The position numbers and the translations under genes were made by a program. The notes under the pieces were generated by a model that was not told the origin of the DNA, searched no databases, and saw only the letters and a list, made by a program, of their open reading frames with translations. Below, in pieces: positions 1-64,000 of a stretch of DNA of 64,000 bases (the first letter of the stretch is position 1; each line of letters starts with the position of its first letter). The DNA is from Trypanosoma brucei (lineage: Eukaryota): the NCBI GenBank assembly GCA_000002445.1, contig CH464491.1, positions 4,064,001-4,128,000 of the forward strand. Direction: 5' to 3'.

Positions 1-1106
1 GCCTACTTACGACCAAGGGGGAAAAAAATAACAAAAATATCAATGGAAAAATGATGCGGCTCAACCATTAACACGACCCAAAAACACAAGTATGAGTAAC
101 AGAGGGAGGGTGAGTGAATATGAAAGAAAACAAACTGTAGAAGCGCCCGTAATGAAAGTAATTGAAAAAAAGAACATAACGGAATACAACCCTCCCCAAT
201 GGGGATGGCTCTCCCCTGCCCCACCATACGCTACATAATAGTGCGATCTATTTTAGCTCCACTGCCGGTCACCCATAAACGACCAACCTTTCCCGCTATT
301 GAGCGGGTGACGTAATGGTTTGACTTGCACGCACGCAGACGAATGCACTTAACTTAATACACGTGCATAACGTCATCCCCCTTCTTACATGGTCAAAACA
401 GGGGGAAAACGCGGTCAAGAGAATAATGCGCGGAGGTGTAGAAGAACATTGCGATCAACTAGGAGTTAAAATAAGTGCAAAGAAATAAATAAAAGTAACC
501 AAACGAACGAAACAAATTCAACTCGTGGCACGCTCGACTGCTGTAAATGCGTTCAGCGCACACCATCTTTTTTCCTCCTCCTCCTCCTCCCTTCCGAACG
601 AACAAACAACTGTGCCATGTTTGTGACTGTCCGTCATTCAATCGCCGGTTTATCATCTCCGGTGCGGCGGTAGTCCACTGCTTTTTCGATGCCGAAACCA
701 CCGACAAACTGTTGCTACTGTGTGGCGCCGTTGAGGCAGCAAAAAAAAAAAGTAGCACAAAACGCGCCGCTGCAAGCCCCCACGACACCCGTGCCGGAAC
801 TTAATTACCCTCTCCCTCTACATATAAGCCCATCAAAAGTTTGCACGTAATGGAGGAGACGCACTTTCCAATGAATAAAAAAATTGTTGTCGCACAAAGA
901 GGGAATGATTTTAAAAAAAGTCTAAGTCACCAAACAGCAGCCCCTAATGGAACGAACAACCTCGAAAGCACGATAAACAAACAAGAGCGGAAAGAAATAG
1001 GGGCTACATCTCCCACAATCAGCCACGGTTTGCGCTGTCAACCCAAACTCATTATATACCCATATACATATACAAAAATATAAACGATAATGAGATCCTT
1101 TTCGTT

Positions 1107-2483
1107 CTAATAGACGTATGGGATCAAGCGATAACGAACTATTCTATGGAATTTGTGCATATCTTCTGCACCATACTTTTCACGCATCTGCTCTTCGTCC
1201 CTCAATTGGCGGTGAATCAAAAGCAGAGCAAAATACACTGGCTGAAAGTATGGCAGTGGTTCCGTAAACCCCGTAAGTGCTGACCATGAAAGGGTCATAA
1301 GCCAATCCCCTACATAATTCGGATGGCGGCACACGCCCCAGTAGCCCGACACAATCAGCGATTTGCCGCTGGACGTATGCATAACCTTCAGCGCCGCATT
1401 CGCTGGATCTTTTGGATTTTGTCGAAAACGACTTTTTTGATTGTTTGAGCCACGAAACACAGCGTAGCCAACAAGCGCCACCGCAGCGCAAATGCCTACG
1501 TGCATGTAGCTCAGCTGCGAGGCATGATAAGCCAGGAACTTTGCTTTCAGTGTATAAGTGAAAGGTACCCACGCCAAATCGCCGAAGCACAGCATAAACC
1601 CAAAACCATCATGCACGATGTCCATCATGGTGAGGTTTCCCTCTTCATAAAGAAGCCCGTCCAACACATAGAAAGACTCTAGCAGGGCAACCACAATAAT
1701 GCTGGGCGAGCATGTACCGACCTCCATCGCTTTTGCCACAAATGCCCAATTCAGGACGCTCCAACCAATGAGACCGGGACGCAGTTCACACATAAACTTC
1801 CAGTCAAGCGAACCCGTACGTGGATTGAGCTCACGGCCAACCCAGAAATCGTATAAGTAGTTTCCAGTGTTTCCTCCGGGGGAAAACGACACCTGAGAAG
1901 AGCGGAAGGAAGCGACGTATAGCACGATGCTCATAAAAACAGAAATGATGATGGCAGCCACCATGAGTGGCATAAACATGTCAGCCAGCCAGGCTAGACG
2001 AATCACATCAGCGTAGTGCATACTACCCAAAATAGCATGTACAAGTGTGAACACATGCAACGCGTTGATATTGTACGTGAGACATGTTCCATCAGAGAGT
2101 TTCACACCCTTCACTTGCTTTCCAACCGGAGTAATGTAAAGAAGTGCATGAAATGCCATCCACAACAACTCGACACCAAGTGCCAGTACCAATCGCGGCA
2201 CTCCCACATCCAATGCCAACAATATCATTGCGGGAAGGTCCCATACATTATGCACACTACACGAATTTTCTGAGCACAAGACATTGAGACCAATAACTGT
2301 GAGCGGCAGAAGCACCACCATCCCAAGTGCTCCCAGAGGGCCTCCCCACTCGTAGGAGCGGTTTTTATTCGTCACTGGTGTTTTAGTTCTGGGAGTGACG
2401 GGACTCTTTTTAGTCCTCCCGGGCGTCCGAGGTGCAGGCGATGCGGAGCGAGATTTTGTACCCTTGCGGCTCCGTGGCGGCAT
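1107..2483 (-). CDS. Sterol reductase, ERG4/ERG24 family (C-14/C-24 sterol reductase), with a basic S/T-P-rich N-terminal extension
   Basis: 458 aa, ATG start. Multi-pass TM protein. The sterol-reductase signature is present as LIVSGYWGVCRHPNYVGDWLM, with the C-terminal HRQLRDEEQMREKYGAEDMHKF motif typical of ERG4/ERG24/LBR. N-terminal ~45 aa reads MPPRSRKGTKSRSASPAPRTPGRTKKSPVTPRTKTPVT. Confidence 0.85.
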   Translation of the reverse strand: MPPRSRKGTKSRSASPAPRTPGRTKKSPVTPRTKTPVTNKNRSYEWGGPLGALGMVVLLPLTVIGLNVLCSENSCSVHNVWDLPAMILLALDVGVPRLVLALGVELLWMAFHALLYITPVGKQVKGVKLSDGTCLTYNINALHVFTLVHAILGSMHYADVIRLAWLADMFMPLMVAAIIISVFMSIVLYVASFRSSQVSFSPGGNTGNYLYDFWVGRELNPRTGSLDWKFMCELRPGLIGWSVLNWAFVAKAMEVGTCSPSIIVVALLESFYVLDGLLYEEGNLTMMDIVHDGFGFMLCFGDLAWVPFTYTLKAKFLAYHASQLSYMHVGICAAVALVGYAVFRGSNNQKSRFRQNPKDPANAALKVMHTSSGKSLIVSGYWGVCRHPNYVGDWLMTLSWSALTGFTEPLPYFQPVYFALLLIHRQLRDEEQMREKYGAEDMHKFHRIVRYRLIPYVY

Positions 2484-2793
2484 TTGATGCTAATCCTTGC
2501 GTTACTTTTTCTGCAACGAATAACAAACAATATGGGGAGAAATGTATTTTTTTTCTTTTAAATGTCCAGTTTGATACTCTGTCAGTGTGTTCCTACGTAG
2601 TACAGTCGTTTTCCTTTTAAATAAACGGGCTCGGTACCTATGACTAAGTCAAAATAGTGGGGTGATTAAGCGGTACGGAATATTACAAACCTTAGCGAGG
2701 AACAAACCCATTCGTGGGATTATACCAGCGCATCCATCACTTTTCCTTCCGTCCTTTTGGGTGGATAAAGCAGACAAGGAGATGCTCCTCTCA

Positions 2794-3273
2794 CTACTCA
2801 TGGGAAACATCGGTGTCCGAAACGACTAACATAAGTCCTACCACCACAAGAAGCGCTCCCGCCAACCACGTGATTGTCACCACTTCATGAAACACAAAAA
2901 AACCGAGGATGGCGCTCACCCCAAAGTTGGCTCCGGTGTTAACAACTTGACAAACGGGTGTAGGTCCGCAAGACAGCGCCCTCACATACCACCTCCACAT
3001 CTGTGCAGTGCAGTAGCCATTCGCCGCCAGTGATACGGCGCGGAGCCCAAGAACCAACGCAGCAGCCAACGAATTACTCCTGGCGTCGATACCTACCAAC
3101 GCAAAAAAAAAACTCACAACTCCAGAAAGAGACGTGGCACTGCCGCTGTTATCGTGCGCAAACGCAAGCTTTCCAACAACTGCCGAGAGGGCACCGAACG
3201 TACCTGCTAGCAGGGAATACAACAAATACTGGCGCCCGCCCACAGTCCCCTCTTTCCTACTCTGCTTTGACAT
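2794..3273 (-). CDS. Small multi-pass membrane protein, EamA/DMT-like (TMEM234-like)
   Basis: 159 aa, ATG start, 4-5 hydrophobic helices. Its size and Gly/Ala-rich helices resemble the small DMT-fold (TMEM234/UPF0546-like) proteins. A polypyrimidine tract lies upstream on the coding strand. Confidence 0.4.
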   Translation of the reverse strand: MSKQSRKEGTVGGRQYLLYSLLAGTFGALSAVVGKLAFAHDNSGSATSLSGVVSFFFALVGIDARSNSLAAALVLGLRAVSLAANGYCTAQMWRWYVRALSCGPTPVCQVVNTGANFGVSAILGFFVFHEVVTITWLAGALLVVVGLMLVVSDTDVSHE

Positions 3274-4622
3274 TTCCTTTATTTCCCCCTCATTTTTTTT
3301 GTTTCCATCTCGGTTTTGTCACAACAACAACAAGAGGTAGAAAAGAGGTGAAGTTATCTCTTTTTTTTAAAAAAAAGACTTGGTTCGCTGTTGGGTACTG
3401 CTACCACCATGCAATTTCAAAGCTTTACGAACCAGTTTTCGGCTAACGCCACCACAACAGATGCATTTAGCAGTGTCGAAGAATATACGTGCACGCGCGC
3501 ATGTGATGGGAGCCTCAATGAACAGCACGGAGGTAAATGAGCCTAATGCAAGTTAACGTGCATCCATCGTAGAAACTGGGTAAAACACAGGCGACAAAAT
3601 AATAATAATAATAATTCAAAAGACAGCCACCGAAGACGACTTATGGAGAGATCAGACGTAAGGACGACATGCAGCCGGCGAGTAGGGAGGAATCCAAGTT
3701 AATATTCTCCCAAACGACGGGATTTTTTCCATATTGCCTTATATATATATATATTTGCGATGCGGATACTCGGTTGACAGTTTCCAGTTTAACAATTCAC
3801 ACACTCACTTACATCACACAAGCTCCTACTCTTCTTTTTTTTTGCTTTCCCCTTCACCCGCCATACGCATAGAGACAACTTCACACAGTTGATTCAAGTG
3901 ATTTCAAAGGTTTCATCACAACACAACCACACACGCACGTAACATTTGTTGCGGTGCATGAGCGAAAGTGACAAAAAAGCATTACCACTGAGAACCCACA
4001 TTAAGTGAGAGGAACTATTTGTATTAAAGAGGAAGGAAGGGACTGGCGAGTGGAAACAAAAAAAGAAAAAAAAAAAGAAGCGCACGACCACTGAATGGAA
4101 GGCAAACACAACCCGGAGTGAATAAATGTTATCATCCCTCGCTCATGGTTTAATAGTCCATTGAGTATTCTCATATGAGAAATTAAAAAAAATGTCCTGT
4201 TAGAAGTAAAAGAATCTCGTTCAACCACGCCCACAGAGGCATGGGTCCATCAAAATTACGCCTGAACCTAAAGATCTACCGTCCTTTCCCATTGCCCATG
4301 TACATACTGGCTATAGAACCTGTAATACCTTCCACACGAATTCAGGAAAGGAGGAGGGGGGGGGAAAGAAAAAAGTAAAAAAAAAAAGACAGCAGCGATA
4401 TGTGGAGCGGGATTTCGAGGACTTCCACCTTTTTAAAGACCCGCTCAAATTATGTATTTGTGTTTACGTTGGTTGATGAAGAGCGTACTAATCCTCCATC
4501 TATTTGTCATTGGAGTCCCCAAGAGGGATAAGGCGATGGAACATTTTCAGAGTGAGTAAAACAGTCACCACAGCGCCAGTGGTTGCGACACCGATGCGAT
4601 AAAGTGTCTAACATAATCAAGC

Positions 4623-4669
4623 ATATTTAATATATAACTCGGGCAGTGACCGAGTTATATATTAAATAT
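4623..4669. repeat. Perfect 20-bp inverted repeat with 7-nt spacer (hairpin-forming) in the intergenic/UTR region
   Basis: atatttaatatataactcgg + gcagtga + ccgagttatatattaaatat. The arms are exact reverse complements (4623-4642 and 4650-4669). Confidence 0.9.
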
Positions 4670-5592
4670 AGTACAGAAAGTAGACGCCAACAACATATAA
4701 GATTTGTTACACAGTGTTCCTATGAGTGCAAAATAGTGAGAAAAAAAAACGGAAGGACAGTAACGCTGAAAACAACAAGACAGATGTATTAACAAGTGAT
4801 CCAGTTGGGCAAATGTGTCAGCCGCTTGAAAATGGCCGCTTGCAAACAATTCTTGGAAACAATTAGTCGGTTCCCCTTAGGGACGCACGAAACATTGTCC
4901 CCTTCCCTCCTCCCCCCTCCTGGAGCCGCAACCACATAATAGTAGCGGTTAGACAACACCGCAACTACAGAGGAGAAGGCAAGAAAAAGAAAAAAAAAGA
5001 GGGAAATGACCGCTGTAAACAGCAACGCTACTTTTAAGTAATGATAGCTTGGAAAGGAAATACAGTAAACAACTTTCTCTCCACTTGCGAACGGATCACT
5101 TCTCCCTAAAAGCAGCTGCTTCCGTTAAGTAAATATGTTTTAGAACATGATGATGTGTAGCATCTGACACAAGAAGATGTACTATATTTCAAAAAAATAA
5201 AATAAAATAAATAAAATAAGGAAAAGTAATAAGTGCTTCTTGTGCTCGCAGTATGCAAACTAACGTGATGAGAGTGATTGTACTTTCCTAAGAAACAAGA
5301 AAGAGGGGATGCCCCATGGTAATCGATCCCCCAGTACCTTTTTGTTTTCTTCACTGTATTCCTTGCATCCGCATTTGTTGCACTGATTTCAACCTGCATC
5401 TGTTATTCTTTTTGTCGTTATAAAAATATGATCCCTTCGCCTTTTCGCTAATGCGTCGCTGACGATTACTGCTTACATTTTGTGGCCTGCTGAGCATCGT
5501 CCGTTGCAATGGTCCACTATCCTCACATTCCCATTCTCTTACCTCCTTTATATATATATATATATATTTTTTCGGTTGTACTTATTTTCGCG

Positions 5593-6519
5593 TTAGAAAC
5601 GATAGACGTGATCTTTTGTATAACCCATATCTCCCAAGATGCCACCGACGTCAGGGGCGTTGTTAAGTACTGTTCCCGTTGGTTGGTACGCAAGACCACC
5701 GCTCATTGCCTTGAGCACATTGGGCGAAGAGCCAACCACCTTCGTCATCATTGGGTCCGGGCCACAAACTAACACGAGGTTATTATCCGCTGGTTCAGGC
5801 ATAGTTTCTTTTATCATCTGCGGCGTGATGTATCCAATATAACCATTATAGTCACTTTGCGGATTCTCCAACATATCCACGGTGTAATGAACACTAAGGC
5901 GGTCAGCATGTTTTTTTGCCGTGCCGTCTAGCATTCCTTTGAGGAGGATTTTGTTCTCGGACCTGTTGGCAAATAGAAGTGAAAGTTTGGTCTTGTCGCC
6001 AGGGGTGTCGAGCGAAGCGTTCATGAATTGTAGGAGCGGACATATTCCAGTGCCACCACCAATCAGTCCCACCTCAGCCCATCGGTTCTTCTTGTATTGC
6101 AACTTGTATTGAACAACCCGAAAGAGAAGCGTGTCTCCAACATTCATGGAGAACAGATGTTCCGTGAAGCGACCACGGGGTTGTTTCTTAACGAGAAGGT
6201 CAAAGTAACCCATTGTTCCATTGGGGGTTATGGGCGTGTATGACCGCATCGGCTGGTCCACAATGTTGGCACCCTCCTTAAGACAGGCTTGTAGAGTACT
6301 GCATGGTACAAGATCAAAAGTGTCATCGACACGAGGCAGAAGGAAGCGGAAGATGGCGACATCTTCGGCTAAGTTGATAACCTCACCCAATGCAAGTGGT
6401 TTGAACTTTGTGTCAAGCACGGCGTTTGTGCGACACTCAGCTGTATGTTGCTGCGAAGATACACGTGCTTTAAAAGCCGCACCAAGAATGGAGGCAGCAG
6501 TAAAAGTAAGGAATTTCAT
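5593..6519 (-). CDS. NADH-cytochrome b5 reductase (FAD/NAD-binding ferredoxin-reductase-type oxidoreductase) with N-terminal signal/anchor
   Basis: 308 aa, ATG start. FAD-binding RSYTPIT motif, NAD-binding GGTGICP motif, hydrophobic N-terminus MKFLTFTAASILGAAF. Confidence 0.85.
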   Translation of the reverse strand: MKFLTFTAASILGAAFKARVSSQQHTAECRTNAVLDTKFKPLALGEVINLAEDVAIFRFLLPRVDDTFDLVPCSTLQACLKEGANIVDQPMRSYTPITPNGTMGYFDLLVKKQPRGRFTEHLFSMNVGDTLLFRVVQYKLQYKKNRWAEVGLIGGGTGICPLLQFMNASLDTPGDKTKLSLLFANRSENKILLKGMLDGTAKKHADRLSVHYTVDMLENPQSDYNGYIGYITPQMIKETMPEPADNNLVLVCGPDPMMTKVVGSSPNVLKAMSGGLAYQPTGTVLNNAPDVGGILGDMGYTKDHVYRF

Positions 6520-6600
6520 AATCAGAGTACAGTAGTTTAAAATAATATCAATAACTATTACCTATGTTCCTTCGTTTACACTAACCTCACCACAATTTAC

Positions 6601-6630
6601 GAAAACAAGACAGGAGGAAAAAGAAAAACA
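6601..6630 (-). promoter_or_regulatory. Polypyrimidine tract on the coding strand; putative trans-splice acceptor region for the cytb5-reductase gene
   Basis: Plus strand caggaggaaaaagaaaaaca gives a U/C-rich tract on the minus strand, ~80-110 nt upstream of the ATG at 6519. Typical kinetoplastid arrangement. Confidence 0.35.
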
Positions 6631-7178
6631 ATGTCAAATGCAGCTTTTCGGATTGGTGTGCAGCATCAAGAAAATTTAGCAACTGCTAGTAGCATCACGA
6701 AACTCTAGGTTTAGCGGATAGAAGGGGCTGTGTAAAGAAAGATATCCCACGCCCACGGAGCGCTGCCGAAAAGCCAATATCTGGCAATACCAACTTAACA
6801 ACGCGTTCTCCACGACGTTCCCCTCTTCCCCCCACTCCTTCCCGTTGGTCCCATTAAATGATGATCGGTTCACCCTTGTGATGCTCTTCCTCTCCTCTTC
6901 CCGCTTGACGGACCTGCAAAGGTAGAATACAACACGCACATATGAAAATAAATTCCCGTCTCCTGATACCACAAGCACTGATCGCGTTTCGAAGGAGGAA
7001 CTAAGTGTCCCACTACCGGAGACACTTAAAACGGAACCAGAAGACGACCTTTAGTTTTCCTGCCGAACGGGGATGGTGCTGGAAAAAAAAACAGGAGTAA
7101 GAGTGGGCGCAGAAGAAAGGAATGTGCAAATGCATACTTACCTGCGCCCCTTACTTTTCACCTATCTTGCCAATCGAA

Positions 7179-8798
7179 CTAAGCGATCGTTGACTTCCCT
7201 AGCAACAAATCAACCTCTCGCTCCAACTCGGATGCCTGAGCTGCGCACACTTCCATCGCACTCAACTGACAGTCGATGAGGCCGACAAACTTGGCCAGAT
7301 CATCCGACTGGCGAAGGTGCCGTACAGAACCATTGTGTTGCCTGACACATTGCTGCAGTCGAAGTTTTAAAGTTTCTACTTCATCAAAAAGGTTAATTAC
7401 AGCCGTGTAAGTTTCCTCACGTGCCTCGTCCACACTGTTGAATGTTGGTCGTACCTGCGCGAAGATAGGCTGAACGGCATCTTCAAAGCGCTGCAACATT
7501 GTTCCGATTGCAGCCTGTTTGTTCTTGAGCTCTATGAGTGTTTGTCGTGTGACGTCGGCATTGGCAATAGCCTCTTCAAGGTGGGACGAGTGTGAAAGAA
7601 TCTCATTCCCACGCTCGATTATCTGCCGGTCACGGAGCATCATGAGCTGTGACAATTCCGAAAAGTCACGGTAATCTTTAGAGAAAGCTTTATCAAACTG
7701 CGCCAGTATGGTTGAAAGCATCTTCCCCCTGAGCTCTAACGAAGCTTGCTTACCTGAAATTGCAGTGGGGTCGCCCGCTCCTACTGTTCCAGTAGCTCCA
7801 GCGCTTTGATTTCCTCCAGTGACACCAGCGCCTAGGGAGGGACCCAACCCTGCTCCTCCCGCGCCGGCCGTTGCTGGCGGGGCGTTGCCACCCGTTTCAG
7901 ATGGTTTTGTGATGGAGCTAAAGGGACCGCCTCCAGTGGTGGCCGCACCAGCAGTAGCATTAGTTGAGGCAGGGTTAGTTGGTGCGGTAGCGCCGGCCCC
8001 AAACCCAGCGAAAGGCGTAGGCGCTGCACTCGGGTTGCTTCCAGAAGCTGGTGGTGTAGCACCGAAACCGCCAAATGCAGCTGGTGCACCGGCTTTGACT
8101 GTGTCACCTGAGGGGGGGTTTGTAACCATGGTCGTTGCCGCTGGAACCGCAGTAGCGGTGCCCGCTGTTGGATTTGTTCCGGTGTTTCCAGGATTGGATG
8201 CACTCCCGTCAAAGGTGGTGTTTGCCGGGGTCGCCCCACTTGCCGGTGTTTGTCCAACCGCACTGGTTGCGGCGCCAAACCCACCTGTGCTAGGTGCAGT
8301 TGCGGTAGTCCCTGTAGTTGAAGTTTGGCCGAATCCGGCACCAAAAGGATTAAGGGTTGTCTTTGCACCACTGCCGAAGCCACTGAACCCTGAGGTGGGA
8401 GCAGCGGACGTGCTAGGCGCCGCTGCAGCGCCGACCCCTGTTGGCACAACAGAGTTGCCACCTTCGCCCTTACCCGGAGTCGCTCCAAAACCGAGGACGG
8501 TTTGCCCAAGTACAGGTGCCGGCTGTGTGGCACTGCTTGTTGATTGCGCTCCGACGGCAAATCCTCCTGTGGAGGGACCACTCCCGAAACCGCCCATCCC
8601 TGCTGCCGGAGCTGAGCCTCCGGACTGGTTCGCGGTTTGGCCGAAAGGGTTTGTTACTCCTGCTACGGACTCGGTGTTACTCTGTCCAAAGGATCCGAAA
8701 CCTAGCACGGGGGCAGCAGCAGTAGCGTTTGTGTCAACTGCCGGCTGTCCAAATCCCCCACCAGATGGCGCTCTTCCTCGCACAGCAAAGCCCTTCAT
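7179..8798 (-). CDS. FG-repeat nucleoporin, Nup62/Nsp1-like (N-terminal FG/GFG repeats plus C-terminal coiled coil)
   Basis: 539 aa, ATG start. N-terminal ~370 aa are Gly/Ala/Thr/Pro-rich with many GFG, FGQ and PFG repeats. The C-terminal ~170 aa is a heptad-rich coiled coil (…LELRGKMLSTILAQFDKAF…LKLRLQQC…) as in the Nsp1/Nup62 C-terminal domain. Confidence 0.7.
   Translation of the reverse strand: MKGFAVRGRAPSGGGFGQPAVDTNATAAAPVLGFGSFGQSNTESVAGVTNPFGQTANQSGGSAPAAGMGGFGSGPSTGGFAVGAQSTSSATQPAPVLGQTVLGFGATPGKGEGGNSVVPTGVGAAAAPSTSAAPTSGFSGFGSGAKTTLNPFGAGFGQTSTTGTTATAPSTGGFGAATSAVGQTPASGATPANTTFDGSASNPGNTGTNPTAGTATAVPAATTMVTNPPSGDTVKAGAPAAFGGFGATPPASGSNPSAAPTPFAGFGAGATAPTNPASTNATAGAATTGGGPFSSITKPSETGGNAPPATAGAGGAGLGPSLGAGVTGGNQSAGATGTVGAGDPTAISGKQASLELRGKMLSTILAQFDKAFSKDYRDFSELSQLMMLRDRQIIERGNEILSHSSHLEEAIANADVTRQTLIELKNKQAAIGTMLQRFEDAVQPIFAQVRPTFNSVDEAREETYTAVINLFDEVETLKLRLQQCVRQHNGSVRHLRQSDDLAKFVGLIDCQLSAMEVCAAQASELEREVDLLLGKSTIA
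7800..8760. repeat. GC-rich low-complexity coding repeat (FG-repeat domain); source of spurious overlapping ORFs
   Basis: The biased GCN/GGN codon composition keeps all frames open. ORFs 7819..8817(+) and 7832..8581(-) translate to Pro/Ala/Gly/Leu low-complexity strings. Confidence 0.7.
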
Positions 8799-9134
8799 TC
8801 CGTTCTTTTCTTATTAATTGCCTTTCCCTCTTCAACTTTACTTCCTGGCACCCCTCTTTATAGTGTGGTATTCGTTCTGTAAATGCGGGCCCTAACGAAC
8901 CTAATCTAACCTTTAGGAGAATCGGACCAAATATCTCGTTAGAGAAAACCGTGTCAATGAGAGACGTGGGACAACAACGAAAATCGGAAAAAATATTTCG
9001 GGTTTAATGGTACGTGAATGTTCTTTTCCTATGGTCCAAAATGTACAATTTTTACTCTTGCTTCCACAGAATGTTAGAAAATAGCCAGGAACCCTTGTGC
9101 GAGAATGTCAGTGGCGGCCGTTCCACGAAACCAC

Positions 9135-11036
9135 TCACCTTCGCACCCCATAGTGGATCATGTAAGCAAATATAGCTTGTGCCCGCTCGGCCATCCCGTG
9201 TGAAAAGCACTTCTTCACCGCAGATTGAAAGGCAACCTCTGATATTGGGACGTGCAAATCACACATACGTGAAAAAAGTCGCACAGACACCTCCCAAGAT
9301 GCGCCAGGTGGTGGGGCCCGTTCCAACGCATACTGAACTGCGTCGTGCACTTTAGCCGATGGCAAGTAAAAATATCTGCGAACCGGATCATCCAAAAGTT
9401 TATCCAAGAACCAAAGGGCCTGTCTCCACTCTCCCTCTCTGGAAGATTGTAACAGTAAGTGTTCGTATGACTCGTTCTCCACCTTAATCCCCTTGGCTTT
9501 CATTACACGAGTCCACGAAAGTGACTCTCCGGCGGTGTTGGTGCTTCTTAGCATGACATTGAAGGCTCTTCCTGTGGCGTCCGCACCGAAGTGTTTGGAC
9601 AACTGCTTCTGACAAAGAAGCCTTGATGCCAAAGACCCCTTCTGACACTTATTCAACATACGAAACAGATCGAGGAAGATGTCAACAGCAATATGGTCTT
9701 GTGGAACGACAAGGTCCTCAGGCTTACTGTACACTAGGTACTGCTGCAATGTGCGCAAAGCCTCTACCCAACGATTACCACGGATGCATGCCTGCAACAA
9801 CTTTTGCGTTGCGTCGCGGTCGTCAGCAAGCAGCAGGTCACCTTGTTGAACCATTAGTGACGCGTAGTAAAGAGCCAGATACCACTGTTGTCGCAGTATC
9901 CGACACATATGGTAAACAGAAACCATATTCGGGGAAACAACCTTGTTGCGAGAGACGGAACCAAATCCATCTCCCTTATCTTTGCTTCCACCCTCAGGGT
10001 TTCTTCCACCCACCATGAAGCATTCAACTACCCGGCATGCCATCTGCCAGTTTTCTCTACACATGGTAAGAACCGCTAGAGCATCGTTAATTGGAGACGA
10101 TGTGGTTATATGCACGTCCGCTGTGTGCGCGAGGCCCAGCACACGGATTGCAAGACTCCACCACGACGGAGCTGAGGAGCCCAAGATTGAGTCCTCTGCC
10201 CTCCTTTTCTGCTTTCGCTCTTCTGTTGTACCCTGAGTAAGGCGCCCTTGTGAAGCACGGTAGATGCTGCGAAGGGCAGCTGCTACCTCTACCTCTGTCC
10301 ACGCAACAGGGGAAATTTCACCAAAGCACCGCAGCACCATCTCCCAGCGACCCGCGCTACTGAACAGCTCCATCGCAGCCCCCAACACTTTAGGGCTTAC
10401 CGTAACGTCAGACAACATCCGAATCGCCTCTTCCCACCGACCCTCTCGCGACAATTTCCTCGCGCAACTCACCGCAACACTGTCGCTAAGCATAAACTCA
10501 ACCTTCTCCGGCAGCCGTACGAAATCATCCACATTATTCTGATGGATATGCCGTACAATTGGCGCCATTTCCGGGTGGTAAATCAAGCGCGTTACCTCAG
10601 CACCCGCTTCGTCACTTTCTACAGAGAATAAAAGGGCTGTTTTAGCAAGTCGCCGCAAGGGCAGACAAGTGCAGTCGGTTGTGGTAATGGCAGACTTCTC
10701 TGCAACCACTTCGGTCGACACCTCCGATACCACGTTGTCCTCCTTTTCGCATCCTTGTGGAAAGAGTTTTTTTGGTTGATAACTCATGGGGAGTTTCTGG
10801 ATGTGGTCCTGCTTCTGTTGATGCATTTGATGCAGCTGGGCGTAGATATACCTGACAAGTGAAGGCATGTCATCACCACGTGCCAAACGAGACAGAAAGA
10901 AAGCGAACAACTTCGAGGCACATGACCGAGACTTCTCTCCACACACCGAGTGAGAGTCCGCAGAGGAGGAGGAGAGCGAAGGGAAGATGGAACTCGAGCA
11001 AGCACCATGGGACCCTTTACCGCCTTCGCTGCTCAT
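9135..11036 (-). CDS. Hypothetical protein with PPR-like helical repeats (possible organellar RNA-binding protein)
   Basis: 633 aa, ATG start. Contains degenerate ~35-aa helical repeats, e.g. WEEAIRMLSDVTVSPKVLGAAMELFSSAGRWEMVLRCF, GNRWVEALRTLQQYL and GEWRQALWFLDKLL. No catalytic motif. Confidence 0.35.
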   Translation of the reverse strand: MSSEGGKGSHGACSSSIFPSLSSSSADSHSVCGEKSRSCASKLFAFFLSRLARGDDMPSLVRYIYAQLHQMHQQKQDHIQKLPMSYQPKKLFPQGCEKEDNVVSEVSTEVVAEKSAITTTDCTCLPLRRLAKTALLFSVESDEAGAEVTRLIYHPEMAPIVRHIHQNNVDDFVRLPEKVEFMLSDSVAVSCARKLSREGRWEEAIRMLSDVTVSPKVLGAAMELFSSAGRWEMVLRCFGEISPVAWTEVEVAAALRSIYRASQGRLTQGTTEERKQKRRAEDSILGSSAPSWWSLAIRVLGLAHTADVHITTSSPINDALAVLTMCRENWQMACRVVECFMVGGRNPEGGSKDKGDGFGSVSRNKVVSPNMVSVYHMCRILRQQWYLALYYASLMVQQGDLLLADDRDATQKLLQACIRGNRWVEALRTLQQYLVYSKPEDLVVPQDHIAVDIFLDLFRMLNKCQKGSLASRLLCQKQLSKHFGADATGRAFNVMLRSTNTAGESLSWTRVMKAKGIKVENESYEHLLLQSSREGEWRQALWFLDKLLDDPVRRYFYLPSAKVHDAVQYALERAPPPGASWEVSVRLFSRMCDLHVPISEVAFQSAVKKCFSHGMAERAQAIFAYMIHYGVRR

Positions 11037-11397
11037 GCGTGACGGGCCCGTCAGGGGCTAGTCCCACTCCGTCTTTTCCTTCCTACAGTGTTCTGGTTTC
11101 TGTGACAAAGAAGAGAAATCTTCTTGGTAACAATGTAGATGAAAGTTAGAATGGAGAGAGAGGGAAATTTTCGCCATTGTGCTTCCGTTCCCTCCATGTT
11201 CGATTGCAACCATCACACAACCGTTATAGTTTCCTGACAATCAATTACCGTGCACAGCACAAGGAGCATCAACCAAACTACAACAGGGAGAAAGTAAACG
11301 CACAACCCTGATGTCAATAAGGCAACCATACGGGTAACAACAGACGCCGATCAGCCAAAACCCTACCAGTATCGGACAGCACACAATATTCATTCAC

Positions 11398-12642
11398 TTA
11401 AGCATTAGACCTCCGTGATAGGTACACGTTACCCGCGTTGTCCATTGTGTAGCCTAAGGAAACAACGTTATCCCGCACTGAAGCCTGAGATACGCGGAAC
11501 CACTCAACAGCCTCTTGTCTGGTTTGAGGTGAGAGATGTTTTGCCTTCATTTCAGTGTACAGGGAGTGCAACTTCAATACTGACCTCGCCACCTCGCTAA
11601 ATGGTACAGCAGACCTTCCATCGTTTGTCCACTGCTTCAGGAAAGTGTCAGTAAGACTCTTTAAATCTTCCCTATTCACTCCTGAAAGATCAGGTCCACC
11701 CACTGATTTACTCTTTTCGTCGGTTTCACTGAGCGCTGAGGTGGAAAGAACTGACACAGGGGGTTCACTCGTTGCAACTCCTTTGTTGTTGCTCTCCTGG
11801 GTTTTGGACGCAGACATCTTAGTCTTGCCTCCAGTGCTATTCTTCATTTCCACTTCACTTTCGTTGTCGTTTCTGTTAACAGCGCCGTTACTTTCGAATT
11901 TGCTCCTCTTACCAAAGGAACCTTCACTACCTTTGTCCCACAAATTTTTCGTATCCTGGCGTTTTCTGGGCTTTTCATCGTTCGAAGAATATCCTCCTCC
12001 ATCTTCACCTTCATCTTGATAATCATCATCAATATAGCTCCGCTTGAACTGAACTTTGCGCGTATCTACACCCGAGTACCACGAGCTTGAGATGCCTTCT
12101 CCGTCCTTTACTGTGCCCGCGCGCTCGCAACGGAGTGCGTGAATTGGTGTGTTGAGAGGCTTCAAGTCAGCAACACCAACATCACCATCCACGATTGCGG
12201 GGAGTGTTAGCAGAAAACAGCTCTTCTTTTCATACCCCGGGAGCGGTAACGAACTAAAACGCAGCTCCTCTTCCTCCTCCTCATCATCATCACCGGATAA
12301 GTGCGGTAAGCGAAGTGCACCACGATATACGGAACGGGTTGCACGACCCCATGCACTTCTCGGTGCTTCTAGAATATGAAGTGTCTTAAGGGAATGCACA
12401 TCCGAACCGGGCAAAGAAGTCACTGAAAAGAGGCGAAGCCCCGAATCCTTTTTTTTCGACTCCTCCTCCTCCTCCTCATCCCCCGAGTGCTCGCCGCTGT
12501 CAATAATGTACCTCACAACATGATGCTGTTCTGTCAAAGCGTCAGCTGCTCGTTGACGCTTTTCCGCTGCCAGGCGCGCATCCTCCTCGATTCGGTGCCT
12601 CGGTAACACAACAGGCACCACATCCAAGGTCTTCCGTATCAT
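11398..12642 (-). CDS. Hypothetical acidic, Ser-rich protein (poly-Glu/Asp stretches)
   Basis: 414 aa, ATG start. Contains EEEEEESKKK and DDDEEEEEE runs. Long ORF in the array orientation, with no recognisable domain. Confidence 0.5.
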   Translation of the reverse strand: MIRKTLDVVPVVLPRHRIEEDARLAAEKRQRAADALTEQHHVVRYIIDSGEHSGDEEEEEESKKKDSGLRLFSVTSLPGSDVHSLKTLHILEAPRSAWGRATRSVYRGALRLPHLSGDDDEEEEEELRFSSLPLPGYEKKSCFLLTLPAIVDGDVGVADLKPLNTPIHALRCERAGTVKDGEGISSSWYSGVDTRKVQFKRSYIDDDYQDEGEDGGGYSSNDEKPRKRQDTKNLWDKGSEGSFGKRSKFESNGAVNRNDNESEVEMKNSTGGKTKMSASKTQESNNKGVATSEPPVSVLSTSALSETDEKSKSVGGPDLSGVNREDLKSLTDTFLKQWTNDGRSAVPFSEVARSVLKLHSLYTEMKAKHLSPQTRQEAVEWFRVSQASVRDNVVSLGYTMDNAGNVYLSRRSNA

Positions 12643-12952
12643 CTACCTTATATCGGTGAGTAGAAGGGAAAGAGTGAACCATGCTGAAAGTAGAAAATAA
12701 AGGAATAATCCACCAGAGGAACATTAGGGACCGTCAATAACACAGTAAAAAGGAGAGAAAAAAAGAAGACAGCAGTTCGAAGAACAAATAAAAATCACTC
12801 GCGCGTACACTATGAAGCGACTGTCACTGTTTTGAAGGATAAAGTGATTGGTATACACTTTTCCTACCGCTTTTGTGGAAAAACTAATAGACGTGGGTGG
12901 GTCCATACAGATAACTCACTTTCCGCCCCCCCCCCCCAATATGTAAACGATA

Positions 12953-13816
12953 CTAAGGCCTCTGCCCAGCTGACTGTGCGGAGTCACAGATCTCCTGAAG
13001 TTTCGCAAGAAGCTCACTCCACACAGGGCCCTTCGTTGGTGAACATAACAAAAAATTGCACCCTGCACGCGCAGCTGCAACTCTATCCTCATCTTCATCG
13101 CCAATATGAATCCAGTGGAGCATCGATGTTACACCACACTTCTTGCAGGAGGCTATAATTCCCTGGGGTGATGGCTTGGCAGCACCAACGGCGTCAGCGA
13201 AGAATAGCTCTCCAAGTAAGTCGGTTTCCCCTTGGTCCTTCAGCATTTCACCAATTACTGCGACCAGCCGTGAGTCAGTATTTGAAACAAGTGTTGGAGG
13301 GTCACAGCAAACTCCAGGGGGAACATCGTTTTCCCGCCATTGTTTGAGGGCTCGGAGTGTTGGAAGGGCTTCAGGAAGCCAGCAGTAGGGTTCCGGTGTG
13401 GAAAACCGACGCAATGTATTTTCGATAAACTCGCGCCAGTCCTCCCCCTGCCGTACCTCCTCAACTGCAGACATCATTGCCTCGTCTTGATGACAAAAAT
13501 TTCCCTCCCGGTCAAATGTTCCATCCACAACACGGTACCAAAAACTTAATACTTCTTCAGGTGCTACGCCACCCAAGGGCATTTCTTCTCCATCGCCCAA
13601 ACCGTTTTCCATCCAGACTTTGCGAGACTTCGATATTTCTGACTTCATGCTGCGTTTGAAGCTTGCCTCAAGGTCTCTTTCATCCATAGCTGGAAATTGC
13701 AATCCCTTGCGCGCAAGAAATCGAAGAAGGTCACAGCCATACTGGTAGCCGGCCGACCGCCGAACGGCCAATAAAGTGCCAACAAGATCGAACGAAACGC
13801 CCACACGGTCACCCAT
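12953..13816 (-). CDS. HAD-superfamily hydrolase (subfamily IA, dehalogenase-like motif I)
   Basis: 287 aa, ATG start. Motif I FDLVGTL (D-x-V rather than D-x-D). C-terminal motif IV HIGDEDEDRVAAARAG. Rossmann-like hydrophobic strands. Confidence 0.55.
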   Translation of the reverse strand: MGDRVGVSFDLVGTLLAVRRSAGYQYGCDLLRFLARKGLQFPAMDERDLEASFKRSMKSEISKSRKVWMENGLGDGEEMPLGGVAPEEVLSFWYRVVDGTFDREGNFCHQDEAMMSAVEEVRQGEDWREFIENTLRRFSTPEPYCWLPEALPTLRALKQWRENDVPPGVCCDPPTLVSNTDSRLVAVIGEMLKDQGETDLLGELFFADAVGAAKPSPQGIIASCKKCGVTSMLHWIHIGDEDEDRVAAARAGCNFLLCSPTKGPVWSELLAKLQEICDSAQSAGQRP

Positions 13817-14114
13817 ATTTCCGCGGTGTAATAAACGGTGCGTTTGCGTAAATTTTTGCTGTTGTTCTAAAATGCCCCCTGTTTAAAAGAAAATCCATGT
13901 AAACGAGCAGTGGTATCGAAACACTGAGAGTTAACAGTATTTCACGGTAGTACGTTGCCAACCACAAAAAGATGTTCCACGCCCACCAAAAAATTACTCT
14001 CACAAAGCACCAGAGAGTTACACCACCACTTCCATCACCTGCCACTTTCTGGCACACAGTAGTAAAGTGCAAACGACTCACCTGATATATCATTAAAACA
14101 AAGAAAACATTTAG

Positions 14115-15815
14115 TCACTGTCCCTCACTTAGACTCCCACAGATGCGCTCTTTTAGACAAGGAAACCCTTCTCTAACGTGATCAGTAAGGACGGTCTCAT
14201 CAGTGTCCTCTTCCTCGTCATTGCCTTCTTGGGAACTAGTGTCTTCATCCCCTTCACCGTTAGTTTCCTCATCCTCATCGATTACAACTTCCTCGTCAGT
14301 ACCCTCTTGGGAGCTGGTATTCTCATCTCCTTCACTCTCAGTCTCCTCTTCCTCATCAGTGTCCTCTTCCTCACTTTCTGATTCTTCCTCTTCATCATCC
14401 TCAATGACAGTCTTACGGGCCGCCCTGTCCCTCATCTGACTGTTCCGTTCCCCCTTCGCTGCAATTTGGCGCATTCGGGAAAAAAGGACAGAATCAGGTG
14501 GAAAGTGGTGGACTTCGTCAACCACAGCGAGCGGGAGGCTATGCATCAAAAAGGAAGGTCCGTACATGGTAAAATATTCACAGTCCTCGGGAACTTCAAC
14601 ACCCTTGTCTGTCGACAGGTCGGGAGACCACGAGAAGTAGCTGGTTTCACCGTTACGTAGAGCGGTTGCACAGCTAAATACGTCGCGTGTCAGTACCCCG
14701 GCCAGACGGGCCGCGACCACATCCACGTTGCAACTACCACCTAGCATGAGCACTTTCGCAGAATGACTTGCAGACTCGGTAAGAAGCGTACGAAGAATCC
14801 GTTGGTATCCTCCTATGGTTAAATTCAAAAGGCCATAGGGATCTCCAGATAAGGAATTCGACCCACAAACAACGACTACTGCTCCCAACTCGACCCCGGC
14901 CCTCCTGAACGCAGAATAGATGCCACGCTGGGCCATCGGCACAACAAGAGCGTCAGTTGCCCCCACAGGCAGTGGAATGTTCATGGTGTAGCCGCGTCCC
15001 AAACCACTCCCTATTTCTTCCAACGAACCGGTTCCAGGGAAGATTCCTATACCGTACGCATGAAGAGATAGGGTAACTACTCGAGGATCCGACAGAAAAG
15101 CCTCCTGCGCCCCATCACCATGATGAGCGTCAAGATCAACCGCAAGAACCACATTTCTATTCGCTGGTAGAAGTTTGCGTAACTCTAATACGGCGAGAAC
15201 AACGTCATTGACCAAGCACGAACCCCCAGCTGAAGCGCGCTTTGCATTATGTTTCCCACCCATCCAATGAATAGCGGCGAATCGGGATGGCTGTGCGAGC
15301 AAGCGAGTGGCCGCAAGTGTACCTGACACAACGGCCTGAGTGAATCGCCACATACCAGAGAAAGGCGCGCTGTCACCCACGAGGTTAAACCTTTTGTCCC
15401 CATTTTGTGGGAAAAGCACGAACGGTGGCAGGGGGGCTGAGCAACGTCTAGAAGCGAATCTTTTTGATGGCGTGCCCCTTATATTGCTGCATCCTGAAAA
15501 TGAGAGAACGTGCTCATCATCCCCCGAAGCCACCTCGCGTAAACTCAAATAGCGCACGTATGACTCGTCGTGGAACACAGTCATATCTTCCACATCAACA
15601 CTTGGTAGATTGCGATCGACCCATTCAAAAATGTCATTACAAAAGGCAGCTTCACCGCCTACTTCCTTCCGGGGGAAAGGGGTGCAGCCGTAATGACGCA
15701 CCATATCAATGATGAGTTTGTTGTGCTGAAGCGCGGGAAGACTAGCGGGTGCATCGACATCGGTACTAACGATGACTGCTACCGGCGGGATGGAAGCAGG
15801 AGGCTCCACAACCAT
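14115..15815 (-). CDS. Class I histone deacetylase homolog with substituted catalytic residues and acidic C-terminal tail (candidate DAC2-type)
   Basis: 566 aa, ATG start. Conserved HDAC core: GGKHNAKRASAGGSCLVNDVVLAVLEL, VDLDAHHGDGAQEAF, CGSNSLSGDPYGLLNLT. It aligns colinearly with human HDAC1 GGLHHAKK…IDIDIHHGDGVEEAF…CGSDSLSGD. C-terminal ~100 aa are Glu/Asp-rich. Confidence 0.8.
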   Translation of the reverse strand: MVVEPPASIPPVAVIVSTDVDAPASLPALQHNKLIIDMVRHYGCTPFPRKEVGGEAAFCNDIFEWVDRNLPSVDVEDMTVFHDESYVRYLSLREVASGDDEHVLSFSGCSNIRGTPSKRFASRRCSAPLPPFVLFPQNGDKRFNLVGDSAPFSGMWRFTQAVVSGTLAATRLLAQPSRFAAIHWMGGKHNAKRASAGGSCLVNDVVLAVLELRKLLPANRNVVLAVDLDAHHGDGAQEAFLSDPRVVTLSLHAYGIGIFPGTGSLEEIGSGLGRGYTMNIPLPVGATDALVVPMAQRGIYSAFRRAGVELGAVVVVCGSNSLSGDPYGLLNLTIGGYQRILRTLLTESASHSAKVLMLGGSCNVDVVAARLAGVLTRDVFSCATALRNGETSYFSWSPDLSTDKGVEVPEDCEYFTMYGPSFLMHSLPLAVVDEVHHFPPDSVLFSRMRQIAAKGERNSQMRDRAARKTVIEDDEEEESESEEEDTDEEEETESEGDENTSSQEGTDEEVVIDEDEETNGEGDEDTSSQEGNDEEEDTDETVLTDHVREGFPCLKERICGSLSEGQ

Positions 15816-16762
15816 AGCTGGGCATGCAATCAGTTGGTTATATATTTAAATGTACACTATGATTTAGAATAGCAGTCACAGACTTGAGAAAAATACTTCA
15901 AGCCTAACATCTTTTGTGCGATGTGTGGTTGAGAAAATTTTTTGTCTCCGGTTTCAGCATAACAAGCGAAATATGGATAGATGCAAAAAGCCAGCAGTCA
16001 CCTTTTCAACCGCAGACCAACGGAGTGGTGGGGTAAACAAACGTCGGAGGGAAGGTATGCATGTGAACGTGCCTTTCTAACCCATGGTATATTGCTTTAA
16101 TCACCTCCCACTTCACGCGGTCGCCGGGAGAAAATAAAATGCACTAATGAGGTGCAGTCCACCACCCCAGTTTCTCCCACGTATTTAATAGTTCATTGCA
16201 CGAATGCAGAGAAAAAGGTACACATGCTCCACCAGTAGCGCTCATGTCGGGATCACCCTCGCATAGATATTAACCAACTACATCCACGCATACCACTTTG
16301 TCTCTTTCTTTCCTTATTTCTTGACACCTGCGACGAACTCACGACAATAACGGCAAATTACAAGAAAAAAAAACATTTCCAACGTGAAGCACTACCCAAG
16401 ACCAACTGTGCAACAGATAAGAAACGAGCAAAGGTGGTGCGAATCTTTAGACAAACACGACACGTAACGCAACCTCATGGCAACAGTCCCGCCTGGTAGG
16501 CGAATATACGCGCTCCGCCCGCAACTGCTACAGCTTCACTTACGCTAAGAAACGAACTAATGACAGAGATGAGGAAAAAGAGAGGGAGGGTATAAATTTA
16601 TCTGAGATTGATTGTATGAGGGTAAAGTGCGCATGTGAACTCTGTGTGACACGTCACATTAACACCGCGGTTCACCATCTCCCGTCTTTCCGTTCGACAA
16701 AAAAAAAACGTATTAACAATGACGTGAAGGGTCAGCAGATGCATCTCATGGCGTGTGCGCTG

Positions 16763-16788
16763 AGAGAGAGAGAGGGGGGGGGGGGGGG
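16763..16788. repeat. (GA)n followed by a G15 homopolymer
   Basis: gagagagagag + ggggggggggggggg in the 1.2-kb intergenic/UTR interval. Confidence 0.9.
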
Positions 16789-17047
16789 TGAAAAACGCAC
16801 AGTTTGCATTGGGCGCAATCCATGTAGCAGAGAACACGTATACACACATATGTATATGTATACATATGTGTATGTTTATTAAAAAAGAAAAAAAACGAAA
16901 AATTATATCACAAAAAGTGTAAAATACTTAACGTTGTAAACTTCACTCTTTAAAGAAAACAACAACAACTCCCACACCACTACGCTACAGACGCTTTTCA
17001 ATACAAGTCGAAAAATATTATTCGACCAACAGCACTTCCAGAGGTTT

Positions 17048-20041
17048 CTATCCATCTATTTTCCTGTTAGCAAGCTTACGAACTGCCTCCTCCCGCCGTC
17101 GTTCCTTCCACTCCCTCCACGCCGCCTGGACAATTAGAGCTGCTTCTTCGCGCAATGCGCGGTGCCGCATCAGCGAGGCCGTCGCGTGTGTGGGAAACTT
17201 TCGCGACTTGCAGTCAAATGCTGTCAGAAGCTTCATGGCACGAAACGATGAAGAGGATCTAGAGTCACCCTCTGCCCGCATGCTGCGAGTTAAAGAAGCC
17301 AGAGCACCTCGAGACCATTTCGGCGACGGCGCGAGTAGTTCATCTTCAGGAGGTGTGGGGAGCTCCGTGTTTTCAACTGCAGAATTCACACAAGTCCCCA
17401 CGGGTTTCGATGACAACGAAGGACAACATAAACCGCCCTCGCCTCCAGTCCTATCCGCCAAATTATCGTTTCCCTCACCGTTGAAGCTGGTGTGACGTTC
17501 TGGCCCGGAAACATACGTAACAGTCATCACCGGATGGTTGACCCCCTTATTAGCACTCACCGAAGGGGAATTGTAATGAGCACAGTTTCCACACTGGGAG
17601 TGAAGGTTGGGGTGCTGCATCCACATCCTTTCCGATACCCCGATGACGTTAGCCGCACAGGGGCATGCAGCACAACAAGGCTGGGCTACGGTTCCTGAAC
17701 AACGCCTTCCACTACCAAAAACAGAGAAACAGTTTGACCCTCCAGGGTACCGATGTTCGGGGTAGCCCTGAGGGTCACCTGACGATGGCTTATAACAGAC
17801 ACATCGGCAACAGGAAAAGGGGTCAGAGTGCTGCGGTTTCACTTCCCTCGAAATGCTCTCGTATTTTTGATGGAGCAGCGTCTCGTGCACGTAACGGGTT
17901 GAACGACGAGCCGAAACAAACGCCAACAGAACATCATATGGATGGCGCTGCAGTGTGCCATTACCGTTCTTTGATTCATCCCTTATTTTCAACCCGCCCG
18001 TCGCAAATGCGGTCTCTCCAACTCCAGGAACACATCTATGAGGACAATCTATTGGTAAATTCCCTCCGCATGACACTACCGGAGGCCCGGTACAACCCAG
18101 CAAGTGAGAAAAATTCGGTTTACAGGGACATCCTTTCCAGTACCTAACGAACTCCGACACCTTTGCTCGACTAAAAGCTTGCAGAATTCGGACGCACCAC
18201 GTGACCGACGGCACGAATTCTCCACACCCAAAGGGTCGCCTGGGCTCTGAACACACCCCATAAAGGGATTTTGCTCCCTGAGCAACTCCATTTGATAGCC
18301 GTTGTCCCACCGCCCCTTGACCATTGCCTACACGTGACGTTCTCCTGTTCCATGGTTCTGCCAATCCAGCTCGGTGAGACGAAAACAACTTTCTTGGCAT
18401 ATCCCGTCCATTCATTGGTGTGCTTCCCGCCGACTGCCGAGAACGCGCTCCCCGGTTGCCCTTCGCAGCGGGGTCTGTGTAAGCTGAGAAGTCACGTACT
18501 ATGAACGGGGTTGCAGTTGGTGTGCCGTCCTCCTCTTTAGGATGAAATACGTAAGTGGAGTTGTTCCACTGAGGTTGAGCAGCGGGCGCTAGCGGTGAAC
18601 TGTAGCTTTGCCAGTTATTTGGTATCCTTGACAAGCTGTTACCTCCTCGACGAGGATCTATGGGTGTCGAACCGGCCGGCCCCCAGCCGCTAGGCCCAGA
18701 CGGCCCCAATCCCCTCTTCGGTCTTTGATGTTGTTCCTCTTCTATCAACGGCTCGGGGTTTCCAGCCATTGCGACCTCGACTCTGCGTGGCAGGGTTGTT
18801 GTGACGATGACACTTTGGGGGGGCACAGATGAAGGGTGTTTCTTCGACCCCATTGCTGCTTGTACCCTCGGATCGTAACCGCTACGCTTGTGAAGTCGTT
18901 TACACTGCTGTATGCGCTGACGCACTTCGCTTAACCATACGTTCTCCCCTTTGCTAAGTTTCACCACTGATGACAGCCAGCGTTCACACTGCTGAAAGCG
19001 GTTAACAGCTGCCTTGAATGCGTTTTTGCCACTAAGCCAGGCACCGTGGATATCCAACACGCGGGCGAGAAGACAAACCTCTTCTCGCCATTTGATGTAC
19101 GTGTTAATTGTTCTATCCCCCGCCGCTGCATTGGCGCCACCAGGCTCCACTGAGCTGAACTGCGATAATCGATTGAGCCGCGAACGCTGCATGTCATGTT
19201 GACACACTCGTTTCTCAATGATTTCCTCTGCTATTGAAATTAGGGATAACGCCTCGTCGACAAGACCAAGCTCATACTGTATCTGTGCCAAGTTAAAGTA
19301 CGTTACCCCAATCGTCTCCACATTCAGTGATTCTTCCAACTCCAGGGCTCGACCCATGCGGCGTGCAGCCAGATCATATTCGGCTATCTTAAAGTGGTAC
19401 AACCCAATGTTATTCTCTATAATAGCTACGGCACGCTCGCGCGCTCTCTCGTGCCGCTTAGTAAAATATGGAACACAAACCACCCGTACTCCACCCACGC
19501 ACTTGAGACCACATGACCCACCCGCTTGAGTACCTAAAGGGGACCCCGGTGAGGCCTCGCTATCGTTGGATAAGGGAGAAGACAACGAATCGTTACCAGA
19601 AAAGAATGGAAAGTCCTTTCCTGCGCCTTTTCGTGTCATTGACTCCACGTTGAGAAGCATTTGCAGTGCATGGGTGTAGCGCTTCTCGTTGAGGAAGCGC
19701 AAAGCCGTGACATTCGCTACACGGATGTAATGGTCCGCCCGTCTCGACAACGTATCTTCAAGATCAAAAAGCTGCTGAATTGCGGTGCGTGTGGTCTCAC
19801 ATGTCTCACTTTTCGGCAACGCGTGTTCGGCGTCCTCTGACAAACTAATAGTACTATCCAGTCTATGAATATAAAACCGTTGCTGGAAGACATACTCAGC
19901 CGCTTCGTGCAGTTTCTCCTGCAATTGGGGTAGGTCTTCCTCGGGTCCGTTGGCTGCACTTAGCGATTTCTCATAATTTCTATTCCTACCGTGCGGGGAG
20001 GCTCCTCTGCGAGTGGCTCCCGCCGGCGTTTGCTGCTTCAT
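17048..20041 (-). CDS. Hypothetical large protein: TPR-like N-terminal region, Cys-rich central region, C-terminal IQ (calmodulin-binding) motif
   Basis: 997 aa, ATG start. TPR-like helices (VTYFNLAQIQYELGLVDEALSLISIAEEII). Cys-dense segment (…CCRCVCYKPSSGDPQGYPEHRYPGGSNCF…CCAACPCAANV…). C-terminal ALIVQAAWREWKERRREEAVRKL matches IQxxxRGxxxR-like. Confidence 0.55.
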   Translation of the reverse strand: MKQQTPAGATRRGASPHGRNRNYEKSLSAANGPEEDLPQLQEKLHEAAEYVFQQRFYIHRLDSTISLSEDAEHALPKSETCETTRTAIQQLFDLEDTLSRRADHYIRVANVTALRFLNEKRYTHALQMLLNVESMTRKGAGKDFPFFSGNDSLSSPLSNDSEASPGSPLGTQAGGSCGLKCVGGVRVVCVPYFTKRHERARERAVAIIENNIGLYHFKIAEYDLAARRMGRALELEESLNVETIGVTYFNLAQIQYELGLVDEALSLISIAEEIIEKRVCQHDMQRSRLNRLSQFSSVEPGGANAAAGDRTINTYIKWREEVCLLARVLDIHGAWLSGKNAFKAAVNRFQQCERWLSSVVKLSKGENVWLSEVRQRIQQCKRLHKRSGYDPRVQAAMGSKKHPSSVPPQSVIVTTTLPRRVEVAMAGNPEPLIEEEQHQRPKRGLGPSGPSGWGPAGSTPIDPRRGGNSLSRIPNNWQSYSSPLAPAAQPQWNNSTYVFHPKEEDGTPTATPFIVRDFSAYTDPAAKGNRGARSRQSAGSTPMNGRDMPRKLFSSHRAGLAEPWNRRTSRVGNGQGAVGQRLSNGVAQGAKSLYGVCSEPRRPFGCGEFVPSVTWCVRILQAFSRAKVSEFVRYWKGCPCKPNFSHLLGCTGPPVVSCGGNLPIDCPHRCVPGVGETAFATGGLKIRDESKNGNGTLQRHPYDVLLAFVSARRSTRYVHETLLHQKYESISREVKPQHSDPFSCCRCVCYKPSSGDPQGYPEHRYPGGSNCFSVFGSGRRCSGTVAQPCCAACPCAANVIGVSERMWMQHPNLHSQCGNCAHYNSPSVSANKGVNHPVMTVTYVSGPERHTSFNGEGNDNLADRTGGEGGLCCPSLSSKPVGTCVNSAVENTELPTPPEDELLAPSPKWSRGALASLTRSMRAEGDSRSSSSFRAMKLLTAFDCKSRKFPTHATASLMRHRALREEAALIVQAAWREWKERRREEAVRKLANRKIDG

Positions 20042-20473
20042 GATGCTGGGACTTGCTGCCGCTTTCCACTTGCAGCACCCACAACTTCTGTAAGTGGGAA
20101 GACAATGGTTACAAGCGAAAAAAAGGGGGGGATTTCTTGCCTAGATCACCGACCGCACCACGCCTTACCTGAAGACTGTGCAGTAGACGGTCCGATGTTG
20201 ATCCAACGGTTTCTGTAGGGCACAATAAGACGGTGGGAAAAGAGCATGGAAATTAAAGAAACAGAGTACCAGTTGGTCAATAAAAGCAAGAGCACGAGTC
20301 AAAAATAGCAGAAAGGGTAGATTGAAATGAGATGCGTCCACAATAGTGGGGCATACAAAGATGTTCGTTAACAAAGACATTTGTGCGAGGGCTAGCACAC
20401 TTTCAACTCACAAGCCTCATATGCCATAGGTACAGGCGTGAAACTCTGAATGTTTCGCTTCTTTCGAAGTTGT

Positions 20474-22348
20474 TTATACTGGAGAGTTGCGCGGAGTTAA
20501 TGAACTAGGGAAACTGTCCTCTTCAACTTCCCTTGCGTATGAACGGCTACCCCGTCGAGGCCGCAAGCATTCATACACAGTCGGTAAGGTGCACAAAGAT
20601 GATCTGTCTTCGCCGCTTCGTATCATCATTCTCACAACATCGTCAAATTCAGCGATTAGGGCGTAATCTTCCTTTTTCAAAGGAGCATCCATCCCGCATA
20701 TGACTGAGACACGAACGGCAAATGCTCGCAGGACAGCCTCACAAAGGTCCACAACAATTGTTTCTTTTCGTCCGCCCCATCCAGGGCGCCTCCTAGCATG
20801 GTCTAGCAGTTGCACAACGTGCTGGGTTGATTTCAGGATCTCTTCAACTTCACCCCGAAACGATACGAACGCGGTAAGCCGAAATGACCACTGCAGTAGC
20901 GCTCGAAGGAGAAGGTGACGCACAAACGCGTCCCCACCACTCGCAGGGCTGTGCGGCTCACCATCTAGCTGCAGCGCGCACAGCGGAATAGCACGAAAGG
21001 CAGCGTATGCTTTGTGGACACCCCTAACTTCAGGCTCCTTCTCTTGAGCCACGTCGGCACACATCCAGAGGCGTAGGAACGCCGCGTACGTGACCGACGG
21101 AACCGAGGAGGAAGGAGGGAACACATTACATTGTTCGGCCCGTGCAAGTAGCATGCCTACGTCAACTGAATTGGCCTTCAACACAGTGCTTGGCCGGATG
21201 TATAATAGCCGCGCAAGCAGCATTACGACATTTTCCGCCTTGGCCTCCTTACTAAACAGCGGTAATACATGCAAAAACGCATGGCGTGCAGAGCGGAAAC
21301 GGTTTTCTTCATTGCTCACAGCACAGTGGCAGCTGAGCAAAGCGACCCAGATCAGAGGCAAAAGCTGTAACCGACGCTGCTGAGGGAAACAGTGGTTATC
21401 GTGCACACCAGAACACGCTGTACCAGCCGCACTTCCGGGGAAGCACAATGTTGAGACGGCCAGTCCGCCATTGACCTCCTCCCCAAACCACCGGTTACAC
21501 CCCTCGGGTGACTTGACGTACGATAACAACTGTTTGTCTTCTCGAGGCATCCCGGCATGCGCGAGGATCTTGCACACAAGCTTAACATAGGTGGAAAATA
21601 GGCCGCGAAACGGAGCGTGCAACCGCCGCATGTCAAACAGGGGTTCAGTGTGATCAAGAAGTCCCCAGTAACACACACCTTGGCTGTAATGCACCGCTGC
21701 CCAGTGAAGCGAATTCCACATGTCACTTCCTTGAGATGCCAACCTTTTGTTTGCTGCCATCAGGGTACCGGATGCGGAGGCTGTGGATAAACTTTTCAGT
21801 ATTTCTTCCACATTTTTCGATACAAATATGCTGCAGGAAATAACAGCACCTATGAGGTCTTCACAATACTTGTCCGCAGTTTGATATAATGCAGTGAGAT
21901 GCAAAAGCACGGATGCATAAAATATGTACTCCACTATGCGACTTAAATCTTCCACCGATAGCGTACCGGTGTTCTCCCCCCAACGCTGCCGCTCAACGCG
22001 GAAGGATGTAAGCATATGATGGCAGTGATACGCAGCATACCTGGCTGCATCCTCTTGACGCTGAGATACGCCCTCGCCATCGTGTGAATGATGTTGGAGT
22101 TGTTCCTCACTGACACAATCCTCGGTCTCCACCATGGAGGCGTTGTGTCTCCCCGTCGAATCTATAAGACGCAAAGCCCTCCTGAGTGGTAGACGGTAGT
22201 GAGGAATATTAGTCCCTTGATGCTGTCCCAGACTCCGGTTGGTGCCGCGAACTAAATGTGCACACCGGGCTTGGATGAAAGTGGCTCCTGTCATTCTAGT
22301 AGCTCGTAACAGCGTAGCTCCCCCCGCGCAAGCAGAACAGTGCTTCAT
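20474..22348 (-). CDS. Hypothetical protein
   Basis: 624 aa, ATG start. Continuous ORF in the array orientation. No recognisable motif. Confidence 0.5.
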   Translation of the reverse strand: MKHCSACAGGATLLRATRMTGATFIQARCAHLVRGTNRSLGQHQGTNIPHYRLPLRRALRLIDSTGRHNASMVETEDCVSEEQLQHHSHDGEGVSQRQEDAARYAAYHCHHMLTSFRVERQRWGENTGTLSVEDLSRIVEYIFYASVLLHLTALYQTADKYCEDLIGAVISCSIFVSKNVEEILKSLSTASASGTLMAANKRLASQGSDMWNSLHWAAVHYSQGVCYWGLLDHTEPLFDMRRLHAPFRGLFSTYVKLVCKILAHAGMPREDKQLLSYVKSPEGCNRWFGEEVNGGLAVSTLCFPGSAAGTACSGVHDNHCFPQQRRLQLLPLIWVALLSCHCAVSNEENRFRSARHAFLHVLPLFSKEAKAENVVMLLARLLYIRPSTVLKANSVDVGMLLARAEQCNVFPPSSSVPSVTYAAFLRLWMCADVAQEKEPEVRGVHKAYAAFRAIPLCALQLDGEPHSPASGGDAFVRHLLLRALLQWSFRLTAFVSFRGEVEEILKSTQHVVQLLDHARRRPGWGGRKETIVVDLCEAVLRAFAVRVSVICGMDAPLKKEDYALIAEFDDVVRMMIRSGEDRSSLCTLPTVYECLRPRRGSRSYAREVEEDSFPSSLTPRNSPV

Positions 22349-22780
22349 ATAGGATTTGGTTTATGCAACTGCTGCCATCAAAAAAAGTCTTTATACAAGC
22401 AACGAATAACTACGAAGACCTATGATGCCTATCAGCGTGACACTCAATTACAGACAAACATCCACTGACGAAGGGCACGAAGATAATCAATATGTCAAGC
22501 AGCAACAAACCATACACAAAAACATTTGAGAGTTTCATTTGACACTCAAGCAGTTGAGGACACCCTATGTAAGGGTTAGGTTAAAATAACGTTTTGGGCG
22601 CCATCCTGTGCAGCAGTTGCGTTGTTGTTTTTTGACCCGCCCTGCCCTTCTTCTCCCTCTTCTTCTCAACACACACAGGGGTCGCTTAGTTTTAACCGCC
22701 TTAAGCTTTTCTCCAAGTTTGCATCACTGCTGAGCAGATTCTTCACGCAGGTAGGTGCTTCGCACACACTGCCCTGCCTT

Positions 22781-23788
22781 TTATGAACTCGTGCTATCAT
22801 CGTCATTTCCATCCTCATCCTCATCCTCACTCTCCTCTCGTTTATCAGATATTTTGTGGATGACACAGTAATACGCCGGCCCCCGACCATTATCTCGGTC
22901 AGGTAGTACAATGTGTCCAAACTCTGTCTTCTCGCCAATGGGTACTGGGGGATGCATTAGCTCCACCTGACAGCGCGTTCGTTTTAATGCCTCACGGACA
23001 ACTTCATCGTTTTCTAGCGGTGAAATGGAACACGTAGTGTACACAATACGCCCCCCAGGTCGACATGTCTCGATAGATCGAAGAAGTAACCCCCGCTGAG
23101 TGTGGCTTAGCTCCACACAAGCTTGTAGGGACCAGTGCAGTGGACTAACTGCATGCTTGCCACTGTGCTGGAGCAGTTGTCGTTCTCCCGTGCATGGGGC
23201 GTCAACGAGAACGCGGTGGTAAGTCGATGGGTCGTGCCAAGTTTCTGGTTTGCGCTGTGTAACAGTTACAGGGACGTAATTGCTAGGCACGTACTCCTTG
23301 ATGTTGCGGCGCAAACGGGCACAGCGGTCACCGCGCTGCTCATTGGCGGTTAATGAAGCACTATTAGATAGGAACTGGGAAATTGCTATGGATTTACCGC
23401 CCACTCCCGCACAGAGATCAAGAACAAGGTCAAATTGTTGTACGCCTAGTAGCTCTACAGCCAGTGCAGTTGTGTAATCTAAGGGATAGTGCGCCTTTAC
23501 ATTGAATTCATCAATGGCCGGTGGGGGCATCTCACCACTTCCCAGTGGGCTAAACAACTGAAGAAGCAAGGCGTCGTCAACGCGCTTCACGTCCCCCATA
23601 GCACTTTCAAAGGGGAGCTTAACAAATTTGTTCCAGAGAACAGACCTGTCGCAAGCCGGTGCGCACAGTGCCTTGCGGAGCGCTGCCCAGCGTTCCCCGT
23701 AATGACTGCCGTAAAAGTCCTCAAATGTTTCGCTCTTCCGCAGTCCGTTGGTGTTACTTCTTCGGTTCCCTTTCCTTCTCGAGTGCAT
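22781..23788 (-). CDS. NOL1/NOP2/Sun-family RNA (cytosine-5)-methyltransferase
   Basis: 335 aa, ATG start. SAM-binding DLCAGVGGKS, motif IV VLVDAPCTGERQ (Pro-Cys), motif VI VYTTCSISPLEN (Thr-Cys nucleophile). Acidic C-terminus. Confidence 0.8.
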   Translation of the reverse strand: MHSRRKGNRRSNTNGLRKSETFEDFYGSHYGERWAALRKALCAPACDRSVLWNKFVKLPFESAMGDVKRVDDALLLQLFSPLGSGEMPPPAIDEFNVKAHYPLDYTTALAVELLGVQQFDLVLDLCAGVGGKSIAISQFLSNSASLTANEQRGDRCARLRRNIKEYVPSNYVPVTVTQRKPETWHDPSTYHRVLVDAPCTGERQLLQHSGKHAVSPLHWSLQACVELSHTQRGLLLRSIETCRPGGRIVYTTCSISPLENDEVVREALKRTRCQVELMHPPVPIGEKTEFGHIVLPDRDNGRGPAYYCVIHKISDKREESEDEDEDGNDDDSTSS

Positions 23789-24374
23789 TTTCTGGTTGCC
23801 TACCTTTGTCTCTTCTTAGTCACCCAATACAACTCCTGCTCGGGCCCTTTCCGAAAATTGCCTTTTGATACTGGTGAAATGATGTTGTCCCCAGCAGTAT
23901 CGCCAACGGAAGGTCCTCACTACCTCAGGCTGTGAGGTCAGCTGTGCAGACGAGTTGTGGTGGACTTTTACCAAACCTGTTTGCACAAGCGAGTGGGGCG
24001 CCGATAGTATGTGGAGACAAAATAGGTGGTGGGACGGATACACAGTAGAATAGCTTACAGCTCACCTCACGTAAAGGAAAAAGAGTAAATCAGCGTTAGA
24101 TGGAAAAGGGGGCCCTGAAGTGTTGATTCGCTCAGGTATTTTCTTTTTACGACCACTGCTGGTACCCCCCCCCCCAAATAGTCACTACCAGTGAATCTTT
24201 TGCCGTCTGCTCCGCCGGTTTGCATCGTGCTTCCAGGAACAGAACCCTCCGCTCCTGCGCCCTTTCCCCCCGTCCAACCTCTCTTCCCCCCCTCGCCGGT
24301 TTATTAACTCAGAGAGGATGTAGAGAGCTAGTAGCCACCCATTCACAACATTCACCGCCCAACAACCGTTTTAA

Positions 24375-25562
24375 TCACGATGCATCTTCCCCGTTACCTG
24401 TCGAAGGAGTAATACTCCCATCGCCAAGACCCACCACTTCTTGCAAATTAGAATAGGGTGGAGGCGTGTACCGTATCGCCATATAGTTGTCTCCGCGCAG
24501 CGGTTTCTGCAGTTGGTCAATCATGGAAGCCTTCATCCATGCACATCCAGTAGCAGGATCCGCTAACTGCGCCCATGCACGATCAATAGGGTCCGGCGAC
24601 TGCCGAAGGAGCCGTGCATCCCAGTTTCTCATGTACTGCAACGGGACCACCTGTGGCCCCTCGACGCGAATGTCCGAGGGGACTTCCGCTACAAAATAGC
24701 GTACAGGAACGCGCCAGTAGTATTGTGGAACAGTCTGATACAGATGGCCGGTGGGGTATACATTTGAAGCATCTACGGTAATGCCCGTTTCTTCCCACAG
24801 TGTACGTATAGCCGCCTCTTTGTAGCGCTCGTAGAGCAACGTCCACTTTCCTGGGAGTTTTAGGGAAATAGGAGGAATGTCGGGAGGCCGTAGTTCACGG
24901 TTTATCCTGCGTAACATTAGCCACTCGACCTCACTTGAGTTCGCCAGCCGCCTAAAGATGCCCAGCCGTACGTATACAGGGTCTTGCTGTATAGCCGCCT
25001 CCATGAGCTTGTGACAGTTGAAAATGCCACGCTCCGAGCCAAAAAGGTAAACCGTAATATCCACATCATCCGCCGTCTCGTATGCCCCCCACTGCGTGCC
25101 ATCTCCTTCGTCGCTTCCACTGCCTTTTACAGCATTCTCAGAAAGCCTCTCTGGGTATGTGGGTTCCAATTCAATATGTACCCCAGTGCGATACTTCAGC
25201 TCGGCAGCCCATTCCCTCATCGGTCCTGACACCTTACGAGCGAGTGCTGCCTTCGTCTGCCACTTGTACACAAATGAATTGGTGAGGAGATCAAAGCGTG
25301 CTGGTGGATGCGATAATTTCTCCAGTTGAATGGTGCTCGTGTCACCTGCCGTCCCGTCACCCGACGAATGGGGCTGCTGCAGGTGTACGTCGAAGGGTAG
25401 TGCGTGCCCCTCCGTATCAAGCGCTGAAGCAAGCTCCCCCCGAAGCGCGTCATCATCGCTGATGAAGGCGCTGCTATCGATGGATTTGTTGTCACCAGAT
25501 ATGAAGCGACGCCCAACCGCCACACAAGGACGTGCAAGGGTGAAAAATAATTGCTTGCGCAT
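24375..25562 (-). CDS. Mitochondrial Nudix-hydrolase-domain protein (candidate MERS1-type mitochondrial RNA stability factor)
   Basis: 395 aa, ATG start. N-terminal presequence-like MRKQLFFTLARPCVAVGRRFISG. Nudix-box-like LPGKWTLLYERYKEAAIRTLWEETGI (degenerate REx2EExGI). It is the gene immediately downstream of the TUT4-like gene in transcription order (adjacent at lower coordinates), as I recall for the T. brucei chr11 MERS1/TUT4 pair. Confidence 0.55.
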   Translation of the reverse strand: MRKQLFFTLARPCVAVGRRFISGDNKSIDSSAFISDDDALRGELASALDTEGHALPFDVHLQQPHSSGDGTAGDTSTIQLEKLSHPPARFDLLTNSFVYKWQTKAALARKVSGPMREWAAELKYRTGVHIELEPTYPERLSENAVKGSGSDEGDGTQWGAYETADDVDITVYLFGSERGIFNCHKLMEAAIQQDPVYVRLGIFRRLANSSEVEWLMLRRINRELRPPDIPPISLKLPGKWTLLYERYKEAAIRTLWEETGITVDASNVYPTGHLYQTVPQYYWRVPVRYFVAEVPSDIRVEGPQVVPLQYMRNWDARLLRQSPDPIDRAWAQLADPATGCAWMKASMIDQLQKPLRGDNYMAIRYTPPPYSNLQEVVGLGDGSITPSTGNGEDAS

Positions 25563-26229
25563 GCGAAAATCCGCTAGTTACTCCCCGATACGCAACTGCT
25601 GCCGCACGTCGTGGGGTTATATTTGCCACTTGTCGTTCACAACACCACTCCCTTCTGATGTGTTCTCAGATTTTATTTACTTTTTACCTTCGAATAACCA
25701 AACTGATGCGGTAACACTTCTATTGTGGCAGTGCAAACTTATGTCACTCCACGTTAGTCAAACGTCGCCCTATGAAATGCGATGTGCTAATGAACTGTTC
25801 TCCCTTTGCTCCTGATCACAGCGGTCCTTTTGTTTCCAAAACGGCTTCGACTTGAAGAAAAAACTCGATAGGCTTCCTCTGCCAGCACTTCCTTCCGTCA
25901 CCGGGGCCGCGCTTTCAAACTCTCTAAAGCGAGATGAGGCAATATATAATCGGATATAGAAGGTGTCGGGAGACAGAAGAAAAAAAAACAGGGGTATCGC
26001 GCACAAGCGGGTAAACGCTAGGAATTGCAGACATGTAGAAGCCAGAAAGCAGGGTTTTGATTAGTGAGGTTGTGAAAGGGCACCAAGTCAAGGAAATTTG
26101 ACTAAATGCAGCCACAAGATTCTTGTTTCCCTTCTGCATAAAATACAGTAGATTAATGTGAATAAATGAGATACCTCCCTTCCCCTTTTCTTCACCGTGG
26201 TAAGGAACGTTCCCCTCTCCCCCCCCAAC

Positions 26230-27231
26230 CTAGACAATAGTGAGTAGCGCCGTGTCACGTGCCTTCTCCAAATGCCTACGAAGAAAGTCGCGCTTTAGCG
26301 GTGTAACGTTTCTACCAACATTCAGATTTAGTTCGTAGGGGTCCTCGATGCACCACTGATAGTGGACCTTTTCGCCGTTCATACGGGCAAAGTCTTCCGC
26401 GCTCTTTGTCCAATCCAATTCTTCCTTAGTTGTGATACCTGGCCGGTTCAATGAGATTACTTGTTTGTCCGAATCAAACTCATGAAGGAAAAAATGCAGA
26501 AAATCTAGCACCTGTGTTCCCAGCTCTAATCCCTCGTCTGCCGGTTCCTCCAGCGGGAGATGGGGTGGCAAAGGTTCAACGCGGGAAACATCGATAGTGG
26601 AAGGAGGCACAAACTGGAGGTGATTCCGCTGCAGTAGATAGTAAACTACCATTAAGTTGAAACCATAGGAAGTTATGCTTCCACCAATGACAGATGCGTT
26701 AAGTCCTGTTTGTTTACTCCACCGCTTGATGCTCATGCTCAACCAGCGACACGGTGGATTTTGCTCAAAATAAGCGCGAAGTAAGGCGCTATTTCGTACT
26801 CCATTGCGCCTGTACGCAGTGATGTCGAAATCCACAGCACCACCACCCTTAACACGCACAACAGGCACACGCGTTCGCCGGACCTCTTCCACATTCCACG
26901 ACAGATGCTTCTGCCTTATCACACGCGCTAATTTAGCCAGGATGTCAGCCTGCAACCCCTTAGCTACCTGAGTGGCTGCATCCCCACCTTTCCCATCCTC
27001 CACATCCGTTTTATTGAGCACAACAAAGTCCACATCGCTTCCCTTCTCGTGCACACCGTACACAACAGTGGAACCGAATGTATAAAGCCGCATCAGTGGG
27101 TCGACAGCGGCAACGCAGTCCAGCACGAGGCGGTATGTTGCGTCCACATGCCGAGTGTGTAAATCTTTCGAGACGAACTGTTTGAAGGAATTCACAAGAC
27201 TTCGGCCGACCACTGCTGGTGATGGTGGCAT
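26230..27231 (-). CDS. TUT4: Minimal terminal uridylyltransferase (Pol-beta-type nucleotidyltransferase, TUT4-like)
   Basis: 333 aa, ATG start. Catalytic motif YTFGSTVVYGVHEKGSDVDFVVL (GS…DxD) plus the PAP/Cid1-associated domain. The length matches the 333-aa T. brucei TUT4, which lacks an RNA-binding accessory domain. Confidence 0.75.
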   Translation of the reverse strand: MPPSPAVVGRSLVNSFKQFVSKDLHTRHVDATYRLVLDCVAAVDPLMRLYTFGSTVVYGVHEKGSDVDFVVLNKTDVEDGKGGDAATQVAKGLQADILAKLARVIRQKHLSWNVEEVRRTRVPVVRVKGGGAVDFDITAYRRNGVRNSALLRAYFEQNPPCRWLSMSIKRWSKQTGLNASVIGGSITSYGFNLMVVYYLLQRNHLQFVPPSTIDVSRVEPLPPHLPLEEPADEGLELGTQVLDFLHFFLHEFDSDKQVISLNRPGITTKEELDWTKSAEDFARMNGEKVHYQWCIEDPYELNLNVGRNVTPLKRDFLRRHLEKARDTALLTIV

Positions 27232-27754
27232 TTGACGTTGGCACTTTCACTCAACAGCGGGTTGGCGTACCAGCTCCTTCACTTGAAATTGATAATGAAC
27301 GACCTCAGCTCAGAAGCGAGGGGAAGCAAAAGGAGCAAAACTGCGAAAGGAAGGTGAAAGATCAGGGTCAGCAATAACAACATGACATATTGAGACGGAG
27401 CACGAATAATGAGCCACCAAAGGACATAAGACGAAGCAGCCTTCATTCCAGGTGAAAATATGAAATACCTAAAGCAATGTGTATGGATTTGGGGAGGGGT
27501 CACCCACACAGAAAGTTATTTCAAGTTCAGAAAATAAAAATGAGAAAAAATAGCTAAAAAAGGAAAGGAAATAATAACAAACCAAAAATGAAATCAAATT
27601 TATAGGCCCAACGACCGTAATAGCAGTTAAACTACAAAAAAGTAAAGGCCTCTCTGTGCGGTAGTGCCTCTATCCACAAGAGACAAGAAGAACAACCACA
27701 ACCCGTAGAAGGATCCGGTGTGAATTATAGTGCAAAGGTTGGGGTACTACTATT

Positions 27755-29314
27755 CTAGGTCTCCGGCCTTTCAACCTCCGAAATGGTCACCAACATATCC
27801 GTCAACTTTTCAGTGACACTCTGTGTTAACTGCTCTTCGAGTTGCTGCATTGCTGTTACCATTCTTTGAACGGTCTCCCGACTGCCCACCTGATAGCGCA
27901 CTACAACTGAGTTAATGTCCTTCACGTAATTACGCATGTGACGCATATGCTGCACCAACTGCCCCTGGTGAGAAGGCGGTTGATGTAACGGTGCATGGGG
28001 TTTGTAACATGGACTCGGCGAACCCGGAACGGTCGACCTCGACCCCCACACCTCAACCTTCTTCTGTTCAAGTTTCTGAAAAGGGCAAGCCACAATATCC
28101 GTATTGGGGGAAACACGGTTGTTGGGTGGGGCAGACTCACATTCCTTATTCGCTTCTCGTATTTCCTCATATTCTTCCTTATCCCCTTCACCTCTTCCTT
28201 CCCCGCCAGTCAGTGTGTTGTCATCGGACTCCTCCTCCGCGCAGTCACCATCGGCAGTAAACGTAACGCTTGGGGTGCTGAAGAGTCGGTGAGGAGCACC
28301 CGCCCCCAGTGGCCGGGGTGGGGGAGAGTGTGGCTCACAAGGATGCTCGGGGAGGAGCCGTGGCGGGGAATATCGCCGAGTTGGCAGACTTTGAGGGTTG
28401 GCGGTGGGGGGACGCGGGGGACCACCGTCAGCCCCGGCGTTCGGCCGACAAAGCGGGGAGTGTGGCGAGGTGCCTAACCTTACCGCATTCTCTGCATGGC
28501 GTCGCGACGACTTTTTCTGTGGTACAGGTGATGGACATCGAGCAAGTAGGTGACCCAGACGCTCCGCGTTCAGCTTGATGATGGACTCTGTGCGCGACAG
28601 GAGGCGTGCAGCAGCACGGCTAGCAGTCTGCGAAACAGAACTGACATGAACATCGAGACCGATAACACGTTCCGCTCGTTCCAACCCTCTTACAAGGAAA
28701 GCAGCAACAACATCATCCATGTGCTGCACGTCCAATACTACATGTACGCCGTTATGTTGTCGGATGCACGGTGACGGTGGCCCTGCGGCCCTTGCGTTCA
28801 GGAGAGCTGGAGAGCACAGTCTCTGGTATATAGGGTTACAGCACATGTCCATGTCGTTGGCCCGTTGTGCCTCACAGGCTTTGAGTGCAAAACGCCCATT
28901 TTCCCTCTCCGGTGCCCCTGATGGTGACGGCTGAGCCACGCGTTGGGCATGCGAGTACTCTTCACCGTTGGGAACTCTGCATCGCGCGTCAGTAGATGGC
29001 CTGGAGGGTCTGTAGGAAAGTGTGAAGTGAGCCAGGGCCGACATCAACACCTTAGACTGTAAGACACTGATGCCACCAACCAACCGAAGATACTGAAGGC
29101 CTCGACAGCGTGACGCACCGAGTAATACGACCTTAAGTGATTCCGGTGGGATGTATTGTGTGTGAAGAGTAACTGTAGTGAGTGAAGTGTTTGACTCAAG
29201 CATAGGTTTCAGCCACTGCGCCACAGGTAACGACACGGCACCCTGTGGCGTACTTCCTAGTGTTACTCTGGAGATCTTATTGTGAAAAAGCGCCATAACA
29301 ACCGCATGAATCAT
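27755..29314 (-). CDS. Hypothetical protein; possible LRR-like N-terminus, Pro-rich and acidic central region
   Basis: The ORF track starts at a GTG (29353); the first ATG is at 29314 (MIHAVVMALF…), giving 519 aa. The N-terminus has Leu-rich repeats (LKVVLLGASRCRGLQYLRLVGGISVLQS). PP/PR-rich low complexity follows. Confidence 0.45.
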   Translation of the reverse strand: MIHAVVMALFHNKISRVTLGSTPQGAVSLPVAQWLKPMLESNTSLTTVTLHTQYIPPESLKVVLLGASRCRGLQYLRLVGGISVLQSKVLMSALAHFTLSYRPSRPSTDARCRVPNGEEYSHAQRVAQPSPSGAPERENGRFALKACEAQRANDMDMCCNPIYQRLCSPALLNARAAGPPSPCIRQHNGVHVVLDVQHMDDVVAAFLVRGLERAERVIGLDVHVSSVSQTASRAAARLLSRTESIIKLNAERLGHLLARCPSPVPQKKSSRRHAENAVRLGTSPHSPLCRPNAGADGGPPRPPTANPQSLPTRRYSPPRLLPEHPCEPHSPPPRPLGAGAPHRLFSTPSVTFTADGDCAEEESDDNTLTGGEGRGEGDKEEYEEIREANKECESAPPNNRVSPNTDIVACPFQKLEQKKVEVWGSRSTVPGSPSPCYKPHAPLHQPPSHQGQLVQHMRHMRNYVKDINSVVVRYQVGSRETVQRMVTAMQQLEEQLTQSVTEKLTDMLVTISEVERPET

Positions 29315-29856
29315 CGCCGTCAGGCCCACTGCACAGACCTTGGTACCTAACACCGTAGTACAAAGTACAGAAATATATATATTTCTTTACGTATAGCGTG
29401 CGTTGAACCCTTGTAACTTGTTGGGGTGTGTGGGGTCTCAGTATCGCCTCCTGGAGTGCGCTGGGTGAGGAAGATAGTACCAAATTACAAAAAGAGGACG
29501 GAAAGATTACGGGATACAGGCAAAAGCGGCAAGAGGCTGAGAACACCAAATGCCCAGGATACTAACAGCGGGTATATACACCATAAAAATCAGACGCTGC
29601 TGGGGATAAAGGAGACCACTTGCAAAAAGAAAGGGGAAGGGATGTGCTTTAGGAACTAGATTCGTCATTGAAAAACAATAAAGAAAAACACTAAAGAAAA
29701 CCACTGGGTGCAAGTGAATGGTGCCACAACTGGGCCAACGTACAAGTGCACCAGCGCCAGTGGTAGTTCTTGAGGGCACAACCCGCGCACGTTCTATACT
29801 CAGCGAGGCGCGTACAAGTACTACAAAGGAGCGTGAAGATTGACGCTTATTCCCAG

Positions 29857-29858
29857 GC

Positions 29859-29891
<33 letters not shown>

Positions 29892-29900
29892 TGATATATG
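29857..29900. repeat. (TA)n microsatellite
   Basis: atatacatatatatatatatatatatatatgatatatgatatat. Confidence 0.9.
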
Positions 29901-31095
29901 ATATATCTCCTCCCGTGCTTATTCGTAGAGGTATTATGTTGAAAACTTTTGCGGGTCGGATACCTTTGTCGTGACGTCATGCGACACTTGCATAAGCTCC
30001 TCTCCAATGCCTGTCAACCGTTTGCTTTGCGCTGTGTGTGCGTCAAGGACCCTAATAAATACAAAGTGATGATACAAGGAAAAGCTTGTCACCACTCCAG
30101 CAGCAAATCCGGCGATTTTGATCCTGAGCATTTGGCTGAACAAAACTACTGCTGATTCTTTAGGCGAAACGCAGCAGACACCAAAATATATATATATATT
30201 CACACATACTTCGGGTGTATACAAATGCACCAAATATATGATGGGAGAAAAGTGAGATGTCACAAGGAAAGAGAAAAAAGCTGGTGAAGAGCTGAAGTGG
30301 AGGCAACGATGCATTCTTGCATCACAAAGATTCGCGTATGGTTGGCTGGAAATAAAACAAATACATGTGGAGGAGGGGGAGTGAACCGCTAGGAGGAGGG
30401 CGAACAGTGACGGAAAGTGTGGAAGAAAACTAATAATATTAATAACAATAATGGTAACAATAGAACCTTTTCCCGTGCACCACGCACTTTCTGATTTGCT
30501 GGCGATGCGCCCACCACTGATATATGCAAGCAGTCAGTTGCACAACACAACAATAACATCGCGCATTGGCGAGATCGTCAATCCCTCCTCGCATTCGCTA
30601 CAGTTGTTTCATTTTTACTTTTATTTCTCTCACAGAGCATATCATAAAAGCAAAGTCTCTCCACATGCATCTGGATCAATTCAACACCCCTCGCTAGACG
30701 AAGCCAACCGGTGCAAAAACAATTTAATGTAGACAAAACGAAGTAAAAAAAAAAGGAAAAGGTGCTCGCGCGTCTTCCTACACGCCATCTTCATTTGGTG
30801 TCTGTTTTGTTCCCACTGAACATGACATCACATCCCCCGAGGTTCGACGACTCGAGTTGCATGATACCACTTCATCGGAGATTTTTTCCCCACGCCCTTC
30901 TTTTTTTTGCTCATAACCTCCTTCCAAACCCCAGTGTGCGGCTGGACTAAACGCAATCATATGCCCAAACATCCCCTCCTCCCTCTTTATCACCACCGAA
31001 GACGACATTCTTCACGTGTTGGTAAGTGAGAGTTCTCTCGCCAGTATCTTCATTTTGCATCAAGGCAAGAACGCGCGCAGTAGAGTGGATTATTC

Positions 31096-31485
31096 TCAGT
31101 TGGAAAGGCGTACGGTGATATGATTCTCCCCATCCACAGAAAATGGCAAGTCATTCAGCGAGAGAGGGTCAAGTAATTGGCGATCTTCAAAAAAGAGAGT
31201 TGTGCGCTCATACGGCAAACCATCCACATCCTCCAATTGTGCCTTCAGGTACGACACCGTCTGTCCCATAAAATGTTCCCGGTGCTGTACGGAGCCATCT
31301 GGTAGGTGGAAGACAAGTTTCAGTAATTCACCGGCCAGTTCGCGCTCTTCGCCTGTGAGCTGATCAATCTGCGGTCTCTTCGGCTTTGGCTTGCCGTTTG
31401 CAGCTTCCTCAGCGTCGTCCACTGGGCCCTTCGGCGTTGCCTCCCACTCATCCGCAGAGTCACTGAAATCGGCTACCTCACTCAT
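31096..31485 (-). CDS. Small acidic protein with C-terminal ubiquitin-like (beta-grasp) domain
   Basis: 129 aa, ATG start. The C-terminal 75 aa align with the ubiquitin pattern (VSYLKAQLEDVDGLPYERTTLFFEDRQLLDPLSLNDLPFSVDGENHITVRL versus [51 protein letters not shown]). There is no GG terminus, so this is a Ubl domain and not a modifier. Confidence 0.5.
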   Translation of the reverse strand: MSEVADFSDSADEWEATPKGPVDDAEEAANGKPKPKRPQIDQLTGEERELAGELLKLVFHLPDGSVQHREHFMGQTVSYLKAQLEDVDGLPYERTTLFFEDRQLLDPLSLNDLPFSVDGENHITVRLSN

Positions 31486-31920
31486 CGGAAGGAAAATATA
31501 TTTTTTTTCTCCACTGAAACCCTTTTTTCTCCCTTATCAAGCTAATAGCTTACATTGCAGTGTAACACCATATATGATTTTCGGATGTAGGAAAAAAAGG
31601 GATAAGTGTGATTCACTTGAAGGCGAGAGTGAAGGGAGTGGATTGAAACCTTGGAATGACATGAGCACTCCCAGCAAGATACGGTAAAAAATTAAAAGGC
31701 GGGGGCTCTCCTGCTAGGAGTAGTGCGCGAAAGTCTGCCAAACAGCTCGATCTCGCTCAGTATAAACAAGCCTCCCTGCTCTCTCCCAACGCGAGATATG
31801 ACAAAACTTGACACCAAACGATTAGTCACGAGCGGGGAGCCTTGTCGTTGGCAAGGGACCAGCACACGTGAGATGCCTCTCCACAATGACAAACCAAAAA
31901 CTTCCCTCCCCCACAATTTG

Positions 31921-34900
31921 TTACAATTTGATCATTTCCACGACTTGCGTAAGCATAACCTCTACAGAATCTCTGAAACCTAGCAATGTGACGTTACTGG
32001 GGTCCCGTGACTTGGACACATATATCCAAAGCGGCCCGGAATTGGGCTTAGGTGGTTCAGAGTGCGTTGCGGATTCTGTGGACCCTTTCATGTCTTCCAT
32101 TGCCTCACTGCCGGAGGTTCCGCCAGAACTGCCATTTGCTAACTGTTTCCACAGCCATGCCAACAGCACGCCATTTTGAAGGGCAGTCTCTTCCTCATTG
32201 GATTCATCCTTGACAGTAAGCCCCATCTTTTCCATAACTATCTTCCTGTAGGTGAACATGGATGCAAGCTTAAGCCACAGTGCCACAGCATCGCCACAGC
32301 GACCCTTACTCATTTGGACTGCCTTCATTGCTTGCTCCAGTGCTTTTTCATGCCTTCCTGCTGCGTGGTACAACTTTGCAACCGATGAAAACACAAGGGG
32401 GTCACGTACGCGCCAGTGTTGCACTGCCTGAGCAGCTGCACGCCCTCGCGTCGCGGGGTTTTCCAAGTCAATGGAAAGTGCCACGAGTTCCCCCACCGAA
32501 ACCGTAAAGCAGCCGTCAACCTTAGGAAGTTGCTGAAGCACCTCCTTCACGGTTTCAAGGGCCGTCTCGCTACCGGCATGCCGCAATTCAACATGACATC
32601 TCGCCAGCCCAAAAGTCGCACGCACCTCAGCCCGTTTTGTGCTGCCATTGTGATGAAGATGTTGGCACCCTTTTTCGCACACGACAAGCCCCTCCAGGAG
32701 TAGGGCTCTAGCGGCCCCGGCGTCACTAAACAAATTGGACTCTAGCTTCACTGCCGCGTAGCACCATATGGTAGGGGAGAGTCGGCAGTGCTCTGACGAT
32801 AGTGCTTTACCGTATACCCTACGCAGTCCATTGATAGTGGGCGCAGTACTGGAACCGCGCGCCATAGCGTCCTCCAGCAGCTGCTGCGCTTTCATTCCTT
32901 CAGCCTCCAATCTCATAAGCCACAGCCGTTCAGACGTGGGAAAGTGAACAAGTGCTTCATCAAGCAGAGGCACGATGTCCTCACGATTACTGCGGCGGTG
33001 TACTGCCAACTTCACCCAGGCGATATCTGAGTCAGACGGATCTATGGCCGTCCCTTTCAGAAGGAGTTCCTCCGCCCCTTTGCGGCAGCCCATGGCCATT
33101 TTTGTCTTCGCCGCAGCTGTAAAAAGAAGCGCATTCACCGGATACCGCGTGATGGCGAGCATCAAAACACGGTGTGCCCCGTCGTAGAAGTGATGGTCAT
33201 AAAAAACCTTTGCAACAGAAAGCATCACATCGATTGTGTTGAACGCGGGAGCACGGAACAACGTATATAGTAGTACCGATACAAGCGGCAACGGAAGACA
33301 CTGCGAAGCGGCGGTGGCTGAGGTTGAACAGGTTGGCGGCGCTGCCTGGATGGTAGCCACTGGCCTTCCCAACTCCTCTTCTTCTTCCTCCTCCTTTATC
33401 CCTTCCTTTTTCATGCCGTCTTCTACTCTGCTCGTGTATGACACGGTAGTCGAAGAAATGTACCTCGTCACAGCAGAAACCGCAGTCTCTAGTGATGTGA
33501 AGGGTGCTGAGCGGAGAGCAAATCCTATAATTTGCACGTCCTTCTCTGTCACTGCTTCATTTGTCCCTTTTACTGCGGCATCACGGCCAATGAGCATTGT
33601 GGCCCATGCGGCACAGAGGACATCATGTGCCCTCCACATATCAGGAACAAGGGCCGCCAAATCCTCAAGCCATGTAACCGGGATAGTAAGAGTTGCCGCT
33701 CCCGTATCACAAACGAAGTGCAAGAGCATGTACGCAGAAGTTAATATGTAACGCTCAGATACAGCCACTCGGGCTGCGTCAAGCCACTCGGTTCTCGATT
33801 TTTCTTCGTCCATTAGGAGAAAACGCTGAGCTGCCTGTCGCACCAGTGAGTGGATCTTCGCATTATGTAACTGCTCGTTGCCTCCCTCTTTTTCACTGCC
33901 TACCTGACCCCTGAGATGAAACTCCTCAAACTTCGCACCCTCAATAATGATTTTCATTGACGGATGCTCTGCAGCCGCGGCATTGAAAATAGCCTTCCCA
34001 CGTTCGTAGTCCTCTAGCCGCGCCAACATTGCCCAAAGTGACGGAAGGGTAGGAGTAACCTCAAGTGCCTTACGAATAATTTTCCTCTGATCCCGCGGTG
34101 CAGTAACATAACCTAATATACGAAGCCAAAGACTTTCGCTTGCAGGACAGGCCATTACAGCTTTCTGCAACCAGTGGAGCTGTTCGTGTGGCGGTTGGTA
34201 TTGCAGCAGTAAAAACCAAAGCTCTTCACACGTTTTGCATGCTGCTACAGCCTGCTCTAGCAGCTGTCGTTGGGCTGCTGGATCGTTAAGATGCTGGAGT
34301 TGCTCTTTCCAAATAAGTGGGCCTTTACTTCCGGTTAGTCTTGATCCTTCCACTAACGTTTGTTGAGCCTTCTTTGTCATACCCATTTCACGGAGTGCGC
34401 GAGAATGTGTAATCCACGTCGTTTGCTCCGATGAAGAGCCCATGTTAAGAATATTTTCCAGCGTCTGATTCGCTGCGAGGGCTCTGCCACGCAATAGATC
34501 ACTTGCTGTCACCACGGCAGTTTCATCATCGAAAGCGTATCCGTCCACAACGTCCATATCTTCTGTACGCGCCTTGCGTTTCACCAGTGATTGATTGGAA
34601 GCACCACTTCCCACTGTTGCGATATCCTCCATCGAAAGCAAGAGTTTTGGTTTCTTACCCTCACGAGATGTGGCTCCACCCTTCACATCCTCCCTCCTAC
34701 GCTTGTGACGGCGCTCCTCGAGACGATCAAGCGCATCAAGCATGGCACTCTGCTCACCACCTAACGCCAACAGCGGGGCAGAGACGCCCGTCGTCGCACT
34801 TAACTCTGCTGAAGTGATGAATGCCTTTGCACCACGGCCGATACCATATTGGTATCCACGCGGTGGGAACGGCGATCGCCAATCATACTTGGCTAATACC

Positions 34901-34950
34901 TGCTCGTATTTATCCACCTTAGTGGAAAGGACAGGTGCCGCAGCGCTCAT
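31921..34950 (-). CDS. PRP6: Pre-mRNA-processing factor 6 (U5/tri-snRNP PRP6; PRP1_N motif plus HAT/TPR repeats)
   Basis: The ORF track starts at a GTG (34965); the ATG is at 34950 (MSAAAPVLST…), giving 1009 aa. PRP1_N signature PPRGYQYGIGRGAKAF (compare human PAPLGYVPGLGRGATGF). HAT repeats with W-L-x-x-A-x-L-E periodicity (SLWAMLARLEDYERGKAIF and others), colinear with human PRPF6. Confidence 0.75.
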   Translation of the reverse strand: MSAAAPVLSTKVDKYEQVLAKYDWRSPFPPRGYQYGIGRGAKAFITSAELSATTGVSAPLLALGGEQSAMLDALDRLEERRHKRRREDVKGGATSREGKKPKLLLSMEDIATVGSGASNQSLVKRKARTEDMDVVDGYAFDDETAVVTASDLLRGRALAANQTLENILNMGSSSEQTTWITHSRALREMGMTKKAQQTLVEGSRLTGSKGPLIWKEQLQHLNDPAAQRQLLEQAVAACKTCEELWFLLLQYQPPHEQLHWLQKAVMACPASESLWLRILGYVTAPRDQRKIIRKALEVTPTLPSLWAMLARLEDYERGKAIFNAAAAEHPSMKIIIEGAKFEEFHLRGQVGSEKEGGNEQLHNAKIHSLVRQAAQRFLLMDEEKSRTEWLDAARVAVSERYILTSAYMLLHFVCDTGAATLTIPVTWLEDLAALVPDMWRAHDVLCAAWATMLIGRDAAVKGTNEAVTEKDVQIIGFALRSAPFTSLETAVSAVTRYISSTTVSYTSRVEDGMKKEGIKEEEEEEELGRPVATIQAAPPTCSTSATAASQCLPLPLVSVLLYTLFRAPAFNTIDVMLSVAKVFYDHHFYDGAHRVLMLAITRYPVNALLFTAAAKTKMAMGCRKGAEELLLKGTAIDPSDSDIAWVKLAVHRRSNREDIVPLLDEALVHFPTSERLWLMRLEAEGMKAQQLLEDAMARGSSTAPTINGLRRVYGKALSSEHCRLSPTIWCYAAVKLESNLFSDAGAARALLLEGLVVCEKGCQHLHHNGSTKRAEVRATFGLARCHVELRHAGSETALETVKEVLQQLPKVDGCFTVSVGELVALSIDLENPATRGRAAAQAVQHWRVRDPLVFSSVAKLYHAAGRHEKALEQAMKAVQMSKGRCGDAVALWLKLASMFTYRKIVMEKMGLTVKDESNEEETALQNGVLLAWLWKQLANGSSGGTSGSEAMEDMKGSTESATHSEPPKPNSGPLWIYVSKSRDPSNVTLLGFRDSVEVMLTQVVEMIKL

Positions 34951-35309
34951 CCCTAATAACAGCACGCACTGGTACCACTACTTCGTGAACTGATTCTCAC
35001 AAAGCGCTACCAAACCATGGAGAAAGGCGTGGTGAGGGGAAACAATGAAAAGGGACAACGCAGCGCATGTTCGCAATGGCAAGTAATTCCCACCCAATGA
35101 AGAGGAGCAAATACATAATAACAGTGACGATGACAATAATGATTTTTTTTGTTTTTATAAATTATAACGACCGCAGGCACCGGTAGCGTAAGCTACCAAA
35201 AAAAAAACGATAAAAGGAATGTTATTTTCCTCCCTTCCCATTCTCAAATGAAATGATGAGAAACTAAAAAGTAACCATCCCCTCCCCCCAGAGACCGACC
35301 CATGGGTTC

Positions 35310-35795
35310 TTACTGAGGTCGTAAGTCTTCCTCGTAGTCATCATCAAACATACTCCGCCGTTTGTCCAAAGATACACCACTGCGGTCTATCTTTTCCTCC
35401 AGCATCCTATTGAGCGCTAAACCTTGCCAGAACACATAACCAATCATAAGGACATACATCCAATAAAACACTCTAAAGTCGATTTTCTGCAGCGGTCCTT
35501 TCCACTGCGCGTACCGAATAAGAGACTCCCGCAACACATTGGTATCCACGTCGCGAAAATCCTCCGGGTTCACCTTTCCCTTATTGATACGTGCCTGACG
35601 TATGTAACGCCGCATTGCTCCGTAAGCTCCATGTGTGTACATGAAGAATTTGGGGCAGTCCATAACCAAGTAAACTGCATCACGCGCTGCGCAGTGCACT
35701 TTGTTACCTATTGGGTCCCATACGGTAAAAGTACGTACATCATGCTGTAGCGATGTGCCTACTCTTTTAACAAAATTTGTGATGCTTGTCGACAT
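35310..35795 (-). CDS. Hypothetical small protein with C-terminal transmembrane helix
   Basis: 161 aa, ATG start. TM segment FRVFYWMYVLMIGYVFWQGLAL. No recognisable domain. Confidence 0.4.
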   Translation of the reverse strand: MSTSITNFVKRVGTSLQHDVRTFTVWDPIGNKVHCAARDAVYLVMDCPKFFMYTHGAYGAMRRYIRQARINKGKVNPEDFRDVDTNVLRESLIRYAQWKGPLQKIDFRVFYWMYVLMIGYVFWQGLALNRMLEEKIDRSGVSLDKRRSMFDDDYEEDLRPQ

Positions 35796-36195
35796 ACCCC
35801 TAATTTGCTGGTTGTGTCTTTACGCTTGGTTTACCGTACCAGCCTCCCTGACCCCCTCCAGAAGCGACAATAACAGGACGGGTTCGCACAGTTTGCCCTT
35901 TTTGACTTTCAATTTTTCTGTAAGCGACGACGGTGAGGGTACTATCACTACTACGAAAGAGGAGGCAACGACAAAAAAAACATATGAAAGAGGTCGTACG
36001 ATGGAGTGGAGCAGGGATCAGTGACAGATTAACTTAAGTAATCAAAGCATAGATACCCCAAGTGAGGACAGGCAGGGTATAGACAGTGAGATCTGCTAAT
36101 TTCTCAGTGTATATTACATGGAGTGGCCAGCATAACTAATGCGCTCCACCTCACGAACCAACGGAAAACAGAGCAATGATCGCCAAGGGGCAAAA

Positions 36196-37737
36196 TCACG
36201 CACAGATAAACTGCCACAACTGACGTTCAATATCAACAACGACAACCGACTGTCCGTCATCGATGGTCAAGCAATCGGTGTAGAAGTCAGATTGAACAGC
36301 TGCCTGGGTGTCAGTACCTCTCCTCTTCTCAAACACGACAGTGCCGTTACGCAATTTGTACTTGAGGTACAATGGGCCACCACCTTCTTCGTTTAACGGC
36401 GCCGTGGTTGAGTAAAAGGACGAATTGTGAGGCCAGTTCAATGCCAGTGATACGTGTGTTCCTGGTCGCACATCCAAAGCAAAGGATGGTTCCAACGGCC
36501 CAACAAAAAAGTTCTCCTTAAGTTCCCTGCACTGAGTTTCAATGACCTCCATCGTCACCGCGTCCGCCAAACGTAGGGCTCCCACAGCACCGCCCTCGAG
36601 GCCAGTTTCAAAACAGTTGGTCAAAAAACGCAACGCAGCCTCATAGTACGCCGGCTCAACGCGGAGAGTGGTGGCACGGAGGGAAGATGCCTTCTCTTTC
36701 CAGAGGTTGCTTGTGTCTTCACATCCGCCTGAACCGAGAGGAAGCAGAAATGCCGGTGGTGGACGGGTTTTCAATAACCAATGCAGGCCAAGTACCCGCC
36801 AGCGCCCACTCTGCAGCAACTCCCACGTAAAATCCACTGCCAGTACATGCTTCACAATCATTCGTACAACACCATTATCTGTGAATGGGAACTCAAACCA
36901 GCGTAACTGCCCCTCCAAATTCTCCCGTTTCATCGCTTCACTGGGAATAAATCGCACACCCTCAGCGCGCAAGAGACCCTGAAGATGTTCAACGGTACTA
37001 AAAAGTGAAGGCCACTCCCGAAGTAGTTCCGCTTTCGTGTCTAACCTATAAAACGACCCAAACATCTCCCGCTCCGCTTCAACGTTGAGATCCGCAAACT
37101 CTCTCACGGCAGGTGACACAAATGGTCGCATCTCGCCTTCACCACCTTCTTGGGACAACGTCGGGGTATGAAAAACATCAGGGAATAAAGCCACCCGAGC
37201 TGTATATAAGGCAAACCGCCGCTTACGTTGTGAGGTAGCTAACCGAGAGTATACCGTGCCACGTCGTTCGGTTTTGCCCTCAACAATCGCTGCATCACGA
37301 GGTCGTTTATCCTTTCTTCGAAAAATAATTTTTGTATTGTGCCCAAATAATTCCAATGCCGCTTCCGCTAACGAAACGGGCTTTCCAAGTGGTTGAACCG
37401 TGAGCTCCCGTCTCTGTCCTTCTCTTCCCATTGGCGCTGAGCCGATGTCTGGGAGCCCAGTGAATTCATGAATAAGATGACCCAAACCTCTCAGGGCAAC
37501 TTCTATGGGTTTGGGTGACTCGCAACCTCCTAAAGTGGCATTCCCCCCTTCGGCTGAAGACTGTCGGTGCGCGCTCTCGCGAATGATCCGAAGAATCACA
37601 CAAATGCGCTTGGCCTGGCAATCCAGTTCGTTTATATCCTCCTCGAACTCATCCGATATATCGTGTGCGGCACCCAGGGCCTGAGATGTGTAGTCTGCCA
37701 GCACCTGCAGTAAATTATTGGGAATCCTGAAGGACAT
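36196..37737 (-). CDS. Hypothetical protein
   Basis: The ORF-track start (37782) is a GTG inside a (CA)n microsatellite. The first ATG is at 37737 (MSFRIPNNLLQV…), giving 513 aa. No recognisable motif. Confidence 0.5.
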   Translation of the reverse strand: MSFRIPNNLLQVLADYTSQALGAAHDISDEFEEDINELDCQAKRICVILRIIRESAHRQSSAEGGNATLGGCESPKPIEVALRGLGHLIHEFTGLPDIGSAPMGREGQRRELTVQPLGKPVSLAEAALELFGHNTKIIFRRKDKRPRDAAIVEGKTERRGTVYSRLATSQRKRRFALYTARVALFPDVFHTPTLSQEGGEGEMRPFVSPAVREFADLNVEAEREMFGSFYRLDTKAELLREWPSLFSTVEHLQGLLRAEGVRFIPSEAMKRENLEGQLRWFEFPFTDNGVVRMIVKHVLAVDFTWELLQSGRWRVLGLHWLLKTRPPPAFLLPLGSGGCEDTSNLWKEKASSLRATTLRVEPAYYEAALRFLTNCFETGLEGGAVGALRLADAVTMEVIETQCRELKENFFVGPLEPSFALDVRPGTHVSLALNWPHNSSFYSTTAPLNEEGGGPLYLKYKLRNGTVVFEKRRGTDTQAAVQSDFYTDCLTIDDGQSVVVVDIERQLWQFICA

Positions 37738-37764
37738 TTTCAATGCGACAAATATCACAGTGCA

Positions 37765-37792
37765 ACACACACACACACACACGCACGCACGC
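37765..37792. repeat. (CA)n / (CACG)n microsatellite
   Basis: acacacacacacacacgcacgcacgcgc. Confidence 0.9.
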
Positions 37793-39816
37793 GCTACTGC
37801 TCTCTTTCACCTTTTCTCCCTTCAACACGGTCCTCGCTTGGACTACACTTTGCCGTCACCACTTCCGTAATTTGAACAGTATAAATGATAACAACGATAA
37901 CAGTACTGACAATAGAAACAGTGGAAAGAGGAGATAAGGAAATTTGACGACGCGACTTCCTGTGTTTTTTTTATTATATTGCATATGGCGCACGTATCAC
38001 AATAACCGGAACGGCGTGAATAAACTATTTAAAAATATATATGAAAAATTAGCCTGTTAGTACAACGAAAGCTTTTTCCTTCAGCCCACTGGAATCAACC
38101 CTTTACAAATCGGTGTATAAAATTATGCTTCGCAACGGCGCCTGCTTCTCTCACCCCTTTTTTTTCTTAGCACTTCGTAAAACTTCTGGCGAAAAGTGTC
38201 CAACTTTGCCCATCCCCCTTCCAACTAATCCACAACAAGCCCACAAAAGGAAAAAGAGATAATAACTTTTTTTTCAAACAAAATAAAAAAGGAAAAAAAT
38301 GGAAAATTGGGCGGTTACATATATATATATATATATAGTATGTTCTATGTTTCTCATTTATCTTTCTTTTTTTCCCCTCCTTTACATTTATGGGGAGTAC
38401 AACTGTTCAAAAAAAAAAAAAGAAATAGTCAGCAACGGTAGGGGGGCACTGCGAAATATGAAGTGAATATTAGGAGATGGGTGACGTAGGGCTCGTATCA
38501 TTGTGTTCAACTGCAGCAACAAAACGAAGATAAGACGGAAATTTTCCTATGAGGAAGGATGAGGAATTCACTTTCACCTAACTCAGTGAAGGTACAACAA
38601 CTAAAAGATAAAAAAGAAAAAATAAACAGGACAAACAAACAAACAAACAAAAAAATGGAACAAACTTGTTGTATTATACGTTTTCTTTACCTTCCACCGA
38701 CCCTCAGGACATCTAACTCACTCCTATGCGCACATTAAAAGTTTGTTTTGTCCTTTTATTTTATTTTCTTTTTTTCTCCATTCATTATTTTCATTCACTG
38801 ATTTCCCACCCTATTTACACCTTTAAATGCCGTTACCGTATACCACATAATGATTTGCCACGCGATTTGGCAAGGAAGTGAGGTGAAGGGGGAAATAGGC
38901 GAATGGGATTAAAAAAAAAAAAGGGCAGCCGCTTTGCACCGATACAATTGAGTTTTTTTTTTTTTTAACGGAAAATAAAGTGCGGAAAAATGACGGTGCA
39001 CGTACCAGCACAAACAAAACGCGTGTGTGTTGCCGGAGGAGAAAAGTAAAATAACCCAAAATAAAATAAAGAAAGCTCAACAGGTGCCGTAGCAACAGTT
39101 TTTTTTTTTTTTTTGGGGGGGATTTCCTCAATTTTTACCTCCTTTGCTTTTCTCGAAAGGTCGGATCTCCTGCACATATTTAGCCGAGATTGAGAAGACC
39201 ACACTAAAGGAAAATACAAGGAGAATAAAGAAAAAAAAAAGAAAGCCAAGAAAGAAAGAAACAAAATCAAGGGGGTGGGGGAGCGCAGGAGGTAAGGAGA
39301 GCACCAGATGGAAAAATAAAAGATTCAAAAAGGACGTAAAACAAACAAAAATAAGAATAATAAGAACAAAAATAATAACCTGCAACTGATGATAGACGTC
39401 TCACTGGGTGCTTTACTAACAAATAAGTAACTATATAAACAAAAACATAAAGGTTTAATCAATTAGTCCCCTTCGTTCCTTCCTTTCCTTTCTTTCGACT
39501 GGCCCTCAACCGTTCCGTCACGAATCATCATATAAATTTATTTTCGCAGAAAGTAACTGTTTCAACCCTTTATTTTGCTTCTATTGTTTTTTTCTATTAT
39601 TATAATAATAATATATATATGTATTTTTTTTCTGTTCAAGTATCATTTCAACCAATGGCTAACTCGTACGGAAAACGTTGTCATTACCGTGCGTCAGTTC
39701 GTCTATTTCGCTAACCCTTGTAACAATGCATAAATATATACGTATACATATAATCAATTTAAATATCTGATCTCAAGAATAAAAAACAGAGTGAAATAAC
39801 AAGGAATTTTACTATA

Positions 39817-39851
<35 letters not shown>

Positions 39852-40886
39852 GATCAGGTCAATATCATGATTTCGTTGAGAATCCATTGAGTAAATGATT
39901 TCCTTTGATATAGAGAAGTTGATGCGATGTTTTATATTTATTTATACATGTCGCCGCTTCATCCTTTGCAAAGCACCTCCTTTTACCTTCTCTCCTTTCT
40001 CCTAATTGCTACCAACATAATAGTTGTTATTTCAATTGTTCTTCCGTTTTGGTTCCCGCTGAAACGAAACAAAGTTAATTAATTTCCTCCATTTATTTTG
40101 ATTTATGAAGTTTCCCGCGACAATCAAAAAAAAAAAAAACACAAGACTCTCTTTCTTTCCTGCAATCATAAAGTGACTAATTTAATCTTTATTTATTATA
40201 TTTCCCCCTTCTCTGTAGCTCCTTCTTCATGGAAATTATTATTCATTATCATTGGTGCCTTTTATTATGATTCACCAGTGGTGCACAACAGTCGTTGCGA
40301 TATTTGAGGCTTACCACTGGGAAAAGGTAAAACAACACATACAAAAAGAGAGATACAATGATGGCATTGATGGTGGCGGTGGAACAAGGTGATTAAAAAA
40401 AAAAAACAATAAACGAAAAGTAAAAAAAAAGCAGGAAGTGATACAACACAGTGCCACGAATACCAAAAACGCATTCGTAGACGCGTAGAGGTCGAACTAA
40501 CGTCGCGCACGTAAAGGAGAGAGAGAAAAAAAAAAGAAGGAGAGTACAGAGACGAGGGTAAATGAGAACGACAGTGGAGGGTATAAAGACGAATGCGTGT
40601 ACGCGCGGGTGAAGAAGGAAGAAAAGGGAAAGGGAAAGGAAGTGAAGAGAAGTGAGGGAAGGGAAGGGAAGGAAAAGCACAGCGATGAGGAAAATAAGTT
40701 GAAACGAAACAGATGGGCCGAAGGAAAATGTTGTAGGGATAAACAGACAAAAAAGTCTGTGCATACGCACTCTTACACCTGTGCATGAAACTTATCCCGT
40801 GTGCACAGCGGATATCCTAGACCACAATGACACGCCTACATTAAAGAGTCAAATATGATTAAAATAACCGTCCTGCTTCCCTTGAG
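37783..40886. other. 3.1-kb ORF-poor, AT-rich low-complexity island inside the same-strand gene array
   Basis: The only ORFs of 100 aa or more are low-complexity poly-F/L/K translations. It carries (TA)n at 38321-38339 and 39814-39848, (CAAA)n at 38631-38660, poly-T/poly-G at 39091-39120, and several purine-rich plus-strand tracts (38561-38660, 39221-39300, 40596-40700), which are polypyrimidine on the coding strand. Confidence 0.6.
39814..39848. repeat. (TA)n microsatellite
   Basis: tatatatttatatatatatatatatatatatatata. Confidence 0.9.
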
Positions 40887-43004
40887 TTACACCACACTCG
40901 ACCGCCGCCACTGAGGAGTTGCCTCCAACATTGTTTCATCCTCTTTCCATATGGGAAAGCGTGGCGTCTCGGATAGAATAACTGGATGCATGTTGGGCAA
41001 CCGGTACTCGCTCCACAATGAGTTTGGTGATGGGGTCAAAAGCGGCTGCGTGTCCAGCAACGGGTCTCGGGTTTCCACTGAACTAAGCGGTTGCATGAGC
41101 TGTAACACGAGTTCGTGCATTTGTCGCTCTATTCTATGCTTACGGAGCACGTCTACGAAATTGACTCGGTTGAGCTCCCACACTTCTGTTCCATCATCAG
41201 GTGCAACAATGCTACACGTCCACGGGTGACGTCGCACACAGGTGTAGCCAACGATGCTTCCATCAGGAACGCGTGGCAGACTCGCCCACTCCCTTGCCTG
41301 CACAGTGCCTTCCGCATTACGTTGCACTACACCTTCGTCTTCCACTACAACTGCACCGCCTTGGCAGAAAAGAATGACGGAGTTGCACTCACTTCCACGC
41401 TCCACGATGCATTGCCCCGCTTCGTATCTCATCAATTTAAAACGTGCTGCGCAATCCGTATAGAAGCTGTCATGGGGACCGCAGAGACCCACCAACGGCA
41501 TTTTCCGCAACTGCTCTATAAAAAATGGTGAAACATTCACTCGGTCTGTTTTGTTATCGCGCGGTCGGAAGACATGGCTGGCGATGGAATTGTTGGCAAT
41601 TGTAACACGTTTACTGAAAACACCTGCAGCACCTTGCCCGCGTTGTATCAACTTAGGCACCTGTGAGGGGCTCAAAACGACAGTTTTGAGTACATCGAGA
41701 GAAGGAGGAACGAAACGCATCCCGTCAAAGCACTTATCGGCAGTCAGACTGATGACTTTAGCAGCGCGATGAATCTGTTGTCGGATATTTTGATCCCGTT
41801 TCATGAACGAAGAAAGAACAGAAAACGGCAGAAGGTAGAGGTCCACATTGGTCAGGGTAAAAAATTTATCGCCTAGTCCCTCATGGAACATGCACTGCCA
41901 TTCGCCAAAGGTATGTCCTTCCGAAAATAATGTGCGGCTCCTTGGTTGTGACGGAGGAGCACCGCCCATGGGAATAACCGCCTCCTCCTGCTGGAGGCAC
42001 ACTACGCCACGCCAAATAAAGAATATGTGTCGGGGAGCTTCCCGTTCTCCTATTTGCACACCAGCGGGCCTTACACGAGGCACGAGATGCTCCATCAACT
42101 GCAACAAATCTCTATCGCTGAGTGACACCAGCAGTGGGCAGATTCGCATACGGTTGCATGTCATACATCCAAAGTGCGGGAGCAGCCGCTCCCTCGTCTC
42201 GAGTGCTTTCATAAGAAGAGATCTGTGAATCTGCGGGGGAAACGATCCTAGCAGGGTGCAGTAGGCGCTTTTTGGTATCCATCCAATCAACACTACAGAA
42301 GACTCCGCCAGTAAGTACTCCGTACAGGGAAAACTCCCTACAGCAGAGCATTCCCCAAGTATAGTCGGGGCAGACAACAACGTGTTCCTCTGAGTTCGCA
42401 GAGCCTCAGACTCAATACTTCCTACACTCATTTTTTCACTGCACTGAGTCGATGGCGTAGCAACAATAGGACCCTCGTCGTCATCGTACGTGATAGAGAC
42501 TTCCACGTGAGAACTAGACAACCTCCTATCGTGTGACACCCTCCCTCTAGTTTGGCTAACAGTTGAGCATTTCTTAACAATACCTTTCGCCACGAATACT
42601 ACCGCGTTTGAGGGTTCTCTGCTGTACTGGATAAACTCACCTCGTAGATATACTCTATAGCTTATAGAATCCAGTAGCCTCTTGAGTTGCTCGTTGTTAT
42701 TCTCTAGTTCATCCACCGCGTTGGATTTTTTTAGGCAGGAACCCAACACGGAACGCTGCCTGAGAGCCCTGAAAAGCAACGGTTCCATTTTCACCTCCTT
42801 GCTCATATCCCTCGCGACTCGTTCCCGATACCACCTGGCAATATATCGACGAGCAATGGGATATAACAACCGCCGTAACGCTGCAAAAGCAATGGCTCGC
42901 ACCTCCTCACGGGTGGCGGACGGGTATTGCATCAGCTGCCATCCGAAAGGTACCGTTACCTGCGAGGCCGCGACACGCCTGGAAGCCGCCCACCTGCTGT
43001 CCAT
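40887..43004 (-). CDS. Hypothetical protein with possible cyclic-nucleotide-binding-like repeats
   Basis: The ORF track starts at a TTG (43022); the ATG is at 43004 (MDSRWAAS…), giving 705 aa. FGE-type segments (GHTFGEWQCMF, LGECSAVGSF) and repeated beta-rich blocks resembling cNMP-binding domains. Weak. Confidence 0.4.
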   Translation of the reverse strand: MDSRWAASRRVAASQVTVPFGWQLMQYPSATREEVRAIAFAALRRLLYPIARRYIARWYRERVARDMSKEVKMEPLLFRALRQRSVLGSCLKKSNAVDELENNNEQLKRLLDSISYRVYLRGEFIQYSREPSNAVVFVAKGIVKKCSTVSQTRGRVSHDRRLSSSHVEVSITYDDDEGPIVATPSTQCSEKMSVGSIESEALRTQRNTLLSAPTILGECSAVGSFPCTEYLLAESSVVLIGWIPKSAYCTLLGSFPPQIHRSLLMKALETRERLLPHFGCMTCNRMRICPLLVSLSDRDLLQLMEHLVPRVRPAGVQIGEREAPRHIFFIWRGVVCLQQEEAVIPMGGAPPSQPRSRTLFSEGHTFGEWQCMFHEGLGDKFFTLTNVDLYLLPFSVLSSFMKRDQNIRQQIHRAAKVISLTADKCFDGMRFVPPSLDVLKTVVLSPSQVPKLIQRGQGAAGVFSKRVTIANNSIASHVFRPRDNKTDRVNVSPFFIEQLRKMPLVGLCGPHDSFYTDCAARFKLMRYEAGQCIVERGSECNSVILFCQGGAVVVEDEGVVQRNAEGTVQAREWASLPRVPDGSIVGYTCVRRHPWTCSIVAPDDGTEVWELNRVNFVDVLRKHRIERQMHELVLQLMQPLSSVETRDPLLDTQPLLTPSPNSLWSEYRLPNMHPVILSETPRFPIWKEDETMLEATPQWRRSSVV

Positions 43005-43164
43005 TGGCTGGTTAACACTCAAACAGTAACAACAACGGCGACGCGCTCACGAACAACACAATACCAGAGCGGAAGAAGGAGGAATGAGGCCGCGGATTGT
43101 GCTGAACGGCCAATGAAATGGCGCGCGAAGGTGCAAAAACACGGCAGAGAGTATGTTCAAGCGT

Positions 43165-43186
43165 GCGTGTGTGTGTGTGTGTGTGT
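43165..43186. repeat. (GT)n microsatellite
   Basis: gcgtgtgtgtgtgtgtgtgtgt. Confidence 0.9.
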
Positions 43187-43832
43187 AACCAACGAAGTGA
43201 GGTTGGGGGTATCAATACAAAATGCCTACGAGAGTCGCAATAAAAACGTAAAAAAGCAGTAGCACTACGGGGGGGGGGAATGTAAAGTAGGGAAAAAAGA
43301 AGACGGGATTCCGTACTGGGCATAGTTATTTCATTTTGGTGCAATCATAAAATTTGCAGGTTAGTGTACTGAGAGCAGGCTAAACAGTGGTGACTATCCT
43401 CGCTGTTGTCACCTTTCCCCAACCCCTTTCACTTTTTTATTGGTATAATACGGATAAGGGAAGAGGGAGGTAGAAAAATAAAATCGTTCTTTGGTGAGGC
43501 GAAACACAATATTAAAGTGTAAAGAAAGTCGTGAGAAAGGGGTGCGAAAAAATGTTAGTGGACGAGCCACAAAGTGATATTCCTATCGTTTCCATCTTCC
43601 CCCCTCCATCTAAAGGCTGTGACTACACTCAACGGTGCAGATTCGGAGAAAACGCTAAAGGTAGAAAATCGTTAGATGCTTCTGTCACCAACGGCGGCAT
43701 TACTGAGCTTACGCACATACAATCTATCCTAACACTTTTGATGGAGTTGTTATATACATCAAAACAATGAAAAAAAAACAAAATGAAGTCAAAAGAACCA
43801 GGGACGGGCCCCTAGACACGATTACGTGGCCA

Positions 43833-45461
43833 CTACTGGGGCACACCGGTGAGGTGGAAAATTGTTGCCGCTTGAGTGGTGAGAGCAACATCCAAAGGAG
43901 GCGGTGCCCGCAACTTATGCTTTGGAATGTGCATATCTTTTATATCATCATGTTGCAGCAATATTTCTTTCGCTTCTTTAACGCGAACGGAAAGTTTGTT
44001 GATACGCCTGCCAGCCTCCTTCGTTTTTCCGAGCAACTGCCGCTCAGTTTCCCTCAACGTATCAATACTACGCTTTACCAAGTGACAGTGAAAGTAACTC
44101 CTGGCAAGGTTATTCCTCTTGCGGATGTCAGCTACATTTATCGTACCATCTGCCGTGCCGAAGAGAACACCCGCACGATCCTTTTGGGCAAGCTTTTCCA
44201 CAAGTTCATTCTCGGCTGCTGTGACAGCTCCCTCTAACGCTGCCTTCTCACGTCGCAGGGCTGCCCGCTGACCCAGAAGACACAAATTGGAGAGGAATCC
44301 GTCCGCTTCCCCAAGATCCCTCTCGCCGAAAACACGTGCGGATACCTGTCCGGAATCTCTCGATGAACAGAGACGATCCACCGTATCTTTACACTTCACA
44401 GCAACTTTCTCTAGTCTCTGGCTCTCCTTCTCTTCGCGGGCCACGTTAGCCCGAAGCTTCGTGTGAGACCTGGCCGCTCGAGACATTTTCTTGTGGAGCG
44501 CTCGCATTCCTGCAACAGCTTCGGCTGTCTCACGCGCCATGGATCTAAGGCGGAAGAGTTCTTTCTTTACACTTTTCTTCTGATCTGTACTTCCTCGACT
44601 TTCGGTACCGGTGTTCTCCCATCTATTAATATCGTCCTGCCCTTCCATATCCTTTCTTGTTTCACCAGTGACTTCCTTAGGGCTTTTTCGCTTTCTTCGG
44701 GGGCTAGCTGACCCACGAGCAGTTCTGTAGCTTTTGATCGCCGCTGCTCGTTTGGCTGCACTACCAGCCCACAGACTATTGATAACCGCTGAGGCCTCTA
44801 CGCTCTGAACATGTGACGCAGGTGTCCTTTTGCCGCCAGGGTCCTCAACACTTGGAGCAATCAACTTATCCCTGGAAGTACGCGCCACACATGAAACCCG
44901 CCGCGGTTCGTACGCAAGAAGTTCAAACAGGCGAGATCCTGCTGATCGCCTTCCGCGAGAATTTGCTCGACGTGCATGATACACATGTTCGTGGCGCTTG
45001 ATTTGACTCATACAGTTAGCAAGGCAATCGTCTATGCTGTTCCTTTGGGTGGAGATAAAGTTTTTCTTCGGCACACCAAGCGGATGCCATGGTGTCACGT
45101 GTCTGCTCACACGCCGCCGTCCCGGTGTGAAAGATGTGCGTGACAAAGATCTATTTCTGCCTAACCTCCCTCTCTGGGAGGCGTAGGGACCAAAGTTATT
45201 CGACAAATACCCTGATTCCCCCCGCTGGTACACTGATACCGGTGAAGACCTTCGAAGCACAGCAAAATAGTCAGTGCTTGGCCGCTGTTCATGCTTCAGT
45301 GACCGACTGGAAGATCTAGAAACTCCCTTCCCCCTCCCCCGTCGCACGGTCGCGGCATATGAGCCGGCAAATGTGCTGGTTGGCATTCCGCCCTCCCTGC
45401 TCCCTGACACATCCACCCTCCCACCTACATCATTCCAGCTAGTCAAGGGACCACCTTTCAT
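43833..45461 (-). CDS. Hypothetical basic, Ser/Arg-rich protein with C-terminal coiled-coil region
   Basis: The ORF track starts at a TTG (45467); the ATG is at 45461 (MKGGPLTSW…), giving 542 aa. The N-terminal half is RS/RG-rich. The C-terminal half has heptad-like segments (LAQKDRAGV…, LLQHDDIKDM). Confidence 0.45.
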   Translation of the reverse strand: MKGGPLTSWNDVGGRVDVSGSREGGMPTSTFAGSYAATVRRGRGKGVSRSSSRSLKHEQRPSTDYFAVLRRSSPVSVYQRGESGYLSNNFGPYASQRGRLGRNRSLSRTSFTPGRRRVSRHVTPWHPLGVPKKNFISTQRNSIDDCLANCMSQIKRHEHVYHARRANSRGRRSAGSRLFELLAYEPRRVSCVARTSRDKLIAPSVEDPGGKRTPASHVQSVEASAVINSLWAGSAAKRAAAIKSYRTARGSASPRRKRKSPKEVTGETRKDMEGQDDINRWENTGTESRGSTDQKKSVKKELFRLRSMARETAEAVAGMRALHKKMSRAARSHTKLRANVAREEKESQRLEKVAVKCKDTVDRLCSSRDSGQVSARVFGERDLGEADGFLSNLCLLGQRAALRREKAALEGAVTAAENELVEKLAQKDRAGVLFGTADGTINVADIRKRNNLARSYFHCHLVKRSIDTLRETERQLLGKTKEAGRRINKLSVRVKEAKEILLQHDDIKDMHIPKHKLRAPPPLDVALTTQAATIFHLTGVPQ

Positions 45462-45787
45462 GTACAAGCCGCTGCGTTAAGAGAAGCGATGCGTAAATAA
45501 AATAAGCCCAATTAGGACTCGCTATTCAAAAATTAAAAAAAAAGTATATGTGAGGGGAAACTACAAGGCTTAATTACCAAAAAAGAAACCGAAGGGAAGG
45601 AAGAAGTGGTGGACTCTAGGAAACAGCTTCGCAGTGGTGATACGTGAAATTAGTACAAAGAGGTTTAAAAATGGGGGAAAAAAGTACAAAGCACTCACCA
45701 CATCAAAGGATGTCATTGTGCTCTATAGTTTACACCCATCCAACATTAACAGAGGTACCTCTCCGCGATCTGTAACTATCCGACGGC

Positions 45788-48700
45788 TTAAGAATCCCTG
45801 CTCTCGTCGTTACATAACGAAGCAACGTTACCTCGTTCATCAGAACTTTCAATGTCCATCTGCTCGTACTTGCGACTCAGATTACCCATCACCACGAAGC
45901 TGCTGCTAGCAAGCCGACTTCGTATACGGTTAAAGTGTTCTACAATGCAATTGTTTTCCTTCCTGTAGGTTGAGATAACCGAATTTGAATGCAGTATCTT
46001 CCTCTGCAAATATTCCACCTCTTCCCGTAGCCGCGCAACGGTCTTGGGTGGGTCCTTGGGAAGACTTCCATCATCAAGCTTCAACAAAGATGGCATATCT
46101 ACCCTTTTCCCAGTTTCTTTTTCGTAAACAGCGATCTCTTCTTCTAGAAGCGTCATCGCCCGGGGTATCTTCTCATCCCTGTCCAGTTGTTCCGACAGAA
46201 AGTTCATTTCCTCATGATATGCCTCGTAGCGGTAGGCAACACGTATGTCAGAGACTCGGCTCTTGCGTGCATCATTTCCAAGTGTCGAATTGAGGTAATA
46301 CAAATTCCCGAGGGCGTTCTTCTTCCATGCGTGAGGGAAGCCACTCTGTAGCACACTGTTACGTGCAATCTCTGACAAATCATTGAATTCAAACTTCCAA
46401 AGTTTGGCGGCAATAGAGTATTCTTCAATAAGCGGTTCCCGTGTGAAGTGGAAGTAAAGCGGTTGATTGGTCGCAAGGCTAACATTTAGCCCACGGCGAA
46501 AAAATAGAGGAAAGGGGTTCAAAAGATACTCTGAGGCGGCCGCGGTATTGCTCAACGGCGACATCGCCACACCCACCTGAGTTATATAGTACATGTATTC
46601 TAGCACGGGGTTGTTACGCAGCGTCACACCATGGTTAATGCCATCGGCCAGCAAAAATCCCCCAATGAGATGTTCAATGTCCCCCAACTCACCGCATTGG
46701 GGTCGAAACGCGAAGGTGCTAAGTCCGCGCGATGCGCGGAACTGATTCAATGTTGTAATGTTTGCCCAATAGTAGTAGAGATACATGTTATATGGCGGGT
46801 TTAACTCACTATTCCAGTCGTGTGGGTACTTGCAGGTGAGTGGAAGATCAATTTTCGTTTCATCATCAACGCAGTCCATCCCTGATACGTGTGTGAGAAA
46901 ATAGTGAAATCTCGTGTCTTTGGCGGGATGAAGACTGACTTCCCACAAGGGCTGGAAGATATTGTCCAAGTACTCGCCGAAGTTACGCACGATCCCCTGC
47001 TGACGGAGCCGACGGTAGCACCGGGGCAAACTAATCATCCAACGGTTCTGCCTGCTCGCCATGCCATAGCGATCAAACCAGTGTGCCAACAAGGCCCATT
47101 CACTCTTTGATTTGCCACCAATAACCAAACGGTTTTCAGAAAAACTGAAAGCATCCTCCTGATACAGCTCTAGTGTGCGTTTTGTCAGTTCAGCAAAATA
47201 GCGTCCCTTCATAAAGTTATCCGGGTCCAAAAAAGTTGTGCGCAGCTGCGGGTTCGTGTTTAACAAATGATTCAATTCATCGACGGTAATGCGCGTGGGA
47301 TTAATCTTGTGCCGCTCCAGCACTTGCCTTAATGTCACCGGCTGGTTGTCCTCCTCAAACACTACATCATGTCCATGATGAAGCGCCTTCTCCACGAAGA
47401 ACTCCAGCAGCGTACGGGCATTCATACCGGCCGCCGTTTGCACGTTAGTATCCACCTTATGCGCGGTGAAAAAGTCCCTGTTATTCCATTCCTTTTCCTC
47501 CTTCTTACCAGCTTCTTTAGAAATGTTAAGGGCCAGGTGAAGATGGAACTTCCGCTCCAGAAGATTCAACCGCTGCGTAGCGAGATTCCGCAGCTTTTGG
47601 TGACCCATAACCGCACCCCGGACGGTGTACACGTCACGTATGAACTCCTTAACAGGAGGAATGAAACTTGGCCACTGTGGCGCCAACCCACTGCGACACG
47701 TGAGAAAAACACCATAGTAGTTGTTATATTCCCAAAGCGACTCATCGAAATTAGAGTCGTTGAATACATCCTCCACCTTTACGTCAACATATTTAACACG
47801 CGGATTAACGTACTTACTTCGGAGAACAATAATTTCGCGAAGCAGCTCGACTGCTTCTCGTTCACGGAAGCCTGTGGGCCCGTCAGTAACATCGATTCGT
47901 GAGAAGACGACACGCCAATCCGTGTGATTGGCTCGCTTTGCATTTCGCAACTGTTGAAGATCGTCGTCCAACGTCCTTGCGGCACCCGTCACGGTGACCA
48001 TGTTTATGCGTGTGGGCTGCTCTCCCTTCTTAGCCACCTGCGAAAGGACAAGGTTCAGCACCGCCTCTTCGTGTACTAAACATTCTTGGCGGAATTGTAA
48101 ACGGGAATCACAGGCACCCAAGCGGCGAACATCACCTCCACCAAACTCCAGGTGCTGAAAGATGTCACCCAACCACTTTTGCTTTACCGCGTCAGGAAAG
48201 TTACTGTTGAGAACACTGTTCCGCGACAGTTCATACACAGCCATTGGCGTCATGGAAAACAACTTCATCAGCGTTGCGTATTCCTCCAGCAGTGGATTGA
48301 TTGAGTGGTGCACATAAAGAGGATCGGATGTTGTTATAGATACCACCAATCCCCGGAGAAAGTATCGAACAATGGGATGGTCAAAGTAAGACATGCTCAG
48401 CGCATTGTCACGCAGAGGTGACATAACAATACCAATCCGACAGTACATGAAGAGGTACTGCATGATCCAGCTACTTTGCAGCGTGTTGGCGTGGTACACT
48501 ACGTCACCTAGTAGGAAACTGGATATCAGTTGCTCGTACATGGGGGCCCGCTCGAACACGGAGGGACTGAAGTTGAGTGTGTTTAAGTCATACCGCGCGC
48601 GCAGGCAGTTCAGCGCTAAAAGGTTAGACCATATGTAGTAAAAGAAGTAGCAGTCGCTAATGGAAGCTGTGTATTTCACTTGCTCCGGACTTACAGCATC

Positions 48701-50041
48701 CAATGTAATGCTCTGCGATTGCGTTTGAGACCCCGTTAGAATGCTGATGGAGCCTGTTTTCTTCAGTAATAAGGCGACGTCCACCCACCGCTGTTCTGAT
48801 GGGTGCAATGTAGCCATAAACATCGGATAGAAAATATTCTTTAGTTGGTCGGAAAAGGTGTCACATGTAATAGGTTGCATGTTTGGCCCTTCAGGGGGTG
48901 CAGTACGGGGGATGCAAATTGTCCAGCTGTTTAGGGTGAATGAGTTAAACCCTTGTCGACTCACCCACGCAGCAAGTTTCTCTAGTTCCTCCGCATTGTG
49001 TCCATAAACCTTAAGTTGCATTTCTGTGGCAAAGGTCTGTCGCCCCCGGAACTCCCGCTGTTCGAACTCTGGACGAATGATAGACCCAAGGAGATCACCA
49101 TCTCTCGAACCGTTTGTAGAGAGAAATGACTGAAGCAAATCGGTGGCAAAACGGCCTCCTGGGTTGAGCGCCGAGTCAAACGCATCGTATTGCTGAAATT
49201 TGTTGTGATACTTGGGCGGGTGCATCCCAAGTCCTTGCACTGTTAGCTGACGTGGGTCCTTCACACCATGAGATTCCAAGTATTCATGCAGCAGTACGGT
49301 TTTCCCCTTCTCCCGGAATAGCGGGGTACGTGGTTGTTCAGTGGCTGTTGAGATGATGAACTCAAGCACAACCTGAGCTATGACAGAAGTGTTCAACTGT
49401 AGTGCGTTGTCAACGCGCGTACACTGGACATACATATTGTCACCACACACAGGTCTATCTACATTGGACTCTATTTTCCAATTCAACAATGCAAATAACT
49501 GTGACTTTCTCTCCAAAGTAAGGAGTCGGGACCTCGCCGCTGAAAGACAGGGGCCAGATTCAATCACACTGTAGACCAACCGCACGTCCCGTACATACGT
49601 TTCCCACGGTATTACATGCGTCTTCATGCCGCCAAACCGATAAACGCCCCGGTCAAATACTAGTGTTGTCTCGTCGTCCCCTGGGGTAATGTCAGAGGAT
49701 TCTTCCTCGTCGCCCTCTTTTGTTAGGCTATCAAACTCACCCTTGTCTCGTTGCTTGTATTTCTGCCTCGCAAGAATGACATTGGCGATCATCTCTGCAC
49801 ACTTTGCAAAGTCTCTATCGCCGTCATCCTCGCCTATAATAACCCTCTGGTATCGACTCGACGGATTCTTTCTAATATTCTTTCTTCCTGCATCGGCGTT
49901 GAATGCTGTCTTTTCTCTCTGCCACGCAGACTGCTCCGTGCGTGAGAGTTCCGGCTGGGGGCCAGTCTTGATGGAAGTAGGTGATCGGTCACGAGGCGAA
50001 GCAACCGGCCCCGACATGGGAAGGGGCGTTGGATCCGACAT
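45788..50041 (-). CDS. Giant AMP-deaminase-like protein with two tandem deaminase (amidohydrolase) domains, both lacking canonical metal-binding residues
   Basis: 1417 aa, ATG start. The C-terminal copy (FRPQCGELGDIEHLIGGFLLADGINHGVTLRNNPVLEYMYYITQVGVAMSPLSNTAAASEYLLNPFPLFFRRGLNVSLATNQPLYFHFTREPLIEEYSIAAKLWKF…ARNSVLQSGF) is closely colinear with the AMPD signature FRPHCGEAG…[24 protein letters not shown]…ARNSVLMSGF. The N-terminal copy (FSPSVFERAP…GLVVSITTSDPLYVHHSINPLLEEYATLMKLF…SRNSVLNSNF) is a second, more divergent deaminase domain. Confidence 0.85.
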   Translation of the reverse strand: MSDPTPLPMSGPVASPRDRSPTSIKTGPQPELSRTEQSAWQREKTAFNADAGRKNIRKNPSSRYQRVIIGEDDGDRDFAKCAEMIANVILARQKYKQRDKGEFDSLTKEGDEEESSDITPGDDETTLVFDRGVYRFGGMKTHVIPWETYVRDVRLVYSVIESGPCLSAARSRLLTLERKSQLFALLNWKIESNVDRPVCGDNMYVQCTRVDNALQLNTSVIAQVVLEFIISTATEQPRTPLFREKGKTVLLHEYLESHGVKDPRQLTVQGLGMHPPKYHNKFQQYDAFDSALNPGGRFATDLLQSFLSTNGSRDGDLLGSIIRPEFEQREFRGRQTFATEMQLKVYGHNAEELEKLAAWVSRQGFNSFTLNSWTICIPRTAPPEGPNMQPITCDTFSDQLKNIFYPMFMATLHPSEQRWVDVALLLKKTGSISILTGSQTQSQSITLDAVSPEQVKYTASISDCYFFYYIWSNLLALNCLRARYDLNTLNFSPSVFERAPMYEQLISSFLLGDVVYHANTLQSSWIMQYLFMYCRIGIVMSPLRDNALSMSYFDHPIVRYFLRGLVVSITTSDPLYVHHSINPLLEEYATLMKLFSMTPMAVYELSRNSVLNSNFPDAVKQKWLGDIFQHLEFGGGDVRRLGACDSRLQFRQECLVHEEAVLNLVLSQVAKKGEQPTRINMVTVTGAARTLDDDLQQLRNAKRANHTDWRVVFSRIDVTDGPTGFREREAVELLREIIVLRSKYVNPRVKYVDVKVEDVFNDSNFDESLWEYNNYYGVFLTCRSGLAPQWPSFIPPVKEFIRDVYTVRGAVMGHQKLRNLATQRLNLLERKFHLHLALNISKEAGKKEEKEWNNRDFFTAHKVDTNVQTAAGMNARTLLEFFVEKALHHGHDVVFEEDNQPVTLRQVLERHKINPTRITVDELNHLLNTNPQLRTTFLDPDNFMKGRYFAELTKRTLELYQEDAFSFSENRLVIGGKSKSEWALLAHWFDRYGMASRQNRWMISLPRCYRRLRQQGIVRNFGEYLDNIFQPLWEVSLHPAKDTRFHYFLTHVSGMDCVDDETKIDLPLTCKYPHDWNSELNPPYNMYLYYYWANITTLNQFRASRGLSTFAFRPQCGELGDIEHLIGGFLLADGINHGVTLRNNPVLEYMYYITQVGVAMSPLSNTAAASEYLLNPFPLFFRRGLNVSLATNQPLYFHFTREPLIEEYSIAAKLWKFEFNDLSEIARNSVLQSGFPHAWKKNALGNLYYLNSTLGNDARKSRVSDIRVAYRYEAYHEEMNFLSEQLDRDEKIPRAMTLLEEEIAVYEKETGKRVDMPSLLKLDDGSLPKDPPKTVARLREEVEYLQRKILHSNSVISTYRKENNCIVEHFNRIRSRLASSSFVVMGNLSRKYEQMDIESSDERGNVASLCNDESRDS

Positions 50042-50385
50042 CTCTAATTGTTGAAAATGGCGCTACCTAAGGGGGACCAACGATTTGAGTTTCTTTTTAT
50101 TTTTCTAATGGGGAAGAATGGGGAGAAAATGAGGAGATGACGAGAAAATTAGTGCACTTGCGTTATCATCAGAGTTCGGCTGTACAACTAGGGCGATGCA
50201 GCACGATGAAACAACAAATACAACAACGCGAGGCGTGGCAGTAGTTGGCGTCGCTGCTGGTGGAATGGAAATTAGCCAATTACACTACAGAAAACAGGAA
50301 TGAAACAAGAGCGTACGAGACGGGAAAATACCAATGGCAAACAAAAAGCAACACCACCGGCTTAACCTAACGTTCTTATCCGCTC

Positions 50386-51519
50386 CTACGAGTTTTGAAC
50401 AACCTGCGCTCTCTTTCGGTTCTCCTTGATCAAGCGCACGGCGAGAGTTATTACACCATAGACAGGCATCAAAATGGAGAGGTGGTTTACCACAGCTTGA
50501 TCCCATGGAATGTAAATCTGTGGCAACAGTAGTTGATGAAACTGCAGGTCGGCCGCAGCTCGCGCAAGTTTGGTGAAGTCACTTTCATGGACAAGTTTTT
50601 CAAGACGATCGACAGCTCCCCTAACACCCTCTGGCACGGGCATTTCGGGGTGAGCATCCACCGACATCTTCAGCTGCCTGAGTGCACGAAGGGCGTAATG
50701 GCAACCACGAACTTTACGCATCATCGCCCATCGTTGGGTTGCATTGGCGTCACGGAAGTTTTCAATCTCTAACCAGTCTGCTAGAAGTGTCGCCACCGCA
50801 GCCTCCACTTCACGCTTCGTGGTCTCCATCCCCATTTCAGTGGGAACGGTGCAGTACGCGCGCTTGTCATCGAAGAGAAAGCAGCGAACAGACTTGGCCG
50901 CAGACGGGGGCGCAGCGAAAAAGCTGATCGTGTGCATTAAGAGTTCTTCTTTCAAGCTAACGGCGTATGCATGCTTAGCGACGGAGAGTCCGAGCTGTTG
51001 CTTGATAGCGGCATTTGCCAACGGATCTTGACTCACCTTACCGCTCCCACTCCACTTCGTGCTGCTACTACTGCTTTTCTCCAGGTTCCCATCGGAACCC
51101 AACTGCGAAACCCTTACAATGCGCTGTATGAACTGTTGCTTCCGATTGCCCGCACCAGACACCACCTTTTCGATGCGATCAAGGGTGTCGTGAACGGGCA
51201 ACGACCACTCCTCGCGCGCCACCCAGATGGCAACACCAATCTGTGTGGGTACAGGGTGAAGCACAGACTCAGGTGCCGACGCATTGAAGGCGTCTCCCAA
51301 AGAACGACACTTAGATTCTATCGATTCCATGAGGGTTGGCAACGAGATATCTGTGCGGTCCTTGCAAATTGAAATGTAGTGCACCCCCAGTACAACAGCA
51401 CCTGTTAGCAGGCAAGCGGCAATTAATGGAGTGTTGTCGGTAAACCTCCAATCGCACCTTTTTTTTTCATCATCCAATTTCCGTTCGGCGGAATTCGCCA
51501 GATCACCGCTGCTCCTCAT
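50386..51519 (-). CDS. Hypothetical membrane protein (N- and C-terminal hydrophobic helices)
   Basis: 377 aa, ATG start. TM segments TPLIAACLLTGAVVLGVHYISI and SILMPVYGVITLAVRLI. Confidence 0.45.
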   Translation of the reverse strand: MRSSGDLANSAERKLDDEKKRCDWRFTDNTPLIAACLLTGAVVLGVHYISICKDRTDISLPTLMESIESKCRSLGDAFNASAPESVLHPVPTQIGVAIWVAREEWSLPVHDTLDRIEKVVSGAGNRKQQFIQRIVRVSQLGSDGNLEKSSSSSTKWSGSGKVSQDPLANAAIKQQLGLSVAKHAYAVSLKEELLMHTISFFAAPPSAAKSVRCFLFDDKRAYCTVPTEMGMETTKREVEAAVATLLADWLEIENFRDANATQRWAMMRKVRGCHYALRALRQLKMSVDAHPEMPVPEGVRGAVDRLEKLVHESDFTKLARAAADLQFHQLLLPQIYIPWDQAVVNHLSILMPVYGVITLAVRLIKENRKRAQVVQNS

Positions 51520-52443
51520 TGGTTACAGATTGTCCTTTTCCTCGCTCCAGCCGGAGTATTTAACGACACCACTGATGCCACCAACTGGTGTGCCACAAGA
51601 GGGGGTTAAATCAAAGAAAACCCTCCCCTTAGTTCTTAAATTTCCCTGCGTATCAAGCCGCCTGAGCTACCTACACCCTTTTCGACTGCTTTCCCTGTCA
51701 AGTCGTTACCACCAATACCGGAGTTCGTTTATCTTGCTACTTGCACATGTCGGTGATGTAGTGAAAAAATAATGCAGAGTAACAGGTGGCAAATGCTCGC
51801 ATTAGTTCAGGGTTTCTGGTACCAACTATGCCAATACATAACAAAACGGAGGAGCCCATAGCTGAGGAAGCAAAATCGCACATTATGTAACTGTGTTACG
51901 TTTCGTTTAGCATTTATGATGAAAAGGGGAGTCAAGAAGCGCCGACACTGCATCGTGGAGCGTATCCAAATAAAAATCTCTTGCCATTTAAACGGTAAGA
52001 CACCACAGCTCCCACCTATTCCCCCCTCTCTTATGCAAGCACACACAACCACACAAGCGAAGACCGCTTAGTGGGGCTGTGTGGCGTTGTGGCAAAGTCA
52101 ATGACTTTCGCTTTCTTTGTTGTTGCTGCCCGTGCCGGGTGCTCCAGTGGGGTGTACATCTAAAGGGGAGTACGAAAACGTGTACGACCCCCTTGTTACG
52201 AAGATAGGCCGAGCGAGAGCAACAACTGGGGAGCCGGCGGCTTCGGACCTTCTGCCGGCTAGACCCGTCCAGTAAGACAACACGCCCACTGAAGCGCAAA
52301 AAACGAAATGCGTGGAACCAGGAGGGAGGCACGGTGGTCGTTGAATCAGCTGTATTTCGAGCATGACGCGACACTGATAGCGATGACACTTGTTATATTC
52401 AACGTACACTTATTCGCCGCTCTCCTAACCGGGAATTTGTCAT

Positions 52444-53517
52444 TCAGCTGGCTCCCTTAATATACGGCACAAACTTTTGAGTTCTGGAGCCGCGAGGAAG
52501 GGGTTTGAGCTTCTGGGGAGGATGACCCACTGAAGTACAAGAGGACGCAGCCCCTGTAAGCTCTACATTCCCTCCACCAGACACGGGCCCCTCCCTCCAA
52601 AAAGCGAGAACATTGTCCTCACCCCCAGTAATCAAACAATCCTCTACGCCAATGGCGACGCGGCTGATCTCTTTGTGAAACTGAGGAAGTGCTACCCGCT
52701 CGCGAGTGGCCACATCCATGACGCTAAGCGGACCCGCATTGCCATCCTCGTCCCGCACCCCAGTTACGAGGTAAAGCCGCCCCCTGAGAGAACAAATATC
52801 TACGCAATACGTCGCATCATCAGGCCTCTCGTATCGCACCTCCTGTTGTTGAAGAACATACGGGAAGGTGTAGGCGTTTTCACATGATCCGACGATCCCA
52901 AGCGTAGCATGCTCGGGGAACGCGTTCATCTTTGTTGCCACCTCCCCACAGGAGAGCGCCTGGAGAAGCATATCATTTTCCTTGACAACTGGTGAAGAAT
53001 CGATAAAGTTGATCATTTGATCTTCTCCAGCGGAGCAGTACACTGACTCGCTAATGAAACGCACACGAGTTATCTCGTCAAGGTGCATTGTACCTATAAT
53101 CCTTTTGGTGTTCCAGGTTCGTGTGTCAACGATATGTATGTCACCGTTAACAGCAACCGCAATATCGTCTCCATTGGGAGACGTAGCCACCGCCCCACCA
53201 GTAGCCCCGGTGCCGCAGTACTCGCTAAGAAAGTGCGCAGGAGACTGTTGCCTTATGTCGCTCACCATAACCCCCGTATCCTCTTGTGCGCTATATAGTA
53301 CGTGGGGTTGAGTAGGTGAAGAAGTGACATCCCGTATTGTACACGTGTGACCGCGTATTGTGCACAGAGCTGAAGCTGTGCAGGCGTCATAGCACTGAAT
53401 GGTTTGGTTGGAGAGGGAAAGGCAGAGTGCAACACTACCACTACCCGTGCACAGGCAACCGTCGAGAGCGTACACTCCTTCCTGATCAGATATTCTCACA
53501 CTGTGATGCACCTGCAT
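52444..53517 (-). CDS. WD40-repeat (beta-propeller) protein
   Basis: The ORF track starts at a GTG (53568); the ATG is at 53517 (MQVHHSVRISDQ…), giving 357 aa. Repeated WD-like blade ends (IVDTRTWN, SAGEDQMINFID, TGGEDNVLAFWR, SLRGRLYLVTGVRD). Confidence 0.55.
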   Translation of the reverse strand: MQVHHSVRISDQEGVYALDGCLCTGSGSVALCLSLSNQTIQCYDACTASALCTIRGHTCTIRDVTSSPTQPHVLYSAQEDTGVMVSDIRQQSPAHFLSEYCGTGATGGAVATSPNGDDIAVAVNGDIHIVDTRTWNTKRIIGTMHLDEITRVRFISESVYCSAGEDQMINFIDSSPVVKENDMLLQALSCGEVATKMNAFPEHATLGIVGSCENAYTFPYVLQQQEVRYERPDDATYCVDICSLRGRLYLVTGVRDEDGNAGPLSVMDVATRERVALPQFHKEISRVAIGVEDCLITGGEDNVLAFWREGPVSGGGNVELTGAASSCTSVGHPPQKLKPLPRGSRTQKFVPYIKGAS

Positions 53518-54633
53518 GTTATATATATCGCAGCACAACGCAAATACTCGGCCACTGTATGAAACCACAGGTTCAGCTCTGCTTCGCCACTGTGGATTGG
53601 CAATGCGCTAAACACCTCCCCCCTCTCCGTGCTGTCAGTCAATATATTGCACCGCCGCAAGCTGACGAACACAATCGTTACAGCCGCTCCGTGTCAAGTG
53701 TGGAGCGTTTACGCGGCTCCACACGTGTCTTTTCCTTAATAACGAAAGCAGACACTAAAGCGGGAAAGAACAAGAGTTAATTGGATCCCATCCAACGCAT
53801 AAGGATAAAAAGAGGGCAAAGAATAACTGTCATTGTTTCCACTTTCTCGCTTGGATAAAATACAGCTCGATAACGCCAATCCTTCCTACAAGATTAAGAA
53901 TAAAGAAGGCTTGTTTATGGATCGTTCCTTTCTCAGATACGTCACAGCTCTCTCAAGCACAAACAGTGCTGCATACGTTTTTACGCTAACGTATCAGCGT
54001 GGATAACGCTGACAAGCATGTATTGACTAAAACAATAGTCAAAAAGCTCCCCCCAGCTACATTCCCCCCCCCCGCAGCACCACAACGAAAGTGGCACTTC
54101 GGTGAAAAGGACAATCGCAGTAATTGCACAAAGAGGCCTCGTGACGATAGGACAAGCTGCAGTGGAGAACTACTACATGGAAAGCAAGGTACAAGACAAC
54201 ACAAAACAGCAATATACATGTATATACATATATACATATGTATATATACGATATCATCACTGCAAGTCGTCCCTTTGCTCCTTCGCAATGTCGACATGGC
54301 CGCCACCTGGTGATTTCAGCAATAACTCCGCCTGAAGGGTCGTTCGAAGCCGAATATAATAAGAAGGTTTGTACCGCCCCAATCAGGCATTCCGGAGGAT
54401 ATGGGCGTAAGTCATTGTGTACAACCCCTCCCCAACACAATACAAATACCTTAGCAATACATAACGACGTAAAAAAAAAAAAAGAACTAAAGCAACGACA
54501 CATGTCTATTCTCCCAACGCCACTTTGCAAGCGTATGTGCGCATGTGTACCTTCTCCTGCAGTGCGAGCATACGCCAAAACTCCCCAAAATAACACGTAA
54601 TTACCAAGTAAAATAAGACACTAGTGAAAAACG

Positions 54634-54930
54634 CTACAGACCTAACTCCTTTAGGCACGATTGCAAAAGAGCCAACTTCGACTGGCAAAAATCCACATTA
54701 TTGCCATTTCTGTCAAGACATTCGTGCACCTGCCGACTGAAAGCCTTGCACGGGTGACCGCGTTCGGGTGGTTTGTATGGTTCCGGCTCGTTTGCACCGA
54801 AGAAAGGTGTCAACCATGAGGGCCGCAACTCCTTAAAGGTTGTTGGACGCCTCTCTTCACTGCCCTCAGTCTGTGGCTTCAACCCCTCATTCACCGTAGT
54901 CGATACCGATTCAACTCCACTTGTTGTCAT
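54634..54930 (-). CDS. Twin Cx9C CHCH-domain protein, COX19-like (mitochondrial IMS cytochrome oxidase assembly factor)
   Basis: The ORF-track N-terminus (to 55110) translates the upstream polypyrimidine tract. The internal ATG is at 54930 (MTTSGVESV…), giving 98 aa. C-terminus PPERGHPCKAFSRQVHECLDRNGNNVDFCQSKLALLQSC is two Cx9C pairs separated by 10 aa. Compare human COX19 PPDKGSF…[33 protein letters not shown]. Confidence 0.5.
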   Translation of the reverse strand: MTTSGVESVSTTVNEGLKPQTEGSEERRPTTFKELRPSWLTPFFGANEPEPYKPPERGHPCKAFSRQVHECLDRNGNNVDFCQSKLALLQSCLKELGL

Positions 54931-54984
54931 GGATCCCTTTCCTTTATATTCCCCTATGGCCTCCGCGCGGACTTCTGCTTTTAT

Positions 54985-55105
54985 ATGGAATCTCTCTCCT
55001 CCCTTTCTGCGCCCCAAAGAGGGAAAATGAGTAAACCTGCTTGTACGCTGAAAGAAAGAAAGAAAAAAAAATCTGGCCGTAATAAGAAACGGAAGCGCAG
55101 AAAGT
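54985..55105 (-). promoter_or_regulatory. Long polypyrimidine tract on the coding strand upstream of the COX19-like CDS (putative trans-splice acceptor region)
   Basis: Plus strand gaaagaaagaaagaaaaaaaaatctggccgtaataagaaacggaagcgcagaaagtggcaagagataaagaaaaaa is purine-rich, which gives CU-rich on the minus strand. Confidence 0.35.
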
Positions 55106-55851
55106 GGCAAGAGATAAAGAAAAAATTAGTGCCAACTAACAAAAACGTAACCCAGTACTGTAAAATATGTGAAATCATTTGCTGGTAAACAAAACGAGGG
55201 TTATATAGCAATTCCAGACGAAGCAAGAAGGAACTGGTACACACCTTCTTCGAAAATTTAGGTAAGTAAACCCTGCGGGATGAGAGGCAGGTGTAATCTG
55301 GAGCGAGACCAACAAATGACGAAGAGATGACCAATCCAAAAAAAAATTATAACGTCTCGGTAAAGTTGCGCAACTGTACAACCAAGGCACCTCTCCATCA
55401 CGCAAGCAACGGGTAAATGACGGGAGGAACAGCACAAACTGAGGGAAAGGTGGGGCACTTTAGGTTTGTTACTCCCATCTTTTGGCAAATGCGCACATGA
55501 ACAAACCCGTGTCGTCCCGAACTAACACCTAAAGCAACATTAATCAGTCACATGCATTTGCAAAGCGGCGAATGTTGTAGCTCGGTTTAGCACAACGGTA
55601 CAAAATTCTAATGGCCGCCTAATTATGGAATAATCCAAGAACGCTCCAGACAGCGTCACTTATTGAATTGTCCACTAATTAGTGGATGTATATGATTGAG
55701 AAAAGGAAGGATGTTCTGAGTAATCACCGCTCGCCTTTGAAGGTTTCAAACCGCTGTTGATCTTAGTTCGCCTGACTTCACTTATCTGGCCTCTACGATA
55801 GCTGCCGTCATCTGTGGTCGTAGCCGACGCATGACCCCCGCGATACTCATC

Positions 55852-57048
55852 TCATTGTGTTACACTTGAGGCTGCGGTGCTGGAGGGTTCAGTTCCGGGG
55901 TATAATTGACTCTCAGAAAGGGTGGAGGTGGAGGTACTGCTGCTACTAGTAGTAACGGTTTGAGAAGGGCTCTCCCGGCTACCGTGTGTATCATTCCCGT
56001 CCCCAGTGCTGGGGTTGCACGGGAGTGCGCTGCCAACACCAGGGCGCACAACAAACTGCAGCCACTCCTTCGTGGACGGTTCAGCCAAGGGGAGGCCCAA
56101 ATCACCCAACGTCACCAACGTAGGTGTAGAGAGCATTGGAAGAAATCGATTATTGTCCGCCAACGCTCGAAGTTCGTCAAGCAGCCTTGACTGCAGAAGA
56201 TGCTCTCCCTTGATGATGGCTTCGCCCAGCACCAAGTAGACTTGGTTTCCGCTGGCACGGTCATTACACGTACGATGTCTCTGCTGAACGGCAGACGGAC
56301 GCCAACACTCACCAACTGCTACCAAAGCGTTAGAACAACCACGAGGGTCACCGGTAAGGCATCCGTAACGATGGTCTCCTGACGGAATCTGAAAGCCCCT
56401 CCCCACGATATGATCACACAGGTCAGACGTCGTCACCTGATGGGCGCCAAGTGGGTGGTCACTCAGTCGCAGTTTGAGTGCTTTGCCCAAGGAACTAGCG
56501 TCCAGTAATTCACAATCTTCTAATATGCGGTAGATGTAGTTTTCATCTGAAACGTTAAAGGCGAACGGGCGTGTGAGTTGTTCTCGCCAGTGGAATATTC
56601 CTTCAACAAGTTGCCCCGTTAGAAACTGGTGTGCTGTAAGGGCACCCCGGAAAAAATGGAAAAAGTGGCGTTCGTTATCATCGATCGGAGCTACCTCATG
56701 AGCTATTACCCGCAACAAACGGGGACGAATAACACTTTCCTCGAACTTTTCACAGCAAGTTAACAACCACTCGACGAGTTGATCACGACGTTCGCAAAGT
56801 TCTAGCACTTCCACGGTACGGCAACGGTGTTTCTCTAAATAGTCACACAGCGTGGTGAGCGCGTCTTCCAGTCTGCGGTCCTTCGGATGCCTCAGCAGCG
56901 GCTCGACGAAGCAAGAATCATAAAAGGACAGATCAATAACGGGGAGTTGAAGCCTACCAACGAGTTCCCTGTACCGCCCAACCAGTTTCGCCACTTTTAC
57001 CTTCTGGGCCTCCTTGAAACAACGTTCTTTAACTGCCTTGCCCTTCAT
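55852..57048 (-). CDS. Hypothetical protein with Ser/Thr-rich C-terminus
   Basis: The ORF track starts at a GTG (57081); the ATG is at 57048 (MKGKAVKERCF…), giving 398 aa. No recognisable domain. Confidence 0.45.
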   Translation of the reverse strand: MKGKAVKERCFKEAQKVKVAKLVGRYRELVGRLQLPVIDLSFYDSCFVEPLLRHPKDRRLEDALTTLCDYLEKHRCRTVEVLELCERRDQLVEWLLTCCEKFEESVIRPRLLRVIAHEVAPIDDNERHFFHFFRGALTAHQFLTGQLVEGIFHWREQLTRPFAFNVSDENYIYRILEDCELLDASSLGKALKLRLSDHPLGAHQVTTSDLCDHIVGRGFQIPSGDHRYGCLTGDPRGCSNALVAVGECWRPSAVQQRHRTCNDRASGNQVYLVLGEAIIKGEHLLQSRLLDELRALADNNRFLPMLSTPTLVTLGDLGLPLAEPSTKEWLQFVVRPGVGSALPCNPSTGDGNDTHGSRESPSQTVTTSSSSTSTSTLSESQLYPGTEPSSTAASSVTQ

Positions 57049-58468
57049 TTTTTTTTCTACACTCGAGGGCAAAGGATTCACGTTATTCCCGCAATGTAAC
57101 TATGTACGACAATCTACCGCTGTAGAGCAAAGCAGCAGTTCGGGACCCTCTATTATGCCTTTTCCCACGCCCCGTCGCACCCGCTGGTCCCCTTCCTTAA
57201 CTTGCGCACAACTTCTTTTGACACCCCTCTCCCGAGTCCCTCAAGATCGGTGGCGCACTCCTTTTGGCGCAGGGGATCCCTCCCACAGTCCTGCTGCACA
57301 CCCTTCCGGTATTCAACAAAACAGGAAAATAAGTGAATAACCATGACAACATATAAATAAAATATGGGTACAGAAGTAAAAGCAACAATGACTCAGTGAA
57401 CAAAGAGGAGACGATGTAAAATCGGGTATTCACCATATAGAGACATGAGAGGTTGGATTCTTTAAGATGGGACACACGTATCTTCGCAACACCCTTCGCC
57501 TCTAGACGAGTTATCACTACTGTGAGCGCACTGAATCCTTTTCCCTTCCTCTTTACCGTCCTCACCTCCTTCCTCCCTTTCACTCTCATAATTCTTTCTT
57601 TTTTTTTATTGTCTTTCACTTTTTCCTTTCTCCTCTATCTATTTAATATCTTTCGCCACCGGTAAATTAATGTGGGGGACAGTCTTATGCGGTCTTTCCC
57701 GAAAGAATGTGTTCGTAATTCATAAGCCAAAATAGAAATATGTGCGGAAAGAAGTAAAAACAATAAAACTAAAAAGACACAAAAACGATGAGGCGAATAT
57801 TGTAGCACGAAATGCACATTTTTCGCCAAGGAGCCTTTCACGTGGGAGGCAGTTGTGCGAATGCGTGTGCACTGCATGTACTCGGCACAAAACGGAGTAA
57901 AATGGAGAGGTCACCGCCTCCCCACATCCGTTACGCAAAAAAGGAAACCAAAAAAAAAAAAGCAAACAAAACAATTATTTTCTTGTTTTCTTCACTGCGT
58001 CGAATCTAAACCCACCTCGCTTCCCAACTCTATCATCTATATTGTATCCTTCCCCCTTCCCCCACCTTCAAAACAGTTTCTTTAGTAGACTAATCCCTTC
58101 CATCCCCCAAACCAAAAATAGCGAAAAATTAAAAAAGGGGGATCTAAACCCTCCATTCCCCTTAGGCGGACAAAATAATTCATAAAACAAAAGCGGGTAT
58201 TACGGCATTGCGTGAAAGCAACCGGTAAACCAAAAAAAAAGTAAGGAAAATGTGAAATATTTAAACATCAACAACAAAGAGGTGGCAAATCACTTTAAAA
58301 TTACGATATGTTAAAGGAACGGGGGGAAGGGGCAAATGTTTCTAAAACGCCGCTGGTGGTCTCTACTGCTCTAGTATTTTGAAAATTGAGGGAGAGAGTG
58401 TGTGAAATATATATATATATATATAACTTAGTAACTTCCTTTGCACGCCCGGCGACACAAGCACTGTG

Positions 58469-60850
58469 CTACGATTTGGAAGAAACTGTCGTCCTACGAC
58501 CTGAATTTGCACCGCTCTTGCAGGCTTCCGCGTGTTCAGGAAGATCGTGCACGCGCATGTGTGTGCCACATCCTGGACAGGGAATGATTGACACCTTCAC
58601 ACATTCATAACAAGCGCGGGTAAAGGCGTCAAGTTCTTCTCTTGTAGCTTCAGACACGGCCTCTGGAATGCACCGAGTCGGTATTCCCATATTGAGGCGC
58701 AGCGTACTGAGACCATACCGCCTATACAGAGCCGTTGTTTTGGTGCGGCAAAAATCTAAATGCAGGGAATACGTTTTTAGGGGTTGCATTTCACCACAAT
58801 AGTAACAGGGAACCACTTCACGAGACCTCCTGAGCATCCCTTGAAGAACTGCTGCTGCCGAAGCGATGCAGGAGCCCCTGTTGGTTTGTGTACCGAAAAC
58901 AGTGGAGCGACGGGTAGGGGACACGCGCACTGAAGGTTCGGTGGAGGAGGAAACTCCTTTTTGTGACTCTCGAAGTAGGAGTAGCAGCTCCTCTTCCATC
59001 GTGGAACCTGCAGGCGCGCGCGCAGGTAGAACACTGGATAGATTTGTAGATACAGTTCTCGTATCAAATTTACTAGCATGGAAGGCATCTTCGGGATCAA
59101 CCCTCGGCGCCTCCGATCCCATTTTACCGTCACGAGATTTGGCCTGGGGCGCCGGTTCGTGTACCGTTGTTGGCAACCGGGGTGCCCACTCGCTTTGGCG
59201 ACTGCTGCTCTCATTACTGATGCTATGACAAGCACCATCAACGGCATCGGCAGCAACGGCCTGGGAACGAGGTCCTTCACGAGAGGGAGTCGAGACTTTG
59301 ATGGTGTGTGCGGTTGCCGAAGTAAGCAATGACGGGTCCTCCACCTCACGAATGGCTTGTTGGCGTTGCTTGATATTTTGCTGAGACCTCGGTTGCAGTT
59401 CACTCTGTTCTTTCCCTCCGTGTGTGGAACGCTTCGTGGAACTCTTTGTCTCGCTGCTCATGGTACCGCTACGTTTCGTACTGCTCTTCGCAACCGATGT
59501 GGGGGTGGGCGCACGTTTGTGCGTTGACGATGACACGGACGCCTTCGCTGCTGGCTTCTCCACATTATTTTCTTCACGCACAGCAACCTTACTGTTATGC
59601 GCAGTGCTCTGCTTGCTTGTGGAGATGACACTGTCTGGTGTGTCCCCCGGATGTTTTTCACTCCGTGAATTTGCGCGAGCCGATGGATTGGTTACTGGCG
59701 AAAGTGTTGCCGTTGTAGGTGAGACAAGTGGGTATACGAGGCTTTGTCGTACTCTAGTGCTCCCGCTGTTTTCTCCCTCACGTCGACGCGAAGACTCTAA
59801 AGGGTGCTGCTCGGATGGTTTTTTCATGGCCACTACACTCATTGGAAGCATGCTAATGCCGCCATGGGATGCACGCCACGAGGAGGGGCTGCTGCTTCGG
59901 AGGGAGGACATTACGGCGGCACCAGAGGCAAGTTGAGCTGAGGCACGTGACGTGGCAGTTGTTCGTGGAGATACACTCCGATTATCGCTCTCCGCACTCA
60001 TGGTCCTTCTGGGAACAGCGCTTTGTGATTGCCGATTGTGCTCTTCTTCACCCCTTAACTCGGGCTCCTGCCCTTCTTCTTGCTGCAGTCGAAGTTGCAG
60101 ATCCATCTCCTCTTTTAAATGAAGCTCCCGTTTCACTTCCTCTGTCAGTCGAAGCATGCGCTCCTCCTCTTGTTCCACTTGGACCTTCAGCTCTACTTCA
60201 TCTTTTGGCCTGTTCCTCCGCTTATCTTCCTCCCTCTGCCTGCGCTTCCATTCTTCCTCTTCCTCCTTTTGTTTACGCTTGCGCTCTTCCTCTTCCCTCT
60301 GCTTGCGCTTGCGGTCCTCTTCCTCTTCCCTCTGCTTGCGCTTGCGGTCCTCTTCCTCTTCTTCCCTTTGTTTACGCTTGCGCTCTTCCTCTTCCCTCTG
60401 CTTGCGCTTGCGGTCCTCTTCCTCTTCCTTCGCCCTGAGTTCCCTGTCTTCCTCCACCTCCTCCTTTTGTTTAAGAATCACTTCTCCCTCTTCCCTCAAT
60501 GGAGGCTCCTGTTCTCCGTTGATACAGGAACACCGCTCTTCCTCTAGACTGAAGAGCCGATCCCACTCATCTTCCCTCAGCCAGTCACTCCGTTCTTCGT
60601 CACACACGGTGGGTTCACCCTGCCCGTTTTGTGACCTCCTGTTCATTACCAGCTGCCTATACTGCGCTATTACCTCTGCGCGTCTTGTGTGGCTGTCCAT
60701 AAGGCGTTGGTAGTCGATCCTTATACTGCTGCAGCTGCTTCCCCTGTCAACACTATCATTCCATCGTGTAGATGGGGAAATTGACGGTCTCAACGCTGAG
60801 CTTTCACTTTGGTTCCTCTCACTGACTGACTTCCGAGTTGGCTTTGACAT
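58469..60850 (-). CDS. Protein with tandem charged (E4-5/D-RKRKQR) repeats and two C-terminal C2HC-type zinc fingers (ZC2HC1-like)
   Basis: The ORF track starts at a TTG (60883); the ATG is at 60850 (MSKPTRKSV…), giving 793 aa. Five or more copies of EEEEDRKRKQREEEE. A long Ser/Thr-rich linker follows. C-terminal fingers CYYCGEMQPLKTYSLHLDFC and CPGCGTHMRVHDLPEHAEAC both have Cx2C-x11-H-x3-C spacing. Confidence 0.6.
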   Translation of the reverse strand: MSKPTRKSVSERNQSESSALRPSISPSTRWNDSVDRGSSCSSIRIDYQRLMDSHTRRAEVIAQYRQLVMNRRSQNGQGEPTVCDEERSDWLREDEWDRLFSLEEERCSCINGEQEPPLREEGEVILKQKEEVEEDRELRAKEEEEDRKRKQREEEERKRKQREEEEEDRKRKQREEEEDRKRKQREEEERKRKQKEEEEEWKRRQREEDKRRNRPKDEVELKVQVEQEEERMLRLTEEVKRELHLKEEMDLQLRLQQEEGQEPELRGEEEHNRQSQSAVPRRTMSAESDNRSVSPRTTATSRASAQLASGAAVMSSLRSSSPSSWRASHGGISMLPMSVVAMKKPSEQHPLESSRRREGENSGSTRVRQSLVYPLVSPTTATLSPVTNPSARANSRSEKHPGDTPDSVISTSKQSTAHNSKVAVREENNVEKPAAKASVSSSTHKRAPTPTSVAKSSTKRSGTMSSETKSSTKRSTHGGKEQSELQPRSQQNIKQRQQAIREVEDPSLLTSATAHTIKVSTPSREGPRSQAVAADAVDGACHSISNESSSRQSEWAPRLPTTVHEPAPQAKSRDGKMGSEAPRVDPEDAFHASKFDTRTVSTNLSSVLPARAPAGSTMEEELLLLLRESQKGVSSSTEPSVRVSPTRRSTVFGTQTNRGSCIASAAAVLQGMLRRSREVVPCYYCGEMQPLKTYSLHLDFCRTKTTALYRRYGLSTLRLNMGIPTRCIPEAVSEATREELDAFTRACYECVKVSIIPCPGCGTHMRVHDLPEHAEACKSGANSGRRTTVSSKS
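60236..60432. repeat. In-frame tandem DNA repeats (~39-42 bp, about 5 copies) encoding the charged EEEDRKRKQREEEE repeats
   Basis: Reiterated ctgcttgcgcttgcggtcctcttcctcttccct units alternate with tttgtttacgcttgcgctcttcctcttccct variants. Confidence 0.8.
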
Positions 60851-61492
60851 TGTTGGGTGCCGGAAGCTCCTTTCTCGCGTCAACTTAGAAATCCCTCCCT
60901 ACCAATATATGAGCAATGACACGGATGGGGAAATAAAGAGTGTTGATTTGTTTGCATGACAACCCAAAGGTAGAAGGGGAGAGGCTTGATGAAATGAAAA
61001 CCAACTGGAAAAGAAGGGAAGTGTCGCAATTCTCAAAGCATGAGCGCCTGTGTCACAGGCAGGATCTCTAACCCATAAAAACCAATCACGCCCCTGACCT
61101 CACCTGTCTGGCCATCTCACAGCCGTGAACAAAGATGCCTCCACTAGCCGCCTCTGACGGCAGCTGAAATTATATCCGATATCTCCTCCGCTCTCATTCC
61201 CTACTGCGACACGGGTACGAAATCCAATATCTTTTCCTTCCACAAGAATAGCCGAAAATAATGACGACGAAGTTGGTGTGAGGATGCAGATAAGGAAGTA
61301 CGTACTTGTGTGCGCGAAGAGTGGGTGGGAATAGAAGGAAAAAATGTAAAAATAATATGATAGATGCTACTATACTATGCTTCCCTTTAAATCTACACGA
61401 TACTGGCTGCACAACAAGCAATTTCAAATCCCTAATACTGCACCAATATATAAACTAGCTCGGTATCATCTCCACTATTACAATCGACACCA

Positions 61493-62407
61493 CTATCTCC
61501 TGGCAATATTACTACCTGCAGCGGCAAAGTCTACATCATAGAGATGAAAGCCCTCGTCTTGCTGTACCTTCCCCATAATTCGGTCCCAATCCCAGCCTAA
61601 CATCGACGTGTGACTCCGCGAGTTCCTTTCTGCAGCGTACAACGCACCCTTAAGGTCATCGCTGAAGGCGGAACACCACTCCTTGAAGTGCACGTCCTCG
61701 TCCCTATCAAAAAACGCTAGAAAGTTTAGGATGGCCCATAAAAACACCATCCCGAACACTACAGTTGTAAAAAAGCGAAGGTGAGGTGCTACATCCATAT
61801 CACCGAAGCGATCTGACGCCTCCCCCGCACTACCGTACATCGGGTGGTGACCTGTCCACCGGTGAAGCTTCGCATCGTCATACCACAGCACCTCGGGATG
61901 GGTCCAGTGGTCGTACACCTGCGCACCATCGGGGTGAAACATTGGGTTGGCGAGGGTGGCAGTTGACCATGGTGAGGCGTTGTTGCGCCGCAAGTAGTAA
62001 AAGCACGCGTTCTCTCGTAGGTATTTCTGTGTCTGACGCACCATCATGTCACACGTCGCAGGGTCAGTGACGTACCGATACATCTCAAAGCGACGACGAA
62101 CGACTTTGTAGGCGAGATTGAATTTATGGGCGTTGAGCTGGACGAGCCACATTTGCAGTTCTTTAAGGGCCCAACGGTAAAGTCGACACACACGCTGCTT
62201 ATGTGTGAGCCGCGGGTCATCAATGATGGGGTCCAGGTGACGCACACAACCGGTAAAATCGTAGATATACGCATCGGATTTACGCTCATATTTTGGGTTG
62301 TCAAGAATACGCCACCCTTCATAATTCTGCAGCAGTGGTTCGTGCAAGTGCCACTCGTGGTACTCCACCATACCAGCACTTAGCAACGGAAAGCAACGGC
62401 GCATCAT
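61493..62407 (-). CDS. NDUFB9: LYR-motif protein homologous to complex I accessory subunit NDUFB9 (B22), with N- and C-terminal extensions including a C-terminal TM helix
   Basis: 304 aa, ATG start. LTHKQRVCRLYRWALKELQMWLVQLNAHKF aligns with human NDUFB9 [30 protein letters not shown]. The downstream PMFHPDGAQVYDHWTHPEVLWYDD resembles [24 protein letters not shown]. TM helix FFTTVVFGMVFLWAILNFLAFF. Confidence 0.65.
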   Translation of the reverse strand: MMRRCFPLLSAGMVEYHEWHLHEPLLQNYEGWRILDNPKYERKSDAYIYDFTGCVRHLDPIIDDPRLTHKQRVCRLYRWALKELQMWLVQLNAHKFNLAYKVVRRRFEMYRYVTDPATCDMMVRQTQKYLRENACFYYLRRNNASPWSTATLANPMFHPDGAQVYDHWTHPEVLWYDDAKLHRWTGHHPMYGSAGEASDRFGDMDVAPHLRFFTTVVFGMVFLWAILNFLAFFDRDEDVHFKEWCSAFSDDLKGALYAAERNSRSHTSMLGWDWDRIMGKVQQDEGFHLYDVDFAAAGSNIARR

Positions 62408-63390
62408 GATGACAAAGAGGCTAACAGACCAATGTTACTTCCACCAATCCCCACACTGATCTTTTCCGCCCTTTACCCCGCCTTACCTCTCTCCGTTCGA
62501 ACCGAATATGAGTTACACTTCCCTATTTCTTTGGATTTTACCCGTGCGATATCACCAACAACTACCGAGTATTGAGGCTACCTTGCAGAAAAAGGCAACA
62601 GAAAAAGGGGGGAAATTGCGGACGGAAGGAAGGAGTATCAAACCACGTTTCAACTCCACTTATGCACGGTGTGCTCACGAGCGGCGCTTACGGAGAATGC
62701 TGTGCATTTCTACCCACATCCACGCTTTTCATTCCCCTACTTAATTTGTAATCACCGCTAATGATGCTTCCGCTCCCCCAACAACTCAGTACGCACACAT
62801 CCATTTGCATTCCCTCCGCGTCCTACTTTGCGAAAAAGGCATATATCATGTGGTAGCCTCACATTAAAAAAAAAAACACTTGATCCACCACTGTATAAAC
62901 AACATTTCCCCCCTCCTTTCTTAAAACACTTGCAGACAGAAGGAGGTGGTAACAGATACCTACATGTTGACCACCTACACAAGACTGTGTCCACGCAATC
63001 CACACAGGTAAAGAAAATGATGTAGATGGCCTCATGCACAAACACACAATGATGAAGGGCAATGGGCAATGGTGGCGGCAATAGCAAAAAAGGGGGCATT
63101 TCGAGCGATCGTTTACTAAGAAACTCTTTACCAACTTGATAAGTGCCGATACAACCACTGATATTATAGCACACGTGCTACTCTCACACAGTATGGTGCT
63201 TACTAAATGCATCCGTCGCCCACGGTGGTGAGCGCACACATGGACGCAGGCAGAGAGCCGAGTGGTAACTATGTGTGATACCCACAAATTGGCAATGGCA
63301 CCGGGAAATACGATACCAACGGTGGAACGAACGATAAACAATCTTTACTAGTTTTGGCGTGCCCATTCCTTCTCCCTTCGTCTCGCTCCT

Positions 63391-64000
63391 TTACCAGAAC
63401 TTCATCTCGTAGTAGTCTTGCCCAGTCGCCCGCTTCCAGTGCCGTTCCGCCCAGTGCCAGTCTACCACATCGAAATACTTGGAGAGGAACTGAGCCCTAT
63501 CGTTCTCATAGTCCACGTAGTATGCATGCTCCCATACATCGACACACAACAACGGCACGTGATCAGCGTTCGTGAGCGGACACCCAGCGTTGCTATACGC
63601 GATAACATCAAAACAACACCCTCGTTTGTCATATACCCAATACACCCAACCACTTCCAAACAGCCCAAGCCCCGCGTCAGTAAACGTTTTTTGAAATGCC
63701 TCCACCGAACTGTACTGTTGCTCCACAGCAGCCTTAAGGTCCGGTGGGATGTTGCTTCCATACGGCTGTATGCATTTCCAGTAAAAACAGTGGTTATAGT
63801 GCTGCGCAGCACTATTGTACACTCCGGCAAGAGATTCATCCCCATGGCTGCGTACGATAATCTCATCGAGGTTCAGTCCATACAATGGTGTACCTTCAAT
63901 CAGCTGGTTAAGCTTCTCCACGTAGCTACGGTGGTGACGACCGTAGTGCAGACGTATCTGGTAAGAAGAAAGTAGCGGAAGACATCCTTTGTACCACGGA
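63391..64000 (-). CDS. Iron superoxide dismutase (B-type Fe-SOD), 5' end beyond the window edge
   Basis: The ORF-track start is a GTG. The frame stays open to the window end, and the upstream translation is …LPLLSSYQIRLHYGRHHRSYVEKLNQLIEG (the Fe/Mn-SOD HHxKHH…YV motif). C-terminal DVWEHAYYVDYENDRAQFLSKYFDVVDWHWAERHW is the Fe/Mn-SOD signature (DVWEHAYY). T. brucei chr11 carries SODB1 and SODB2 near this neighbourhood. Which paralog this is cannot be decided here. Confidence 0.85.
   Translation of the reverse strand, partial: PWYKGCLPLLSSYQIRLHYGRHHRSYVEKLNQLIEGTPLYGLNLDEIIVRSHGDESLAGVYNSAAQHYNHCFYWKCIQPYGSNIPPDLKAAVEQQYSSVEAFQKTFTDAGLGLFGSGWVYWVYDKRGCCFDVIAYSNAGCPLTNADHVPLLCVDVWEHAYYVDYENDRAQFLSKYFDVVDWHWAERHWKRATGQDYYEMKFW

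Follow-up and report, generated by a model that had tools for sequence, protein, structure and literature searches.

Histone Deacetylase 2 of Trypanosoma brucei Is Probably a Retained Pseudo-Deacetylase With a Dismantled Active Site

Introduction

Class IIa histone deacetylases (HDACs), i.e., HDAC4, HDAC5, HDAC7, and HDAC9, have low activity and have been proposed to serve as readers or scaffolds. Only the transition-state Tyr is replaced in these proteins, by His; no zinc ligand is lost, the His pair is intact, and weak activity is retained. The HDAC/arginase fold has also diversified in its reactions, with polyamines as the substrates of HDAC10 and fatty-acyl lysine as that of HDAC11, and HDAC8 mutants without the catalytic Tyr (Y306F) serve to trap substrate. 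The solved structures closest to the protein described herein are those of Trypanosoma cruzi DAC2 (7q1b and 7q1c), reportedly determined by Marek and colleagues and published in 2021 (Cell Rep 37:110129). T. cruzi DAC2 is a validated drug target with species-selective inhibitors.

The loss of catalytic residues in T. brucei DAC2 (TbDAC2) is said, in secondary statements, to have been published by Ingram and Horn in 2002. The secondary literature describes the critical residues as absent in TbDAC2 only, and the protein is reported to be cytoplasmic. DAC2 mRNA goes up during differentiation (PMC2753553), and DAC2 has been reported missing from Leishmania. The initial annotation of the locus mentioned a reported non-essentiality, and this is borne out: dac2 null lines exist (PMC2253726), DAC2 shows no fitness loss in any condition of an RNAi screen covering bloodstream, procyclic, and differentiation stages (PMC8559703, supplement), and reviews class it as non-essential. 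In the accessible literature, enzymatic assays were found for DAC1 and DAC3 only, and none for TbDAC2. Publications naming Tb11.01.7240 or Tb927.11.15600, the two gene identifiers of DAC2, added no function, and in at least one case the gene served as a control probe.

Identity and Fold of the Protein

The window analyzed herein is a stretch of 64,000 nucleotides (contig CH464491.1, positions 4,064,001 to 4,128,000). One ATG-to-stop open reading frame (ORF) on its reverse strand encodes a protein of 566 amino acids (Table 1); the initial annotation had named no strand. The protein matches XP_829617.1/Q381M6 residue for residue, an entry annotated as "histone deacetylase 2" (DAC2/HDO2) from T. 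b. brucei TREU927 and located on a contig of 5.26 Mb. The opposite strand within the gene carries no ORF of 100 or more amino acids. The initial annotation had guessed at the DAC2 gene of chromosome 11, and the guess was right; the four motifs it quoted (GGKHNAKRASAGGSCLVND, VDLDAHHGDGAQEAF, CGSNSLSGD, and MLGGSCNV) are all found in the ORF. Both the DAC2 identity and the loss of catalytic residues are correct and already known, and are not new.

Table 1. Features of the DAC2 gene of T. brucei, in window coordinates
Feature	Position	Strand	Basis
Complete coding sequence of T. brucei DAC2, 566 aa + stop, Tb927.11.15600	14115..15815	-	ORF; exact match to XP_829617.1/Q381M6; gene ID from PMC8559703 supplement
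Short non-acidic C-terminal end, residues 541-566 + stop	14115..14195	-	Sequence; low pLDDT, short helix 555-559
Tandem repeat, 78-nt (26-aa) unit, 2.3 copies, building most of the acidic tail	14196..14372	-	Tandem Repeats Finder score 214, 73% matches
Acidic Ser/Thr-rich tail, residues 473-540, predicted disordered	14196..14399	-	Composition, AF2 pLDDT
Class I HDAC fold, residues 1-475, including kinetoplastid-specific inserts	14391..15815	-	PF00850 residues 70-365; 7q1b alignment residues 9-480; AF2; Foldseek
S361-C362-N363 for Gly-Gly-Tyr of GGGGY; N363 = HDAC1 Y303/T. cruzi DAC2 Y371	14727..14735	-	Alignments
Y327 in place of pocket-rim Leu (HDAC1 L271)	14835..14837	-	Alignments
N320 (AAT) in place of third zinc ligand Asp (HDAC1 D264)	14856..14858	-	Alignments
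D227-L-D229-A-H231, intact charge-relay Asp and two of three zinc ligands	15123..15137	-	Alignments
S199 in place of tunnel-wall Phe (HDAC1 F150)	15219..15221	-	Alignments
H189-N190, catalytic His-His pair changed to His-Asn (CAT AAT); N190 = HDAC1 H141	15246..15251	-	Alignments
Residues 98-130, low-confidence (probably disordered) kinetoplastid-specific insert	15426..15524	-	pLDDT <50; insertion relative to HDAC1/8
H31 codon, replacing an Arg invariant in all other compared sequences (HDAC1 R34)	15723..15725	-	Alignment

The protein matches PF00850 (Hist_deacetyl) with E = 1.3e-51 and 176 bits, against a gathering cut-off of 27.9. The AF2 model (pTM 0.73) has a confident core, and Foldseek gives this model target-normalized TM scores of 0.89 to T. 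cruzi DAC2 (7q1c), 0.78-0.81 to HDAC8, and 0.73-0.76 to HDAC1/2/3. Part of the insert at residues 98-130 is also missing from the 7q1b crystal construct.

The low-confidence C-terminus of the model, approximately 90 residues long, encloses the acidic stretch. The acidic tail noticed in the initial annotation is real, whereas the size and composition given there, a poly-Glu/Asp tail of about 100 residues, are not: the strongly acidic part spans 68 residues, of which 41 are Asp or Glu and none is Lys or Arg. Ten S/T-x-x-D/E sites lie between residue 470 and the C-terminus. The last 90 residues contain 32-56 acidic residues in every Trypanosoma DAC2 orthologue, compared with 9-11 outside the genus. 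The tail is thus common to all Trypanosoma DAC2 proteins, including the active T. cruzi one, and is therefore no adaptation of a dead protein. Together with the cytoplasmic location of the T. brucei protein, this leaves the suggestions of nucleic-acid mimicry and of histone binding by the tail unsupported.

Residues of the Active Site

Residue numbering was transferred through phmmer alignments to HDAC1 (5icn_B) and HDAC2 (7kbh_A), which are gap-free near the motifs and, as had been claimed for the core, colinear with class I HDACs through every catalytic motif. N190 corresponds to H141 of HDAC1, D229 and H231 to D176 and H178, N320 to D264, and N363 to Y303. The catalytic columns come out the same in a MAFFT alignment of 16 sequences, and His, Asp, or Tyr cannot be brought back there by moving gaps. 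Hence the three replacements originally described (His, Asp, and Tyr, each to Asn) and the intact D-x-H zinc ligands stand. The list was nevertheless incomplete, because five further changes are also specific to T. brucei; the whole set, in HDAC1 numbering, is R34H, H141N, F150S, D264N, L271Y, G301S, G302C, and Y303N. The Arg column of H31 is presumably that of HDAC8 R37.

Briefly, the tandem His pair (H140-H141) is broken, with Asn in all T. brucei-complex sequences; the Asp-His-Asp zinc site (D176, H178, and D264) is incomplete, with only D229 and H231 present; and the GGGGY loop bearing the transition-state Tyr reads GGSCN. Residues H140, D174, D176, H178, D181, D99, and F205 are kept, and the charge-relay Asp residues (D174/D181) and the K+-site motif are retained as D227, D234, and S250. 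Each catalytic Asn codon is one first-position change away from the ancestral-type codon (CAY, GAY, or TAY to AAY). N190, N320, and N363 are found in TREU927, T. b. gambiense, T. equiperdum, and two further T. brucei haplotypes; five independent sequences agree, and a sequencing or assembly artefact is therefore ruled out as the source of the Asn residues. Given these substitutions at catalytic columns, the earlier prediction of severely altered or absent catalysis is a reasonable one.

The replacements are concentrated at the active site. T. brucei-specific changes fall in 6 of the 12 active-site columns and in 19 of the 151 invariant columns elsewhere (Fisher p = 0.0036), an approximately 7-fold enrichment, while 138 of 163 DAC2-invariant positions (85%) are still present. 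Among 56 columns invariant in six other kinetoplastid DAC2 proteins and three class I HDACs, T. brucei alters six and each other species 0-3.

Orthology and Evolutionary Rate

The top solved-structure match of TbDAC2 is 7q1b (E = 1e-150), and comparison with this orthologue from another kinetoplastid, of the kind proposed in the initial annotation, places H, D, and Y at the columns of N190, N320, and N363; the triple Asn is absent from T. cruzi DAC2. N363 is aligned to Y371 (full-length numbering), named as the catalytic tyrosine of T. cruzi DAC2 (PMC9048117). In the tree, T. brucei falls within a Trypanosoma DAC2 clade with 100% bootstrap. The gene order, comprising a gene of ~1000 codons, DAC2, a 287-aa HAD hydrolase, and a gene of ~430 codons, is common to T. 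brucei, T. grayi, and T. cruzi, and the flanking genes (335, 624, 997, 287, and 414 aa) are 41-58% identical to their T. grayi and T. cruzi counterparts. Protein searches yielded no T. congolense or T. vivax DAC2 orthologue among the matches in the databases searched, and the genomes themselves may carry one. A profile search with a 12-sequence DAC2 alignment retrieved no further named DAC2 and also missed the homologues P0125-P0127.

Lineage acceleration was judged on the Angomonas outgroup and on neighboring genes, because HDAC1 (30-35% identity), with which the Tajima test is not significant, is too distant an outgroup. With Angomonas, the same test counts 56-65 changes unique to T. brucei against 26-34 in other species (p 1e-4 to 0.02), and T. 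brucei-T. cruzi divergence exceeds T. grayi-T. cruzi divergence by a factor of 1.53 in DAC2, compared with 1.08-1.21 in four neighboring genes.

Degenerate Homologues in Other Lineages

Two further full-length DAC2-family ORFs have broken active sites, namely P0126, from a monoxenous trypanosomatid, and P0127, from an Angomonas relative. P0126 comes from the sequencing runs SRR29202206, SRR29272302, and SRR35235976, and P0127 from SRR31861013. In P0126 the tunnel is changed by G149R, F150E, F205A, and L271E, and the differences among three sequencing runs are all synonymous. P0127 groups with Angomonas and loses D176 and H141. In T. rangeli (P0005), D264 alone is changed, to Gly, in one assembly. 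The degeneration of P0126 and P0127 is independent of that in T. brucei, which is a modestly new point. P0126 was also considered as a fast-evolving salivarian (T. vivax-like) DAC2 whose D-to-N and Y-to-N changes would be ancestral and held in common with T. brucei. This was rejected: it lies outside the Trypanosoma clade in the tree, its flanking genes are unmatched anywhere in the window, and a neighboring Kelch gene is closest to Leishmaniinae (Lotmaria/Leptomonas).

The active sites of T. brucei, P0126, and P0127 have been broken independently, and T. brucei and P0126 converge on D264N and Y303N.

A broader generalization, put forward here only tentatively and judged rather unlikely, would be that DAC2 is a deacetylase repeatedly inactivated in trypanosomatids with the protein kept, a conserved non-catalytic function (acyl-lysine binding or scaffolding) outliving catalysis and inactivation perhaps being selected.

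Retention and Possible Roles of the Protein

TbDAC2 is quite probably a retained pseudo-deacetylase, in which the HDAC fold is kept and the active site is dismantled. It is the African-trypanosome orthologue of the active, essential class I deacetylase DAC2 of T. cruzi. The second His (general acid/base), one of three zinc ligands, and the transition-state Tyr with two positioning glycines have been lost or changed, as have the tunnel Phe, the pocket-rim Leu, and a conserved Arg at an internal cavity. Judged by its residues, TbDAC2 should be incapable of zinc-dependent lysine deacetylation, and moderate purifying selection may be maintaining it as a pseudoenzyme of the cytoplasm. Any role left to it would not involve catalysis: it would bind proteins or act as a scaffold, by way of the conserved surfaces of the fold and the acidic CK2-type tail found across the genus, and this role would be dispensable in culture.

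Purifying selection is suggested by a dN/dS of 0.31 (p = 0.028 against neutrality), although this value derives from only 14 substitutions, 7 synonymous and 7 nonsynonymous, between TREU927 and another strain; the neighboring HAD gene gives 0.30. All five T. brucei-complex sequences seen carry the ORF uninterrupted and at full length, with the three Asn residues in place. Both observations argue against a functionless relic, one that the T. brucei lineage no longer needs and that is drifting toward pseudogenization with no non-catalytic role, as do the 85% of invariant positions kept, the clustering of changes at the active site instead of an even spread, and the synonymous-only variation of the independently dead P0126. 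Such a relic would agree with the viable null mutants and the absence of an RNAi fitness cost, with the approximately 2-fold faster T. brucei branch, with the reported absence from Leishmania and the lack of T. congolense and T. vivax orthologues in protein searches, and with independent active-site degeneration in other lineages. It would also agree with an HDO2 allele carrying Pro for L228, inside the metal-binding D-x-D-x-H motif, which hints at further decay. On balance we consider a relic unlikely.

A second alternative, an acetyl- or acyl-lysine reader or substrate trap in which Asn kills hydrolysis and the polar pocket still binds, comparable with class IIa HDACs, seems quite improbable. 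The tunnel of TbDAC2 is altered (F150S, L271Y, and GG to SC), that of P0126 is more thoroughly wrecked, and the zinc that normally binds the acetyl carbonyl is one ligand short. All three catalytic residues did become Asn by single first-position changes, and P0126 independently acquired two of them, which would fit such a reader; however, the two shared Asn residues may be coincidence, since a uniform choice among single-nucleotide neighbors gives a probability estimated at roughly a few percent. The rim Asp (D99) and F205 are kept in TbDAC2, which would also suit a reader, and several HDAC8 trap structures with a bound tetrapeptide substrate are among the Foldseek matches.

Residual or different chemistry is possible in principle: Asn is able to ligate metal, and the site retains its first His, two of its zinc ligands, the pair of charge-relay Asp residues, and those of the K+ site. 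An enzyme in which an Asp-His-Asn metal site and a single His serve another reaction or substrate is nonetheless highly improbable. The diversified HDACs have given up neither the His pair nor the Tyr nor any metal ligand, whereas TbDAC2 has lost its general acid/base, one metal ligand, the oxyanion Tyr, and the Gly loop together, and the different residue subsets lost in other lineages look like decay, not redesign.

Comparison With Known Systems

Since the DAC2 of T. brucei is dispensable and predicted to be dead, the DAC2-inhibitor strategy would not transfer to sleeping sickness, as workers in the field already recognize. A single class I HDAC that occurs in active, dead, and lost form across one family of parasites could also help separate catalytic from non-catalytic HDAC roles.

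The closest known system is T. cruzi DAC2, a syntenic orthologue that is 52-54% identical, has a TM score of 0.89 to the T. brucei AF2 model, and shares the kinetoplastid-specific inserts, the C-terminal extension, and the acidic tail. By contrast, it keeps the HH pair, the Asp ligand, GGY, F150, and R34, which are lost in T. brucei; it has a designated catalytic Tyr and was crystallized with hydroxamate inhibitors. In the T. cruzi literature DAC2 is treated as an essential gene, whereas TbDAC2 is dispensable.

Human class I HDACs (HDAC1/2/3/8) share PF00850, 33-36% core identity, and colinear motifs with TbDAC2, and HDAC1 has a similarly acidic, Ser-rich C-terminal tail. TbDAC2 differs from them in the eight replacements from R34H to Y303N and in its extra inserts, and the human enzymes are nuclear or chromatin-bound, whereas TbDAC2 is cytoplasmic. 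Class IIa HDACs resemble TbDAC2 in having the HDAC fold, a replaced transition-state Tyr, and a proposed non-catalytic role. TbDAC2, however, belongs to class I, its Tyr has become Asn instead of His, and H141, D264, F150, and the Gly loop have been lost as well.

Gene identity and genomic setting

The protein encoded by the minus-strand reading frame (Pfam Hist_deacetyl, E=1.3e-51) is 100% identical to XP_829617.1/UniProt Q381M6, "histone deacetylase 2" of T. b. brucei TREU927, whose gene is located on a 5.26-Mb contig; the guess of the initial annotation that this is the chromosome 11 DAC2 was right. The gene is referred to in the literature as DAC2, HDO2, or HDAC2 (Tb11.01.7240, Tb927.11.15600), and no overlapping ORF of at least 100 aa is found on its opposite strand. 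The window contains 24 ORFs of at least 250 aa, all but one on the minus strand, the lone plus-strand ORF overlapping a longer minus-strand one, and no tRNA genes; it fits the interior of a single trypanosomatid polycistronic transcription unit. GC skew is negative nearly throughout, and one AT-rich stretch represents an intergenic or UTR region of unusual length.

Coordinates of TbDAC2, other window features, and newly found homologs
Feature	Location	Strand	Description
TbDAC2	window 14115..15815	-	single 566-aa ORF
Codon 228 (L228P allele)	window 15132-15134		inside D-x-D-x-H (VDPDAHH)
Adjoining genes	window 9135-12642		414-aa gene, then directly a 633-aa gene; compared with L009:13320-20257
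AT-rich stretch	window 37800-40900		~3 kb, GC 0.29-0.37 vs ~0.49 elsewhere; no ORF of at least 250 aa; between two minus-strand genes
P0126	L004:5075-7162; also L005, L006		full-length DAC2 homolog
P0127	L007:86-1984		single contig, SRR31861013, GC 0.64

Active site of TbDAC2

The closest solved structure is that of T. cruzi DAC2 (7q1b, E=1e-150), which differs at the catalytic motifs in carrying GGRHHAK, CGSDALSGD, and GAGGYVD; the Tyr of the last, at position 371 when the full-length protein is numbered, has been named the catalytic tyrosine (PMC9048117). Phmmer alignments of TbDAC2 to human HDAC1 (5icn_B) and HDAC2 (7kbh_A) are gap-free across all motifs, and residue counting places H189/N190 at HDAC1 H140/H141, D227, D229, and H231 at D174, D176, and H178, N320 at D264, and S361, C362, and N363 at G301, G302, and Y303. 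The same columns were obtained from two independent MAFFT alignments with kinetoplastid orthologs and fungal/vertebrate class I HDACs. The Asn residues at the catalytic His, Asp, and Tyr columns are real and removed by no gap adjustment, and the D-x-H zinc ligands (D229, H231) are intact. The three Asn are shared by TREU927, T. b. gambiense DAL972, T. equiperdum, and another two T. brucei haplotypes, and each codon is one first-position change from the ancestral His, Asp, or Tyr codon.

The second His of the HDAC pair is the general acid/base, as established in HDAC8/HDAC1 biochemistry; the Tyr polarizes the carbonyl and stabilizes the tetrahedral intermediate, the two preceding glycines let it flip in, Phe forms the lysine tunnel, and Arg gates the internal cavity. 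Of 16 functionally defined positions, eight differ between TbDAC2 and the family (R34H, H141N, F150S, D264N, L271Y, G301S, G302C, and Y303N), while D99, H140, G149, D174, D176, H178, D181, and F205 are kept; the three substitutions originally described are present, but the damage is wider. T. brucei alters six of the 56 columns invariant in six other kinetoplastid DAC2 and three class I HDACs, each other species zero to three. Where the other six DAC2 are invariant, it alters 6/12 columns of the active site vs. 19/151 elsewhere (Fisher p=0.0036, odds ratio 6.9); the loss is focused on the catalytic center.

TbDAC2 is very probably catalytically dead, judging from its sequence. Its fold is most likely that of a class I HDAC; the structural K+ site may be retained, and perhaps a metal, weakly bound, as well, but TbDAC2 would be unable to activate water or stabilize the tetrahedral intermediate, and hence to deacetylate lysine. 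The predicted severely altered or absent catalysis is supported at this level. A passage of PMC10143871, citing Ingram and Horn (2002), states that, of the four TbDACs, only TbDAC2 does not preserve the critical residues. The observation is confirmed and its interpretation supported, but the finding rediscovers what had already been published on this annotated gene. Activity assays among TbDACs concern only DAC1 and DAC3.

Orthology, rate, and retention of the gene

Gene order around DAC2 (RsmB-like ~335 aa, ~600-aa gene, ~1000-aa gene, DAC2, 287-aa HAD hydrolase, ~430-aa gene) is common to T. brucei, T. grayi, and T. cruzi. In T. grayi and T. cruzi, the latter with two copies, the ~430-aa gene is directly followed by MIP/aquaglyceroporin genes; within the window, the 414-aa gene adjoins the 633-aa gene, which matches a T. 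cruzi gene past both MIP copies, so T. brucei is without MIP genes at that position.

A neighbor-joining tree places the other Trypanosoma DAC2 as sister group to that of T. brucei (genus bootstrap 100%). With Angomonas as outgroup, the T. brucei branch is approximately twice as long as the others. Tajima tests with this outgroup gave 56-65 T. brucei-unique changes vs. 26-34 (p from 1e-4 to 0.02) and were not significant with the much more distant HDAC1. The ratio of T. brucei-T. cruzi to T. grayi-T. cruzi divergence is 1.53 for DAC2 vs. 1.08-1.21 for four neighboring genes, and the acceleration is therefore gene-specific.

That TbDAC2 is a functionless relic heading for loss is rather unlikely. 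An L228P allele in the metal motif, carried by three Logan assemblies (L001-L003) and by the original GenBank record of HDO2 (AAL86697.1), suggests that constraint on the metal site itself has been lifted. The related haplotype P0124 keeps Leu at codon 228, and the two T. brucei haplotypes show seven amino-acid differences in all. TbDAC2 is nevertheless still a gene: the ORF is unbroken in 5/5 T. brucei-complex sequences; TREU927 and another strain differ by seven synonymous and seven nonsynonymous changes, with dN/dS of 0.31 (p=0.028 against neutrality, 14 differences), equal to that of the adjacent HAD gene (0.30); and 138/163 DAC2-invariant positions are retained. AlphaFold2 with the family alignment predicts the core with confidence (pTM 0.73), this core overlays T. 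cruzi DAC2 at a TM of 0.89, and DAC2 mRNA is reported to go up early in bloodstream-to-procyclic differentiation (PMC2753553).

Acidic tail, localization, and proposed role

Residues 473-540 comprise 41 D/E, 14 S/T, and no K/R, with ten CK2-type S/T-x-x-D/E sites between residue 470 and the C-terminal end; the tail is predicted to be disordered and is mostly made up of a 78-nt (26-aa) tandem repeat in 2.3 copies. Similar tails terminate every Trypanosoma DAC2 ortholog, active T. cruzi DAC2 included, whereas homologs outside Trypanosoma have no comparable tail; the C-terminus of vertebrate HDAC1 is likewise acidic and Ser-rich. The tail thus predates the catalytic loss and is uninformative on a pseudoenzyme role specifically. 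The earlier proposal that it mimics nucleic acid or binds histones is unsupported, given its presence in the active enzyme and the cytoplasmic location of TbDAC2 (PMC2941730, PMC8559703, TrypTag), which speaks against action on chromatin or histone tails. A function as acyl-lysine reader or trap is improbable, and one as an enzyme of altered chemistry very unlikely.

The reading of TbDAC2 as a cytoplasmic pseudoenzyme with an HDAC fold, no deacetylation, and a remaining non-catalytic role dispensable in culture is likely as a whole. The reported non-essentiality holds: null lines exist in T. brucei, a genome-wide RNAi screen found no fitness loss under any condition, and reviews describe DAC2 as non-essential and cytoplasmic, with no ortholog in Leishmania.

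Other degenerate DAC2 homologs

An exhaustive representative search yielded further independently degenerate homologs beyond T. brucei, which are modestly new. P0126, from a non-Trypanosoma trypanosomatid, occurs in three runs (SRR29202206, SRR29272302, SRR35235976) with only synonymous differences, is placed outside Trypanosoma in the tree, and neighbors a gene closest to Lotmaria and Leptomonas (~48% identity). With H141A, G149R, F150E, F205A, D264N, L271E, and Y303N, its active site appears dead independently of T. brucei; that two independent lineages share D264N and Y303N is suggestive, though chance could explain it. P0127, clustering with Angomonas (97% bootstrap), is degenerate in another way, with R34Q, H141R, G149D, D176G (VDLGAHPGDG), and F205T and with D264 and Y303 kept. 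T. rangeli SC58 DAC2 has Gly at D264 (CGSGALSGD) and is otherwise canonical; in this one assembly (1.8-kb contig), the change could be real or an assembly error. Together with the reported Leishmania loss, DAC2 looks like a gene repeatedly inactivated or lost across trypanosomatids, yet essential in T. cruzi.
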